Source: Octopus vulgaris (lineage: Eukaryota). From it: a stretch of 64,000 nt of DNA. The stretch covers positions 8,742,001-8,806,000 of the forward strand of contig OX597822.1 of assembly GCA_951406725.2 (NCBI GenBank), in the 5' to 3' direction. This document shows positions 1 to 64,000 of the stretch, one piece after another; the first letter of the stretch is position 1, and each line of letters starts with the position of its first letter. The notes under the pieces are model-generated. The model did not search any database, was not told the origin of the DNA, and was given only the letters and a program-made list of their open reading frames with translations. The translations under genes were made by a program, and so were the position numbers.

Positions 1-408
1 AGAGAAGTACTGAATTTGTCACTGTGGTGGCTTTGAATTAAGTTTGAGTTAGTTATTTTGAGACGGTGCTGGGGAAAGAGTTGCCATAGTCTAATGGTGT
101 TTGAGGTGGAAAGAAAGATAGAAGGTAGTCATTAGGAAATGTAAAGTAAGCACAGATACTTCAAAATCCCAATATATTGGCATATATTGATTATGTTTTC
201 TGCAGTTATTCTCTGAAATAAAAGAATCAAAAAAGTAAATAAACGTTGATTCGTCGGCTATATAATTATAATTCTTTGCACAAAGTGAAAAGGAGTCATT
301 CAAATGAAAAAGCATTAAAAGATATCTAAAACGTAGACACCCCGGGGCTAGCGACTATAACTTTTATATGTGTAACTATGTATCTATCTCTGTAACTATA
401 ATGAGATA

Positions 409-548
409 TCTCTCTCTCTCTCTCTCTCTCTCTCACTATATATATATATATAGAGAGAGAGAGAGTTGTGCATGCATACACACATATACACAAGTATATA
501 TATATATACATATATATATGCGTGCATGTGTGTGTTTGTATGTATGTA
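409..548. repeat. Compound microsatellite (TC)n-(TA)n-(GA)n plus TA/TG-rich tract
   Basis: Directly visible dinucleotide runs; explains the low-complexity ORFs 326-672. Confidence 0.95.
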
Positions 549-2149
549 TATTTATAATTACACAACCATCTCCGCCATATTGGAACAATTTGCTAAAGTG
601 GGTTTTCTGTATTTTATCGGTAGATCTCTTTTGATTACTTTCACTTTTACAAGTCCGTAATTCGTACAACACTATTTAAGGCTTAAAAATTGCAAAAGAA
701 ACCGTTTCAAGTAAAAGTTCAAACGGCTGTCGTATTCGTATTCTTTATCAATCACGCTCATCATCATAGAAAGAATTAATGTAATAGGTAGTGTAGATGT
801 TTCTTTGCCAAAGAAGAAGCTGACATTTGCAGCGAAGTATCCAGTTAAAAATATTAAATCTACTCTACCGGAAATTAAAAAGAATATGTTTAGTTATTAC
901 ATATTGTTTCGCAATTACAATATTCACTAGTTTGGAATGAGTTGAAGCAATATGGATTTAGTTCGGTTCGTATAACTGCCAGTTTGAATCATAGATATTT
1001 TACTCACAATATTTATTGTGTTAAGAATCGAAAGACATATTAAAACTCATGGACAGATTTATGATTATTCTGTAAAGAAAACTGATGTAAAATTTTGTGT
1101 ATTGCAATGTAACGTTACTGGGCTTTTATAACCGAAATGACATTAGTATTGGAATATGTATACTGGTTCCTTTTCCTCTGGGCTGTTAAACATTTTAATA
1201 TTTCAAACTATACTGATTACCAACACTGTAACACATTTCTCTTGCCTTCAATATGGATTGAAGTTCTTTACCACCAAGTTGTTCAAATCACCTATGCTGA
1301 CCGCCGCCTTCCGATTCCAGATGGAACCGTGAACAATAAAACGTATCAAAAATACATAAAGGGAAGTGAAATATTGCACCGGAGTTCAGTGTCCAAATAA
1401 TTCCGGCAGCTGAAAAAGTGCATCAGGTTACGGAGTTCTGGGGAATTTGTGATCCCAAACGCAAGAGAATATATTAAAACTATTTAAAAACTACTCTAAT
1501 AAATATACTTAAGTTTCAGCAAAAGGGAAAATTATCCAACTATCTCTTACACTTCTAGATTTTAAAGCCGTCATGCTGCTTCTATATTATAATGCTGCAT
1601 TATCTTGGAAACAGTTTGAACACTGTAGTTAAAACATAATAGTACATTTCGATTTATAGACAATGTCTAAGAACGTTTCTTTCTCATAAATTTGATTCAG
1701 TAAATGGCAAATATTTCCAATACTGAAATAAGACAGCATTCGTATTGTCTGACTGGCAAGAAAGGAAACTGTGTTTAATAATTATTTAATCTATAGAAGT
1801 GACGAGAACAATATTATATCTCTAGTTTGGACGATAGAAAATGGGTCGTTATATGAATTTTAAATACTGCAAATCTATTTACTTTTCCGACGTAATGTAA
1901 TTAACCAGTAAAAAATTAAGATAGGCATATTATGTAAGAATATATGGCTTCGAAGTACTCTCTCGAGGAGAGAGTATTCCCTACCAAAGTAAGTAAATAT
2001 TCACCAAATACGGTAATAAAAGCTGTTTAGAAAATTGGTGATGAGTATTTACAGCAGTGTGATGAACCTAGATTATTGGCAGGTTAAAGCCTGCCTATAT
2101 TCTCTGGCTACTACTGCAGAGAAGTACAAGTCAGACATTCAAATAGGAA

Positions 2150-5110
2150 ACAAAATTGAAACAACAAAGTAAGTACTATCATGGGTTTTGAAGACAGAAA
2201 AAAAGACAACTGATTTACGGAAGACCATCAGTACTATAATGATGCTTACTGCGTACAAACATGCAAATCACTATACGTTCCACTAACAGAAAGTAAAGAA
2301 GGAGATAGAAATGATGATTGGAGACAGCAAAAAGAGTACACTCACTTGCAGACTGTTTAGCCTCAAGCAGGAGCTAAAACTTATCAGTGAAAACCTCCGA
2401 CATCACGAAGAGAATAACCAAGAAAAAAATAACAATAAACAAAAAATTTAACCAGAACCAGGCATCATTATACAGTGACATGAGAGGAGGAGCAGGGAAC
2501 ATCACAGAAGCTCCTCCACGGGAAGACATAAAATCTTTTTGGAGAAAAATCTGGAATGAAGAGAAGGAGTTTAATCAAGTTGCACTGTGGCTGGAAGAAA
2601 TCCGAAGAAGGTGTTGCTCCTGCCTTACACTCAAGACATACAACATTGATGGTAAAAGTCTTCCAATTGTTATCCAGGAACTCCAGGATGGAAAAACACC
2701 TGGAAGAGACTTGCTGGTTCGATATTGGTACAAGAAGCTCACATTCTACTGACCGTATCTTATCAATCTGTACCAGCAAGCAGTCATTGGGAACAGTAGC
2801 ATACCACACTGGTTAGCTCTGGCAAAGACAAAATTGAACCCCAAATGCAGAACCACCCACATGGCAAAACACTACCGGCCAGTTGCATGCCAGAACTTAA
2901 TGTATGAGATATACACAGCATGTTTGAACCTCTTCTTCCAGGACAATTGTGAAATCAATAACGTCATCACTGCAGAACAAGCAAGTGATGCACCGAGCAA
3001 TTGTTAATCAACAAATCTGTAATGTCAGAGGTGCGAGAGCATAGGAGGAAGCTAGTTTCAATGTGGCTAGACTCTGTTTCTCACTAATGGATGCTAGAGG
3101 CCCTTCAACTTGCTAAAGTTTTAGTGAGCATAGTCAAAGACATAACTGAACCGACTTCATCGTGGGTCACCATCTTGAAATTAACCCCGAAGAGTCATTG
3201 TATTATCACTGATAGAATACAGTGTCGCAAAGGCATATTCCAAGAGGACAGCCTCCTTCTGTGATGTTGTTTATACTTTCCGTAAACACCTTGTCATTCA
3301 TATTAAGGAAGTCTGAAGGATTTCACTGGTTCATAAGGAAACAGAAATACCAAAATTACCCTGTTTCTTTAGGCACAGAATATGCATGAGATGAAAAAGA
3401 TCCTTGACCTAGTTACAACATTCTCAAAGGATTTATGGCTGCAGTTTGGTCGGAACAAATGTTGTCATGGTTGTGAAAAGGTGAAACTATAAACCATTCT
3501 AGTGACATTTCCATCAATAATTTGACTGTCTCCTCTATATCGGACGAGGAATGTTACAGGTAAGTAGGGGTGGGTGACAACATATCTTACAATGCTACCT
3601 GTAACAAAACACGTGTTATTAAAGAATATTACAACCGAATAAAGAAAATCTGAATCTCAGAACTCTCTGCATTCAATAAAACAGTAGCCCACAATGTGTT
3701 TGCTGTGTCGGTATTCATACCAACATTTGGGCTGCTTGATTGGATGCTTGATGTGATCCGAGCCATTAATGTGAAAACTCGAAAAACACTAATAATCATA
3801 CATAATATCCACATAAACTGTAACGTAGACCGCCTCTACCTAAAACGAAAACAAGGCGGCAGAGGCCTAACATCAACCCAAAATGCCTTTGAATGTCGTA
3901 CATATCCCTTCGGCAACATCTTTTAACCACCAATTGTCGAAGTGCAATTCTTGACCAAGTTTGCATACATGAGGCTGAGAACATCCATCATAAGAATTGG
4001 AAGGCAGCTCCTTGAGCAACATTTTTTGTCTGATAACCGAAAATACAAGCGCAAAGAAGTCGCACGTCTCTGCCGAAACAGTATCATCAGTTGAAATGAT
4101 GATCATTTATGAGAAGAAGATTATGTATGAATATTTTAGTAGAAAGCTCCGAGATGATAGTAACATCGATCGTCAAAGCAGTTTATCATGGACCAATAAC
4201 CGAAATAGTACCTCCCGCTTTGAAGGATTTGCGTTTGCAATCCAGGAACAGGAAATATCAACCAAGTACCTGATGCACGAAAGGAATAGACATGCAGGAA
4301 AAGAAGTAAAATGGGACAACCGTTGCAGACCTCATGAGGTTAACACCAAAGCTATCACCCGCAGCGTAAGCAGTTGTCCCAAAACGTCATCATGGTATTA
4401 TTTACCGATGAGACACGATGTTATAACTAGGACACTCTATAATGAAATTCGTCGAAGAATAACCCCAAGGAATAGAAATAAGAACCCACAGTATGGCAGA
4501 AGCCATAGGCACTCATAATAGAAATGGGTACTGGTGGAATGTCCCAGTGAATACCTCAGTAAAATGTAAGCACAACAGAGCTGATATAATGATGTGCGAT
4601 TGAGACGAGTGACTGTGTACAGTTGTGAAATTAGCTGCCCAGTGGATGTTAAAATAAAGTTAATGATCAGTGAAAAAGAGAATATCTTTGCTGAAGTTAC
4701 TCTATCCACATTACAAGTTCAGCTTTATACTTGTAATTATTGGGGCCCTGGGATATGTAACGCACTGACTAACTATCAATCTCGAGAAATTAGGCTTCTC
4801 AAAATCAGAAAGGAGAAAGCTAATTCGAAGACTACAGATCCAATCCATTACTGAAACTGTAAAAATCTGTAAAACTTTCCAGAATTTTATCATTTAAATA
4901 TACATTAGCATGTCTAGGTATGCAACTATATGCATGAGAATACATACATAAAGCAAAATATACAAATCTGCACATATACATACATATATACATAGATACA
5001 AACTAATAAAAATACCCTTTGTTGTTGTTGAAATTGCAATGAAGGAGCCTTGTATCTACGTTAGAAACCGTTCTCTATAAGCAAGAAATCTTGAAATAAA
5101 GCTGAACAAT
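2150..5110 (+). mobile_element. Degenerate non-LTR retrotransposon, R4/Dong-like clade (RT + C-terminal restriction-like endonuclease)
   Basis: Frameshifted fragments: FWRKIWNEE..W, GKTPGRDLLVRYWYKKL, YRPVACQNLMY (~2870), KGIFQEDS (~3230), DRLYLKRKQGGRGL, EGFAFAIQEQEISTKY, EISCPVD; 3' UTR ends in a (CATA)-like tail. Confidence 0.85.
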
Positions 5111-5579
5111 GACATACATGCATTCATACATACATCCATACATATAAAATTTGCAATAAAATACACATTTTCATGCTCACACATTTATATATATTTTACA
5201 TATTAGATGCATATTTATAAATGCTTTGTAATTCCCAGTCCTCCAAATATGTATGCAGAAGCATATATTGATTATTACTTTTTTTCATAACTATATATGT
5301 AAGTATATGTGTACAATTTCCGCTAGATTTGCGAGTTCATGATTTGACACAGTCACACTTAGGAGTCAAATTTGAATTTATTTTGATAATTAGCCGCATA
5401 ACAGCAGAGGAAACAATGTGCTGCTTACGTTGTGCACTGCCTGAGGACGTTTTTATAGTTTATCATTGGTTCATTAAAAGATGATGCAGAGTCGACGTAC
5501 GGGAACCATATACTTTCTTATATTCACATTTAAGATGAATGAAGAAATGTACAAGATTTTTATAACGCGGTGTCTGTGT

Positions 5580-8190
5580 ATGTCACCATAATGCCGTGCA
5601 TTAATACAGTGCGATATATACTACTACGGAACAGGGTAAACACCAACTGTCTCCACTCGATGTATTCCCATATACTCTGCCAATAACTGTAACAGCTCTC
5701 AACGAACTATAGCAACTTCTCAACAATTTCCTGCGACTCCATAAACTCGCGAATAACATCTTTCGAATTCCTACGGTTTCTCATCTCCCCCATTCAGTGA
5801 AACAGGCGGCTACTTATACGTGTTCGGCTACTCCATTCTCACAGGGCGTGTCGTGATCCTCGCCATAACGTTATTTTTTAGATATGACCTGTGTAGGAAG
5901 CACGAATGTTTATTTAAATTTATTATTCTTACTTTTACATCATTGCCTCTCTCGTTTTTGAGATTTTAATTTCCTCAGAAGTCTTAAAAGTTCTTTCACT
6001 TTAGGACTATTTCTAGTCCTTCTGCTTGTTTACGCTTTCTATTACTGATCTGGCTAGGTTCAACCTCTTTTGGTGTTGAGCATCAAGCAAGTCATAAAAA
6101 ACTTCCATTGGTATTTCATCTCTTTCTTCGCTATGCCTGGTTTTCAACTGGTCCAAATGTCGTTTGTGCTCTCCTATTTGACTTTTTTATTATGTACATC
6201 ATACCGCTTATTCTTCTCGTCACTATGGCGCCCTTCCAACCTTGTCTCCCACTCTTATATATTTTGAAATAAACTTTATCTCCTACATTAAAATACTTTG
6301 TTGTATTTCTTGGGTTTTCCCAATAAGTTTTTTTTTCGTAACAATTTAGCAACAATTGATTTTATCTTCCGGGGACTTGCCTGAACAGTTGTTCGGGTTA
6401 GGTATTACCCAGTAAACTCTTAAGAATTGAGTTTGTGTTGTATCATTGTCTAATTCATTACCTGATATTTTAGTGCTCGCTTAAATGTGCCTACGGACCC
6501 TTCTGTTTGCCCATTTGCTCACGGATGGTACGGTGGAGTAGAGACGTGATTAATTGCATACCTCTCACAGAAATTTCTAAATTTGTTTCCCGAAAACTGC
6601 GTTAGGTAATCTGATATTATGGTGTCCGGAACACCGTATTATGTAAAAAGTTCATGAAGGAAACTGATTGTTATCTTCGAGGTTGGTTGACTGCATTTAC
6701 ATATCTCCAGCCACTTGGTATAGCTGTCAACTATGATCAGATAATACGCGCTGTTTACTGGTTCAGCTAAATTCATATGAAGCTTGGACCCCGGTCTGTT
6801 GCCTTAGGCCACGATTACAATTTTACCGGTGGTGACATTCTTGCGAGAGCATAACTTCTGCAGAATTTCACCCATTCTTTAATATCTTGGTCCATAGTAG
6901 GCCAATACACGTACCTCCTCATTACTGTTTTCATTCTTGCAATCCCTGGGTGTTCCATATTAAATTCACTTTGTAGTGCGGCTGACACTACAACCCTTTG
7001 TCAGTACATCAACCCATTATCACAAAGAGAAAAGCGCATTTGTGTTACGTATATATTTATACTCTTTTACCTTCAACGTTTCTTTCAGTTTAGCAATGAA
7101 TTTTCACATTCTCCAATTTTAATTTTATATCTTAAACAGTTACTAGCAGCTCCTGACGTTGCATAAAATGTTTCCTATACCATTTTCCGTTTGTAATGAG
7201 GATATCCCCGTATCTTCCAATGTTACTGCATTTTTTACTGACTTTACCACTTTACCACGAAATGTAATGTCGCTTACTATTTCACCTAATAAGAGTAATA
7301 TTTCACCTCTGACACCTCTCGCACTTTTCGCAGTTTTCTTTAATGTAGGTTTCCCTATTTTCTTTTAAGTGTCGGTAACAATAATTGTAATTTTCTTCTA
7401 AGTGTCGGTATCAATAATTGTAATGTCGCTTCACGTTCGCATCGTTTAGTTTTACATGCACACACTTTCTTGTTTGGATGTCGTCATGATTTTCCGTTGA
7501 CCAAACCTTTTTAAATGAATTTTTTCCGACCTTTTCTTTTGCTTCACTATGCAATCTGAGCATCTATGTCCTATTTTTTGACAACTAAAACATCTCCGAG
7601 TTTTGATTGGACAGTCTTTCTTAAAATTCTGACCTCCACACCCATAGCATAGATTGGTTGTAACATTTATTTATTTATTCCCGGTCGACATGATGTACTT
7701 GAGAGAAATATTTTCCTTCAACTTTCTTTACGTCCTGTCGCAGGTCGATGATTCTTTGAAACTCCTCTGCTACTGCCTACAGTGTTAAATTCTGGTCCTC
7801 CTGATCTAGGTTTGTAAGAATCCATTCACGTATTTCTGTATCTTTGACGTCAAACCTTGCACAAAGATGAGGCATTTAAACATGCCCGAAGAAAATTCCT
7901 TCAGTTTAAATATTTCTTACATTTTATTTAGGACTCTATCATAGCTGACAAAATCTTCGCCCGCTTTTTTTACTAAGTTCATATCGCTGAACATCTTGAA
8001 TAGCAATTTCACATTTTTTTTTTGTTTTAGGCAGGAAAAAAATTGCAATATTTTTCATGTTCTGAAGGAGTTCATTTTCGTAACTGTAGTCTCAGTTTTT
8101 ATCGTGTATTCAGGACTTGCATTTTCCCTTGAAGATTTCTTCGTATCTTGTGGAGTACGCTACAAAAGTCCTAATCCCTTCTAACTAAAT
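5580..8190 (-). mobile_element. Degenerate, internally deleted Ty3/Gypsy LTR retrotransposon (gag zinc knuckle, partial protease, integrase, probable 3' LTR)
   Basis: Minus strand: CYGCGG..F..DCP knuckle (~7610-7650); SDITII..IGKP.L protease part (~7300-7430); HPGIARMKTVMRRYVYWPTMDQDI (~6880-6955); VDSYTKW; YGVPDTIISD; PYHP*ANGQTE..V.TFKRAL (~6475-6535); FNVGDKVY GPY/F-like region; polypurine tract at ~5945-5958. LTR limits are uncertain. Confidence 0.85.
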
Positions 8191-8194
8191 TCAG

Positions 8195-8390
8195 ATGTAA
8201 CTCTCGCCACCTGCAAGAAGATGCTCTATTTATCTTGATGTGCCGTCACAACATCACGCACATATGGTTGTGATACATATGCCTGGTTATCAAATTGGAT
8301 AGTCATCGTGTGTATATTGGGTTTCGTATATTTGTACTCTAGAGTCACTTTGATTGTATACGCTGCTCTCTCACTCAATTAATAATAATA
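8195..8390 (+). mobile_element. 5'-truncated copy of interspersed repeat family D
   Basis: Matches the reverse complement of ~43500-43690 (ctgcaag..tttatcttgat..gcacatatggttgtgat..gctctctcactca) and ends in (AAT)n. Confidence 0.75.
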
Positions 8391-8404
8391 TCTATAATGC
8401 TTTT

Positions 8405-8595
8405 AAATTTTGGCGCAAGGCCAGCAACTTCGTGGGAGGCGTATGTCGATTACATCAACCCCACCCCACCTCATTCTCGACTGGTTCTAATTTTATCCAT
8501 CCTGAAAGGATGAAAGGCAAAGTCGATATCAGAACGTAAAGTCGGACGAAATGCTGCTAAGCATTTCGCTTAAAGTGGTAACGATTCTGTCAGTT
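8405..8595 (-). mobile_element. tRNA-derived SINE family B, diverged copy
   Basis: Reverse complement contains gactttgcctttcatcctttc and aaatgcttagc as in the copy at 19232-19400. Confidence 0.7.
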
Positions 8596-8607
8596 CGAAG
8601 ATTTACA

Positions 8608-8640
8608 TTAATAATAATAATTATAATAATAATAATAATA

Positions 8641-8684
<44 letters not shown>

Positions 8685-8832
8685 ATGACGATGATGACGA
8701 TGATGGCGATGAGAAGAAGAAGACGAAGAAGACGAAAAAGAAGAAGAAGAAGAAGAAGAAGAAGAAGAAGAAGAAGAAGAAGAAGATGAAGAAGAAGAAG
8801 AAGAAGAAGAAGAAGAAGAAGAAGAAGAAGAC
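8608..8832. repeat. Compound trinucleotide microsatellite (ATA)n(ATG)n(GAA)n
   Basis: Directly visible. Confidence 0.97.
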
Positions 8833-10285
8833 ATGAGTGTGAAAATATAAGCAAAACGTAGATTTGACTATAGAAGAAGTGAAACAATACGCAAGAATGC
8901 GATGTTGCTACAGGAAAAAATATGTAAGTGCAGTCTCGTTTCTACACACATACACATAAATCTAATGTTTATATTGTTTACACACGAACTCGTACATTTC
9001 GTACATCAAAAACAAAAAAAAAACAATGTAGAACACAGTGTTTAAACAAATGAAACGAGACAAATAATAATAACTATAAATATAAAATTCTCCACGTCTC
9101 AACTAAACAGAAATAAAAATACAAATATGCTCGGTAATAAAACTTTGTAAAGAAGTAAAGGCGAATTTTGTATCTATGATCATGAGGTGCTCGAGAAAAA
9201 ATTGCATACAACCAGAGACGATGTTCTGCAAAAATGTTAGCTCACAACAGGCAGACCCTTCTCTTGATGTCACTCCCCAAGCGTAAAACAAAACCAAAAG
9301 AGAACAGTGGAAAGATGATAACTACATGGAAGTGCTATATGCATTCTACACTACAAAACTATACCCGAGAAACACAGGGATAACAAGAGAAACATACTAA
9401 ATATGGAGAAGAACTATTGATACAATGGGGAAATGTCTCGGCAAATACTCTTGCGAATGTCCGGCGATTTATCCTGCGAGAGGGAAAAGTGCTCCAAACT
9501 GGAATAGACAAACTGATAGAAGTTGCCATCCAGATATATGAGACTCATAAATTCGGTCTGCGAATTATTTGACTCAATCACATTACATGATAACTTCACT
9601 ATGAAGACAGACTACAGCTTAAAACTGTTGAAATCTTCAGCCTTGTGAATCCCTCTACATGCGACTTACCAATGACTAATTAATAACGCGTAATAAATCG
9701 GTCAGTCGTACCTGAAAGATAAATCAGCTTCCCATTTTTGCGAAAGAATGTCTTCATAGCTGTGTCCTGTGCTCTGCTCGTAGAGCCGAAACCATCCGTC
9801 ATTGCAATTAGGGATGTCATACCATTTAAAGAAACGATATCTGTCGCGTGCCTTACATGTAAGCCACCAAGAGGTACTTTGTTCTAAACAGGACATCTCC
9901 GACTTCTTCTTTGAAACATAGCAACCTGTCTATCAAATGATTCCTTCCAAATCCTACTGCTAGAAGTATAGGTTTTCTGTCGTTGAGTTAAACATTGTTT
10001 GACATTGAAATAAAGTTTAATTATTAGGGGACACAAATCTATTAAGACCCAATTTTTCTGAAGGTTGCTGATACAAAGTAGATATGCGCAGGAGTGGCTG
10101 TGTGGTAAGTAGCTTGCTAACCAACCACATGGTTCCGGGTTCAGTCCCACTGCGTGGCATCTTGGGCAAGTGTTTTCTGCTATAGCCCCGGGCCGACCAA
10201 TGCATTGTGAGTGGATTTGGTAGACGGAAACTGAAAGAAGCCTGTTGTATATATGTAAATGTGTATATATATATATATATATATG

Positions 10286-10478
10286 TAGTTCCCGGGTTGA
10301 TTCGGGGTTAACCACAGTAAGTAAGGTACTCAATACATAGCAGAGTAAAATTAATTTATTATATAGAAGGAGCTTCTACAGGACTAGTACTGTTTCATTC
10401 AAGAGAAATCTTCAGGAGCTTCCTGAAGATTTCTCTTGAATGAAACAGTACTAGTCCTGTAGAAGCTCCTTCTATATA

Positions 10479-10484
<6 letters not shown>
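10286..10484. mobile_element. Penelope-like pseudo-LTR fragment arranged as a head-to-head palindrome (64-bp arms 10354-10417 / 10421-10484)
   Basis: Perfect inverted repeat with a 3-nt spacer, inserted in the SINE's (TA)n; contains a hammerhead core followed by AATAAA. Confidence 0.75.
10414..10470 (+). ncRNA. Type I hammerhead ribozyme motif (short stem II, GUA cleavage site after 10461)
   Basis: Stem I aggagcttc/gaagctcct; CTGAAGA 10423-10429; stem II ttc-tctt-gaa with a non-canonical U-U closure; GAAA 10442-10445; stem III cag/ctg with palindromic loop (actagt); TA. Confidence 0.7.
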
Positions 10485-10522
<38 letters not shown>

Positions 10523-11053
10523 TTGTGTGTCTGTGTTTGTCCCCCTAGCATTGCTTGACAACCGATGCTGGTGTGTTTACGTCCCCGTCACTTAGCGGTT
10601 CGGCAAAAGAGACCGATAAGTACTGGGCTTACAAAAAGAATAAGTCCCGGGGTCGATTTGCTCGACTAAAGGCGGTGCTCGAGCATGGCCGCAGTCAAAT
10701 GACTGAAACAAGTAAAAGAGTCAAAGAGTAAAGTGTATGCCTAGCTCTCACAGGTTTTGCTGGGAAGGACTTTGTTTTAAATGTCTTGTTATTCATCACT
10801 GAACCCTGTCTCTCATACATCTTAGCCCCTAATTGAGACAGTGGTTGGCAATCACCAATAATTTAGACCTGGGATTGGAAAGTGTTCGGTTGCGACATGA
10901 TTTATTTGTGATCCTTTGTAAGGACCGCGCTAAAATCAAGATCTCTGCTTGTATAGAAGGCAAAGCAGCTATATTGATTATAGAGAACTAACATTACAAC
11001 GAAACAAACGCACTCGGCTCTTTTATATCATTAAATATACATGCTTATCAATG

Positions 11054-11173
11054 CGTATATATATATATGCAAACGTATGTATATTTGCACGCACAACACA
11101 CATACATACATACTACATACATACATACATACATACATAAATACATACAATCACACACACACACGCACACACA

Positions 11174-11232
<59 letters not shown>

Positions 11233-11246
11233 ACATACATACATAC

Positions 11247-11280
<34 letters not shown>

Positions 11281-11306
11281 CATACATACAATCACACACA
11301 CACACA

Positions 11307-11365
<59 letters not shown>
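11054..11365. repeat. Compound (TA)n/(CATA)n/(CA)n microsatellite
   Basis: Directly visible. Confidence 0.95.
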
Positions 11366-11366
<1 letters not shown>

Positions 11367-13574
11367 GCATGTAGATTTTAATTAAATTTTGCTAGCTGCA
11401 TTTCCTTTCTCGACATCATACACTAAAAATGAAATTATAACTTCATGTCATTTATAAGAAATCTGAACATTTCAATATCGAAATATAATAGAGTTTCAAT
11501 AAACTACAAGCTGCAGCGATTGTGATTGTTACTTAACTATATTAAATATTGTTCTTTTTCTTTAATTATAAAATTTCATGCTTTCAACTTTCCATTACAA
11601 TGCCTCGTTGGATTTTGTATTATTTTCGACTATTGTTACTTTTTCATCATTTACATCAGCAAGTAAGCGAGTAAGCGCAGTTAGAATTCATCCCTATACC
11701 GGTTGTGGCCAAGGATGTTGTGTGCTGCTGGAGAAATTCTCTTTTCTTCCTCGCCGAGTATGTATACTTCAACTCCATGACGTATCGATTGAAGCTGAAA
11801 GTGAAAGAAGATTTGGAGGACCAAACCCGCCTAAATAAGTTGCAAGGAGGGACGCAGCGGTGAAAATTGCTGAGCTAAATGGCCCAACAATTAATATGCT
11901 GCGAAAGGATTATGGACAGAATGAGGAGCAAACTCGTACTGACAGTGGATCATGTACACTGATATTTTGTGTGAAGTCACTCCAACCACACTATATATTT
12001 ACCCTTCATTTTGGCGGATAATTTCTCAATGTTAATAACTTTTCTGCTCCCCACCACAATTATTTGAAGTATGATGTAGTTAATTAATTACAGTCGCCCC
12101 AACACTGTATGGTATTTTATTCTATTGGACCAGCAAAGATGAAATCTCAACTTTACACCTGCAGCATTTGATTTCTAATCAAGACACATAATCAGCAATT
12201 TTTAGAAGGTGGTGCTTGAGGATACCTATTGGTCCTGAACATGTTTTGAACTAAGAACTGGAAAAGATGGATACCTATTATTACACATTTATGTGAGGCA
12301 TATTGTGGTTGTTGTTAATTTAAAATTAATGTAGAGCTCATTGCCGATTTATAACCCCTAACATCTCCGTTGGGAACTTTATATTCCCAAGAAATCATCC
12401 ATCGTTTATGAATGCCTTTGCTTGAAGTATTTGTATTGTTCATTTTGCGATGAAAATCTTCTGAGTTTTATGTTGCTGCGTAAATTTCTTTCTAATGGTT
12501 CACTTGTGTACTTTTCACAAACTCATGCGCCATTATAGATCATTAAAAGCATTAATTCTTAAATGATGGGTAAAATGAATACAATTCTTGGTCTGAGTTC
12601 AAGTCCCATCAAGGTCAAATTTGCACTTCATATTTCTCGGGGTCATAAATCAAAGTATCTGTTGATTATTGATTTCGATGGAATCGAGTCCCCAACCACC
12701 ACCTCCTAAACATTGCTTGTTATGTGTCTACATTAAAAACCAAATGCTTCTGGTGTAAACTTGAGATTTCATCATTTCTGGTCCAATAGAATAAAATGCC
12801 ATGTAGTGTTGGGGGCTACTGTAATTGATTAGCTACATCGCACTTCAAAATACTTGCTTTGTTTGCAAAGCAGTAAGCTATCAAATGGTTGTTGAATTGG
12901 TAGGGTCGCTTAAATACAGAAAAACTGCATTACATTCTTTTACAGCTACTTACATTCTTGGTTCAAAACAAGTTCAGGACCAATTTGTCTGTCATGCTTC
13001 AGCGTTCAACAATATTACGTACCGGTCTAGTACAAGAAGCAATGCAATCAACTAAGATACTCCCTCCAACTGCTGGTTGTGTGTCTACTATAATTATTAT
13101 CCTTGTTGTTGAGAAAGCGCAAGCTGCTAGAATTATTAGCGTGACGAGTAGAATCATTAGCAGCATTTGTTTCGCCTAGATCAACTTTCCTGTTCGTTCG
13201 TTCGGCATGAATAAAATAAATTGCCAGTCAAGTACTGAGGTAAGCATAATCAACTTACCCATCCCCTCAAAATTGCTAATCGATTACCACAATTACAACG
13301 ATCTATTATTTCTGTGGTTGTTATTATTATGAATATTATTTTTATATGATCTCCATAGAGATAACTGCCACGCACGTGAATTATGTCTACACATGAATGT
13401 ATATATTAGGCCATGAATACATACACATATAAGTTATTCAAACTTGAATTGGTAGATAAACATTTAGTTTCCCTGAATTATATATCCTACACACTGTAGA
13501 ATTTCTACACGTGGGCGAATGTACGTGTCTGTCTGTTGTTAACAAGCATAAAAGGACACTTGATATGAGGTGGA

Positions 13575-13577
13575 ATA

Positions 13578-13672
<95 letters not shown>

Positions 13673-14000
13673 TTAAACAGTTGACGAATCTCTCCATTGA
13701 CACACCTTCTCACATACTCACACATATGTGCATATATGTATGTCTGTTTGTGTGTAGGTCTGTGCGAACGTGTGTGTGTGTCTGTGTGTGTCTGTGTGTG
13801 TGAGTATAGAGTAAATACAGATAGAGAAAGACTGTGAGAGTGTGTGATATTTGTTTTGTCTTCAAAATTGTAATACTTCGCTTTTTTTTATATTGAAGTA
13901 GAGAAAAACGATTATATATATTTATAAGTGTGTGTACGCGTATATGTGTATGTATGTATTTATGTATGTATGTATGTATGTATGTATGTATGTATGTATG

Positions 14001-14030
<30 letters not shown>
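13575..14030. repeat. (TA)n, (TG)n and (TATG)n microsatellites
   Basis: Directly visible, with unique spacers between tracts. Confidence 0.9.
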
Positions 14031-14031
<1 letters not shown>

Positions 14032-14679
14032 GAATACCATACGAAACTATCAATGGTGCAGAAACAAGGGTGTATTCAACAAATTAGGAATATTTAATCA
14101 GAGGCGTGTAAATAATCGTGATATTTAAAAAAAATTTTCTGCCTGATTGAAACAAGGATATTGGTTTTTGAAAATAGTGTCTTCAAAATATCGTTTCCAA
14201 AGACACGTCTAAAAGTTAGAGGTACTAAAAACGTTTGATTAGCTTACATAGAGCTCTTTTCAATAGCAATTTGGTTTCGTAAATGTTTCAGCTTGTAATT
14301 CTCTTTGAAAAGTTTAATACAAAGTCTCTTTCAGAAGTTTCCGAAACAAAATATTTCCCTTCTTACCGTTTTATGCTTGTATACACAATAATAAGGTTTT
14401 ACAAGTATTCCAAGTGCTTGTATTATTTTTGTAAAAAAATAATATATATTCACTAGCATTTTGATAAGGAAGTTGAAATTATTGATACTGATTCGGAATT
14501 CATTCAAAATATATGAATTTGTATTATATTTTATAATAAAATGTAGGTTATAAAGTAAAACTGATTAAGATTGCACTGAGTTTATAGGTAAGATTCAAAA
14601 ACCTATTATAAGAAGTAAAATGACAAATTTCGTTCTGTATTGTCATATATTAGAAGCAATAAAATAATGGTTTATCAAT

Positions 14680-14790
14680 AGGCAGCGAGCTGGCAGGAAC
14701 GTCAGCACGCCGGGCGAAATGCTTAGCAATATTTCGTCTGCAGCTACGTTCTGAGTTCGAATTCCCCCGAGGCTTGTGCCTAGAATAGAA
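14680..14790 (+). mobile_element. SINE family B, head plus deleted body
   Basis: ggcagcgagctggcagg..gcacgccgggcgaaatgcttagc..gttctgagttcgaatt. Confidence 0.8.
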
Positions 14791-15667
14791 AACAATAATG
14801 GTTTATCAGATCAGATAAGATATATATTGCCGTATAAATCACATTAGGATATATTAAAACCGTAACCAGGCATAACTTAGGGATAAACATCGGGCCACGC
14901 AGGTTCCATTCTTGCTATTGACTTTAAAATCATAGGTGATTCTTTGCCAGATTTAACTGCGGTTTTCATATCTTCATGAAAGGAAATAATATCATTTAAC
15001 ATGTTATCAGACACTTAAACTTTCCTTAAGCTCATTCCTCAGTATATGCCGCTTTATTATTTTGGTCAGCTGCATTGATAGCAATGTGAAGTTCCACAGA
15101 AAGTATGTAAAATTAAATATGTTTCTGCTGCCTCTTAAATATATGTTATACCGTTAAAGTGTATATCATATCAATCTTATATTATCGCAAACTAAAGTCA
15201 CGTATATATTCAGGATGCTTTTCTCATAGATGCATATTCAATTTGTTTAGGATCTAACCGACCAAATTCTTACCGCCAATGCGAAATTTATATCCTCAAA
15301 TTTTTTTACCTATAGAGGGAAATAGCGTTCAGCCTTAAACAAGCAACACTTTTCTGAAGAGATCGGACATTCCAAGAATCAATACTTTGTTCCTGAAACT
15401 CATTCTTAGCGTCTCTTTTACTATGATGCGATGAGTGCTTAACGACTTAGACATAAAAATTTGAAAAGTCAGAGCATGTGTGAGTAATGCAAGGATTTCT
15501 TTCGATTTTAATTTCTCGTTCGAGCAAAGCAATGCAGTGTGTTTGAATTACATTCTTTGATATTAATAGGGAGAACGAGCAGGGAAAACATTAATGAGGT
15601 TTTTAAAGTTGGAAAGAGTAACAACTGCAATTTTCAAAATTTTAGTGTTCAAACAAAGGACATAACT

Positions 15668-16076
15668 CTCTTTTCCTCTCTTACTCTTTTACTTGTTTCA
15701 GTCATTTGACTGCGGCCATGCTGGTGCACCGCCTTTAGTCGAGCAAATCGACCCCGGGACTTATTCCTTGTACTTATTCTATCGGTCTCTTTTGCCGAAC
15801 CGCTAAGTGACGGGGTCGTAAACACACCATCATCGGTTGTCAAGCAATGCCAGGGGGACAAACACAGACACACAAACATATACACACACTTATATATATA
15901 TATACATATATACGACAGGCTTCTTTCGGTTTCCGTCTACCAAATCCACTCACAAGGCATTGGTCGGCCCGGGGCTATCGCAGAAGACACTTGCCCAAGA
16001 TGCCACGCAGTGGGACTGAACCCAGAACCATGTGGTTGGTTAACAAGCTACTTACCACATAGCCACTCCTGCGCCT
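15668..16076 (-). mobile_element. SINE family A, full length
   Basis: Reverse complement of the 10087/61569 family from head to tail. Confidence 0.92.
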
Positions 16077-16594
16077 AGTAACAACTTACTTTTATCATCG
16101 TATATACGAAATCCCATTCTGAACTCTACGCATTAAGTAAAACATTGAACATAATTTAGTAAATATGTATTATGTGTTGAAATAATTTTCAGTTTATTTC
16201 AAATGCAGCCCATGTACGAAACTATTAACATGTTTTCAAATGAAACAACTATTAAAGATTTCATTATAATGGTACAGAGTTGTGTATTACCAACCGGATG
16301 TTTTGAACTTGTTGAAACATTAAGGTGTTGCAAATAAAGATATAAATCTCGCGAAAAACAAACGTACAGTATTTCGGAATTATAACTCTTCCAACTAAAT
16401 GGGTAGGGACTAATAAAACATAGAAATTATGGCGCCCGTAAAGTGATTTTATGCATGTCAGATATCACAGACTCATACTTATACACATACTTACAGAAAT
16501 ATTTACATTTATGAATATAAGCATGTATATGTAAATATGTATGTACATATGTAAGTACCTGGCAACGAGAATATTATTTTCCTTCTTTCTTCAA

Positions 16595-17597
16595 ATTTTC
16601 TTCCGTATTCTACTGGTGCTAAGACTCTGCACCCTGAGATTAGGTGGTCTATAATTTCAATCTCATTGTTACAGAATCGGGATTTTGAGTCAGCTCCATT
16701 TTTTATCACATTGGCTTGGTAGTTCCGGGTTAATAAGCTCTGGTCTTGAGCAGCTAATATGAAACCTTCACTCTCGGATTTTAGCCCTGAGCTTCGTAAC
16801 CATTGGTGCGTGTGTTTGTTGTTGACATCAGCTTGTTTGCTACGGGCCACATACTTGCCATGCAGAGGTTTCTGTTCCCATCTGCTAGCTAATTTTTCGT
16901 GTGCTTTTGTCTTTGCAATTAATTTTATTTTCTTTGCAGCAGCAGTTGGCGCATTTCCTTCAACCTGATCGATCTGGTATCTAAGAGATCAGTAGCAAAT
17001 ATTTTGCTCCCTTTGAGAATAGAGTGAAGTTTTTTATGTCTTTCATGTTTTTCAACAAGTTTTAGCATCCAATCGTTGGTTGCTTCAAGGTATTTGGCCA
17101 GTCCGATTGTGGTAGTTTTGTTTGTAAGTTCAAGCTGGATCAAAGCTCGACCTCCCTGAGCTCTGGGAAGGTAAAGGCGATCCACGTCTGCCTTTGGGTG
17201 GTGCATCTTATTACAAGTCAGTAGCTTGCGGATTTTCCTGTCAATTTTCATTATTTCACTAGTATTCCAGTTAAGCACATTGAAGCTATAAAGAATAACT
17301 GGTACTGCTAAGGAATTTATGGCTAAAACCTTATTATATGCATTCAGCTCAGGCTTCAGAACTGCTCGAACTCTTCTATAACATTCCTTCCTAACCTTCA
17401 TTTATTCCAGAGCCTTCATTTATTCCTAGATATTTATAGGTTTCTTCCTGCTCAAGTTCCTTTATTACTGTTTCGACATCTAATTCGATTGAACTAGACT
17501 TTACCAATTTCCATTTCTTAAAAGTGACTTTGGTACAGTTTTCAAGGCCAAACTCCATCCCGATATCATCACTGAATCCTTTCACAGTATGTAGTAG

Positions 17598-17600
<3 letters not shown>
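16595..17600 (-). mobile_element. R4/Dong-like LINE fragment (RT C-terminus to zinc-knuckle region)
   Basis: FSDDIGMEFGLENC, YKYLGINE, NKVLAINSLAVPVILYSF, HHPKADVDRLYLPRAQGGRAL, LKSESEGFILAAQDQSL, DHLISGCRVLA; 5' end abuts a trinucleotide tract. Confidence 0.9.
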
Positions 17601-17656
<56 letters not shown>

Positions 17657-17703
17657 TATCGTTGTCGTCGTCGTCGTTGTCGTTGTTGTTGTTGTTGTTG
17701 TTG

Positions 17704-17770
<67 letters not shown>

Positions 17771-17775
17771 TATTA
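17601..17775. repeat. Compound trinucleotide microsatellite (ATC)n(GTC/GTT)n(ATT)n
   Basis: Directly visible. Confidence 0.97.
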
Positions 17776-17873
17776 TACACCTGCACCCATACTTAGACAC
17801 TGATCTGCGTATATTTTCTACCTATCCACCTACCTATCTACCTATGTATCTATCTCTATATATAAGTAGTGAC

Positions 17874-18347
17874 GGGTAAATTGTCACTATTTCATATTTT
17901 TAATTTCGAATATGCGCATTCTTTGTTTTTGATTTTGAGATTATACACTATAGTAGGATCTGTTGGGCACTGTCTGTGAGAAGAACAGCGCCATAACGTA
18001 CTTCACTCTGCCAGAAATTTGGAAATGACATGCTTTACTGCTTAGCATTCACGCTAGAAGCTCTAATACGAATATGTCAGAGAGTTTGGGTGTCAATCTG
18101 AGGACAGTGCAAACTGAGGACATGTACGGAGAATCATAAAGATCAAACATCCAGTCAGCATCATGGCATTTGGAGTGATCACACGTTATGCCTCCTTTCA
18201 ACTCCGCACATAACCTCAGACTCAACATGGATGCCTACATCAACACGGAGGCCTACATACGGGGTCCAACTGACCCTACTATACTATATAGTCAACAAAA
18301 TCTTTTAAAAGTCCATACGTGAAAATAAAAAATGGTGACAACTTACC
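17874..18347 (+). mobile_element. Internally deleted Tc1/mariner-superfamily DNA transposon (MITE-like)
   Basis: Imperfect ~90-bp terminal inverted repeats (ggtaaattgtcactattt..tatagtaggatctgttgg / ccaactgaccctactata..aaatggtgacaacttacc); internal HPVSIMAFGVI and LRLNMDAYI transposase remnants. Confidence 0.7.
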
Positions 18348-19231
18348 AATCTCAGCTTGTATATAAGTGCGCATGTAAATATGTGTGTTTATATGTGTGC
18401 ATATATGTATTATAGGAACGCACGAATATGCAACATTCATTCATGTGCCATACATACATTGCGATGCTTGAACTCATCAAAGTGGGATCCACTATGCATT
18501 GGATCTCTTTGATTCCGAATAAGCATGTCGACTGCTTATTCAGAATCAAAAAGTAACTCACCTAAAGTATAATATCGAAATATAGTATAGAACAAAGTTT
18601 TAGATAGTGAAAGGTCTCTGAACGCCAATCGTGTCACCTTAGAAGATTCAAATGAAATGCATACTGCATTAAGGCTTTCTCAGTTGGCTTTTGACCAAAT
18701 TGTGACATTCATAAAGATATATCTGGTTCTGAATCTATCAAAAAATTATGGAAGTTAATGAAAGTTTTTCAATTTATAATATTACATGTATAAGACCCTT
18801 CTGCATATGTATCAATAGGTTAGTGCTATAAACAGATAGCATTACTTAATCTTCACCACAATGATCGATTTCATTGATTACTCTAGTACGTTCGATAATT
18901 CATTAATTAAAGTCTATGCTATCTACATTCAGAAAGCAATTCAAACGAGAAAATCTATACGACATAAGAATTTGTTTCCCTGCATTGACTTAAATCTTGA
19001 AGATATCGTTGGCTGTGTAATTATCCTCGTATTTAAATGCTGTTATTGGAATTCATTGCTGTTCATCTTTACGGTGTCAATAAAGTCCTATTCAAGTACT
19101 GGGGTGGATGATTACCCATACTCACTTTCTCTTTTAACATTCCTGGCATTGTGCCAAAATTAGTAACTACTACTACTGCTACTGTTGCTGTTGTTGTTAG
19201 TTTTATTCTTACTTTTATTGTTAAAGCGGCA

Positions 19232-19730
19232 AAGGCAGCGAGCTGGCAGAGACGTTAGCACGCCGGGCGAAATGCTTAGCGGTATTTCGTCTGACGCTAC
19301 GTTCTGAGTTCAAATTCCGCCGAGGTCGACTTTGCCTTTCATCCTTTCGGGGTCGATAAATTAAGTATCAGTTACGCACTGGGGTCGATGTAATCGACTT
19401 AACACCTATGTCTGTCCTTGTCTGTTCCCTCTGTGTTTAGCCCCTTGTGGGTAATAAAGAAATAGGTATTTCGTCTGTCTTTAAGTTCTGGTTTCAAATT
19501 CCGACAAGGTCGACTTTGCATTTCATCCTTTCGGGGTGTTGCGTACTATGGTCGATCTAATTGACTGGCCCCCTCCTTCAAAATTTCGGGCCTTGTATCT
19601 AGAGTATGAAACTATCGTTAGCACGCCGGGCAAAATGCTTAAGGAGGCTTCGTCTATCTTTACGTTCTCAGTTCAATTTCCGCTGAAGTTGAAACTGCGT
19701 TTCATCCAATTGGGGCCGATAAATTAAGTA
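19232..19730 (+). mobile_element. SINE family B, tandem composite (one full unit plus two partial units)
   Basis: tttcgtct..gttctgagttcaaattccgccgaggtcgactttgcctttcatcctttcgggg recurs at ~19285, ~19470 and ~19650. Confidence 0.85.
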
Positions 19731-19759
19731 AACAAAATTTCATACGTTTGCGCAAATAC

Positions 19760-21720
19760 TCAATCTTAAATTTTTTGTCATTTTTTTCTCCATCAATCAA
19801 TCCATTTTCAGTTTCCCCAAATATTTATAGCCTGTCTGTTCAGTTATCGCTAACCCATTCATATATTTGACTTTATCTCTCTTCATCACTAACACAACAC
19901 ACTTTTTCAGTCTGAAATCCATTCTGACATCAGCACTGAAAGTATACACTCGGGATTTATCTTTACCTTAAAGTTTGAGGTCATCCATGAATAACAAGTG
20001 TTTGACATTCTGTTGGCGGCTCTTGAATACATACTCGGCCTTTGCTTTCCTCAGAGTCTTCGTGTGATCATGCACAGAACAAAGATCAGTGGGGACAGGT
20101 AGTCCCCTTGGAAATCACCTGATTTCTGTTGTTCCTAAATTTCTTCCATATGCTGTCAGTTCCGTCCTCCACTTCGCCATACATTTTCCAAGCAATCGAT
20201 TAACATTCGATGCAATACCAAATAGGTTCATAGATTCCATACTCCAAAAATATGGGATCATATCGCAAGCCTTACGATAATCGATCCATGACATGACTAA
20301 GATAGTTTGCTCGATAGTTTTGTCGACCAGGAGTTGATACTTGCTGCTTCTGCACTTACGCTCGCAACCCTTCAGCTCATTTGGCAGGACTTCATATTTT
20401 CCAGATGTCCGTGCATTGATTCTGCGACTATTCCAGTCAATAATTTTCACATAAGTGGGAAGCAGGATATTGGCCTGTAATTGTCCGCTGTATTGTCTTT
20501 TCCCGTGTTTCTCAAACACAGCCCTCTCCTATCCATTGTCAACCATTCTGGCGTTACTTGGTTTGCACTTAACAAGGTGCTGAGTTATACAGCTATTCGT
20601 GCGTGACATTCACCGAACCATTTGATCCAGTAGCCTTGAATTCCATCTGGTCCCTGGGCCTTCCAGTTGTCCATTTCACTTTTTTTCTTTTTCAGCTGAT
20701 TTCCTTCACTTTCCTAACTGAAATATCTAGTTCCGTCTGTTTTGGACAGACTAATGTTTGTTTCAGTTCTTACAACCATTCAGAATCCTTCTTGTGCTCC
20801 TTGTCTTTGCTCCAGATGTCACTCCAAATCCTTTGAATTTCAATGTTGTCTGGTATCAACTTTTCATCTGTACACTTTCCATTTATTTCTTTGTAGAATC
20901 TCATTTGATCTATTCTTAATAACCTATAGTTCTGGTATCCCCTCATTCTTTGGTCGTATCTTACCGTCTTTGCTTTCTTTGCAACGAGGCGCTGTTTCGG
21001 TTCCTTCGTTAGCAATTTCAGGCCCCGTCTTTCAATATCCTACTTCCTGTTTAGTACCCTTTTTAATGTTGCAAATGAAATCATGTTGCTATTGTTCTTC
21101 TGTAGCCTTGCTGTCGTAGATTGCCTTTTGCTCATCTGTCATGTCACCATTAGTTTTATTGTCTTCTTTCAAACTATCTATACGTCTCTCATCGAACAAG
21201 CTATCACTGTTCCCTTCCTATAGTTTATTAGATATTTCATCTCTGCTTTCTGCTGAGATTAAATTTATTAATAGGAAATGTATTTTCATCGTTTCCTCTG
21301 TAGATGTGTTCCAATACCCAACATTTGATAGCTTCGAGCTCTACTTCTGTGAACCAATGTTTTTTTTTTTACATTACTCTAGCTTGATCACATAGTCTTC
21401 TTTCTTTCCATTGATCATACATACGTTGTCTGTATCCCCTAATATAAACACCATTTTCGTCTACTGGGTTGGTCAGGTAGTAAAAATTCATGACCACAGC
21501 ATTGACTTGCTTGTTCCATCTACGCGGTGTGTGCTGGTCCCTTGCTGTATAACGACAGGCTGGGCTCAGTGCAGTATATCTGAGCCTTCCAGGTGCAACA
21601 CTGTCACCATCAAGGGATTCAGTTTCATTACCACCTGTTATTCATAATATTTTGATTTTTTCATTGTCACTCATATGAGGTAGCCATTATCAAGTTGCCC
21701 AATTACCAGTGTTTTTATTG
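19760..21720 (-). mobile_element. R4/Dong-like LINE fragment (N-terminal region and RT)
   Basis: IWSDIWSKDKEHKKDSEWL, WKAQGPDG..GYW, SWIDYRKACDMIP, KWRTELTAYGRNLGTTEIR, HLLFMDDLKL, YKYLG. Confidence 0.88.
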
Positions 21721-22223
21721 TGACACCTGCACTAGATGTATCATCAATTAAGTCATAGGCAGATACCAACCGCTTCCTTCCATTATTACTTTAATTTTTT
21801 TACTAATTGTTCATTTTTTAATATTTCCTCTGATCTAACACGAGTTTTGGTTAAATTACTATTATTATTGTTGTTGTTGCTGATATTATTATCATTATTT
21901 CCATTTATTTCCATGGTATTATTAAATGTTGTTTAGTTTGAACTTTGGCCGTGTACTTGAGATAAGCATAAATATATGAGAATTGAAGGCAGAAATATTA
22001 GGCGGAAATGAAACAGCTTGGTGCATAGACCAAATTCTACAGGCCTGTAAATATATAAGGCAGATCGTGAGGATATCAGTAACAGACATTCCTGCGTGAT
22101 AAGGAGACCAACGAGGCCTCACACCCTTGGAGTCAGCAGACGTCAAATGTTTTTACTACTACTAGCGATTAATGAGAACACTGACCTTGGCTTTGAAGAG
22201 GAATAATTCTCCTTGTTCTTTTC

Positions 22224-22273
<50 letters not shown>

Positions 22274-22274
22274 A

Positions 22275-22710
22275 ACATAACAATTATCCGGTTGCCATAA
22301 TAAAACTCTGAGTTTCGGATGTCGGGGTGGAAGTCTGCTCTGGCATCTCAGCAGTCATTAAGACAAACAAAAATGCTATGAAAATGGCCATTAAATAAAG
22401 GGAAAAAACCGAAGGGGAGAAAGTAAAGAAACGCTTAAAGAATTCGCGTAGGCGCGCATGGACATACATACACATGCGGTGGAGTGGGGGTATGTGAGGG
22501 GAAATGGGAGACGGGTGATGGCGGGACGTGTGCAGGGGAGAGAGCAGATGCACGATCCACGGAACGTGCTCTGGCAAGGGCGGTGTGGATAGTGGTGAGG
22601 GGATATCCACTTCGGATGAAGTGGCGAGCCATAAGTTGAGACACAATCTCAAAGTCATGGCTGTCACTGCAGATCCTGCGCAGATGGAGGAATTGAGAAC
22701 AGGGGAGGGA
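22275..22710 (-). mobile_element. Penelope-like element fragment: RT thumb region joined to a pseudo-LTR with a degenerate hammerhead
   Basis: Minus strand reads LPCSQFLHLRRICSDSHDFEIVSQLMARHFIRSGYPLTTIHTALARARSVDRASAL, a PLE RT C-terminal signature; downstream ctgctga-gatg..catc-cgaaac-tcagagt at ~22304-22356. Confidence 0.8.
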
Positions 22711-22729
22711 AATTATTATTATTATTGTT

Positions 22730-23492
22730 ATTCAGTAGTTTTATTTTTTTTATAGCGTGCTTTCACTTCACTACCGAGCACAGCTCTGTGTGCCTTGGGT
22801 ATGTGCTGTGATTTGTTGTGATGCTCTGATGGTTATTGTATGGAAAGTGTTCTGCGTAGGATGTGTGCAGTGCCCAGTAGTGCAATTTTCTGTATGTTAT
22901 ATGTGTTTGTAAGTCCTGGTGTTTTTGTTATGTATTTGTCTGAATATTTTTTTATCATGCCTAATGCACCTACTATGATAGGAATTGTTTCTGTTTTCAG
23001 ATTCCACATTCTAGTTACCTCTATTTCCAGGTCTTTGTATTTTGAGAGTTTCTCCATTTCTTTTAGAGACACGTTGTCATCTGCCGGTACTGATACATCA
23101 ATTAGAAAGCATTTTTTTCTTCATGGTCTCTGACAACTATATCTGGTCTGTTGGCCTTAATTTCTCTATCTGTGTGTATCGGCATATCCCAGAGTATGGT
23201 TGCTTTCTCGTTTTCTGTGACCTTTTCTGGTGTGTGCCTATACCATCTTTTTTCTGTTGTTATTCCATAATGTTGGCATAGCTTCCAATGTATGTAAGTT
23301 CCAACTCTGTCATGTCTGTGAATATATTCCTTCTTAGCCAGGACTGGGCAGCTAGAGATAATATGATTTATTGTTTCTTGTCCATCTCCACATATTCTGC
23401 AGTTACTTGTAATATTTCTTTTCATTACATGTTTTTGGTAATTTCTGGTGGGGAGGCTTTGGTCTTGTGCTGCAATTAAAAATCCCTCTGTT
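22730..23492 (-). mobile_element. Young 5'-truncated R4/Dong-like LINE 3' end (zinc knuckle + RLE + 3' UTR)
   Basis: CRICGDGQETINHIISSCPVLAKKEYIHRHD, NRPDIVV, EKLSKYKDL, IPIIVGALG, QKIALLGTAHILRRTL; flanked by (TAA)n/(GAA)n. Confidence 0.93.
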
Positions 23493-23493
23493 T

Positions 23494-23785
<292 letters not shown>

Positions 23786-23790
23786 TATTA

Positions 23791-23919
<129 letters not shown>

Positions 23920-23928
23920 TTATTATTA

Positions 23929-23985
<57 letters not shown>

Positions 23986-23990
<5 letters not shown>

Positions 23991-24515
23991 TAGTTTTATT
24001 TTTATTTTTATAGCGTGCTTTCACTTCACTACCGAGCGCAGCTCTGTGTGCCTTGGGTATGTGCTGTGATTTGTTGTGATGCTCTGATGGTTATTGTATG
24101 GAAAGTGTTCTGCGTAGGATGTGGGCAGTGCCTAGTAGTGCAATTTTCTGTATGTTATATGTGTTTGTAAGTCCTGGTGTTTTTGTTATGTATTTGTCTG
24201 AATATTTTTTTATCATGCCTAATGCACCTACTATGATAGGAATTGTTTCTGTTTTCAGATTCCACATTCTAGTTACCTCTATTTCCAGGTCTTTGTATTT
24301 TGAGAGTTTCTCCATTTCTTTTAGAGACACGTTGTCATCTGCCGGTATTGATACATCAATTAAAAAGCATTTTTTTTCTTCATGATCTCTGACAACTATA
24401 TCTGGTCTGTTGGCCTTAATTTCTCTATCTGTGTGTATCGGCATATCCCAGAGTATGGTTGCTTTCTCGTTTTCTGTGACCTTTTCTGGTGTGTGCCTAT
24501 ACCATCTTTTTTCTG

Positions 24516-24518
<3 letters not shown>
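23986..24518 (-). mobile_element. Second, shorter near-identical copy of the same LINE 3' end (RLE domain intact)
   Basis: ORF 24091-24444 NRPDIVVRDHEEKKCFLIDVSIPADDNV..EKLSKYKDL; same 3' UTR as the 22730 copy. Confidence 0.93.
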
Positions 24519-24574
<56 letters not shown>

Positions 24575-24629
24575 GTTGTTGTTCTTCTTGTTGTTGTTAC
24601 TTTTATTATTATTAATATTGATATTATTT

Positions 24630-25145
24630 TCTTCTACACTCAACCTATTAGACTAACATCGGGCTAGAACAAGTAAACTTGCTTGCCAAGAACCCTCTTA
24701 AGTATCGTAGCAGTCCCTAATAGCACTGATTTATGGAGCTGTACTGAACTGGGCTTGATGTATTTTTCCTCTATCCATCTGTACAGATTTTAGGGATAGT
24801 TCCCAATGCTCCTATAACTACTGGGATACATTTTACCCGCACTTTCCATAGTTTCTCTAATTCAATAGCTAGATCCTGGTACTTTTCAATTTTTTGCATA
24901 TTTCTCATAATTTTTCCATTACTTGGGACTGTAAAGTCAATCATCTGGGGCATTCTATTCCCTTTATTTACTACTACGAAATTAGGCTTTCTAGCTTCAG
25001 TCTGAACGTTAAAGCCCTAAAATATCTTGTATTTATTACTTTCTAGAACTTTAATAGATTTATGTTCATACCATCTATCAGTATGTTCAAATCAATATTC
25101 ACATTGTAATGAAGTTGGAATGTATAGCTCCTATTGCGCATGACC
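24630..25145 (-). mobile_element. Older R4/Dong-like LINE 3' fragment (RLE domain)
   Basis: IDFTVP..KIEKYQDLAIELEKLWKVRVKCIPVVIGALGTIPK; KSVLLGTATILKRVL. Confidence 0.82.
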
Positions 25146-27204
25146 ATCTGCATTACAGCAAGGGTTATGTCATTTCATGATTTCAACGAGACCACAAGTT
25201 TCTAAAAGCCTTTCTGTTATTATATAGGTATTTAAACTTAACCAGGAAAAATCCTCTCTGAAGACATTAGAGTTGTTATACACTTATTAGAACATGAAAA
25301 TCGTACGGTATGAATCGTTGCGCTTATGCAAAAGTGACATAACTCTAAAATGTTGCCTTTTCAGAAAACGGAAAAATAGTTTCAGAATTACATTACTTTT
25401 GACATAAGCAACGATTTCAGCTTTAAAATAATACTTCGTCGGATGAAGAAAATTGTAACTCCATGTATGCATGACATTTTCAGTTTGAAGTATTTTTGCA
25501 AAACGGTCATATGTGGGACTTACAACAGTTTTGAAAAATGCTAAACCAGGAAAATACCATTGTACTACACTTTGAGAATTTCAATATGTTGGCATCTGAA
25601 GCTGCTGGAGATACGATAGTTTGACCAAAAGAATAGGCTATTCCAAGCAAAATTAAATATTGAAAAAAAAAAAAACCGCATTTGGCCAAATTTGGACGTA
25701 CGATAGTTTAACATATGTCAACGATACAATATTTTTATTGTAGGATGTTGAAGTTTCAGAAACGAGAGATTTATGACTAAAAAGATAATATGTCTTGCAG
25801 TAGACGTTCGTGTAGCTTTATTCTGCAATTGCAGATCCTGTTACTAGAGTTCGTCGGAATCGAATAACATTAAAAGAGGATAAAGTATAAATTAATGTTA
25901 TCATTAAAATAATATTATGCTTGGAGTGCAAAAAAGACGAACACAAAACACAATATGCAATATTCAGCGACATCTCTGTAAATTCAGCATTGAAACGCTG
26001 CTGCCGTTGGTAGCGTATTTCATAATTCTGGGCTCATTAAAGTTGCCCAGGAAGGTAATATACAGCTAGGTGAAATGAAGCAATGAAAACTAAATATCAC
26101 TCCGATGCACTATTTACGTGATGCTGTGTTAGTCATTAGCACCATCTCCAGCAGACTACCATTCTATCGACGTGTATAGCTATCATTTTCATCAATTATT
26201 CTCTTTTAGCCAGGCTTAATTTCAATTATATTAGTGGAGCTGTTGATTCGTGTAGAAAATGGCATAGCTTCATATGAAGACATCAAAAAGAAGTCGATTA
26301 AAAATATCAATCAATTTCATCTTGATTTTGCCGGCAGACTGAAAATATCAACCAAAATCACAAAGAATCAACAGGCTGATTCCAATATTCTTGATTTTCT
26401 TTCTTTTTCTATATGCGACTTCTAATTTTGATCTCCTGTGAATGATTGTGCAACTAGCGTGGAAAATACGATAGTTTGAAACAAAGAGACACGTCTGTGT
26501 TCTCTTTTCCGGATCAATAACGCAATGTCACAGAAGACAATTGATTATTTTACAATATTTCTACATTATCGATCAGCATTTTCTGTTAATGTATCTTCCA
26601 TCATAAGGACTTATAATTTATTCTAAATTTCAAATATATATAATTAAACTTGCCAAAACCATATCATTATATTTCTAAAAGTGAAAGATATTTTTCTCTT
26701 TCGCCATTACCACACTAGTCAGAACGAAGCAAATTCAAATATATTTTTAAAAAGTTAAAGGAACAGACTCGTTGTGTTTTTTAATTATGTAATCCACATT
26801 GATTCCCCATGATAACGTCATGTGTTACCTGTAACGTTAAAGACCATATATTCATGAGTTAGTTGTTTGAATAAGTGTAAAATAATGAGGAGGTTATTAC
26901 AAGCTTCAAACATCAATAGTTCCAAGTTGGTTATCTCTTTGGAATTTTAATGTGATGAATTATAGTTGTATATTTTGATTTTAAAAAGGAATGGTTAACC
27001 AAATTGCATATTCTGCCAATTTAATTATCCAGAATATTTCCAAAGAATCGAAATGTGATTTATATAGATAGTTGAAGTTAAATATCTAGATTTTCTTCTG
27101 GAGGACAAATTAAATCGACAATGAAAACTACTCCTTGATCATTTAAACAATATATTTGCTTCTAAATAGTCTAAAATGTCTGCTGTAGATATAAACATAA
27201 AGGT

Positions 27205-27447
27205 AAATCTACCTTCTCGAGTCTTACCGACTCATAAGGGCCGGTTTCCTGGTTTCGAGGCGTATATATTCCCCATCCGGAAGGGACGCCGGTCCGTAGC
27301 AGGTTTACTTATTTTTGTGCGCTTAGTGGACTGGAGCAACGTGAAACGAAGTGCTTTGCTCAAGAACAAAATGTGTCGCCCGGTCCAGGAATGGAAACCA
27401 CAATATTACGATCATGAGCCAAAGACCATAACCACTAAGCCATGCGT
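27205..27447 (-). mobile_element. tRNA-derived SINE (distinct family)
   Basis: Minus strand head gcatggcttagtggtta...ggtttccattcctggaccgg (A/B-box-like) followed by gttcttgagcaaagcactt..ttgctccagtccact. Confidence 0.7.
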
Positions 27448-27706
27448 TTTCACTGCTATAGCTATAAGCTACATCTGCCTCAAAACACAATCTGACCTAT
27501 TTCAAAAACGATCAGTCTTTATACAAAAGGACGAGATATTCAAGATGACGCAGCACCTCTGAGCACAGAACTTTTAAAGAGGGCTTCTTGCAGATCTTGG
27601 AAACGACAGTCATCTGTGAACATCTTGAAGTCGCATATAACAGAGAACTACATCAGCTACAGTATTAAGGGGCAGAGGTGTTAAGGATCATATATATATA
27701 TTTGTG

Positions 27707-28012
27707 TGGAGGCGCAATGGCCTAGTGGTTAGGGCAGCGGACTCGCGGTCGTAGGATCACGGTTTCGATTCCCAGACCGGGCGTTGTGAGTGTTTATTAA
27801 ACGAAAACACCTAAAGCTCCACGAGGCTCCGGCAGGGGATGGTGGTGATCCCTGCTGTACTCTTTCGCCACAACTTTCTCTCACTCTGTCTTCTGTTGGC
27901 CTGCTCGCTTAGCCAGCGAGGTGGCGTCATTTCAAGGTTAAACAATGCGAAGCGCATTGTGACCAGCGATGTGTAACAACATCTGATGGCCTGGTCGGTC
28001 ACGGTGATCACG

Positions 28013-28016
<4 letters not shown>
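27707..28016 (+). mobile_element. tRNA-derived SINE family C
   Basis: ggaggcgcaatggcctagtggttagggcagcggactcgc...ggtttcgattccc tRNA-like head; (cacggtgat)2 tail; second copy at 37475-37640. Confidence 0.85.
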
Positions 28017-28072
<56 letters not shown>

Positions 28073-28190
28073 AATCAAGGAACGGCCATAATAGGCCATT
28101 CACCCACTAGAAATAACAGCCAAAAGCTTTAACCGCAAAATAACATTAATACCGTAAACCAGGAGAAAATTGAAAAACTTTTACCCTGTA

Positions 28191-28297
28191 ATTTCTTAGA
28201 CGATGCACCGTTTCATCTACCGTTTAATGGTAAACTAACCTGATTAAATTAAATCAAGCCAATCCACCATAGGCCCTTAGACTCATCAGTAAGAAAT
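28191..28297 (-). ncRNA. Type I hammerhead ribozyme (inverted copy)
   Basis: Reverse complement of 28746-28852. Confidence 0.88.
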
Positions 28298-28745
28298 AGC
28301 CAAATCGGAACAGATATTTTTCACGAGGCATTCCTCTTGCTGCCTCGGCAATATCTGACCTAAAATTTTCAAATCGTCGCACTCGCGCCAAATTTATCGG
28401 CAGCAAATGAACCACCGATTCCGTTACGGAACTAACCAGAAAATTCATAATTAATCAATATAGGGTGGCAAAAAAATTTTGTAGAATTCTTTTGCCACCA
28501 GCGGCCTAGTAGGAAAAAATCAAATAGTCATAAACCATTTTTACGTTCAACATCACAATCAAGGAACGGCCATAATAGGCTATATTGATTAATTATGAAT
28601 TTTCTGGTTAGTTCCGTAACGGAATCGGTGGTTCATTTGCTGCCGATAAATTTGGCGCGAGTGCGACGATTTGAAAATTTTAGGTCAGATATTGCCGAGG
28701 CAGCAAGAGGAATGCCTCGTGAAAAATATCTGTTCCGATTTGGCT

Positions 28746-28852
28746 ATTTCTTACTGATGAGTCTAAGGGCCTATGGTGGATTGGCTTGATTTAATTTAAT
28801 CAGGTTAGTTTACCATTAAACGGTAGATGAAACGGTGCATCGTCTAAGAAAT
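28746..28852 (+). ncRNA. Type I hammerhead ribozyme, GUC cleavage after 28844
   Basis: Stem I atttctta/taagaaat; CTGATGA 28754-28760; stem II gtcta/tagat enclosing a long hairpin; GAAA 28829-28832; stem III cgg-tgca-tcg; TC. Confidence 0.9.
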
Positions 28853-29229
28853 TACAGGGTAAAAGTTTTTCAATTTTCTCCTGGTTTACGGTATTAATGT
28901 TATTTTGCGGTTAAAGCTTTTGGCTGTTATTTCTAGTGGGTGAATGGCCTATTATGGCCGTTCCTTGATTGTGATGTTGAACGTAAAAATGGTTTATGAC
29001 TATTTGATTTTTTCCTACTAGGCCGCTGGTGGCAAAAGAATTCTACAAAATTTTTTTGCCACCCTATATTGATTAATTATGAATTTTCTGGTTAGTTCCG
29101 TAACGGAATCGGTGGTTCATTTGCTGCCGATAAATTTGGCGCGAGTGCGACGATTTGAAAATTTTAGGTCAGATATTGCCGAGGCAGCAAGAGGAATGCC
29201 TCGTGAAAAATATCTGTTCCGATTTGGCT

Positions 29230-29336
29230 ATTTCTTACTGATGAGTCTAAGGGCCTATGGTGGATTGGCTTGATTTAATTTAATCAGGTTAGTTTACCAT
29301 TAAACGGTAGATGAAACGGTGCATCGTCTAAGAAAT
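29230..29336 (+). ncRNA. Type I hammerhead ribozyme, GUC cleavage after 29328
   Basis: Same sequence as 28746-28852, shifted by 484 bp. Confidence 0.9.
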
Positions 29337-29556
29337 TACAGGGTAAAAGTTTTTCAATTTTCTCCTGGTTTACGGTATTAATGTTATTTTGCGGTTAAAG
29401 CTTTTGGCTGTTATTTCTAGTGGGTGAATGGCCTATTATGGCCGTTCCTTGATTGTGATGTTGAACGTAAAAATGGTTTATGACTATTTGATTTTTTCCT
29501 ACTAGGCCGCTGGTGGCAAAAGAATTCTACAAAATTTTTTTGCCACCCTATATTGA

Positions 29557-29593
<37 letters not shown>

Positions 29594-29700
29594 AACACTT
29601 GTGATGGGAAAACTCAGCCTTCACTAGTTGCTTAGTCATATCTCCCCATCTATTCAGCAACTCGTTAATATTCACTTTCGCTTGTACTGTTTACTTTTAT

Positions 29701-29748
<48 letters not shown>

Positions 29749-30007
29749 TCTCTCTCTTCTCTATCTAGCAAGTGCTAATGACTGTGTCGGTAACCACTAT
29801 TGCAAACAAGGCATTTGGGGAAAATTCCTGCGGAGATGAGGACTGTGAGTATTCTTCTATAAAAACGGATTAAAACACTAAATTAGAACAGAGATGCTGA
29901 AAATTCTGGCAGACTTGAGTCACTGATTTTTCATTGGAATAAAAGTCGCAAACGACACAATGAACGACGCAGATACAAGTTGCATCTAATATATCACAGT
30001 GATTAAG

Positions 30008-30210
30008 GCAGTGAGCTGAAAGAATTGTTAGCATTTCGAGTAAAATGCTTAATGGCATTTCGTCCGTTATGAGTTCAAATTCCGCCATGGTCGACATCGC
30101 GTTTCAGCTTTCAGGATCGGTAAAAAAAGAGCCAGTTGAACAGCGGGGTCGATGTAATTGACTTGACTCCTCCCCTGAACTTGATGGCCTTTTGCCAAAA
30201 TATTGAAATC
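30008..30210 (+). mobile_element. SINE family B, diverged
   Basis: ggcagtgagctg..aaatgctta..gagttcaaattccgcc..ggggtcgatgtaattgact. Confidence 0.72.
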
Positions 30211-32914
30211 AATATATAATAATGATCTCTTTCCTGTATTCTCTCCAATATTCTGTCTCAGCTTTACATCTATATTTACCAGTGTCTGTATTTCTCCATC
30301 TTCCTACATACCAAAACTTTCACTTGTTACGTTGCAGCTACTTTTTTTTCTTCTACAATAATTACGTCACATTTTATTTCTGCCGTCGATTCTTACATCC
30401 TCCTACGCTGACTACTTTACATCCATTTATGTTGCATTCTTCCTTTCTCCTTCCCACGAAAAAAAAAAGAAGGAAAATTACATCCAAATAGTAGGATTAA
30501 TGTTTATAAAATTGTTACCAGAACTCATTTATCGCAAACAGAAAAGAGGAAACAGAAATGTAATGCTCCGTTTTTATCTGTTTCTCCTGCTTTTGTTCGT
30601 GTATACTTGTTAATTTTTTCGCATCATAACTACTCATGTCTTTATAATGTTTCATGTTATAAATTATCCTGTTTATCATACACTTGTTTTATTAGTTTTG
30701 TTCCGTATCTGGTACTACTGTTTCTGTATTTATATTGTTATTTTCGAGTTTCGTCTCCAAAAGTTGCTTGCCCGCCATTGCTCTTTTTTTTTCTTTACCG
30801 CATCTTTGAAGTCATAAAAAAATACTTTTCTGTCTGCATTCACATATTTCGTAGAAATCGAAACTTGGAATCGTAACTGAAATCTTTGTTCTCTTCTTTT
30901 TGCTAAGAAAATGGAAAGTTGTTTGGAAAATTTACATTAAATTAATGTTTTATCAAAAAATCCACTATAAAATACATTATCATTTAGCATCTATTAGCAG
31001 ATTTCAAGAAATCTCTTAAAGATCGGTTCTGCAAATTTGTTTACTTGAAACATTTTAACATTATTTTTAGAAAATGAAATAACGTAAGATATATACTGAT
31101 ATAGAAATGTTTTCTAAAATATGTTCATAACAAATATTTCAAAAACGTAATTTCATAACATTTCAATTGTTTGCCAAATCACATTGTATTAAAATTTCAA
31201 ACTTTTCTTCTTTTTCAGCAAATAATTGTCTTTGTCTATTCCAGACAATCTAAAGGAATGGAATGTACATCCAGAACGAATAGATATTCTTACAGGCAAA
31301 TACTTCAATTCCGCTTTCATATATATTTTTCATTTACAGCATATTTAGGTTCTATACATATTCTTCGGGTTCAATGAGATAATAAGTTTATTGTCATAGC
31401 TCAATCCGATGGATCCATTTATCTGTTGGAGATATAGGCGTCGATGGATTGATGATTGGGATTTTTAATATATTTAAGTTACGCAGATGGGAAATGATTA
31501 CAAATGCGATTGAGAAAATTGTAATGGTGACAAACCTATAAAATTGATTAGTTAATGTGGCATTTCAAGCACTGTGAGATTCAATTTCTCCTGAATTTCA
31601 CAATTACGCAATCTTAAGATTATTATTGCAGGAACATTTCAATTTTACTCACTTTATATTTCAAGCACGTCCAAATTCAATGAACAGGTCAATGGATATT
31701 AGTTGTTCTATGATCCAAACTCGTAGGAACAGTAGCTAAATGGAGATTTCAGAAATTTAATTATTTCTAATGACAGGTAGGCAATCGAGTAACAGCATCG
31801 TTAGAACATCGGAGAAATACCTAGCAGTAATTGTTCCTAAAGTTTGCGTTCTGAGTTGAAATCCAGCCGAGGTCAGCATTGATTTCATTCTTCCATGTCC
31901 GATAAAAATCGTAACAGCTAATAGCATTGCTCTCTATCACTTACTCTCATAACCTCTTACCTAGCATTTACGTTAATAGTTGGATTAATGTATTTTCGTT
32001 TGATTTTTACTTGTGCTGTCAATTTTCACTGAAACACAGATACGTAATATTCACTTACCAATGTTACTCTTATTACACTGAGGCATGTGAATCTCGTACG
32101 GACTCCTCATAGCTCCTCTTGCCTCCAAGAAATAGAAGACTCAAAAGCCTGTTCAAATATTTCATAGAAATCGAGTGTGGCCAGACAAATTCTCTATACC
32201 ATTATACAGTTTAAAATATATGATACGCAAGAAAATTGTCACTTGATCGGCGTGAAATGAACGTAACAATGTCGGTACTATTCCATGGAACATATTTCCA
32301 TCGATCCATTTGGTTTCACAAACTGCCTGAAAGAGCATCCTTATCACCCTTAAAATGTACTTGATATATGAATAACAGTACATAAACTTCTTTAAAATAG
32401 TTCGGTCATGACTGAAACACAAACTGAACATAGAGGCTTTGAATCTAGATAAAGGTAGGTCTAAATAATAACAGCTAATTTCTCATTTAGTATGCTTAGT
32501 TCATCTAAAATTATCAAATCCAATACATTTGTTCCTATTCCTTAGGCGTTTTCAATGGTTATAATTATATCGCAGTGTCCTCCATCCCTGCGGCATTATT
32601 GCTAGTTTTACAAATGGTGTTCTATGAAGTTATAAAACAATATAAATCCTATTCTTTCTAGGTATCCCTTGCTGGCATAGAAATTAAACAATCTGATTAA
32701 ACCAGCAATTCTACATAGAAAGTAGTGATACCCAATTTCAAAGGGAATGTGTAATAACTATAACCAAACTAATAACAAATGCAAGACAATACAAACTTAC
32801 AAATCCATTGGTATTTACGGAATGAATAATACTAATCTACATTCATTCTTATTCCGCCTAGTTTCTTACGGTATCTGAATTCTAAACTTCCTCAGACAAA
32901 ATTTTCTAATTTTC

Positions 32915-33074
32915 TGCACGTGTGGTTGCGTGGTAAGTAGCTTGCTTACCAGTCACATGGTTCCGTGTTAAGTGCCACTTCATGGCACCTTGGTCATGTG
33001 TCTTCTATTATATCCTCTGGCCGACCAAAGCCTTGTGAGTGGATTTGGTAGACATAAACTAAAAGAAGCCAGTC

Positions 33075-33134
<60 letters not shown>

Positions 33135-33332
33135 CTGTCTGTCTGTTTGTCCCCCCCCACCATGGCTTGACAACCGATGCTGGTGTGTGTGTGTTTACGT
33201 CCCCGTAACTTAGCAGCTCGGCAAAAGACAACGCTAGAATAAGTACAGGTTTTACAAAGAATATGTTATAGGGTCGATTTGCTCGACTAGAGAAGGTGCT
33301 CCAGCGTAGCCGCAGTCAAATGACTGAAACAC
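32915..33332 (+). mobile_element. SINE family A, diverged
   Basis: gtggtaagtagcttgct..gtgagtggatttggtagac..gcagtcaaatgactgaaac. Confidence 0.85.
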
Positions 33333-34204
33333 TCCTGATCTATAAGTGTTCCACTTTTTATTCTTATTTTGTCTGTTGCTACTGCTTGCTTTGCCGTTCT
33401 TATATTTTCGTTCATTTTGTTTTTTAATTGTTCGTGATTAGTCGGTTATTGTTCGATTTGCAAAACATTGTCAAAGTTTTCCTGCATCAGGCCCAAGAAT
33501 TGCTGCGTCAATTACAGTAAATAAGAATACGATTTACTTGTAAAATTTACTCATATTAATGAAAGAGTCCCTGCGTTTAAGCAAGGACTGACAAGATCTA
33601 TAATCAAAGTTTCTATCAGCTCAGCAGAGAAAATGTTTCATAATATGGTATTCGATACACAATACTGAAGGAAAAGACGGGATGTGCATGGTTGGACCAC
33701 TTTTGAGCATACAGCTGCTCATAAAATACCGAGAGAGGATAGGCATCAACAATGCAGAAAATGTAAATCTCTCTATGTTGTATCTACGGTATTATCCCCT
33801 ATCAGTTTATTTTCGTTGCACATTGAAAATATAAATGTTACCGCATTTCTGGTGTGATATAACTTAGCGGGGAAATTTAGGGAAGGAACTAAGTTAATGA
33901 GATCACCTTCATTTAATTTAATAAGTTTTTCCACTGCATCACTATATCCACTATTAGATCGAGTGAATGTTCCAGGCCTGTGCTATTTCGACGCCTTTTG
34001 GCCAAAGAGCAATGTACAGTGACTATATTTAATAATTAAGAAAATTCGGAAGTTGTTATAGAACTGACATTTGATTGGTTTCTTGGGTAACAAGTCTATA
34101 GTTAATATTTTCAGCAAACGTTATGTTTCAGCCTTTATACATTTAGTTATGAAAGTTACAACACTATTCAGTACATAAGTGTTATTAATATCTTCTGCAC
34201 ATTT

Positions 34205-34392
34205 CCGCCGGGCAAAATGCTTAGCGACATTTCGTCTGCCTTTACGTTGTGAGTTGCAATTCCAGCGAGGTTGACTTTGCCTTTCATTGTTTCGAGAACG
34301 ATAAAATAAGTACCAGTTGCAAACTGGCGTCGATGTAATTGACTTACCCATCCTCCGAAATTAGTGGCCTTATGCCAAAATTTGAAACCAAT
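34205..34392 (+). mobile_element. SINE family B, diverged
   Basis: cgccgggcaaaatgcttagc..gactttgcctttcat..ataagtaccagtt..tgccaaaatttgaaacca. Confidence 0.78.
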
Positions 34393-35642
34393 ATTTCTGC
34401 AAACTTTTGTTACTAATCTTTTGTATTTATAATTAGGTCTTTCTTGTTCAATAAACTTTAAAAATTATACGGTGGCCTTTTGCCGGGTGCACCTCATAGA
34501 TCTGGTGCTGCCGGAGTTTTACTAATCTGCATATGTTTGATGACATCTCAAATAACATGGACATCATAGGATAAGGAAAAGTGCATTAAATCTAGTTTAC
34601 TACAATGTATATCTCATTGTATATATACATGCATACATTTATATATATATATATGTAACTTTGAGAGACAGTATAAAATAAATCACTTGTCTTCATACGA
34701 TTTATATCATATATTTCTGTTGCATAATTCCTATATTCTGAGCAATGTTAATATGAGAGGTTTAGCATAGTTTGTCTGACATATTTTGGTAAACGTATTT
34801 ATAGGAATATTTGACATTCTTATCAGTTTGTTATACCTGTTCACAGTTTTGTGACAAGTTTTGTTTCGTGATAATATTTTCAGAATATATGCACTGATAT
34901 TCTGCATGTCTCTCCTAATAATTCTCCATTTACAAAGTTGGAGAGTATTTAAGCTCTCGGTCTAAATTATTTAATAATCTATTGAATATTTCTTCTTTAA
35001 ATGTTTGTCCACTCTTAACTTAATTTGTTATTTAGAACTATTGCCAAAATACTGCCCTAAGTTATCAATCTTTATCTTTTAATTTCATGTCATATTTTCT
35101 AAATAAATTTGGTTTTCCTTATTCTAGTAATTTCTCTTTGTATACGAAACACAGTATTCGTAAACTTATTTATTTCTAATTTATTGTCTTAGTCTCTTGT
35201 TCCGCGTTATTAACAGAAGTTGTTCATTTTAGAGATCAAGAAAGTGTTTGCTTATATTATATTCTACCACCAACGATGTAAAGAAATTTGTTTACTATTT
35301 CAATACAAATGCCCACTCTTAATTTCCTCATCTCAACCTTCGTTATTATAGTACTGTTTGTGAGAAGAGTAAAACTATCAGAGATTCTGATGAGATGTTT
35401 GGCTTACTCTGAAGAGTTACTCAGATGGAATATTTATCAATTATGGCCGATGGAAAATTTCCTCCTACACCATACTTTCTATGAATTAGTTGATTCTTTG
35501 TAAACATATTTTTAATTTTGTCTCAAAAACACTGTTAGGGTTGTAAATCCAATAGCGTAGACATAGATGTTACAACGGAACAAAATCACGTTTTCATGTT
35601 CATTTCCTTCGTGTAGGTATTACATATTACAACATACGCACT

Positions 35643-35678
<36 letters not shown>

Positions 35679-35749
35679 TGTGTGTGTGTGCGTGCACGTA
35701 TGAATGTATATACAAGTTTTGCGAATGACACGTTGAAGTTGAATTAATC

Positions 35750-36260
35750 TTGGATCAGATGAGATAGGCTGCACGTATTATTAGATTGAAAGATGAACGA
35801 ATTGCTAAGCGACCACAACTTAAACCGAGGAAAAGGTATAAAGAAGGTGTGGCGGAAAACCCGAAGAAAGTAAATATGAACAAGAATGATTGGAAATTAA
35901 AATTCCTGAATCGGAACAATTGGAGAGGTGCTGTTAGAAATGGTTGCAACGCCTGGGATGAAAAGGTAATTCAGTACTTTGAGCTTAAAAGGCTTGTCGC
36001 AAACGAACAATTGGAACTGTAATCTACAGTGAACATTGGATATGTATTATGTATGTTCGTGTGATGTTGTCAAAAGCAGGATACGTGAATCATGGGAATT
36101 CACAAGAAAATGGAAATCCGTAGGTAGGGAATAAACTTGAACAACAGCCTTTTATGACTTGTGTTATATGTCACAGAACTTGTAAGACAATATCTGGACT
36201 TAAAAGACATATGCTAGTTCAAACAAAATCCTTCAGAATCAAATCTCAAAGGGCAAAGAT
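35750..36260 (+). mobile_element. RTE-clade LINE 3' fragment
   Basis: RLKDERIAK..KPRKRYKE..W....NRNNWRGAVRNGC, followed by decayed C2H2-like segments (..MLSKAGYVNH), typical of RTE C-termini. Confidence 0.7.
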
Positions 36261-36483
36261 GTAGGAGAAACTTGAATAATATCTGCTAATTGTGTTTTAA
36301 ACCCTGTCATTCAACAGCTGGTTTTAAATGTCACCTGAGAGATCATTAACGGGGGGATTGTGTTGTGTAGTACATATGTTGATGAGACGGCTAACATCTG
36401 TCAAGATGAAGCAATGATCATTTTTATATATATATATAAATATATATATACGTATATAAACACACATACATATACATACATGA

Positions 36484-36551
<68 letters not shown>

Positions 36552-36749
36552 CAGCACGGACTTTGTCAGTGAACAGGTCGCGGATTTTAGCGACGAAAAT
36601 ATTTTGACAAATTAAACTTAAATGTTGGAGTGAATCGAACGGCTTTTGTGTGTTTCTTAAATGGCTTATAAACACCTCCCACGCTGCAATTGTTTTCGTT
36701 TCAGCACACGATCTCAGATCAAATTACTTGCTATGCGAGTACATCTCCG

Positions 36750-36815
<66 letters not shown>

Positions 36816-36819
<4 letters not shown>

Positions 36820-37202
36820 CGTTATATAATTAGGGTTCAGTAAAATAATTTACGTTACCACACACCGAACTTTTAGAAATAGCAGCCAAAAAATCTTAGC
36901 TATTTCTTCTACTATAAGAAAAATCTCCCAGACAATGCATCTTTCGTTATTTTACCCTCTATACCTGTTTGAATTATTTTTGAGTATGCATTGTCTGGGA
37001 GATTTTTCTTATAGTAGAAGAAATAGCTAAGATTTTTTGGCTGCTATTTCTAAAATTTCGGTGTGTGGTAAAGTAAATTATTTTACTGAACCCTAATTAT
37101 ATAACGTAATGTTTTAAATATACCGTAAATGGTCTTTTTACATACTGAACACTGCTTGGTAAAATTAATTAACAATTAATTAATTTTACCCTTTTATTAT
37201 TG

Positions 37203-37207
<5 letters not shown>
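36816..37207. mobile_element. Fold-back element in (TA)n: 125-bp inverted arms (36816-36940 / 36986-37110) plus a unique 3' end with a terminal hairpin
   Basis: Arms compared by eye (two mismatches seen); perfect hairpin ggtaaaattaattaa-caa-ttaattaattttacc at 37158-37190. Confidence 0.8.
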
Positions 37208-37255
<48 letters not shown>

Positions 37256-37474
37256 AATTAATGCTCATTCATTCACAAAAGAGGTGACCCTAACAGGACA
37301 CGTTACACGATAAAAGGAACAAGGTCTAAACCACGGTTAAGAGTAACTTCGAAGGGGATGAAAATAAAATCATTTTCAATAGTTACCACTTGTACCTAGG
37401 TTTTTTAAATTAATGAACAAATACGATAATTTGTTTTCTGTACTCTTCATCAACAAGGGTGCTAATAATTTAGA

Positions 37475-37640
37475 CAGTGAGAGAAGGTTGGGGCAAAAGA
37501 GTACAACAGGGGTCGCCACCACCCCCTGCCGGAGCCTCTTGGAGCTTTTAGGTATTTTCGCTCAATAAACACATACAACGCCCGGCCTGCGAATCGAAAC
37601 TGCGATCGTCCGACCGCGAGTCCGCTGCCCTAACCACTCT
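37475..37640 (-). mobile_element. SINE family C, partial
   Basis: Reverse complement of agtggttagggcagcggactcgcggtc..ggctccggcagggg. Confidence 0.8.
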
Positions 37641-37642
37641 CT

Positions 37643-37772
<130 letters not shown>

Positions 37773-37821
37773 CATTACATATGCACACACATACATATCT
37801 GTACACACACATTACATACTC

Positions 37822-37859
<38 letters not shown>

Positions 37860-37944
37860 TACATATGCATATATATATGTGAGGGTCTGAAGCTACAGTA
37901 TGCACCTGCAAATGCCCAATCACATATTCATATATGTATATGAG

Positions 37945-38312
37945 TAACTTTTATCTTTTACTTGTTCCCTTCATTAGTCAGTGACCATGCTAGTACTCAG
38001 CCTTGAAGACATTTAGCCGAATGAATCGGCCTCGGTATTTATCATTATTTAATCCTGGTACATTTTCTGCTGGTGCTTTTTTGGGTGAACTGCTAAGTTA
38101 CGAGAGCGTAAACAGGCCACCTACGATTGTCAAGTGGTGGTCGGAAACAAATATAGACCCAAGGAGTCTTTAGGTTTCCATCTACAGAGTATACTTACAA
38201 GATTTTCCTCAGCCCGAGTCTATAATAGAAAACACTTATTACCCAAGGTGCAGTTGAGTAGGACTGAACCCAGTACCATATATTCGGGAAGTAAATTCTT
38301 ACCACGCCTGTG
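37945..38312 (-). mobile_element. SINE family A, old diverged copy
   Basis: cttttacttgtt..gaactgctaagttacg..cccaaggtgc..ggactgaaccc..cttaccac. Confidence 0.65.
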
Positions 38313-39489
38313 CATACGCCCGCTGGTATGTTCTGGTTTTTGGTTTATCAATTCTGATCATGACATTGTACCACAATACAGAATTATCTAGATCTGAATA
38401 TTGTGCATCAGTGAACATTGAGAATCCCTTATATTCGTGCAGGGAAGACGAATATGTTGGTCCCAGTTTCGAGCTCTGAGTTATATATAACAATAAATTA
38501 GAGTTCGTTTTTGATCGCTGTGAATTCATTCTAGCAGAATATTGCTTATGTATTGTATTGGATTATCTTGTCTTGGACTCAGCATGATGTTTTGAACTTA
38601 CAGTTTTAGACTTGTTGAAAGTTAACTGTTTTTTTACATGTGTTTGTACGTATATATATATATATGTGCGTGTGTGTGAGAGTGTGTGTCTGTGCGTATA
38701 TGTATGTGTGTGTATGATCCATTGTCTTATATGTTGCTTTGTACTTAGTTTGCTGTAAATTCATATTATCTCTCCTTTTCTTTTTTCTAACCTATTCAGA
38801 AAGTAGTTTTTATTATTATTTTTTTACGTTTAAAGATTATATCTAAATTCTTTTGTTTTTATACCTACATACGCATTTTTTGTTGCATTTTTTTTGTGTT
38901 ATTTATTTTTGTAAGAATTTGAAAGTGAAAAACCAATCTATTGACTTACTGGTTCATTGCATTTCGTTAGAACTGCGATACATCAGAAGATTCTTCCCAG
39001 CAACCTTAAGACAACTTACACTCCTATGTGAACTGTGTACATTTCTGAATATAGAAACACATAAGAACAACAATAGCATTAACAATAACAGCAAAATTGT
39101 TTCCCACAATAACACGATTAAGAAGAACAAGAAAAAAAAAACTAAAGAAACAGAGAACGAAGACGAAAGAGAAAATGGCGGAAGAGGAGAAGAAAAATAA
39201 GAAAACCAACTTAAAATAACGACAAAAGTAATAATAACACCATAAATAAATTGTAGCTGATATTTTGGCGAGAATATAATACCATTTGATTGTTTACACT
39301 CCCTTTTATCTGTCCATATATCGATTTATTTTCTTCGAGTTTTTATTATTATTAAGATCTATTTTCTTTGTTGCTTTAAAAGAACTTCTCAGTTCTCGCA
39401 TTTCTCTCTCTTCTGTCTTTCTATTCTAATTTACTATTGGAATTATCGTGCAACAGTCATCTCTACTACAACTGCTGATTCTTAGTGTT

Positions 39490-39533
39490 GCAGCTGCTGC
39501 TGCTGCTGCCACTACTACTACTACTACTACTAC

Positions 39534-39564
<31 letters not shown>

Positions 39565-39763
39565 ACTATTACTACCACCACTACTACTACATCTACTACT
39601 GCATCTACTGCTACTGTCATCATCATCATTAATATCACCGTCGTTGTCATCACCATAATCCTCCTCCTCCTCCTCATCATCATCATCATCATCATCAACT
39701 TCATCGTCATCATCATCATCATTATTATTATTGTGGTTTTAGATTTTCTTGATTGAGATGATG

Positions 39764-39808
<45 letters not shown>

Positions 39809-39920
39809 CATTATGATAATAAACCATCATTATCAACTACCATCATTACCACTACCACATCTAATAACATCATCATCATTATCATCATTATCATCATCAT
39901 CATCATCGTCATCATCATGC
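39490..39920. repeat. Compound trinucleotide microsatellite tract
   Basis: (GCT)(ACT)(AAT)(ATC)(ATT) runs. Confidence 0.95.
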
Positions 39921-40839
39921 ACAAGTCTTGTATCTCTGCATTTTCATAGAATTAAAGCAAAATCAGGATGAAAAACAAAACAAATGCAAAAAGCAACATA
40001 AAACTAAATAATTGAGTGTCATGCATCATATGTCTTCAACAAAGCCATTCTATAGAAGTGTTGCGCTTGTTGTGGATTTTTTGTTTTCTTTTTACGTATT
40101 TTCTATTGGTTTATTCCCTATCACTTCCCTTCATCTATCCTCCGACTCCCACTCTATGTCCTCCTCTTTCTTTATTTCTCTTTCTTCCCCTTTTCACGCG
40201 CTCTTATTTCGTTTTACTACACAGAGATAATGGCGGATAAAAGGTTATTATAACGCCTTTGTATAAAGATTTGTGTGCCTTATATTTCAAAAATCGTGTT
40301 TATCGCAATTCACAATAGCTCTAATACGCCTATTGAGGGATAAGACACAGATAACTCGACATATAATGTTTTCCCCTAACATTTCTTTTCAAGTATTTTA
40401 CATATCTATATGGGTAATTCATTCCAATTTACTTGTCACTAACACATTCTGAAAATAATATAAATTGTGGTAATTATATAAATGGTTTGTCTTGAAAACA
40501 TCCTCCACCCTCGTAAAAACAACATGTGTTAAAATCCTAAAAATAATTACAGAACTAAAACCATTTAAAATGTATATTATCACTGGGTAAATGAATTACA
40601 CAACATTATATATAAATATATTGGAAACACACGCACATACACACACATATGAATAATCACGCATAGAATAAATTTATATATATGTGTCCATGAAGGAGTA
40701 TGCATTTTTGTACGACTACGTGTATTTATGTAGACATAAATATGTATATGTTTATGACTGTATATATACATATACATATACATGTAAATATATCTATATA
40801 AATATATCTATACATATATACATATATAAATATATGTAT

Positions 40840-40884
<45 letters not shown>

Positions 40885-40950
40885 CATACATACATGCATA
40901 CATACATACATACATACATACATACATACATACATACATGCATACATACA

Positions 40951-40984
<34 letters not shown>

Positions 40985-41261
40985 CATATTCACAAGCCGA
41001 GCAGACAGAACTGTTAGGCTAAAGGCTTAGCAGCATTTCGTCCGTCATTGTTCAAGTTCTGCCGAGGTCAACTTTGCCTTTGATACTTTCGGGGTCGAAA
41101 AATTAGGAAATCGGTCTAATACTGCAGTTATTGTAGTAGAGTTAGCTCCCCAACTAGATATTTCTTGTGATGCAAAAATTTCAAATTATTATGTACTAAA
41201 CATATGAATATATCTATGTGCTTACCCATGGATATAAAAATATATATGTATGTGGATACGC

Positions 41262-41327
<66 letters not shown>

Positions 41328-42025
41328 ATTGCGAAAAGCAGACGGTGGAGTACTTAGAAAGAGAAGTAGAATTTTATGCATAAAGCTATGCTCTATCTAT
41401 TGCTTCGCATGGAATTCTGAAACTCGCTGCATAAAGTTAAAATTTATGCCTCGACAAATGAAATATAAATATATGTAAGTGTATGTGCCCGTGCACGAAT
41501 TTATATGTATCATATATATACATGTATACATATATATATATTAATATATATATATAGATATATATAATATATAAATACATTATAATATAGATATGATATA
41601 TAGTGCATATGTACATTTATGAGTGTTTATGTGAGTGTGTGTGTGTGAGTGTGCGTGCATTTGTGTGTATGTTTGTTGCGTCTACGTGCTAAATTGCAAA
41701 ATGAAAATGGAATATATAATCTTCGATGCTTATTTCAAACATTCTGTATCATTCTCTAAAACAAAAATGTCAAGTTACTTACTTCTTCCATAAAGCATGC
41801 TATCAAAGATGGTGAGCAGAAAAGATGTTTTGGCACACATATAATTGAAGAATCTAAAATATGGTATATCGTGTTATCTATCTTATATATTAACAATTGA
41901 ATTTGAATGGAATATTTTTCAAAGAAAATGTTTCTTCATTTTACCTAATCTCTTTTTATATCACATTTATTAATAAGTTCGTACGTACTTACATATATAT
42001 ATTCATATATGTGTGTGTTTGTATG

Positions 42026-42070
<45 letters not shown>

Positions 42071-42492
42071 TGAGCATATCAATGAGTGAGATTATACCTA
42101 CGCGTTCATATGTACACACCTACATACATATACATGGTATCTTTTATGAAGCAACTAAAATATAACATATTAAAGAGTTCATCTGAACTACAAGTCCATT
42201 ACAAAAAATCTTTTAAAAGAGCTGGAATATATAACCAAAAATTTTCAAAGAAGAAAATTAAAATAACGTGACACATTACGCCGGAAAAAGAAGAAGATCG
42301 AACAGAAGAAAAGGAAACATCATTTCAAAACTAAATTAGAAATATAACATATTTTTGATCACATTTAGTTTTAAGAGAGAAAATAAATTTTGTTATTATT
42401 TTTTAAGTATACGAGAATCTATTTCGCCTGATCTCATTTAATCCATGTGTTCTATCATATATTCAAGTCAGATATGGCTTGGTACTGAATAT

Positions 42493-43042
<550 letters not shown>

Positions 43043-43361
43043 TATCCTTTCTGTCATACTTCTCTTCCTACTTTCTCAGTTTCTTTCTTTTGTTTTGCAT
43101 ACTTTTTCTGGTTTGTTTGGGAAACTGTCCCTCTTCAATTTACACTTTCACAAAAAAATTCTTATACTTATATATACTGAAATTGCCTGTTATATTTTTC
43201 GCATTTCTTAAGCATCTATTATCTTTGCAGCAACTAAATTACATTCCTTTTCTTTCTTTTATACATTTTACTGTATACTTATTATTCCTATTCCTATGAT
43301 TTGAAAATGCAAGTAGGGTACTCGGAACTATTATTATTATTGTTGTTGTTGTTGTTATTAT

Positions 43362-43452
<91 letters not shown>

Positions 43453-43499
43453 ACTACTGCTACTGCTGCTACTACTACTACTACTACTATTATTATTAT

Positions 43500-44062
43500 T
43501 ATTAGTGAGTGAGAGAGCAGTTCATTCCATCAAAGTGACACTGGGGTAAAATATACGAAGCCCAATATACCCATCATGACTACCCGTCTGATAAAGGTAC
43601 ACCAGGCACATGCATCACAACCATATGTGCGCGACATGGTGATCTCATATCAAGATAAACAGCACATGACCTTGCAGGTGGGGCCCAGTTAGAATTTTCT
43701 TCAGGTTGAGTAGCCCATCCCGCTCAAACGGTCCCTGAATAAGGGTTGTTTAAGGATGTTGAAAGAACCACCCATGTTTCCAGAGGTGAACTATTCAAAC
43801 CCCAAAGAATCCCTCTCAACACATGGCTATGATGCTCCCCTACTACTTCTGCTCGTGATCAGAGATGCACATATCGTCAGCCACTAAGGGACATGCTCAA
43901 CTGGTTAAGGTCAAACAACTGACAAGCAAATCTGTGGTATTGAGCAGAATATTTGCTGTAGCCCATCTTTTATACCAAGACAAAACAATGTACATGATAA
44001 CACTTCCAATCAGTTAAGATCAGAAGCCATGAGAGCCACTGCCTGGTACTGCATCAGGGCAT
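43500..44062 (-). mobile_element. Interspersed repeat family D, longest copy (~560 bp), embedded in (TAA)n-type microsatellite
   Basis: Shares sequence with 8195-8390 and 62443-62757; trinucleotide tracts on both sides. Confidence 0.8.
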
Positions 44063-44072
44063 ATTATTATTA

Positions 44073-44104
<32 letters not shown>

Positions 44105-44400
44105 GTTATTGTTATTGTTATTATTATTATTATTATTATTGTTATTGTTATTATTATTATTATAATTATTATTATTATCATCATCATCATCATCATCGTC
44201 ATCATCATCGTCATCATCATCATCATTTTTATCGTCCTTACAAGCATCATCATAATCATCATCCTCATCCACATCATCATTATCATCATCATCGTCGTCG
44301 TCATTATCATTATCATCATTTTCCTCATCATCATCATCATCATCCTTATCATCAACATCATCATCATCGTTACCAACATCATTAGTCTTATCGTTATCAT
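44063..44400. repeat. (ATT)n(ATC)n compound microsatellite
   Basis: Directly visible. Confidence 0.95.
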
Positions 44401-45089
44401 CGCAGTGAATGGGGGAGCGTCCCAAGATCCTCGTGAAACAGTATTGTATCATATGTTCTAGAATTTTACTCTCTGCAAATCCTTGCTGAACTCAGTGTAG
44501 TCTTTCATCCTTACTAGCTCACTGAAAGAAAGCATCGGCATCGAAGTATTGGTGTCGATGATATCGACCAGAGCTTATCATCTTAAAACTAAAAGCGTTC
44601 TTCTTAAATCAGACATCATTCTTTAACATCAACATCATCCCCAACACCAGCATCATCATCATCCTCATCATCCTCATCATCTTCGTCGTCGTCGTCGTCT
44701 TCCTCATTATCTTTTTCTTCTCCTCCTTCTTCTTCTTCTTCTTCTTCTTCTTCTTCTTCTTCTTCTTCTTCTCCTCTCCCTCCTCCTTTTCTTTCTCCTT
44801 CATTCTCCTATTTTACGACTGTTGCAGTGTTTTTGTTTTTCATTTTATTTTACTATATTTATACTATTGTGTAGTATGCCTGCTTTCCTTCCCTGTCTTA
44901 GTCTATGCTGTGCATACGTTCTATTCATTTATAAATATTTTCTCAATTCATTATATCTAAACCAACACAGTTGATGCCTGTTTTGTACTTGTCTCCTCAT
45001 CTTTTACCCTGGTGGCAAATAAAAGAAACACTCATTAGTATTTTGTTGTCTTTCCACAGTTTCTACCGTGTCAGCTGTTCAATTCCTCA

Positions 45090-46520
45090 TTGCATAACTT
45101 GTTGCTAGCTATATGTACGATCCACCGTCGTATGCTTTCTTTCTCAATTAACACCATGACTGATTTCCTCTTCTCTATGTCATGGTCGCACTGAATCTTA
45201 AAATCCCGTAGGATCTTCGCATTATCATTTTCGATAATGTCTTTGGGTTTATGTTCGTACCACTATTTTGCTCTGTTAAGTCCATAATTGCTATATTGTC
45301 ATGACATCTCTCATATTGTTTCTCGGCTAGTGGCGTACATTGAGTGGTAATATGCCATGCAGTTTCACTATTTTCTCCACAAATTCTGCACTTATCAGTT
45401 TCTGACGTGTTGTCTATTCTGTATTTGATGTAATTGGTCCTTAATATTTGCTCTTGAGCAGCATAGATTAGAACCTCTGTTACCTATTTTAAATCACTTT
45501 TAGACATACATAGAAATGTTTTTCCTCTGTATGTATTATCTTCAACATCCCCATGAAATTGTCAATGTATTCTTCTCTTTATCCACCTATTTAGATTCAT
45601 AACCCTTGACAGTGATTTATTCTTGCAATCATCCCTCCTACCTAAGACTGACTTTCTTACTTCCAATAATAGCAGTTCTGTGGTATGTTTTACATACTAT
45701 GCTATGTTGCTTTCCTCTTCTCTAATGCTGTGGTGGCGTCGAATAAGTCCTCTTCCCCCTGTTTTACTTAGTACATAATTGGTACATGATTGTGTCGCAT
45801 TTTGGGTGGAATATCCCATATCTGTTCAGCAACTTCTTGTCTTTCTGTCTAAGCTGTTTGGTTCGTCTACTGTCCATGCGATTACCCCTGCTCTATATCT
45901 AAGGGATTAAACCACCCAGGAGTTGATAGCTTCGATCTGATTCTGCCCGGTTAATTTCGACTTAAGGATCAGTCTCAGTCTGCACAAGTACTCCACCGTA
46001 AATCGCTAGGGCGTCCATACATTTGATTTTGTCTCTCCTCAAGACTAAAACAACACACTTTCTCAGTCCGAACTCCATTCTAATATCAGCACTGAACGTA
46101 TACACAGTATGAACGGGGGAACTGACTTGGGATACATATTTACCATAAAGCTTGAGGTCATCTAGCAATAACAAGTGGCTGACTTTTTGTTGGCGGCTCT
46201 TGAATACAAAACCAGCTTTTGCTTTCCTCAGAATCAGTGTTAGTGATATTATGCACAGGACAAAGATCAATGGGGACAGGCAGTCTCCTTGGAAGATACC
46301 TCTCCTTGATTTCTATTGTCCCTAGACCTCTTCCATATGTTGTCAGTTCCGTCCTCCAATTCGCCATACTTTGTCCAAGCAATCGCTCAACATTCGGAGC
46401 AATACTAAATAGGTTCATACATACCGTACTCCAAGAATGTGTGATCATATCGAATGCTTTACGATAAACGATCCACGACATAGCTAAGTTAGTTTTCCTC
46501 TCTTGCAGTCTCTAAGTACA
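45090..46520 (-). mobile_element. R4/Dong-like LINE fragment (RT to RLE)
   Basis: SWIVYRKAFDMITHSW, HLLLLDDLKLYGK, FSADIRMEFGLRKC, AINSWVV..LRYRAG, LIYAAQEQILRTNYIK, KCRICGE, ILRDFKIQCDH. Confidence 0.88.
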
Positions 46521-46559
46521 GGGTTTAAAGACAGGCATTTTCCTCCTTAACCAATTACT

Positions 46560-47680
46560 CATCAATATGTTTAGGAGCTACGTGTAAAGATTAGAGAGGT
46601 AGACGCACACCAGTAGAACATTCGATGGAAGTCGGATGCGAAAGGCGAGATTAAAGAACCTGATTAGAATTGGAGCAAAATCAAGGAAAATTAATTTTTC
46701 ATGCCTCCTTGGATATCACAATGTTGTCCTAGCTTTTTGAGGACGGGTGATCTCCTGACCACCGCGTTCGGAGACCCTAGCGCATAACCATTTTAACGTC
46801 CCAGTAACAGCAGAAGATTTTTCATTGATACCAAGGATCCTTGGTCGGAAATAGATCTGTGAAAATATCTAGAATACCATCAGAACTAAACTTCTGTGGA
46901 ATGATGAAAAGTAAGATTTTGCAAAATCCACAGCATTCTATTAGAAATGTAAAGATTCCGAAATGAAATTTGGGCTGCAAGGGTCTGGGAAATATGAAAT
47001 GTGGACAGGATTCCCGAGCTTATAGATATTCCAGGATTGAAGCATCGCAGGGCAAAGTAGAGCGTAAAAGACGTTGATGTTACATGTCTGACAGCACTAA
47101 TTATGTCAAGGCTTTCTACCCATCCCCCAACAATAGAAAATGGCAACTGAAACATGACCTTCACTACTGACAACATCACAACCTCCACACAAACAACAAA
47201 ATTACCGAAAACATATACAGTAGTATTCAATAACAGCATGCAGTCGATGAAACAGTTACAAAACTAGAAGCAGCACCTGCAGCAATAGCATGAACAACAC
47301 TGTGAATACAAGGTATATTCATTTTCAAGTCACTTGGGATAGAGAGGTAGAGTGGCTGTGTTGATTCGGAAGTGTCTGGCTGTATCTTCACAGACCCAGC
47401 ATGTAAGTTCGTGGTCCTGGATGAGAGCAGCTGAGAGGTGCTTTCAGACCAACAGTTATAAGATTCCCGACAGGGGCTATTAAGATTTCTTCAGACGTCT
47501 AGACATTGCTCTCCAAATGAAAAACTGGGATGAAAAGATGAGGAGAGTAGCCAATCTTATCCAGAAATACACCGAGAGATCGTTGTCCCTGAAAATACGT
47601 ACACAAGTGGTAAATGCTTACATTATATCTTATCACTAGCTGTCTGCCTACTAGAAGTTTTCGGCTTTCGAGGAATTATT
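46560..47680 (+). mobile_element. Highly decayed, deleted L1/Tx1-like LINE remnant
   Basis: GRVAVLIRK, KFVVLD, GAFR and DFFRRLD resemble AP-endonuclease motifs (~47345-47505); SLKIRTQVVNAYI resembles the Tx1 RT thumb. Confidence 0.5.
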
Positions 47681-47759
47681 TATTTTTAAGAGTTTTTGTT
47701 TGTTTTGCTTTTTACTGTTTCGTCGACATTTTGTGAACCTTTAGTGGTTAAAAAACAAA

Positions 47760-47882
<123 letters not shown>

Positions 47883-47989
47883 GGAAAGCTAGAAGAATCA
47901 TTTGGGTGCTGGACAAAATGCATAGTGGTATTTTAGGCCTTGTAGATTATTATTAATCTTTGTCATATTAAGATATTGTTTTTCACTAT

Positions 47990-48114
<125 letters not shown>

Positions 48115-49679
48115 TATACATCGCCATGTCATGAACAGAGTAGCGTGAAAACTCATAAACTATTTCTATAATGTCGGAAAAGAAATTATTTTTTCCTCTA
48201 CTTTTTCTGACATAATAATATTTTTTATGCGTCTGTTTTAGCGGATTTATATATATTTTTTACATTTCTGTTCATAGTCTGGAATAGATTTCCTTTGGCA
48301 ATGTAATCAGATCATTAGCTCTTTTTTTCTTCTTTCGTATTCTCTCTTTCTCGCTCACACGCAGACACAAACACGCAGATACACATACACCTACAAACTA
48401 TTTCTGTCACTCTTTCACCTTCATTCGTTTCCAGCGCCCGTCATCTCTCCACCCAATTTAACTGTCTCCCAACTATTACCCATGATATTCATAGACTGAC
48501 CTACAGGTTATACGCATCTACATTGTTTCGGGCAGACATCATTTTCTCAAAACACGGCTTTCAAATAGTGCGCAGTTTGTTTGAAGTTTATTATTCCATT
48601 ATTCGGTCTGCTATGCATTTGATTGTGCATATACATATATTCATCTGTGAGTGTATTGCATGTATATGTATGTATGATATGTGTATGTACTTGTGTGTGT
48701 ATGTGTCTGTGTATGTTTGAGTGTGATTTATTTATTTTGTCTGGTCCAGTTGCCTGTTATTTCGGATCAGCCGAGATAAATAAGTCATTATACTCTAAGT
48801 TCTTACCTAGAACCTCTTCGCTCACTCAAACTATTATACATCTATTTATCGATCTATGTTATGTATATATGCCTTGGGATACATAGGTTTGTGCTTAGAT
48901 ATACAGTAAATTTACATGAAACAGGAAAACCCTAAAATCAGAAATTTGTGAATAAACTGTGGAAAAAGCAGTTACTCGTTTACGTGTTCGTGCCTGCCAT
49001 TTATTATTTAGCTAAAGATATTTCTAGTGTACCACGCATATCATATAACCATATGTCTTCGTACACCGGTAGTATACTGAAAGCTTTCTATCATGCTCAT
49101 GCTTTTTTTTCTCAAATAAATGCGGATATAGAGGATTTTTCTGTATTAAGATATGCTGTCTTAATCAGATGGAAACACTTGATGAAATCAACTTCCCTAT
49201 AGAGACCAGGCTATTTTGAAGAACGAGTAATGGGTTAAGATGAAACTAGCTTCAGACATTTTCATTTGCAGACAAATAGGAACTATGTTACAGGGATAAA
49301 TAAAAGTATGTTTTATCTTTCATTATTAGTCTGCTTAATACGACAAAATAAAGACTGTTCCACTTAAATATTTAGACACTTTACAAGAAAATTAGAAGCA
49401 CCTTCATTATTTTAACATTTTCTTAGAAACTAAATTTATAACTTCATTTTCTCGAGAGTTTCCTATACTATATATTTCTTTTTGTTCATAAACATAATAA
49501 TCCCATCTAAATTTTATTTTAATAGTAATTCAATGGCAATTAAAATTAAAAATATAATAAAGTGGAAAATAAAAAATGCCTTTCAACGAATTAATCATAA
49601 AATTTAATTTTTCTAAAATAATTTTTGAGAAACTGATTGCCTGTTCTATATTTCACATCCTTTCACACACATATATATA

Positions 49680-51247
49680 CAGGGTGCGTAAGATATTTGA
49701 GGACTGATTTATGTATATAAAAATAAACGGATATATAATAACATAACTTTATTTATCAAAGGATGCTATGAGGATAAAAATTCACATTCTTTTCTACAAT
49801 GCTATTGAATAAAGCCACTTTCAGGTTCAACAACTGCTTCTATATGAGATCTAAATCATCGACATGCTCGGATCAAGTGATCCTGGTTCAATCTTTGGTG
49901 TAATAGGCGAGTCCATTGACCTCTCTCTCAACAATGCTCTACATGTAATAGTCCAATTGATTGAGATCTGGAGAATTAGGAGGCCAAATGTTAGGGGTTA
50001 ACTGATCATGAAAATTTTCAGCCATCCATTCCTGGGTTACTAGAGCCATATGTGATGGTGCAGAGAATTACTGAAATACATATAACCATCCATTGCATAC
50101 ACTTTCAATCCAGGGCTTATCAATTATTTCGAGGACCTGAATGTAGTCAGTAGAGTTAAGTCTAAGGCCTTGTGGAAAGTAGTAAGGAGGCATCACTCTC
50201 TTTACTCTTTACTCTTTTACTTGTTTCAGTCATTTGACTGCGGCCATGCTGGAGCACCGCCTTTAATCGAGCAACTCGACCCCGGGACTTATTCTTTTTG
50301 TAAGCCCAGTACTTATTCTATCGCTAAGTAACGGGGACATAAACACACCAGCATCGGTTGTCAAGCAATGCTAGGGAGACAAACACAGACACACAAACAA
50401 ACACACATACGTATATATATACATATATACGAGAGGCTTCTTTCAGTTTCCGTCTACCAAATCCACTCACAAGGCATTGGTCGGCCCGGGGCTATAGCAG
50501 AAGACACTTGCCCAAGATGCCACGCAGTGGGACTGAACCCGGAAACATGTGGTTGATTAGCAAGCTACTTACCACACAGCCACTCCTGTCCTTCATTGCT
50601 ACAAACCCCTAAAACTATGAAGACAGTTTCAGGATATTTTGTATGCGTAACCCTTGGAACTTCAGAAGGTCTGCACATAATCATCTGTCATTTCTTCTGT
50701 TAACTTTTTGAAATTGCTCAAAGTTTTTCTCGTTTGGAAAAGATCAAATTAAATCGTCTTCTGTTAGATTTTTCAGTTCTTTTTTAGATCTGTTGTAGTG
50801 ATTTTCTTTTGCTTTTACTGACAAATTGACCTTTCCTCATCGTATAAGATTCACATCTGATGTCTTCGTGAACAACATTTCTGACTGTTCCTTCTGACAC
50901 ATGGAGATCGTTTGCAACTCATCTCATGGACTTTCTGGGATTGTAATCAATGGGCTGTTGAACTTGCTGGATATATTCACGTGTTGTGATGACTTCGGAG
51001 CGTGCAGAATGCTGTTTTATGCTTTGGTATTGGTGATACATTTCCATCTTCAGTCCCAAGTTCCTCACAAACTTTGGAGACGAAATATCTGGCAACTTTT
51101 ACAAATCGAGATATTTCTAAATCGCTATGCTCGGCCTTTATGACCATAATAGCAGCAATTTGTTGAGTAAGCTAAGGGTCTGTCCTCATTATTTTCTGAA
51201 ACAAATGCAGCAAAAAAGGTATGTCCTCAAATATCTTTCGCACCCTG
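49680..51247 (-). mobile_element. Tc1/mariner-superfamily DNA transposon (maT/DD37D-like), degenerate, both TIRs present
   Basis: TIRs cagggtgcg(t/a)aagatatttgaggac at both ends flanked by TA; minus strand PNIWPPNSPDLNQLDYY and YVFQ*FSAPSH; interrupted by a SINE. Confidence 0.88.
50197..50588 (-). mobile_element. SINE family A nested in the DNA transposon
   Basis: Reverse complement of the family A sequence. Confidence 0.92.
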
Positions 51248-51248
51248 T

Positions 51249-51307
<59 letters not shown>

Positions 51308-51311
<4 letters not shown>

Positions 51312-51856
51312 TATTCGGCATATTTTGCTTTATGAGTTTAATAAAGGCAACAACTAACGGGAAGTGCAAGGAATTAATGCAGTACATGGGGATCGGACGA
51401 TAAGTGTAAGCCAGTCTCAACGGTGATTCCAGAAATTCCGAAGCAGAAACTATAGCGTAGAAGACGAGCCTTGTCCCGGAAGATCTATCGAGCTTGACGA
51501 GGACGTCCTGCAAACTCTGCTGGAACAAAATCCTATTGTTGATGTTGAGAAATTAGCAGAAAAACTTGGATTTGGTCATTCGACTATTCATCAACACTTG
51601 CTTGTTATCGGAAAAGCCAGTAAATTTGGTCAATGGGTGTCTCACAAACTTTCCGAGTCTAATCGCCTGCAGAGACTGAATGTGGTCTCAGCTTTGCTAT
51701 CACATCTCACGAATGAACCGTTTTTTGACTGGATAGTGACTAGTGACAATGAGATCTCTACAAAAAAATGTCAAACGCCGAAGACAGTGCGTAGGTAAGG
51801 GAGAAAGACCGGCAACCCAGGCTATAGAAGGTCTTCACACACGTAAGGTGTTGTTA
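51308..51856 (+). mobile_element. Mariner (DD34D-type) transposase fragment
   Basis: HIRHILLYEFNKG, FQKFRSRNYSVEDEPCPGRS, GQWVSHKL (WVPHEL motif), FFDWIVTSD. Confidence 0.85.
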
Positions 51857-52454
51857 TACCACACATACACACACTCACACACACACTCACACTCACACAC
51901 ACATAAATATATATGGGTGTTGTGGGTGCTGCTTGGTTTTATTTCTTCGTGCATGTGCACGTATCCACATGGGCGCGCGTGTGTATGCACAACGAATTTC
52001 CGTATATGTATGCATATCACCCGGCGTGCTAACGATTCTGCTCGAAATATTCTGAAAATATGGCCTAGGCCAACCATGTCATATAGTACAAGAAAATTAC
52101 CCTTGTTTTCAATTTGTGTGACAGAATAATGGAATTATCATTTTAGCTAAATATTAAATTGTGATGCATTATTTTTTCTTTTGGCCGGTTTAACAGGTTT
52201 ATTTAAATTACTCATCATTTTTCTGAATGGAAGTTTGACCAGAGGTTGTACATCTTTTGGGTGCTATGTACATCTGGAAATTAGCGTTGTAGGGTGATCA
52301 AGATTAATAACACATATAATGTCTCAGTTTAAAATGTTGACATCTAAGAACTGCAAGTTCATGGAAAGGAGCAATTTTCAGTAAAACAGAAGCAAGTTAT
52401 ATTTTAGTACTAAGCTAGATATATGGATTGGAGCAGTAGTATATTTAGTATCTT

Positions 52455-52668
52455 TCTCTTTCTCTCTTTTACTTGTTTCAGTCATTTTAACTGCGGCCAT
52501 GCTGGAGCACCGCCTTTAGTCGAGCAAATCGACCCCGGGACTCATTCTTTGTAAGCCCAGTACTTATTCTATCGGTCTCTTTTGCCGAACCGCTAAGTGA
52601 CGGGGACGTAAACACACCAGCATCGGTTGTCAAGCAATGCTAGGGGGACAACCACAGTAGACACACAA

Positions 52669-52717
<49 letters not shown>

Positions 52718-52878
52718 TACGACAGGCTTCTTTCAGTGTCCGTCTACCAAATCCACTCACAAGGCATTGGTCGGCCCGGGGCTATAGCAGAAGACACTTA
52801 CCCAAGATGCCACGCAGTGGGACTGAACCCGGGACCATGTGGTTGGTTAGCAAGCTACTTACCACACAGCCACTCCTC
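52455..52878 (-). mobile_element. SINE family A, full length
   Basis: Reverse complement of the family A sequence. Confidence 0.92.
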
Positions 52879-53159
52879 TTCATTTTTTTGGGTATTACAG
52901 GTTGTATGACAGATCCACGTCTTTTATACATTAACCAGTACTCTTTTACGCTACCATATTCGTCATCCGTAATAATAGCGTGAAATTTTAGCACAAAACC
53001 ATAGTTACGTCGATCACATCGCCTTAAGTTTTCAGGTGGTACTTATTTTGTAAAGCAAAGTCAACTTCTGCAACATTTGAACCCAGGATGTAATGGTTGA
53101 GGAAATTTTGCTAGACACTTTGTCGTATGTGCTAAGGATTTTTTTTTCTTTACTATACT

Positions 53160-53745
53160 AGAAACAAGGCCCGAAATGTTGGGGGATGGAATCAGTCGAT
53201 TTCATCGACGCCAGTACGCAAATGGTACTTAATTTATCGAACCCCAAAACGATGAAAGGTAAAGTCGATCTTGGGGGAATTTGAACTCAGAACGTAAAGA
53301 GAGACGAAATACCACTAAGCATTTCGCCCGGCGTGCTAACGATTCTTATTTCTTTATTGCCCACAAGGGGCTAAACATAGAGGAGACAAACAAGGACAGA
53401 CAAAGGGATTAAGTTGATTACATCGACCCCAGTGCGTAACTGGTACTTAATTTATCGACCCCGAAAGGATGAAAGGCAAAGTCAATCTCGGCGGAATTAG
53501 AACTCAGAACATGAAGACAGATGAAATACCTATTTCTTTACTACCAACAAGGGGCCTGAACACAGTGAGGACAAAAAAGGACAGACAAGCGGATTAAGTC
53601 GATTATATTGATCCCAGTGCGTAACTGGTACTTAATTTATCGACCACGAAAGGAAGAAAGGCAAAGTCGACCTCGGCGGAATTTGAACTCAGAACGTAGC
53701 AGCAGACGAAATACCACTAAGCATTTCGCCCGCCGTGCTAACGTT
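53160..53745 (-). mobile_element. SINE family B, tandem composite (three units)
   Basis: gaaaggcaaagtcga..gaactcagaac recurs at ~53255, ~53470 and ~53655. Confidence 0.87.
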
Positions 53746-54322
53746 TGTGCCAGATCCCCGGGTCGTGACCTGTAATATTAAAAGAAATACACAACAGGTG
53801 TTAATCTTTCAATGTAGTATTTCTTCTCCGTTTTCATTCATTCTTTCCTTCCTTCCCTCTATTTTCATGCTTCGTTTTCTCACATTGTGTCTCTCCATCT
53901 ATCTCCTCATCTTTTGCCATCATATCTAAGTTAATTAGCATAAATTAATACGGCATTATATTGTGTTACACACGATTAATTTTATTACCTTGAAGTTATG
54001 TTATCGTCTTCATTGTTTCAAGCCTTTAATATACATACTTATGCTACAAAATACATTCTTTCCTTGTATATATAGGTTAAAATCTTGCATGGCGTTGTAT
54101 GAGAGATGGGTTCAAAAGTTATATATTTGCTCTGAATTTATATCATTTATCTAGATGAATTATAATTTCAATGAAAATTACAGTATTGCCAGTCAGTTCA
54201 TTTCCTCCTTGCACATAAAATCACCAACGACCACACATGAATATGTATGATAAGAGGATTTGAGCGTGTGTGTGTGTATAAGGATTTATATATGTATATA
54301 TATATATGTATATATATATATG

Positions 54323-54366
<44 letters not shown>

Positions 54367-55423
54367 TACACATGTATATATATATATATATATATATGTA
54401 CGTATGTACATTTATATGTGTATTTAAATGTGTAATGTATGTATGTATGTGAGTATGTGTGCAGGCCCATCTGTATCAACGCATGCAATCATGTATATAT
54501 ATGCATGCACTTTTAAATACACCTGTGTATGTAGGTATGTAAGTAGAGTGGTAATTTACTCGATTAGTAGGTATGCAGACGCCATAGACATGACGGTGTG
54601 TTTATGCTATACAATCATTAAAATCATTATTACACAGAATCCCATTAGTTGTATAAAATTCAATTTTAGCAACGCATTAAACAGTATGAAGGGTTTGAAA
54701 TATAATCTTAATGTCTATATTTTAGACAATAGTGTTCAATATACTTTTTTAAAAAATGAGGTTTATGATATACATACATATTTATTTATATATATATATA
54801 CATACATATATATATATATATATAATATATATATATAAATTATATATACATACATATAATATATATATATATACATATATATACATACATATATATATAT
54901 ATATTATATATATGTATATATATATATATATATATAAATACATATGCATATATATATATATATGAGTATATGTATACATTTATAGATATGTATATATATA
55001 CATACATTCATGTATATATGCGTGTGTTCATGTGTGTGTATTTGTGTATAACTATGATATATATAGCTACTTACACACCAACATACATATATACATAGTT
55101 ATATTATTACACACACATACATGAAGATATAGATGTAAATACGTATGCACACGCACATGCACACACACACACATACAACACACACACACACACACATATG
55201 TCAATATTTATACATAAGCATATTGTATTGCACACATGTCGGTGACTTTGTTCATATACTTATATGCCTGTATTTCTATACGTGTGTATATGTGTGTCAA
55301 TGTATTGTGAGTGCTTATATTTGTGATGTATTATGTGTGTGTCTGTTTCTGTGTTGCTTGTAAGTGCGTTTACGCGTATATGCATGCCCGAGCGATCACC
55401 TACTTAACGCTCATTACAACATT

Positions 55424-55483
<60 letters not shown>

Positions 55484-56108
55484 AAAGCTGAAGTTACATT
55501 TCCAATTTACTATGCAAGTTCAAGAACCATCAAGTTTGCAGATTCAGCATTAATCTACGGTTTACCATAAACTTGCAGGATGAATGATCGACTCTTATCC
55601 TCTAGTCAACTTCGTATTCTTTATCATGATTGTAAGTTTTCCGTATTCATTATATGTGAGTATGGTCGTCTATGTACAGAGAATTTCTTTTAATTTCCTC
55701 TCCTTTTAACCTTTATGTCCAGCTCCTTATATCATTTTGAATTTCAAAGACTTGTTGTTACCTGACTAATATACTTCTTCCATTCATTTTCCTTTCTCTC
55801 ATTACTCCTGTATAATTCATCTGGTACTCTCAAAAAGCTTCTCCCTTCTACGCATCCGTTACCCTCAGAAATTTGTTTGAGGAACTGAAGTTCACTTATA
55901 TCATAGATAGTTAACTATTTTACAACCACCTGCATTCAAAGCGTTCATGCACATTCAGCATGGTTGAAAATGCCTCGGGGATGGCTTTTACAGTGTAACT
56001 ACGCTTCATTTGACTGCCATCCACAGTTTTCGCTATATCCGTTGTAATCTGCAAAAACTTAAACCAGAGAAGTCTACAAATAACAAAACACGTGTTTTAG
56101 TGTGTATG

Positions 56109-56147
<39 letters not shown>

Positions 56148-56149
<2 letters not shown>

Positions 56150-56366
56150 TCTTTTACTCTTTTACTCTTTTACTTGTTTCAGTCATTTGACTGCGGCCAT
56201 GCTGGAGCACCGCCTTTAATCGAGCAACTCGACCCAGGGACTTATTCTTTTGTAAGCCCAGTACTTATTCTATCGGTCTCTTTTGCCGAACCGCTAAGTT
56301 ACGGGGACATAAACACACCAGCATCGGTTGTCAAACAATGCTAGTGGGACAAACAGAGACATACAA

Positions 56367-56437
<71 letters not shown>

Positions 56438-56604
56438 TACGACGGGCTTCTTTCAGTTTCCGTCTACCAAATCCACCCACAAGGCTTTGGTCGGCCCGAA
56501 ACTATAGTAGAAGACACTTGCTCAAGGTGCCACGCAGTGGGACTGAACCCGGAACCATGTCGTTAGTAAGCAAGCTACTTACCACACAGCCACTCCTGCG
56601 CCTA
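56148..56604 (-). mobile_element. SINE family A, full length
   Basis: Reverse complement of the family A sequence with (ctctttta)n tail. Confidence 0.92.
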
Positions 56605-57483
56605 TAGTCGTGTAATTATTTTACTCAATCTCGGGAGCCACAATCAAAGTGTTATTTTATATATCAATACAGTAAAGGCAATTGAATAATACACAAGACT
56701 TTGGTCGGCACGGAGCTGTAATGAAAAGTTCCCAACGTGCCGAATAGTGGAACTGAACCCAACGTTGGAAAGCAAGCATCTCAACCACACAGCCACGCCT
56801 ATAAAGGAGAGGTACATTTTGGATAATATACTCCTTGATACAGTATGCTTAACAAAAAGAAGGGATGTTTACGTCGAGAAGATCTTTGATTTTAAAATTT
56901 ACCCGAGCAACGCAACAACTAACAATGCGGCACGTTGTGAAATTGCGAAATTCTCTTTCATTATAGCTCCGTGCCGACCAAAGCCTTGTGTATTATATAA
57001 TTGCCATTACTATATTGATATATAAAATAACGATCTATTTCAATGAAATTAAGCAAAATTTAAAAAGTGACAGAATTTTATAACTAAACCAAATGGTTTT
57101 ATAGATCTTACGTCTAACTTTTCTTAAAATTTTTCAACAGTATTTCTGCATAGTTCAAATCTCTCCTTAACCTTGTGAAACACATGTTGAAGCATTTCAG
57201 GAGTTAGCTCCTGCACTTCTAACTGAATGCGTTCTTTAAGCTCACCTAAACGATTGTTCCACCTTTGGGATGGAGACAAAGAAAGTGATTGCTGCCAAAA
57301 TTGAAAAATAAAAAGCTGTTATGGACAAATAAGCGGGGTCCAACAGGAATGAAAATAAAATTATGAACAATATTCAAAATTTATACACTTTTAACACATG
57401 TAAAATATGATAAACATAAATAAGAGTTTTAAAGAAAATGCACCCGATTTCACACAAATCATCATTAATTCTGGGACACCCTG

Positions 57484-58212
57484 TATTTACTCGTCCGACT
57501 AAACGAGGGAGGGAACACAGGGTGATACTAATTGCAGGCGGTGAGCGTAGCTTCTGGAAGTTGTCACGCTGTTGAGTGCAAATGATTGTGGCTACCAATA
57601 GCTGTGCGTTTTTTGTAAGAACATTTTGCATTATAGAGTTCAGATATGGATGACATAGAAAGCAGACATGCTGCCGGATCATGCCGCATTGCGCCGGATT
57701 GGAAATATGAAACACCAACAAGGCACTTCTGGGGATTGGATGAATGGGTTTGTTGTGCCTTCACAATCTGCGAAATTGGACAAAAAGGTTTCCATGAAAT
57801 ATTATACGCTACCTATAATGCATAATGTCAATATATTATTGTCGGAAAATGGTCTAAACAAAGGTAAAACCCAGTGCAGTATATTTAAATCTGCTTTATC
57901 TGCATTTGTTGGGGGAGCATAATCGGCGTCGGAAAATCTTTTTAGTTAACAGCAATTCGAAGAGCCCGAGGAATGTTATTGCAAACTTGGTTGAAAGCGA
58001 CTGGATACTTTTTAAGTGTCGGGCATTAACGCTGCAAAAATGCTTTTAATATGCGATTTATCTACCCCTGGGCCGGCATTAGGCAAGACGTTGAAAATTT
58101 CTTTGGCCCATGACAATTCATGGACCTTATGTTTAAAATTTCATTAAAATCGGTTGGGTGGATCTCGAGTTTTAACATGACATACACACAGACAGACACA
58201 TCCAGTGTTTAA
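57484..58212. mobile_element. Possible non-autonomous Helentron/DINE-like element
   Basis: End reads aaatttcattaaaatcggttgggtggatctcgagtt..cacacagacagacaca, resembling DINE/HINE subterminal sequence; boundaries unsure. Confidence 0.35.
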
Positions 58213-58239
58213 TATATATACATATATATATATATATTA

Positions 58240-59512
58240 CATTGGTAAGAAAGTTCTTGGACAACCAAGCCGCCTTCAATCCCGCAACTAATCAGTGTCG
58301 CCGACCAATCAAGAGCAGCCAGCGTGTCTCTTGTGACTATATAAAGACAGAATCACTGTATTTGCTCATCAGCATTTTAGCTTTCTGTAATGTATTTGCG
58401 AAATACATCACTTTTTTCACAAAATGGCTCAAACTATTGCTCTTCCAAAGATGGCGTTGCGTGGCGTCAAACTGTATCACTTCAAACATAGTACATCTCT
58501 GTATGACGCAGCTGAAGTAAATTGCGAGGCATTTGGCCCTTGCACTGTCTCGAAAAGTATCAGCGCTTTGAATGTGACAATTATTCAGTGGAAGATCAAA
58601 ATACGAGTCGGGCGCCCAGAAGTGATCGATGATGATGCATTGCTGCAAGTCATTGAAACCGGTCCAATGCAAACTGCACGTGAAATTGCGGTACAGTTTG
58701 GCATCTCCCATGTCTCGTTCATCAACCATCTGCATAGTTTCGGTAAGGTCAGCAAGCTTTGAAAATGGGTGCCACATGAATTGACTGAAATGGACAAACA
58801 ACTACGTGTCACAGCATGTCAAAATCTGATGTGGCGGAGCCGAAGATTCGGTTGGTTGGAGTCAGTAATCACTATGGAGGAAACGTGGGTACTGTACTCC
58901 AACATGAGGCGCAGACGATCCTGGCGTAGCAAAGGTCAACATCCAAAACCTTTGACAAAAGGATCACTGGTGCAAAAGAAGGTTATGATCTCAGTTTGAT
59001 GGGATTACCGTGGTGTGATCATGTTGGATCTTCCCCCACGCAATACCACCGTTGACAAGAATGTCTACTGCGAACAAATAGACCGTCTAAAGATCGTGCT
59101 AGCCTAAAACGCTCAAATTTGAAGAAGATAACGTTGCCCCAAGACAACTCCCCAGCACATCGTGCAAAGAAGACGTCAGAGAAGCTAAAGGAGGCGTGAT
59201 GGGAGTTTAAGCAGCACCCACCGTATTCCTCTGACCTTGTTCCTTCTGACTATTCTCTGCCTTGCAACGCACAGTTGGCGATACGATGTTCGAAAACGAA
59301 GAAGATGTGAAATCATTCCTTTACGAATTTATTCATTCAAATCCACGCGACTTCTGGATGAGAACATTCAAAACTTTGCCTGAAAGATGGCAAAATGTGA
59401 TCGACAACGAGAGCGATTACCGTTTGGATTGATTGTTCTTTGTTGTTTTACGAATTGTTCTACGGCGTTGCAAGGCAGAAAATAAGTGTCCAAGAGCTTT
59501 CTTACCAAACTG
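58240..59512 (+). mobile_element. Full-length but inactivated mariner transposon (~1.27 kb)
   Basis: TIRs ttggtaagaaag(t/c)tcttggaca at both ends in TA context; WVPHELT, ITMEETWVLY, KKVMISV*WD, HPPYSSDLVPSDY; stops and frameshifts. Confidence 0.93.
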
Positions 59513-59520
59513 ATATATAT

Positions 59521-59593
<73 letters not shown>

Positions 59594-59639
59594 ATGTATG
59601 TGTGTATGTATGTATGTATGTATGTATGTATGTATGTAT

Positions 59640-59840
59640 GCCGTGTGTACGGTTGGCGATTTTTTTCCTCCGTCTTCCCTTCTCAGGATCTTTCCTTTTC
59701 CTGTGTTTCTGACGAAGAGTTCCGCTCGAAACGTTAAGCCCTCCTTCTTCCCTTCCTTCCTGAGCGTCCAATAACACTATAGTTGTTCCACGTTCTCGCG
59801 TTGTTGTGTTTTCTCTTTGTGTTTTCATGTTTGGATTAAC

Positions 59841-59845
<5 letters not shown>
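59640..59845 (+). mobile_element. Probable Penelope-like pseudo-LTR fragment with a minimal hammerhead-like motif, between microsatellites
   Basis: CTGACGA-a-gag-ttccg-ctc-GAAACGTT at 59709-59735, followed by a pyrimidine-rich tail. Confidence 0.6.
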
Positions 59846-59882
<37 letters not shown>

Positions 59883-59912
59883 CCCATACATACATATATA
59901 TATACGCACACG

Positions 59913-59945
<33 letters not shown>

Positions 59946-60017
59946 TTATCCTATATTCTTTTGAGAATAAATGTTCGTCTCTACCTCTTCTTATTGACTG
60001 ACTGCAATTTATTCAAT

Positions 60018-60076
<59 letters not shown>

Positions 60077-60253
60077 GTATATGTATATATATATGTATGT
60101 GCATGTATATATATGTGTATATATATTTATATGTAATATATATCTATATATGTATATTTGTGTGTGTATATATATATATATATATATAAATATATATGTA
60201 TGTGTATATGTGTGTGTATATATATATATATATAAATATATATGTATGTGTAG

Positions 60254-60287
<34 letters not shown>

Positions 60288-61568
60288 ATGTGTGTGTGTA
60301 GATACATATATATATGTATATGTGTGTATATACGCACACAAACATAGCCAAACATAGTTTACATACAGACACACATAAAACGCACGCGCGCACGCAAACA
60401 CATACAAAACACACAAACATACACTATTTCCCAAGTGCCAGTAGGAGTTTATAGAGTAGTGGTAGAAAGAAAATACATATTTATTTATTTTTTAATTACT
60501 ATCAACAAAATGGTTCGAGGATATCACATTAAATATTAATGAAAACTTCGCATCTACTCTACTTTGTTGGGTGGTTTCATTAAAAGTAAGATAATAAAAT
60601 TCCGTTATTTAATTAATATTTACCATCTAATTTATATTAAGTTTCATGAACTCTTTCCTTTTAAATATTTTTCCATTCTGTTTTTTGTTCTCGATGTTGA
60701 TATTACTGCTATGCTTCTTGTTTGTTACTAGTGGCTGTTTTTAATTTATTCCCAAGCCTTTCTCTAGTACAGCAATGACTAAAACTATGCCAGCTGTGAC
60801 AATACAACAATATCCTCAGATAGAGTGCTTCTGTTAGTGAATCATCATAAAAAAATATATTTAGCAATTTGAGAGAGAGCATATTTGCACTCTTAAAGTC
60901 CTCTTTTATTTAATTTCATTCGATGAGTGATAAAGGACGTAAAGTATGTTCCTGTGAGACAATCACCCGCTTTGCAAATGTAGCCGAAACAATTCTCATA
61001 CATATACGCATGTATTTCCCCAATATGTTCTCCGGTTGAAGAGAGCAGAGTGAGAAATCTCTTCTGGAGAATTTTTAAGGTGAAGACTGAATAAATTTCA
61101 ATATTTTGCAGGCAAGTGCATCACGTGCTTTGTCTGTTCGGATTAGGACCCACAACATCAACGTGCCAACAGTGTAAACTGTCTCACACATTTGCCGGAT
61201 GACGACATCATCCTACACGATATCATTTCCAGGCCCAAGCATTAGCAACACGGTGCGTGTATTAAACTGCTGTTGCTACGTGGGACCAAACTGACAACCG
61301 CCCAGTCTACATGAAATTTCAGCACACCATTTCCGAAAGGTAATAGCAGCCAGCTTCTCTTCTTTGTGGTCGTGGCAAAAGCGCTTGTATAGTAGACAAG
61401 TCTAAAATGTTTGAAGGCATATTTCTTTTCATCTGACCAAATTCCAGTTGAATGTACCAGTTGAAGAAAAAGGGGAGAGTAAAAAGATGCTAATATGTTC
61501 AAACAAAGGTGATTAAGAATAGGGAGCCTGTCGTCAATGAGTGGGTTTTCTGACTCAGAAGAACATAA

Positions 61569-61985
61569 GGCGCAGGAGTGGCTGTGTGGAAAGTAGCTTG
61601 CTAACCAACCACATGGTTCCGGGTTCAGTCCCACTGCGTGGCACCTTGGGCAAGTGTCTTCTGCTATAGCCCCGGGCTGAACAATGCCTTGTGAGTGGAT
61701 TTGGTAGACGGAAACTGAAAGAAGCCCGTCGTATATATGTATAAATATATATGCGTGTGTGTGTTTGTGTGTCTGTGTTTGTCACACTAGCATTGCTTGA
61801 CAACCGATGCTGGTGTGTTTACGTCCCCGTCACCTAGCGGTTCGGCAAAAGAGACCGATAGAATAAGTACTGGGCTTACAAAGAATAAGTCCCGGGATCG
61901 AGTTTCTCGATTAAAGGCGGTGCTCCAGCATGGCCGCAGTCAAATGACTGAAACAAGTAAAAGAGTAAATGAGAGAGAGTAAAGA
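61569..61985 (+). mobile_element. SINE family A, full length
   Basis: ggcgcaggagtggctgtgtgg...gactgaaacaagtaaaagag. Confidence 0.92.
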
Positions 61986-62442
61986 CAAGGCACGCTTGAT
62001 ATGAGTGTTGAATCATTAAGTCTTTGCGGTGTCTTCGTTGCATTATCCAAGGTGACCTTTAAGGGTCTTATACGTTGTTATAAATTTGTATTTTGTTGAA
62101 TTATTTTTATTCACAGCAAAACCCATATGTTGTGTGCTTATATTTCCTCCGTGTAATGACCTGAATACTAGTCAGATGTGCCTCATAAAGGGTTTAATCA
62201 ACATTGTAATGATGAGGATCATGATGATGATGATGGTTATCTCATGTCAAAACTTCACATCTTTCAAATTCCGCCGAGGTCGACTTTGCTGTTCTTCTTT
62301 CAGGGTTCATATATTGAGTACCATGAAACACTGGGGTCGATGAAATCGAATAGTCCTCTCCCACAAAAATTTCAGGCCTTGTGCCAGTAGCAGAAAGGTT
62401 TGTTGTTGTTGTTATCATCACTATAATAATAATTATTATTAT

Positions 62443-62754
62443 TAAGTGATACAGAAATCATGCCATCACAATGACACTAGGATACGAAGCCCAATATACC
62501 TATCAAGACTACACGTTGTTTGATAAGGGTACACCAGCACTTGCGTCACAACCGTATGTGCGCGACATGTTGATGTTTTATCAAGATAAACAGTGCATGA
62601 TCGTGCAGGTGGGGTTCAGTTAGTATTTTCTTGTGGTTGAGTAGTCCATCCCACTCAAAAGATCCGTGAATAAGGTTTGTTTAAGAATGCTGAATAAAAC
62701 ACCTATATTTCCAGAGGTGAATTATTCAAAACCCCAAATAATTTCTCTCAATAC

Positions 62755-62757
<3 letters not shown>
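62443..62757 (-). mobile_element. 5'-truncated, diverged copy of repeat family D
   Basis: atacgaagcccaatatacc..atgtgcgcgacatg..atcaagataaacag..ccagaggtgaa as in 43505-43825. Confidence 0.8.
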
Positions 62758-62832
<75 letters not shown>

Positions 62833-62848
62833 GTCGTCGTCGTCGTCG

Positions 62849-62909
<61 letters not shown>

Positions 62910-62924
62910 ATGAAAACTCACATT

Positions 62925-64000
62925 TTTATTTGCTGGGTGTGATGGAAATTGTCAGTTGTCCACAGCCAGCAGACTAAGGTGACACTGTTTCAAGAACTCT
63001 TGAAGGTGACGCCTTCTGTTTCCCCATACTACGTCTTTGCTATTTGTAGGCCGTGGTTTCCACAGAGCTCCCAATGGATCATTCTTACCACATTGTCGTG
63101 GCGTCTTTTGAATTCGCGTTGTGCCAATTTCTGGCATTCACAAACGATGTGCCATACCATTTCACCCTTCACGCCACACATTCTGCATTTGTCGCTATCG
63201 GTAGTGTTGTCTATTCTGCTCTTCATATAGTTGGTCCGTAGCACTTGCTCTTGAGCTGCCCGTATGGGTGCTTCTGTCTCTATCTTCAGGTCACTCCTAC
63301 TCATCCATAGTCCTCTCTATTTGTCTTCGCGTTCACATTTCTTACAAACTGACCGTACATTTTCTTTTCTCTCTATGCTTTTCTTTTTTGCCTTTTTTAT
63401 TCATTTCTTGTTTAAATTGTTCTTTAGTTAAATAATTTTCAGTTTTGATGAGACTGGCCTTCTTCGTGTCTTTCAACAGTAGCTCCACAGTATTTTTATA
63501 TACCACACTAGAGTATTTTCCGTTGCTTCGATACATTCAAGTCACCTGGTTGAACCTCTTCTACTCTTCCTTCTGCACAAGTATAGCCTATCGGTGTCAC
63601 TCTAATAGAAGGCTCCATGTACTCCGTGTACTCTCAACATTATTCTGGTCTTGGTAACCATTTTCTTCATTTCTCTCTTTTGCAGTTTTATAATTCCCTC
63701 TCCATAACGAAGTGATGCTGTATGCCACGTATTAATTGCTTGAATTCCATTCTATCCAGTCGATTTCGAGCGCAGCACCAACATCAGCCTTCTGCAAAGT
63801 GGATAGACTCTTGGTGGAGATAAGAAGCTGTTTACTTCAGGCTGCAGTATTATGTTGTTCTTGCTTGCTCCATATCGTACCCCAGGAGAGTCGACTTTCA
63901 TCACCCTCTGGGACAAATTTTTCAGGTTTTTAATCATCATTGCTGATATTGCTTAATCCGTTTTTCAAACCTAGTTAGTTTTGCATTTCGTTTGCATGTA
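62925..64000 (-). mobile_element. R4/Dong-like LINE fragment, may run off the window end
   Basis: WMSRSDLKIETEAPIRAAQEQVLRTNYMK..DKCRMCGVKGEMVWHIVCECQKLAQREFKRRHDNV..IHWELC; QAINTWH..SLRYG. Confidence 0.85.

Follow-up and report, generated by a model that had tools for sequence, protein, structure and literature searches.

The element described here lies in a 64-kb window of the Octopus vulgaris genome (contig OX597822.1, positions 8,742,001 to 8,806,000 of the forward strand); the window is the whole stretch of DNA that was analysed, and coordinates below refer to it. An array with a period of 484 nt and 100% identical units occupies 28580-29564 (985 nt) and adjoins an inverted arm at 28068-28580, which matches exactly over 513 nt, or over 516 nt if a single mismatch close to the junction is allowed. 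(TA)n tracts border both sides, (AT)27 at 28016-28069 and (TA)14 at 29562-29589. When the monomer is numbered from the base after the predicted cut (position 1 = 28845), the plus arm comprises positions 220-484, 1-484 and 1-236, and the minus arm positions 103-484 and 1-131. The preliminary description had reported three apparently identical 484-bp units, two in tandem on the plus strand and one inverted, within (TA)n. The identity, the orientation and the TA surroundings are borne out, but the arms are permuted rather than composed of whole units, and the locus holds only one monomer that extends from cleavage site to cleavage site. The features of the locus are as follows.

28016..28067, no strand: left half of the (TA)n target tract
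28068..28580, minus strand: inverted arm, truncated at the 5' end and made up of monomer 103-484 followed by 1-131; it finishes 3' at 28068, on the 'short' fixed end (position 131)
28191..28297, minus strand: type I hammerhead of the inverted arm, core start at 28289
28580..29564, plus strand: tandem arm of 2.03 units, terminating 3' at the 'long' fixed end (position 233-236), where the last bases merge with TA
28746..28852, plus strand: type I hammerhead 1, predicted cut after 28844
28845..29328, plus strand: non-coding 484-nt monomer bounded by the two predicted cleavage sites
29230..29336, plus strand: type I hammerhead 2, predicted cut after 29328
29426..29447, plus strand: conserved hairpin 1 (monomer 98-119), a candidate RT recognition element, 12 nt upstream of the short fixed end
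29460..29564, plus strand: 'tail' of ~105 nt separating the two fixed ends, present in one arm only
29512..29547, plus strand: conserved hairpin 2 (monomer 184-219), a candidate RT recognition element, 14-17 nt upstream of the long fixed end
29565..29589, no strand: right half of the (TA)n target tract

The monomer has a GC content of 37.8%, and the longest stop-free frame in the circularised unit spans 66 aa, leaving it without protein-coding capacity. No reading frame for RT plus GIY-YIG, as an autonomous Penelope-like element (PLE) would carry, was found in the unit or in the fetched arms. The predicted circular fold of the monomer amounts to -146 kcal/mol (z -5.5 versus 40 shuffles), with a z of -3.6 for the minus strand. 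Abundant SINE-like repeats with very high summed contig depth occupy 27700-28015 and 30000-30160, and the first of these terminates in the TA tract that took in the retrozyme. On the minus strand, 22833-24633 contains duplicated C-terminal fragments, interrupted by ATT tracts, which we take to resemble a non-LTR retrotransposon with a restriction-like endonuclease.

Three hammerhead cores are present in the window (+28754, +29238 and -28289); in all of them stem I measures 8 bp and the triplet reads GUC. The topology is type I in tandem units, as opposed to the type III motifs within two LTRs by which plant LTR retrozymes are defined. The motif had been called canonical; the type I arrangement and stem I stand, but stem II spans 68 nt and is closed by a G-U pair (a trait of subfamily A, the group to which the window copy belongs), and stem III is a short palindrome. 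Rfam returned no match in the window at gathering score. The search with hammerhead models proposed earlier did recover Hammerhead_1, at 22 bits (E 0.041) against a cut-off of 34, the score falling short because stem II is long. Rfam matches to miRNA and pestivirus families in the window were discarded as noise from the TA tract or a hairpin.

Support for the ribozyme comes from a comparison of 11 sequences representing five subfamilies, in which stems I-III (15 pairs, 150 cells) are paired in 95.3% of the 150 cells and show two-sided changes in 8 of the 15 pairs. Slid registers are 30-45% paired, and 0 of 500 shuffles reach the score, a count that is not a probability because the sequences are related and the structure was derived from the window copy. 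Of 101 full subfamily-A units, 99 have an intact core, and many subfamily-C copies carry the core CCGAUGA. Stem III is palindromic in subfamilies A, B and C, with a calculated energy of ~0 kcal/mol as a hairpin versus -13.6 to -17.5 kcal/mol as a homodimer. These modelled energies suggest dimeric cleavage, as described for axolotl retrozymes (PMC7229834). The active hammerhead fold lies 3.8 kcal/mol above the minimum-energy fold of the monomer; in Xenopus, eight of nine predicted retrozymes are reported not to cleave in vitro (10.64898/2026.07.22.740005). A consensus fold of positions 1-256 from seven sequences retains both hairpins, with a two-sided change in 1 of 52 pairs, and structure outside the hammerhead is for this reason weakly supported. 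Unrelated small type I hammerhead motifs were also seen in the repeats flanking five other loci (L163, L168, L171, L173 and L178), some of them at several loci, and L199/L200 contain a two-copy repeat of ~237 bp with a hammerhead-like core and a palindromic stem III that does not match the 484-nt unit.

A search of the genome with the monomer yielded 219 matches, distributed over 40 scored loci out of 831 candidates. The 40 were picked as the best full-length matches to subfamily A (hits of at least 89% identity, with two older neighbouring pieces dropped), and nearly all full-length matches at them are 97-100% identical to the monomer. Exact matches to a 34-mer number 2,695, and matches to its subfamily-B variant a further 586, with 0 occurrences of reversed-pattern controls, so that the 2.8-Gb genome contains at least 3,281 exact motif copies. 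The dispersed, permuted and TA-flanked copies that the preliminary description proposed to look for are present. Unit length in the family is 484-494 nt, with up to ~7 units per array in subfamily A and 10 in subfamily B. Subfamily B is ~89% identical to the monomer, and subfamily C (2,349 candidates) ~72-74% over the aligned part. With a degenerate hammerhead pattern, 22 hits were obtained (control, 11); older subfamily D/E forms were found at 8 of the 11 loci inspected from these 22, and no PLE ends were recognised among the 11. At least five subfamilies of differing age show that the family has long persisted in this lineage. At locus L066 (2958-4391), a subfamily-A arm adjoins an older two-armed subfamily-C insertion and uses its terminal TA tract. 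Assembled contigs from four runs, tentatively taken as RNA, cover the unit, but DNA carry-over from thousands of genomic copies would look alike, and the coverage speaks neither for nor against transcription.

The identity of the three units had been read as a sign of recent insertion. The insertion is young, but the units of any insertion start out clonal, and their identity therefore dates it weakly; youth is shown better by the 97-100% identity between loci. With its tandem units, lack of coding capacity and of an LTR pair, and dispersed multicopy distribution, the element is very likely what it was first proposed to be, a young insertion of a non-LTR retrozyme. The class is known, and the family did not turn up in the literature searched.

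The anatomy of insertion was analysed in 66 arms at the 40 subfamily-A loci. The 3' ends of 64 of these arms fall at one of two fixed sites ~105 nt apart, and the remaining two are interrupted by an N gap or a contig end. The short end (position 128-134, ~131) is used by 30 arms and the long end (position 224-240, ~235) by 34. Two-armed head-to-head insertions account for 26 of the 40 loci, with the inverted arm 5'-truncated, and all 24 that could be scored combine one short with one long end, including three in which the second arm measures only 24-56 nt. The same pairing is seen in 6/6 two-armed loci that were read for subfamily B and in 4/4 loci of subfamily C where the pattern recovered both ends. 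TA adjoins 62 of the 64 ends. A hairpin precedes each fixed end by 12-17 nt and is kept in all subfamilies, with almost no two-sided changes.

An inverted arm combined with two fixed 3' ends is the 'tail' signature of PLEs, the feature that tells most about the locus, and one which the preliminary description had not included. In published PLE insertions, a 5'-truncated copy lies in inverted orientation and only one end carries a tail (PMC8557442). For an anole PLE, this layout is explained by RT starting at two internal sites past the hammerhead, together with nicks in both strands of an AT-rich target (PMC11167929). Published PLE tails measure 30-40 nt (PMC8557442), compared with ~105 nt in the retrozyme. 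Mobilisation by PLEs had been put forward from general knowledge of the class; given the fixed ends, their pairing and the adjoining TA, we are highly confident that a PLE enzyme mobilised the family.

The same observations bear on whether the array could be an assembly artefact, that is, a collapsed or duplicated repeat or a fold-back read. Perfect identity of three units together with an inverted repeat would be typical signs of such an error, but a fold-back would not give different fixed ends on the two arms, the end rule recurs at 24/24 loci and in three subfamilies, and the internal junction differs from locus to locus. With 219 matches at 40 scored loci, each with its own junction, the structure is neither a chance pattern nor an artefact, and we consider the latter scarcely credible.

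Two active-looking PLE groups were found in this genome. The first is a Neptune-like family with 781-codon RT plus GIY-YIG frames, TA targets and a 30-nt tail. Its copies were seen at L101-L118 (for example L104, 1744-6990, with a 479-codon upstream frame and the 781-codon RT-EN frame), and its pLTR contains a hammerhead-like motif, common to several related families, in which UUGAUAA replaces CUGAUGA. The second is a very young, high-copy Hydra-clade family (L219, L220, L203-L218) with 17,634 candidates, near-identical copies and intact 717-codon frames bearing RWK, DKT and CxCX5C motifs. Pfam and PDB searches with the Hydra-clade protein gave no recognition; its RT region matches the Neptune-like RT (E 2e-7), and by eye it shares long peptide stretches with Hydra-1_Obim, to which it is related yet distinct. 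The fixed ends of the Hydra-clade element are set in TA, at distances of 33 and 106 nt downstream of its type I hammerhead cut, which gives a 73-nt tail. One fixed end per arm was found in 7/7 scorable pairs (eight fetched).

No homology between the unit and PLEs was detected in 50 GIY-YIG loci, two full Hydra elements and 22 Hydra-type 3' ends, a small sample relative to the 6,136, 17,634 and 7,204 candidates, and the unit motifs are absent from the supplement text of PMC8557442. The Neptune-like 781-codon family was rejected as a source of the unit, with which it has no common sequence and from which its 30-nt tail differs. A 53-nt match near GIY-YIG at L073/L119, tried as a PLE end, is actually a separate short subfamily-B arm in TA. 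The Hydra-clade PLE shares no detectable sequence with the units, so that its part in their mobility is inferred, and the use of TA targets by the Neptune-like family as well leaves room for another driver. The Hydra clade is favoured by its long tail, its canonical hammerhead, the long stem II in other Hydra-type ends, and the ATTGT that precedes the short end in both elements; we regard it as the likeliest driver, with slightly more confidence than doubt. On the minus strand of the window, 22283-22730 represents the 3' end of another PLE-like fragment, with the core CUGCUGA. Over 53 nt around this hammerhead-like motif it is 79% identical to the hammerhead end of the Hydra element, and its upstream peptide gave no match to the Hydra protein. 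It is possible that PLE lineages share ribozyme modules.

The units might alternatively be orphan pLTRs of an autonomous PLE that entered the genome as single copies and multiplied on the spot through unequal crossover or slippage, as proposed in 10.64898/2026.07.22.740005. Homogeneous units would also be expected from local amplification, and the Hydra-type pLTRs of this genome carry hammerheads with a long stem II (43-93 nt). In Xenopus, 21 of 57 retrozyme families are reported to be homologous to PLE ends (10.64898/2026.07.22.740005), whereas no pLTR homology was detected for the octopus family and no homologous PLE was found in the small sample of PLE families. At none of the 40 fetched loci do the units continue into an ORF; the arms begin at TA or at the opposite arm, and no LTR pair is present. 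Tandem units occur on both inverted arms with private variants in common, and multi-unit arms keep RT-type ends on both sides. Local amplification of orphan pLTRs is therefore improbable, and reverse transcription of the units by a PLE enzyme is the reading pursued below.

The 5' ends of the arms provide a view of the template. Positions 1-31 contain 14 of the 66 arm 5' ends where 4.2 are expected (binomial p 6e-5; any-window p 0.008, the 31-nt window having been chosen after the data were seen). A second cluster, of 11/66 at positions 163-192, has no explanation; microhomology with the target may contribute to the clusters, both of which are AT-rich. Among head-to-head junction spacings sampled in order of position, 9 of 19 in subfamily B agree with both arms having stopped close to the cut (P 2.5e-7, none shorter), and in the corresponding subfamily-A sample 3 of 21 spacings fall in the cleavage-site window (P 0.11). 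Clustering at the predicted cut suggests that cleavage occurs in vivo, and the ends piled up there show the cleaved linear RNA to be often the template. Short reiterated filler, as from repeated re-priming, was seen at the head-to-head junctions near the cleavage site in L141, L150 and L144.

Full units of one locus differ from each other by 1.2 substitutions, and those of different loci by 3.8. At 6 of 40 loci, nine variants in total are confined to a single locus and present in every unit that covers the position, at four of these loci in both arms; of the other unit variants, 80 occur in a single unit and five are partial. The window's own 162G is present in 3/3 covering units. Its 27-mer is found at seven places genome-wide, and the other two loci that carry it are different haplotypes, 91% and 96% identical. 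Arrays mixed at family-wide variants comprise five partial cases as well as those with a 6-nt insertion in L036, L056 and L058, and may reflect polishing error or template switching. Variants fixed across all units of both inverted arms are most simply explained if one monomer RNA was copied repeatedly. This upholds one part of the earlier proposal that the tandem copies arose by reverse transcription around a circle, namely that a single monomer was read again and again; repeated end-to-end jumping on a cleaved linear monomer fits the clonal units as well as a circle does.

The same element could be served by the same PLE enzyme with no circle, from a cleaved linear monomer re-read by end-to-end jumps or from a linear oligomer that incomplete cleavage of a homogeneous source array had left, a reading that we hold tentatively, at less than an even chance. 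Even arms that contain several full units can have their 5' end at the cleavage site (L067, L054, L048, L036 and L045), both arms stop at the first cut in many subfamily-B insertions, and a dimer-dependent hammerhead with the stem III energies given above could leave oligomers behind. A linear oligomer alone, however, cannot fix a new variant in all units, and a monomer bottleneck is needed at some step. The only private both-arm variant that is not in all units, 429C at L067, is out of register between the arms, which also speaks against this reading. Circles are, moreover, reported as the main form of the coral, mussel and axolotl retrozymes (PMC7229834), and by analogy with these published data we lean modestly towards circle formation by the octopus monomers. 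In the anole PLE, uncleaved RNA is the main substrate (PMC11167929).

The element resembles the metazoan non-LTR retrozymes (Cervera & de la Pena 2020, PMC7229834; Li, Clavereau & Pollet 2026, 10.64898/2026.07.22.740005) in its tandem non-coding units with one type I hammerhead each, low GC, thousands of dispersed copies, co-occurrence with PLEs and, as in axolotl, a dimer-type hammerhead (PMC7229834). Its unit length is above the 150-450 bp given in the first of these sources and within the 51-972 bp given in the second. In the accessible portions of both, cephalopods do not appear, nor is there a description of TA targeting, of inverted arms, of a pair of fixed 3' ends or of copies that begin at the cut site. 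With Hydra-clade PLEs (Craig et al. 2021, PMC8557442) the family shares the (TA)n target (also used by the Neptune and Naiad clades), a type I hammerhead near the 3' end, the inverted 5'-truncated arm and the tail at one end, but it lacks RT and endonuclease, and its tail of ~105 nt exceeds the 73 nt of the local Hydra element. The anole Poseidon element PAc (Frangieh et al. 2024, PMC11167929) is similar in having two internal RT starts downstream of the cut and an AT-rich target of which both strands are nicked and extended. PAc is, however, autonomous, its hammerhead is dispensable in vitro, and no RNA reads are reported to end at the cut, in contrast to the clustering of 5' ends at the predicted cut in octopus genomic copies. 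The Chlamys elements, such as MRC1, are likewise non-autonomous PLE passengers with multicopy head-to-tail insertions, but their 3' sequence is generally also found in an autonomous family, and most are described as having no canonical hammerhead (PMC8557442). A search of the openly accessible literature yielded no retrozyme from a cephalopod, nor any account of retrozymes with PLE tails or with 5' ends at the cut site. The link between retrozymes and PLEs is known as a proposal; we did not find in print a demonstration of it from insertion sites.

Overall, we conclude with good confidence that the family is a non-autonomous hammerhead-bearing retroelement, a non-LTR retrozyme, that borrows a Penelope-like RT/GIY-YIG protein. 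In the proposed cycle, the tandem arm would be transcribed and its hammerheads, which probably work as dimers held together by the palindromic stem III, are predicted to cut out 484-nt monomers. A host ligase would close some of these into circles, a step modelled on the mussel, coral and axolotl retrozymes and judged somewhat better than an even bet. The putative PLE protein would then nick both strands of the (TA)n tract, with RT starting at ~131 and ~235, one start per strand, and each RT would either halt at a cleaved 5' end or go on around the monomer for up to ~10 turns. That the two cDNAs are joined 5' to 5' is shown by the head-to-head layout. It is conceivable, and offered here tentatively, that a self-cleaved, host-circularised 484-nt RNA is recognised solely through its two hairpins by a dimer of the non-homologous Hydra-clade PLE, primed twice and copied round in both directions of a nicked TA tract.

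How animal retrozymes move has been an open question since 2020; the case for PLEs was built on their co-occurrence with retrozymes, on hammerheads common to both and, in 2026, on frog families homologous to pLTRs (10.64898/2026.07.22.740005). The octopus family adds evidence from the insertion sites themselves: the PLE tail rule, TA targeting, clonal units and 5' ends at the ribozyme cut. The same genome holds a young and intact Hydra-clade RT-endonuclease that obeys the same end rule, and the pair makes testable the mobilisation in trans of a non-homologous RNA, the use of a circular template and the role of the hammerhead in vivo. If the fuller reading is true, with a circularised RNA copied by the Hydra-clade protein, the enzyme and the template of animal retrozyme mobility would be identified, a matched young RNA and intact enzyme would be at hand for rebuilding rolling-circle retrotransposition in vitro, and the arrays would constitute a fossil record of the full retrozyme cycle.

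What the first reader, a model, noticed from the sequence alone, without database searches (positions are those of the whole stretch)
28761..28828. Unusually extended hammerhead stem II whose 19-bp hairpin is held by G-U wobbles
Inside stem II (gtcta/tagat), atggtggattggcttgatt pairs with aatcaggttagtttaccat over 19 positions. All six non-Watson-Crick positions are G-U or U-G. The hairpin is therefore uninterrupted only as + strand RNA, which suggests selection on RNA structure and fixes the functional polarity. Most type I hammerheads have a short stem-loop II, so a ~58-nt insertion is atypical. It could be a protein-binding or tertiary-contact domain (inference).
Basis: partly seen in the sequence, partly recalled or inferred. 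Interest (0 to 1): 0.72.

Follow-up and report, generated by a model that had tools for sequence, protein, structure and literature searches.

The report
Long-armed hammerhead in octopus-like retrozyme
The hairpin is real and is the long second arm of a hammerhead (self-cutting RNA) motif found in every examined subfamily of an abundant non-coding jumping repeat; it likely just caps a small loop that is predicted to brace the ribozyme, so it is an unusual version of a known kind of element.

Summary
In detail: 19 uninterrupted pairs (13 Watson-Crick, 6 G-U) in a 58-nt stem II insert, stable only on the ribozyme strand (-21.7 vs -5.3 kcal/mol). It sits in a type I hammerhead carried by a 484-bp non-coding unit, present here as one inverted plus two tandem copies in a (TA)n tract. 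This is an animal non-LTR retrozyme with Penelope-type insertion ends and well over a thousand genomic copies. Across subfamilies the pairing is kept (88 of 89 distinct inserts fold 8 bp or more), but length (6-19 bp), sequence and the wobbles are not: each of the six G-U pairs is Watson-Crick in some relative. The better tertiary-contact candidate is the internal loop below the hairpin, which covaries with a GGY motif beside stem I (predicted pseudoknot). Subfamily-specific A-to-G changes show an ADAR-like context, so some wobbles may be fixed RNA edits (a hint only). Cleavage, circles and protein binding are untested. The scan already noted long stem II hammerheads elsewhere in this genome and in another. 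New variant of a known kind.

The parts
28068..29564 (.). Whole insertion: one inverted 516-bp piece followed by two direct 484-bp units plus 17 bp
   Evidence: copies 100% identical apart from the junction
28068..28583 (-). Inverted copy; its 3' end (unit position 396, 'site 1') abuts the left TA tract
28580..29564 (+). Two tandem 484-bp units; 3' end at unit position 17 of a third ('site 2')
28016..28069 (.). Left (AT)n target tract
29562..29589 (.). Right (TA)n target tract
28746..28852 (+). Type I hammerhead, copy 1: stem I 28746-28753 / 28845-28852, core 28754-28760 and 28829-28832, predicted cut after C28844
   Evidence: covariation
28761..28828 (+). Extended stem II: 5-bp base, 7x7 internal loop (28766-28772 / 28817-28823), distal hairpin
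28773..28816 (+). 19-bp distal hairpin (13 WC, 6 G-U) with 6-nt loop: the finding
28742..28745 (+). GGCU beside stem I, predicted pseudoknot partner
   Evidence: inferred from covariation
28768..28771 (+). GGCC in the 5' strand of the stem II internal loop, predicted pseudoknot partner
   Evidence: inferred from covariation
28832..28843 (+). Self-complementary stem-loop III (4 bp + UGCA), predicted dimer interface
   Evidence: 12-bp duplex, -17.5 kcal/mol
29230..29336 (+). Hammerhead copy 2 (hairpin 29257-29300)
28191..28297 (-). Hammerhead copy 3 in the inverted piece (hairpin 28227-28270)
29460..29564 (+). 105-nt 'tail' between the two preferred 3' ends, with a 15-bp hairpin at 29512-29547

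Best explanation
The hairpin is the outer part of stem II of a type I hammerhead motif in a 484-bp non-coding repeat that is likely a Penelope-mobilised retrozyme; it likely serves as a sequence-tolerant helical cap, while the internal loop beneath it is predicted to pair with a GGY motif beside stem I and so brace the active fold. Inferred cycle: tandem units are transcribed; neighbouring hammerheads pair through the palindromic stem III and cut after C28844; 484-nt monomers or their circles are reverse-transcribed by a Penelope-like RT/GIY-YIG protein at nicked (TA)n tracts from two start sites 105 nt apart, giving tandem and inverted arrays. Shown: sequence, copy structure, covariation, end positions. 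Inferred: pseudoknot, cleavage, dimer, circle, helper element.
For: All core letters are present and stems I, II-base and III covary across 34 diverged copies: 12 of 20 predicted pairs change on both sides; the variable stem III pair takes all four Watson-Crick forms and stays self-complementary in 89 of 91 distinct cores (the pattern fixed the loop letters). Hairpin pairing is kept while length varies: inserts 46-71 nt, 6-19 bp, 88 of 89 with 8 bp or more. In the 19-bp class 82 of 437 cells are G-U and 9 are A-C (counted); G-U is shared by several copies at 9 pair positions, A-C at 1. Pseudoknot: in 80 of 90 distinct contexts with both anchors, the pair next to GG/CC is C-G 52, U-A 17, U-G 7, unpaired 4; 0 of 5000 shuffles reach this. 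Ends: 35 of 51 distinct insertion ends are 3' ends at one of two sites next to TA repeats, and 14 of 16 insertions with two 3' ends have one end at each site, none the same site twice. This matches the PLE 'tail on one end' and inverted structure (10.1101/2021.04.23.441226, passages) and two RT start sites (PMC11167929). Intact PLE ORFs ending in TA tracts exist in this genome. Precedents: internal loop 2 under a capping hairpin in CChMVd(-) (PMC2632901, passages); stem I/II pseudoknots in about 40% of hammerheads (PMC3088659, passages).
Against: No cleavage, probing or strand-specific RNA data. The pseudoknot covariation is probably one C-G to U-A switch along the tree, the shuffle ignores relatedness, and the three flanking positions do not beat shuffles clearly (4299, 267 and 215 of 5000); 10 of 90 contexts lacked an anchor and were dropped. 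Only 1 of 19 hairpin pairs changes on both sides in the long class, below the shuffled mean. The monomer's lowest-energy fold (-34.2) is not the active one (-30.0), and the first stem II pair is G-U rather than G-C. No autonomous PLE sharing sequence with the unit was found among 30 GIY-YIG loci or 12 loci of a second family. Eight of nine predicted Xenopus retrozymes did not cleave in vitro. The apical loop is more conserved than a passive cap needs (61 of 92).
Confidence: 0.62

Rival explanations
1. Several G-U pairs are A-to-I edits made by ADAR on the RNA template and fixed when the edited RNA was reverse-transcribed into a new subfamily. Compatible with the best explanation; it changes why the wobbles exist.
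For: Letters private to one subfamily: A to G 25 vs T to C 15 (p 0.005 after base composition), C to T 15 vs G to A 14 (p 0.12). 11 of the 25 have a 3' G against 15.9% background (p 0.0008) and 8 are U/A-A-G (p 0.001); the antisense control is 3 of 15 (p 0.48). The ADAR neighbour preference is recalled, not from a call. Four of the six wobbles alternate with A-U in relatives. G at 28778 occurs in three backgrounds. One RNA-guessed run has a loose end with four A-to-G changes seen in 0 of 41 genomic matches.
Against: Post hoc tests on small counts, direction inferred only from neighbouring real copies, some positions counted in two comparisons. Two apparent edits turned out to be genomic subfamilies (642 and 243 matches). 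Two wobbles alternate mainly with G-C, which editing cannot give. Selection alone tolerates A to G in A-U pairs. Runs are contigs, RNA status is a guess, and no matched DNA exists (run X15 lacks the G28822 letter of this subfamily).
Confidence: 0.35
2. The hairpin is a binding site for the PLE protein or a host RNA-binding protein needed for mobilisation or RNA stability.
For: No copy among 89 distinct inserts has lost the hairpin altogether. Apical loop UAAUUU in 61 of 92 and at least one AUUUA in 90 of 92. A PLE hammerhead is protein-assisted in vitro (PMC11167929). A PLE 3' repeat in this genome also has a 55-nt stem II (L182).
Against: Helix length spans 6-19 bp and the sequence differs between classes. 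The conserved apex is a slippage-prone pentamer repeat. The search patterns required a long insert, so short-stem relatives could not be found. The inferred RT start sites lie 131 and 236 nt downstream of the cut, not at the hairpin.
Confidence: 0.2
3. The stem I/II contact is the usual non-canonical one (5' U of loop 1 with 3' A of loop 2) made by the A-rich 3' strand of the internal loop, and the GGY/RCC match is incidental.
For: The 3' strand of the loop is A-rich in most subfamilies; this contact is the commonest in natural hammerheads, including an internal loop 2.
Against: In this subfamily that strand ends in GG; GG and CC are kept at bounded distances and their neighbouring pair covaries.
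Confidence: 0.18
4. The hairpin is a neutral inverted duplication or DNA-level cruciform that is decaying.
For: Inverted structures arise often during this element's insertion; the apex is low-complexity.
Against: Neutral decay would give G-T and A-C about equally; 82 vs 9 cells were seen. Pairing persists across classes about 72-74% identical and beyond.
Confidence: 0.03

Closest known systems
Animal non-LTR retrozymes (PMC7229834, passages and section 14 read; bioRxiv 10.64898/2026.07.22.740005, parts 1-3 of 5 read)
   Same: Non-coding tandem units with one type I hammerhead each, low GC, short palindromic stem III, highly self-paired monomer, co-occurrence with PLEs.
   Different: Stem II holds 46-71 nt with an internal loop and a distal hairpin instead of about 4 bp and a short loop; unit of 484 nt is above the 170-400 nt reported for invertebrates; strict (TA)n targeting with paired ends was not described in the passages read.
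Hammerheads in PLE pseudo-LTRs (PMC4209133, parts 1-2 of 4 read; PMC11167929, parts 1-2 of 4 read)
   Same: Type I, palindromic stem III, larger-than-usual helix II (6-8 bp), inverted 5' copies, tail from two RT start sites, AT-rich targets.
   Different: No ORF here; helix II far longer; tail about 105 nt rather than 30-40; no sequence link to a PLE found.
CChMVd (-) hammerhead (PMC2632901, passages read)
   Same: Domain II has an internal loop that makes the tertiary contact, capped by a further hairpin.
   Different: Viroid motif whose loop 1 is a hairpin loop, with a non-canonical contact and a GAAA-capped domain II; here a 19-bp cap and a predicted Watson-Crick pseudoknot.
Pseudoknotted hammerheads (PMC3088659, passages read)
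   Same: Watson-Crick pairing between stem I loop region and nucleotides just after the stem II strand; by my reading the same topology as the type II consensus.
   Different: Here only 3-6 bp, in a repetitive type I motif whose stem II is closed by a long hairpin.

Membership tests
Type I hammerhead ribozyme | Conserved core CUGANGA, GAAA, UH around a three-way junction | tested here: met
Type I hammerhead ribozyme | Stems I, II, III supported by covariation, stem I open | tested here: met
   (12 of 20 pairs change on both sides)
Type I hammerhead ribozyme | Rfam RF00163 gathering score | tested here: not met
   22 bits vs 34, E 0.028, whole model matched, on the two + copies; no hit at gathering. 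Likely the insert penalty; this lowers 'Rfam member', not 'works like'.
Type I hammerhead ribozyme | Stem I / stem II tertiary contact | tested here: inconclusive
   one covarying pair, probably one event
Type I hammerhead ribozyme | Self-cleavage at the UH site | not testable with these tools
   only assembled contigs available
Animal non-LTR retrozyme | Tandem units each with an intact type I hammerhead | tested here: met
Animal non-LTR retrozyme | No coding capacity, no LTR structure | tested here: met
   484-bp unit abuts TA tracts directly; no tblastn match of two PLE proteins in the window; PBS/PPT not searched
Animal non-LTR retrozyme | Dispersed, high-copy, recently mobile | tested here: met
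   439, 744 and 642 matches to three patterns (small overlaps not removed); identical copies on several contigs
Animal non-LTR retrozyme | Expressed as monomeric circular RNA | not testable with these tools
   no holder on record as RNA; contigs cannot show strand or ends
Animal non-LTR retrozyme | Mobilised by, or derived from, a PLE | tested here: inconclusive
   PLE-type ends and inversions; no homologous PLE among 42 loci checked
Autonomous PLE pseudo-LTR | Adjacent RT plus GIY-YIG ORF within the same element | tested here: not met
   no PLE match in the window; PLE pieces near some copies were, where read (L105, L093), separate insertions beyond a TA tract

The most novel reading that the evidence does not exclude
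This retrozyme family evolves through host A-to-I editing: ADAR edits its folded RNA, a Penelope RT copies the edits into DNA, and new subfamilies arise whose G-U pairs are fossil editing sites, all within a hammerhead that pairs an internal loop 2 with stem I by pseudoknot and carries a free helical arm.
Probability: 0.2. Interest if true: 0.72.

Novelty: new variant of a known kind. Interest (0 to 1): 0.42.

Why it matters
Standard screens miss this motif (below Rfam cut-off), so hammerhead counts in such genomes are too low by at least a thousand copies. The natural series of subfamilies gives ready-made variants for testing how a hammerhead tolerates a long stem II and whether a pseudoknot replaces the usual contact. 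The strict one-end-per-site rule constrains models of Penelope integration. If the editing hint holds, it is a route by which RNA edits become heritable sequence in a mobile element.

Tried and rejected
Rfam at gathering threshold: nothing. Reading A28773G and G at core position 7 in RNA-guessed runs as editing: rejected, both are large genomic subfamilies; my notebook entry 2 predates this and also gives the pseudoknot partner one base off. No RNA holder listed on record; laid contigs show presence of the family in runs of four organism labels but no strand, ends or cleavage. Helper search: the 778-aa PLE family (L123) showed no hammerhead or similarity to the unit; the 781-aa family has its own short hammerhead and no similarity. 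Pfam found nothing on two PLE fragments. RNA model R1 was built without structure and not used. Bacterial promoter scan is uninformative here. MAFFT misaligned the pseudoknot region, so anchored counts were used. No ancestral states were computed, so direction of change rests on comparison of neighbouring real copies. Literature: six searches listed no paper on cephalopod retrozymes or such a long type I stem II; a 2026 octopus repeat annotation has 0 main-text occurrences of 'hammerhead' or 'retrozyme' (PMC13282606). The 2017 RNA Biology paper on PLE hammerhead variants (recalled) was not read, and no supplements were opened; they may hold similar variants.

Full report
Observation. The two arms pair over 19 positions with 13 Watson-Crick and 6 G-U pairs and a 6-nt loop, inside a 5-bp stem II base, giving a 58-nt insert. 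The hairpin folds at -21.7 kcal/mol against -5.3 for its reverse complement, and 0 of 1000 shuffles match it.

Context. The motif is a type I hammerhead (stem I 28746-28753 / 28845-28852, core 28754-28760 and 28829-28832, predicted cut after C28844). It lies in a 484-bp unit present as an inverted 516-bp piece and two tandem copies between TA tracts. Rfam matches it only below cut-off (22 vs 34 bits). The genome is 2.8 Gb; an octopod is my inference from size and repeat content. Three patterns gave 439, 744 and 642 matches. 98 of the first 100 listed are this young subfamily; 87 of 90 fetched contexts carry the identical hairpin, so its own copies cannot test covariation.

Diverged subfamilies can. 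Copies about 72-74% identical and more distant classes all keep the architecture: stem II base, internal loop, distal hairpin. Of 89 distinct inserts (46-71 nt), 88 fold 8 bp or more and 82 fold 12 or more; the ribozyme strand is more stable in 77 and less in 8. The patterns required a long insert, so short-stem relatives would be missed. In 23 copies of the 19-bp class 94.3% of cells pair, 12 pairs vary on one side only, and 1 pair varies on both; the covariation score beat 498 of 500 shuffles, which ignore relatedness. G-U cells number 82, A-C cells 9 (counted). Each of the six wobbles is Watson-Crick in some relative. So pairing on one strand is kept; the wobbles themselves are not. The whole monomer shows the same strand bias.

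Where the tertiary contact likely is. A GGY motif just 5' of stem I and an RCC motif in the 5' strand of the internal loop occur in 80 of 90 distinct contexts. The pair beside the GG/CC anchor is C-G 52, U-A 17, U-G 7, unpaired 4 (0 of 5000 shuffles). On the tree this is probably a single switch, with the U-G subfamily branching between. Flanking positions extend the helix to 5-6 bp in some classes but do not clearly beat shuffles. A pseudoknot of 3-6 bp is therefore predicted, not shown. It has precedent (PMC3088659), as does an internal loop 2 under a capping hairpin (PMC2632901). This explains why a long arm is tolerated: the contact sits at the usual height and the hairpin would point away.

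Stem III is self-complementary in 89 of 91 distinct cores, takes four Watson-Crick forms, and one subfamily swaps the UGCA loop for the palindrome UAUA. The intermolecular duplex is -17.5 kcal/mol, while the monomer prefers a non-active fold by 4 kcal/mol. This fits the dimer mechanism described for animal type I motifs (PMC4209133).

Mobilisation. Of 51 distinct insertion ends, 42 are 3' ends at one of two sites about 105 nt apart, 35 of them next to TA repeats; 7 are 5' ends and 2 map elsewhere. Of 16 insertions with two 3' ends, 14 have one end at each site and none has the same site twice; the other two mapped one end ambiguously. The window follows this rule. It matches the PLE tail and inversion pattern and the two RT start sites shown for an anole PLE. 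Active PLE families ending in TA tracts are present, and one PLE 3' repeat has its own 55-nt stem II, but none of 42 loci checked shares sequence with the unit. The helper is unidentified.

Origin of the wobbles. Letters private to a subfamily are A to G 25, T to C 15, C to T 15, G to A 14. The A-to-G set is enriched for a 3' G (11 of 25 vs 15.9%, p 0.0008), the antisense control is not. Four of the six wobbles alternate with A-U. One RNA-guessed run has a four-fold A-to-G loose end absent from 41 genomic matches. Against this: two apparent edits were genomic, the tests are post hoc, and no matched DNA exists. I rate fixed editing at about 0.35. The mussel retrozyme paper raised editing as a possible source of heterogeneity.

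Verdict. A real, family-wide long stem II in a known class of element. Retrozyme assignment about 0.9, pseudoknot about 0.65, passive cap about 0.6. Earlier notes of this scan report the long stem II in this and another genome; I checked the architecture independently before reading them. New variant of a known kind; interest 0.42.

Noticed in passing
window 10354-10484: Near-perfect 131-bp palindrome ending at a TA tract; each arm carries a short hammerhead-like core. Similar sequence occurs in at least five other loci (L211, L150, L184, L103, L153), so it is likely the inverted 3' end of another PLE-type family.
   Followed up: partly
window 59709-59740: Minimal hammerhead-like core in a repeat that ends at a TA tract and matches at least 12 other loci at 83-93%.
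   Followed up: partly
window 18505-18553: 21-bp stem on the minus strand, unexplained.
   Followed up: no
L123 358-2691 (G000:C1:75009929-75014116): Young PLE family with an intact 778-aa frame and 316-bp terminal repeat ending in TA; no hammerhead found by pattern, although C-terminal-endonuclease PLEs are said to have one.
   Followed up: partly
L191 1-1791 and 2770; L196: Second active PLE family (781-aa frames, CxxxxCxxC linker) with a short hammerhead showing the U3-A8 core variant.
   Followed up: partly
L182 1878-1951; L192, L193, L206, L067, L069, L071: Other, unrelated hammerhead families in this genome also have stem II inserts of about 54-60 nt, one of them downstream of a PLE frame.
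   Followed up: partly
L178 (G000:C1:7117149-7120167): Sister subfamily of about 492 bp, 642 matches, with palindromic UAUA loop III, a further G-U at hairpin pair 1 and a GUA cut site.
   Followed up: partly
runs X15, X17 on window 28690-28900: DNA-like runs hold sister subfamilies but little or none of this subfamily's G28822 letter, suggesting the expansion is recent and population- or species-specific.
   Followed up: no
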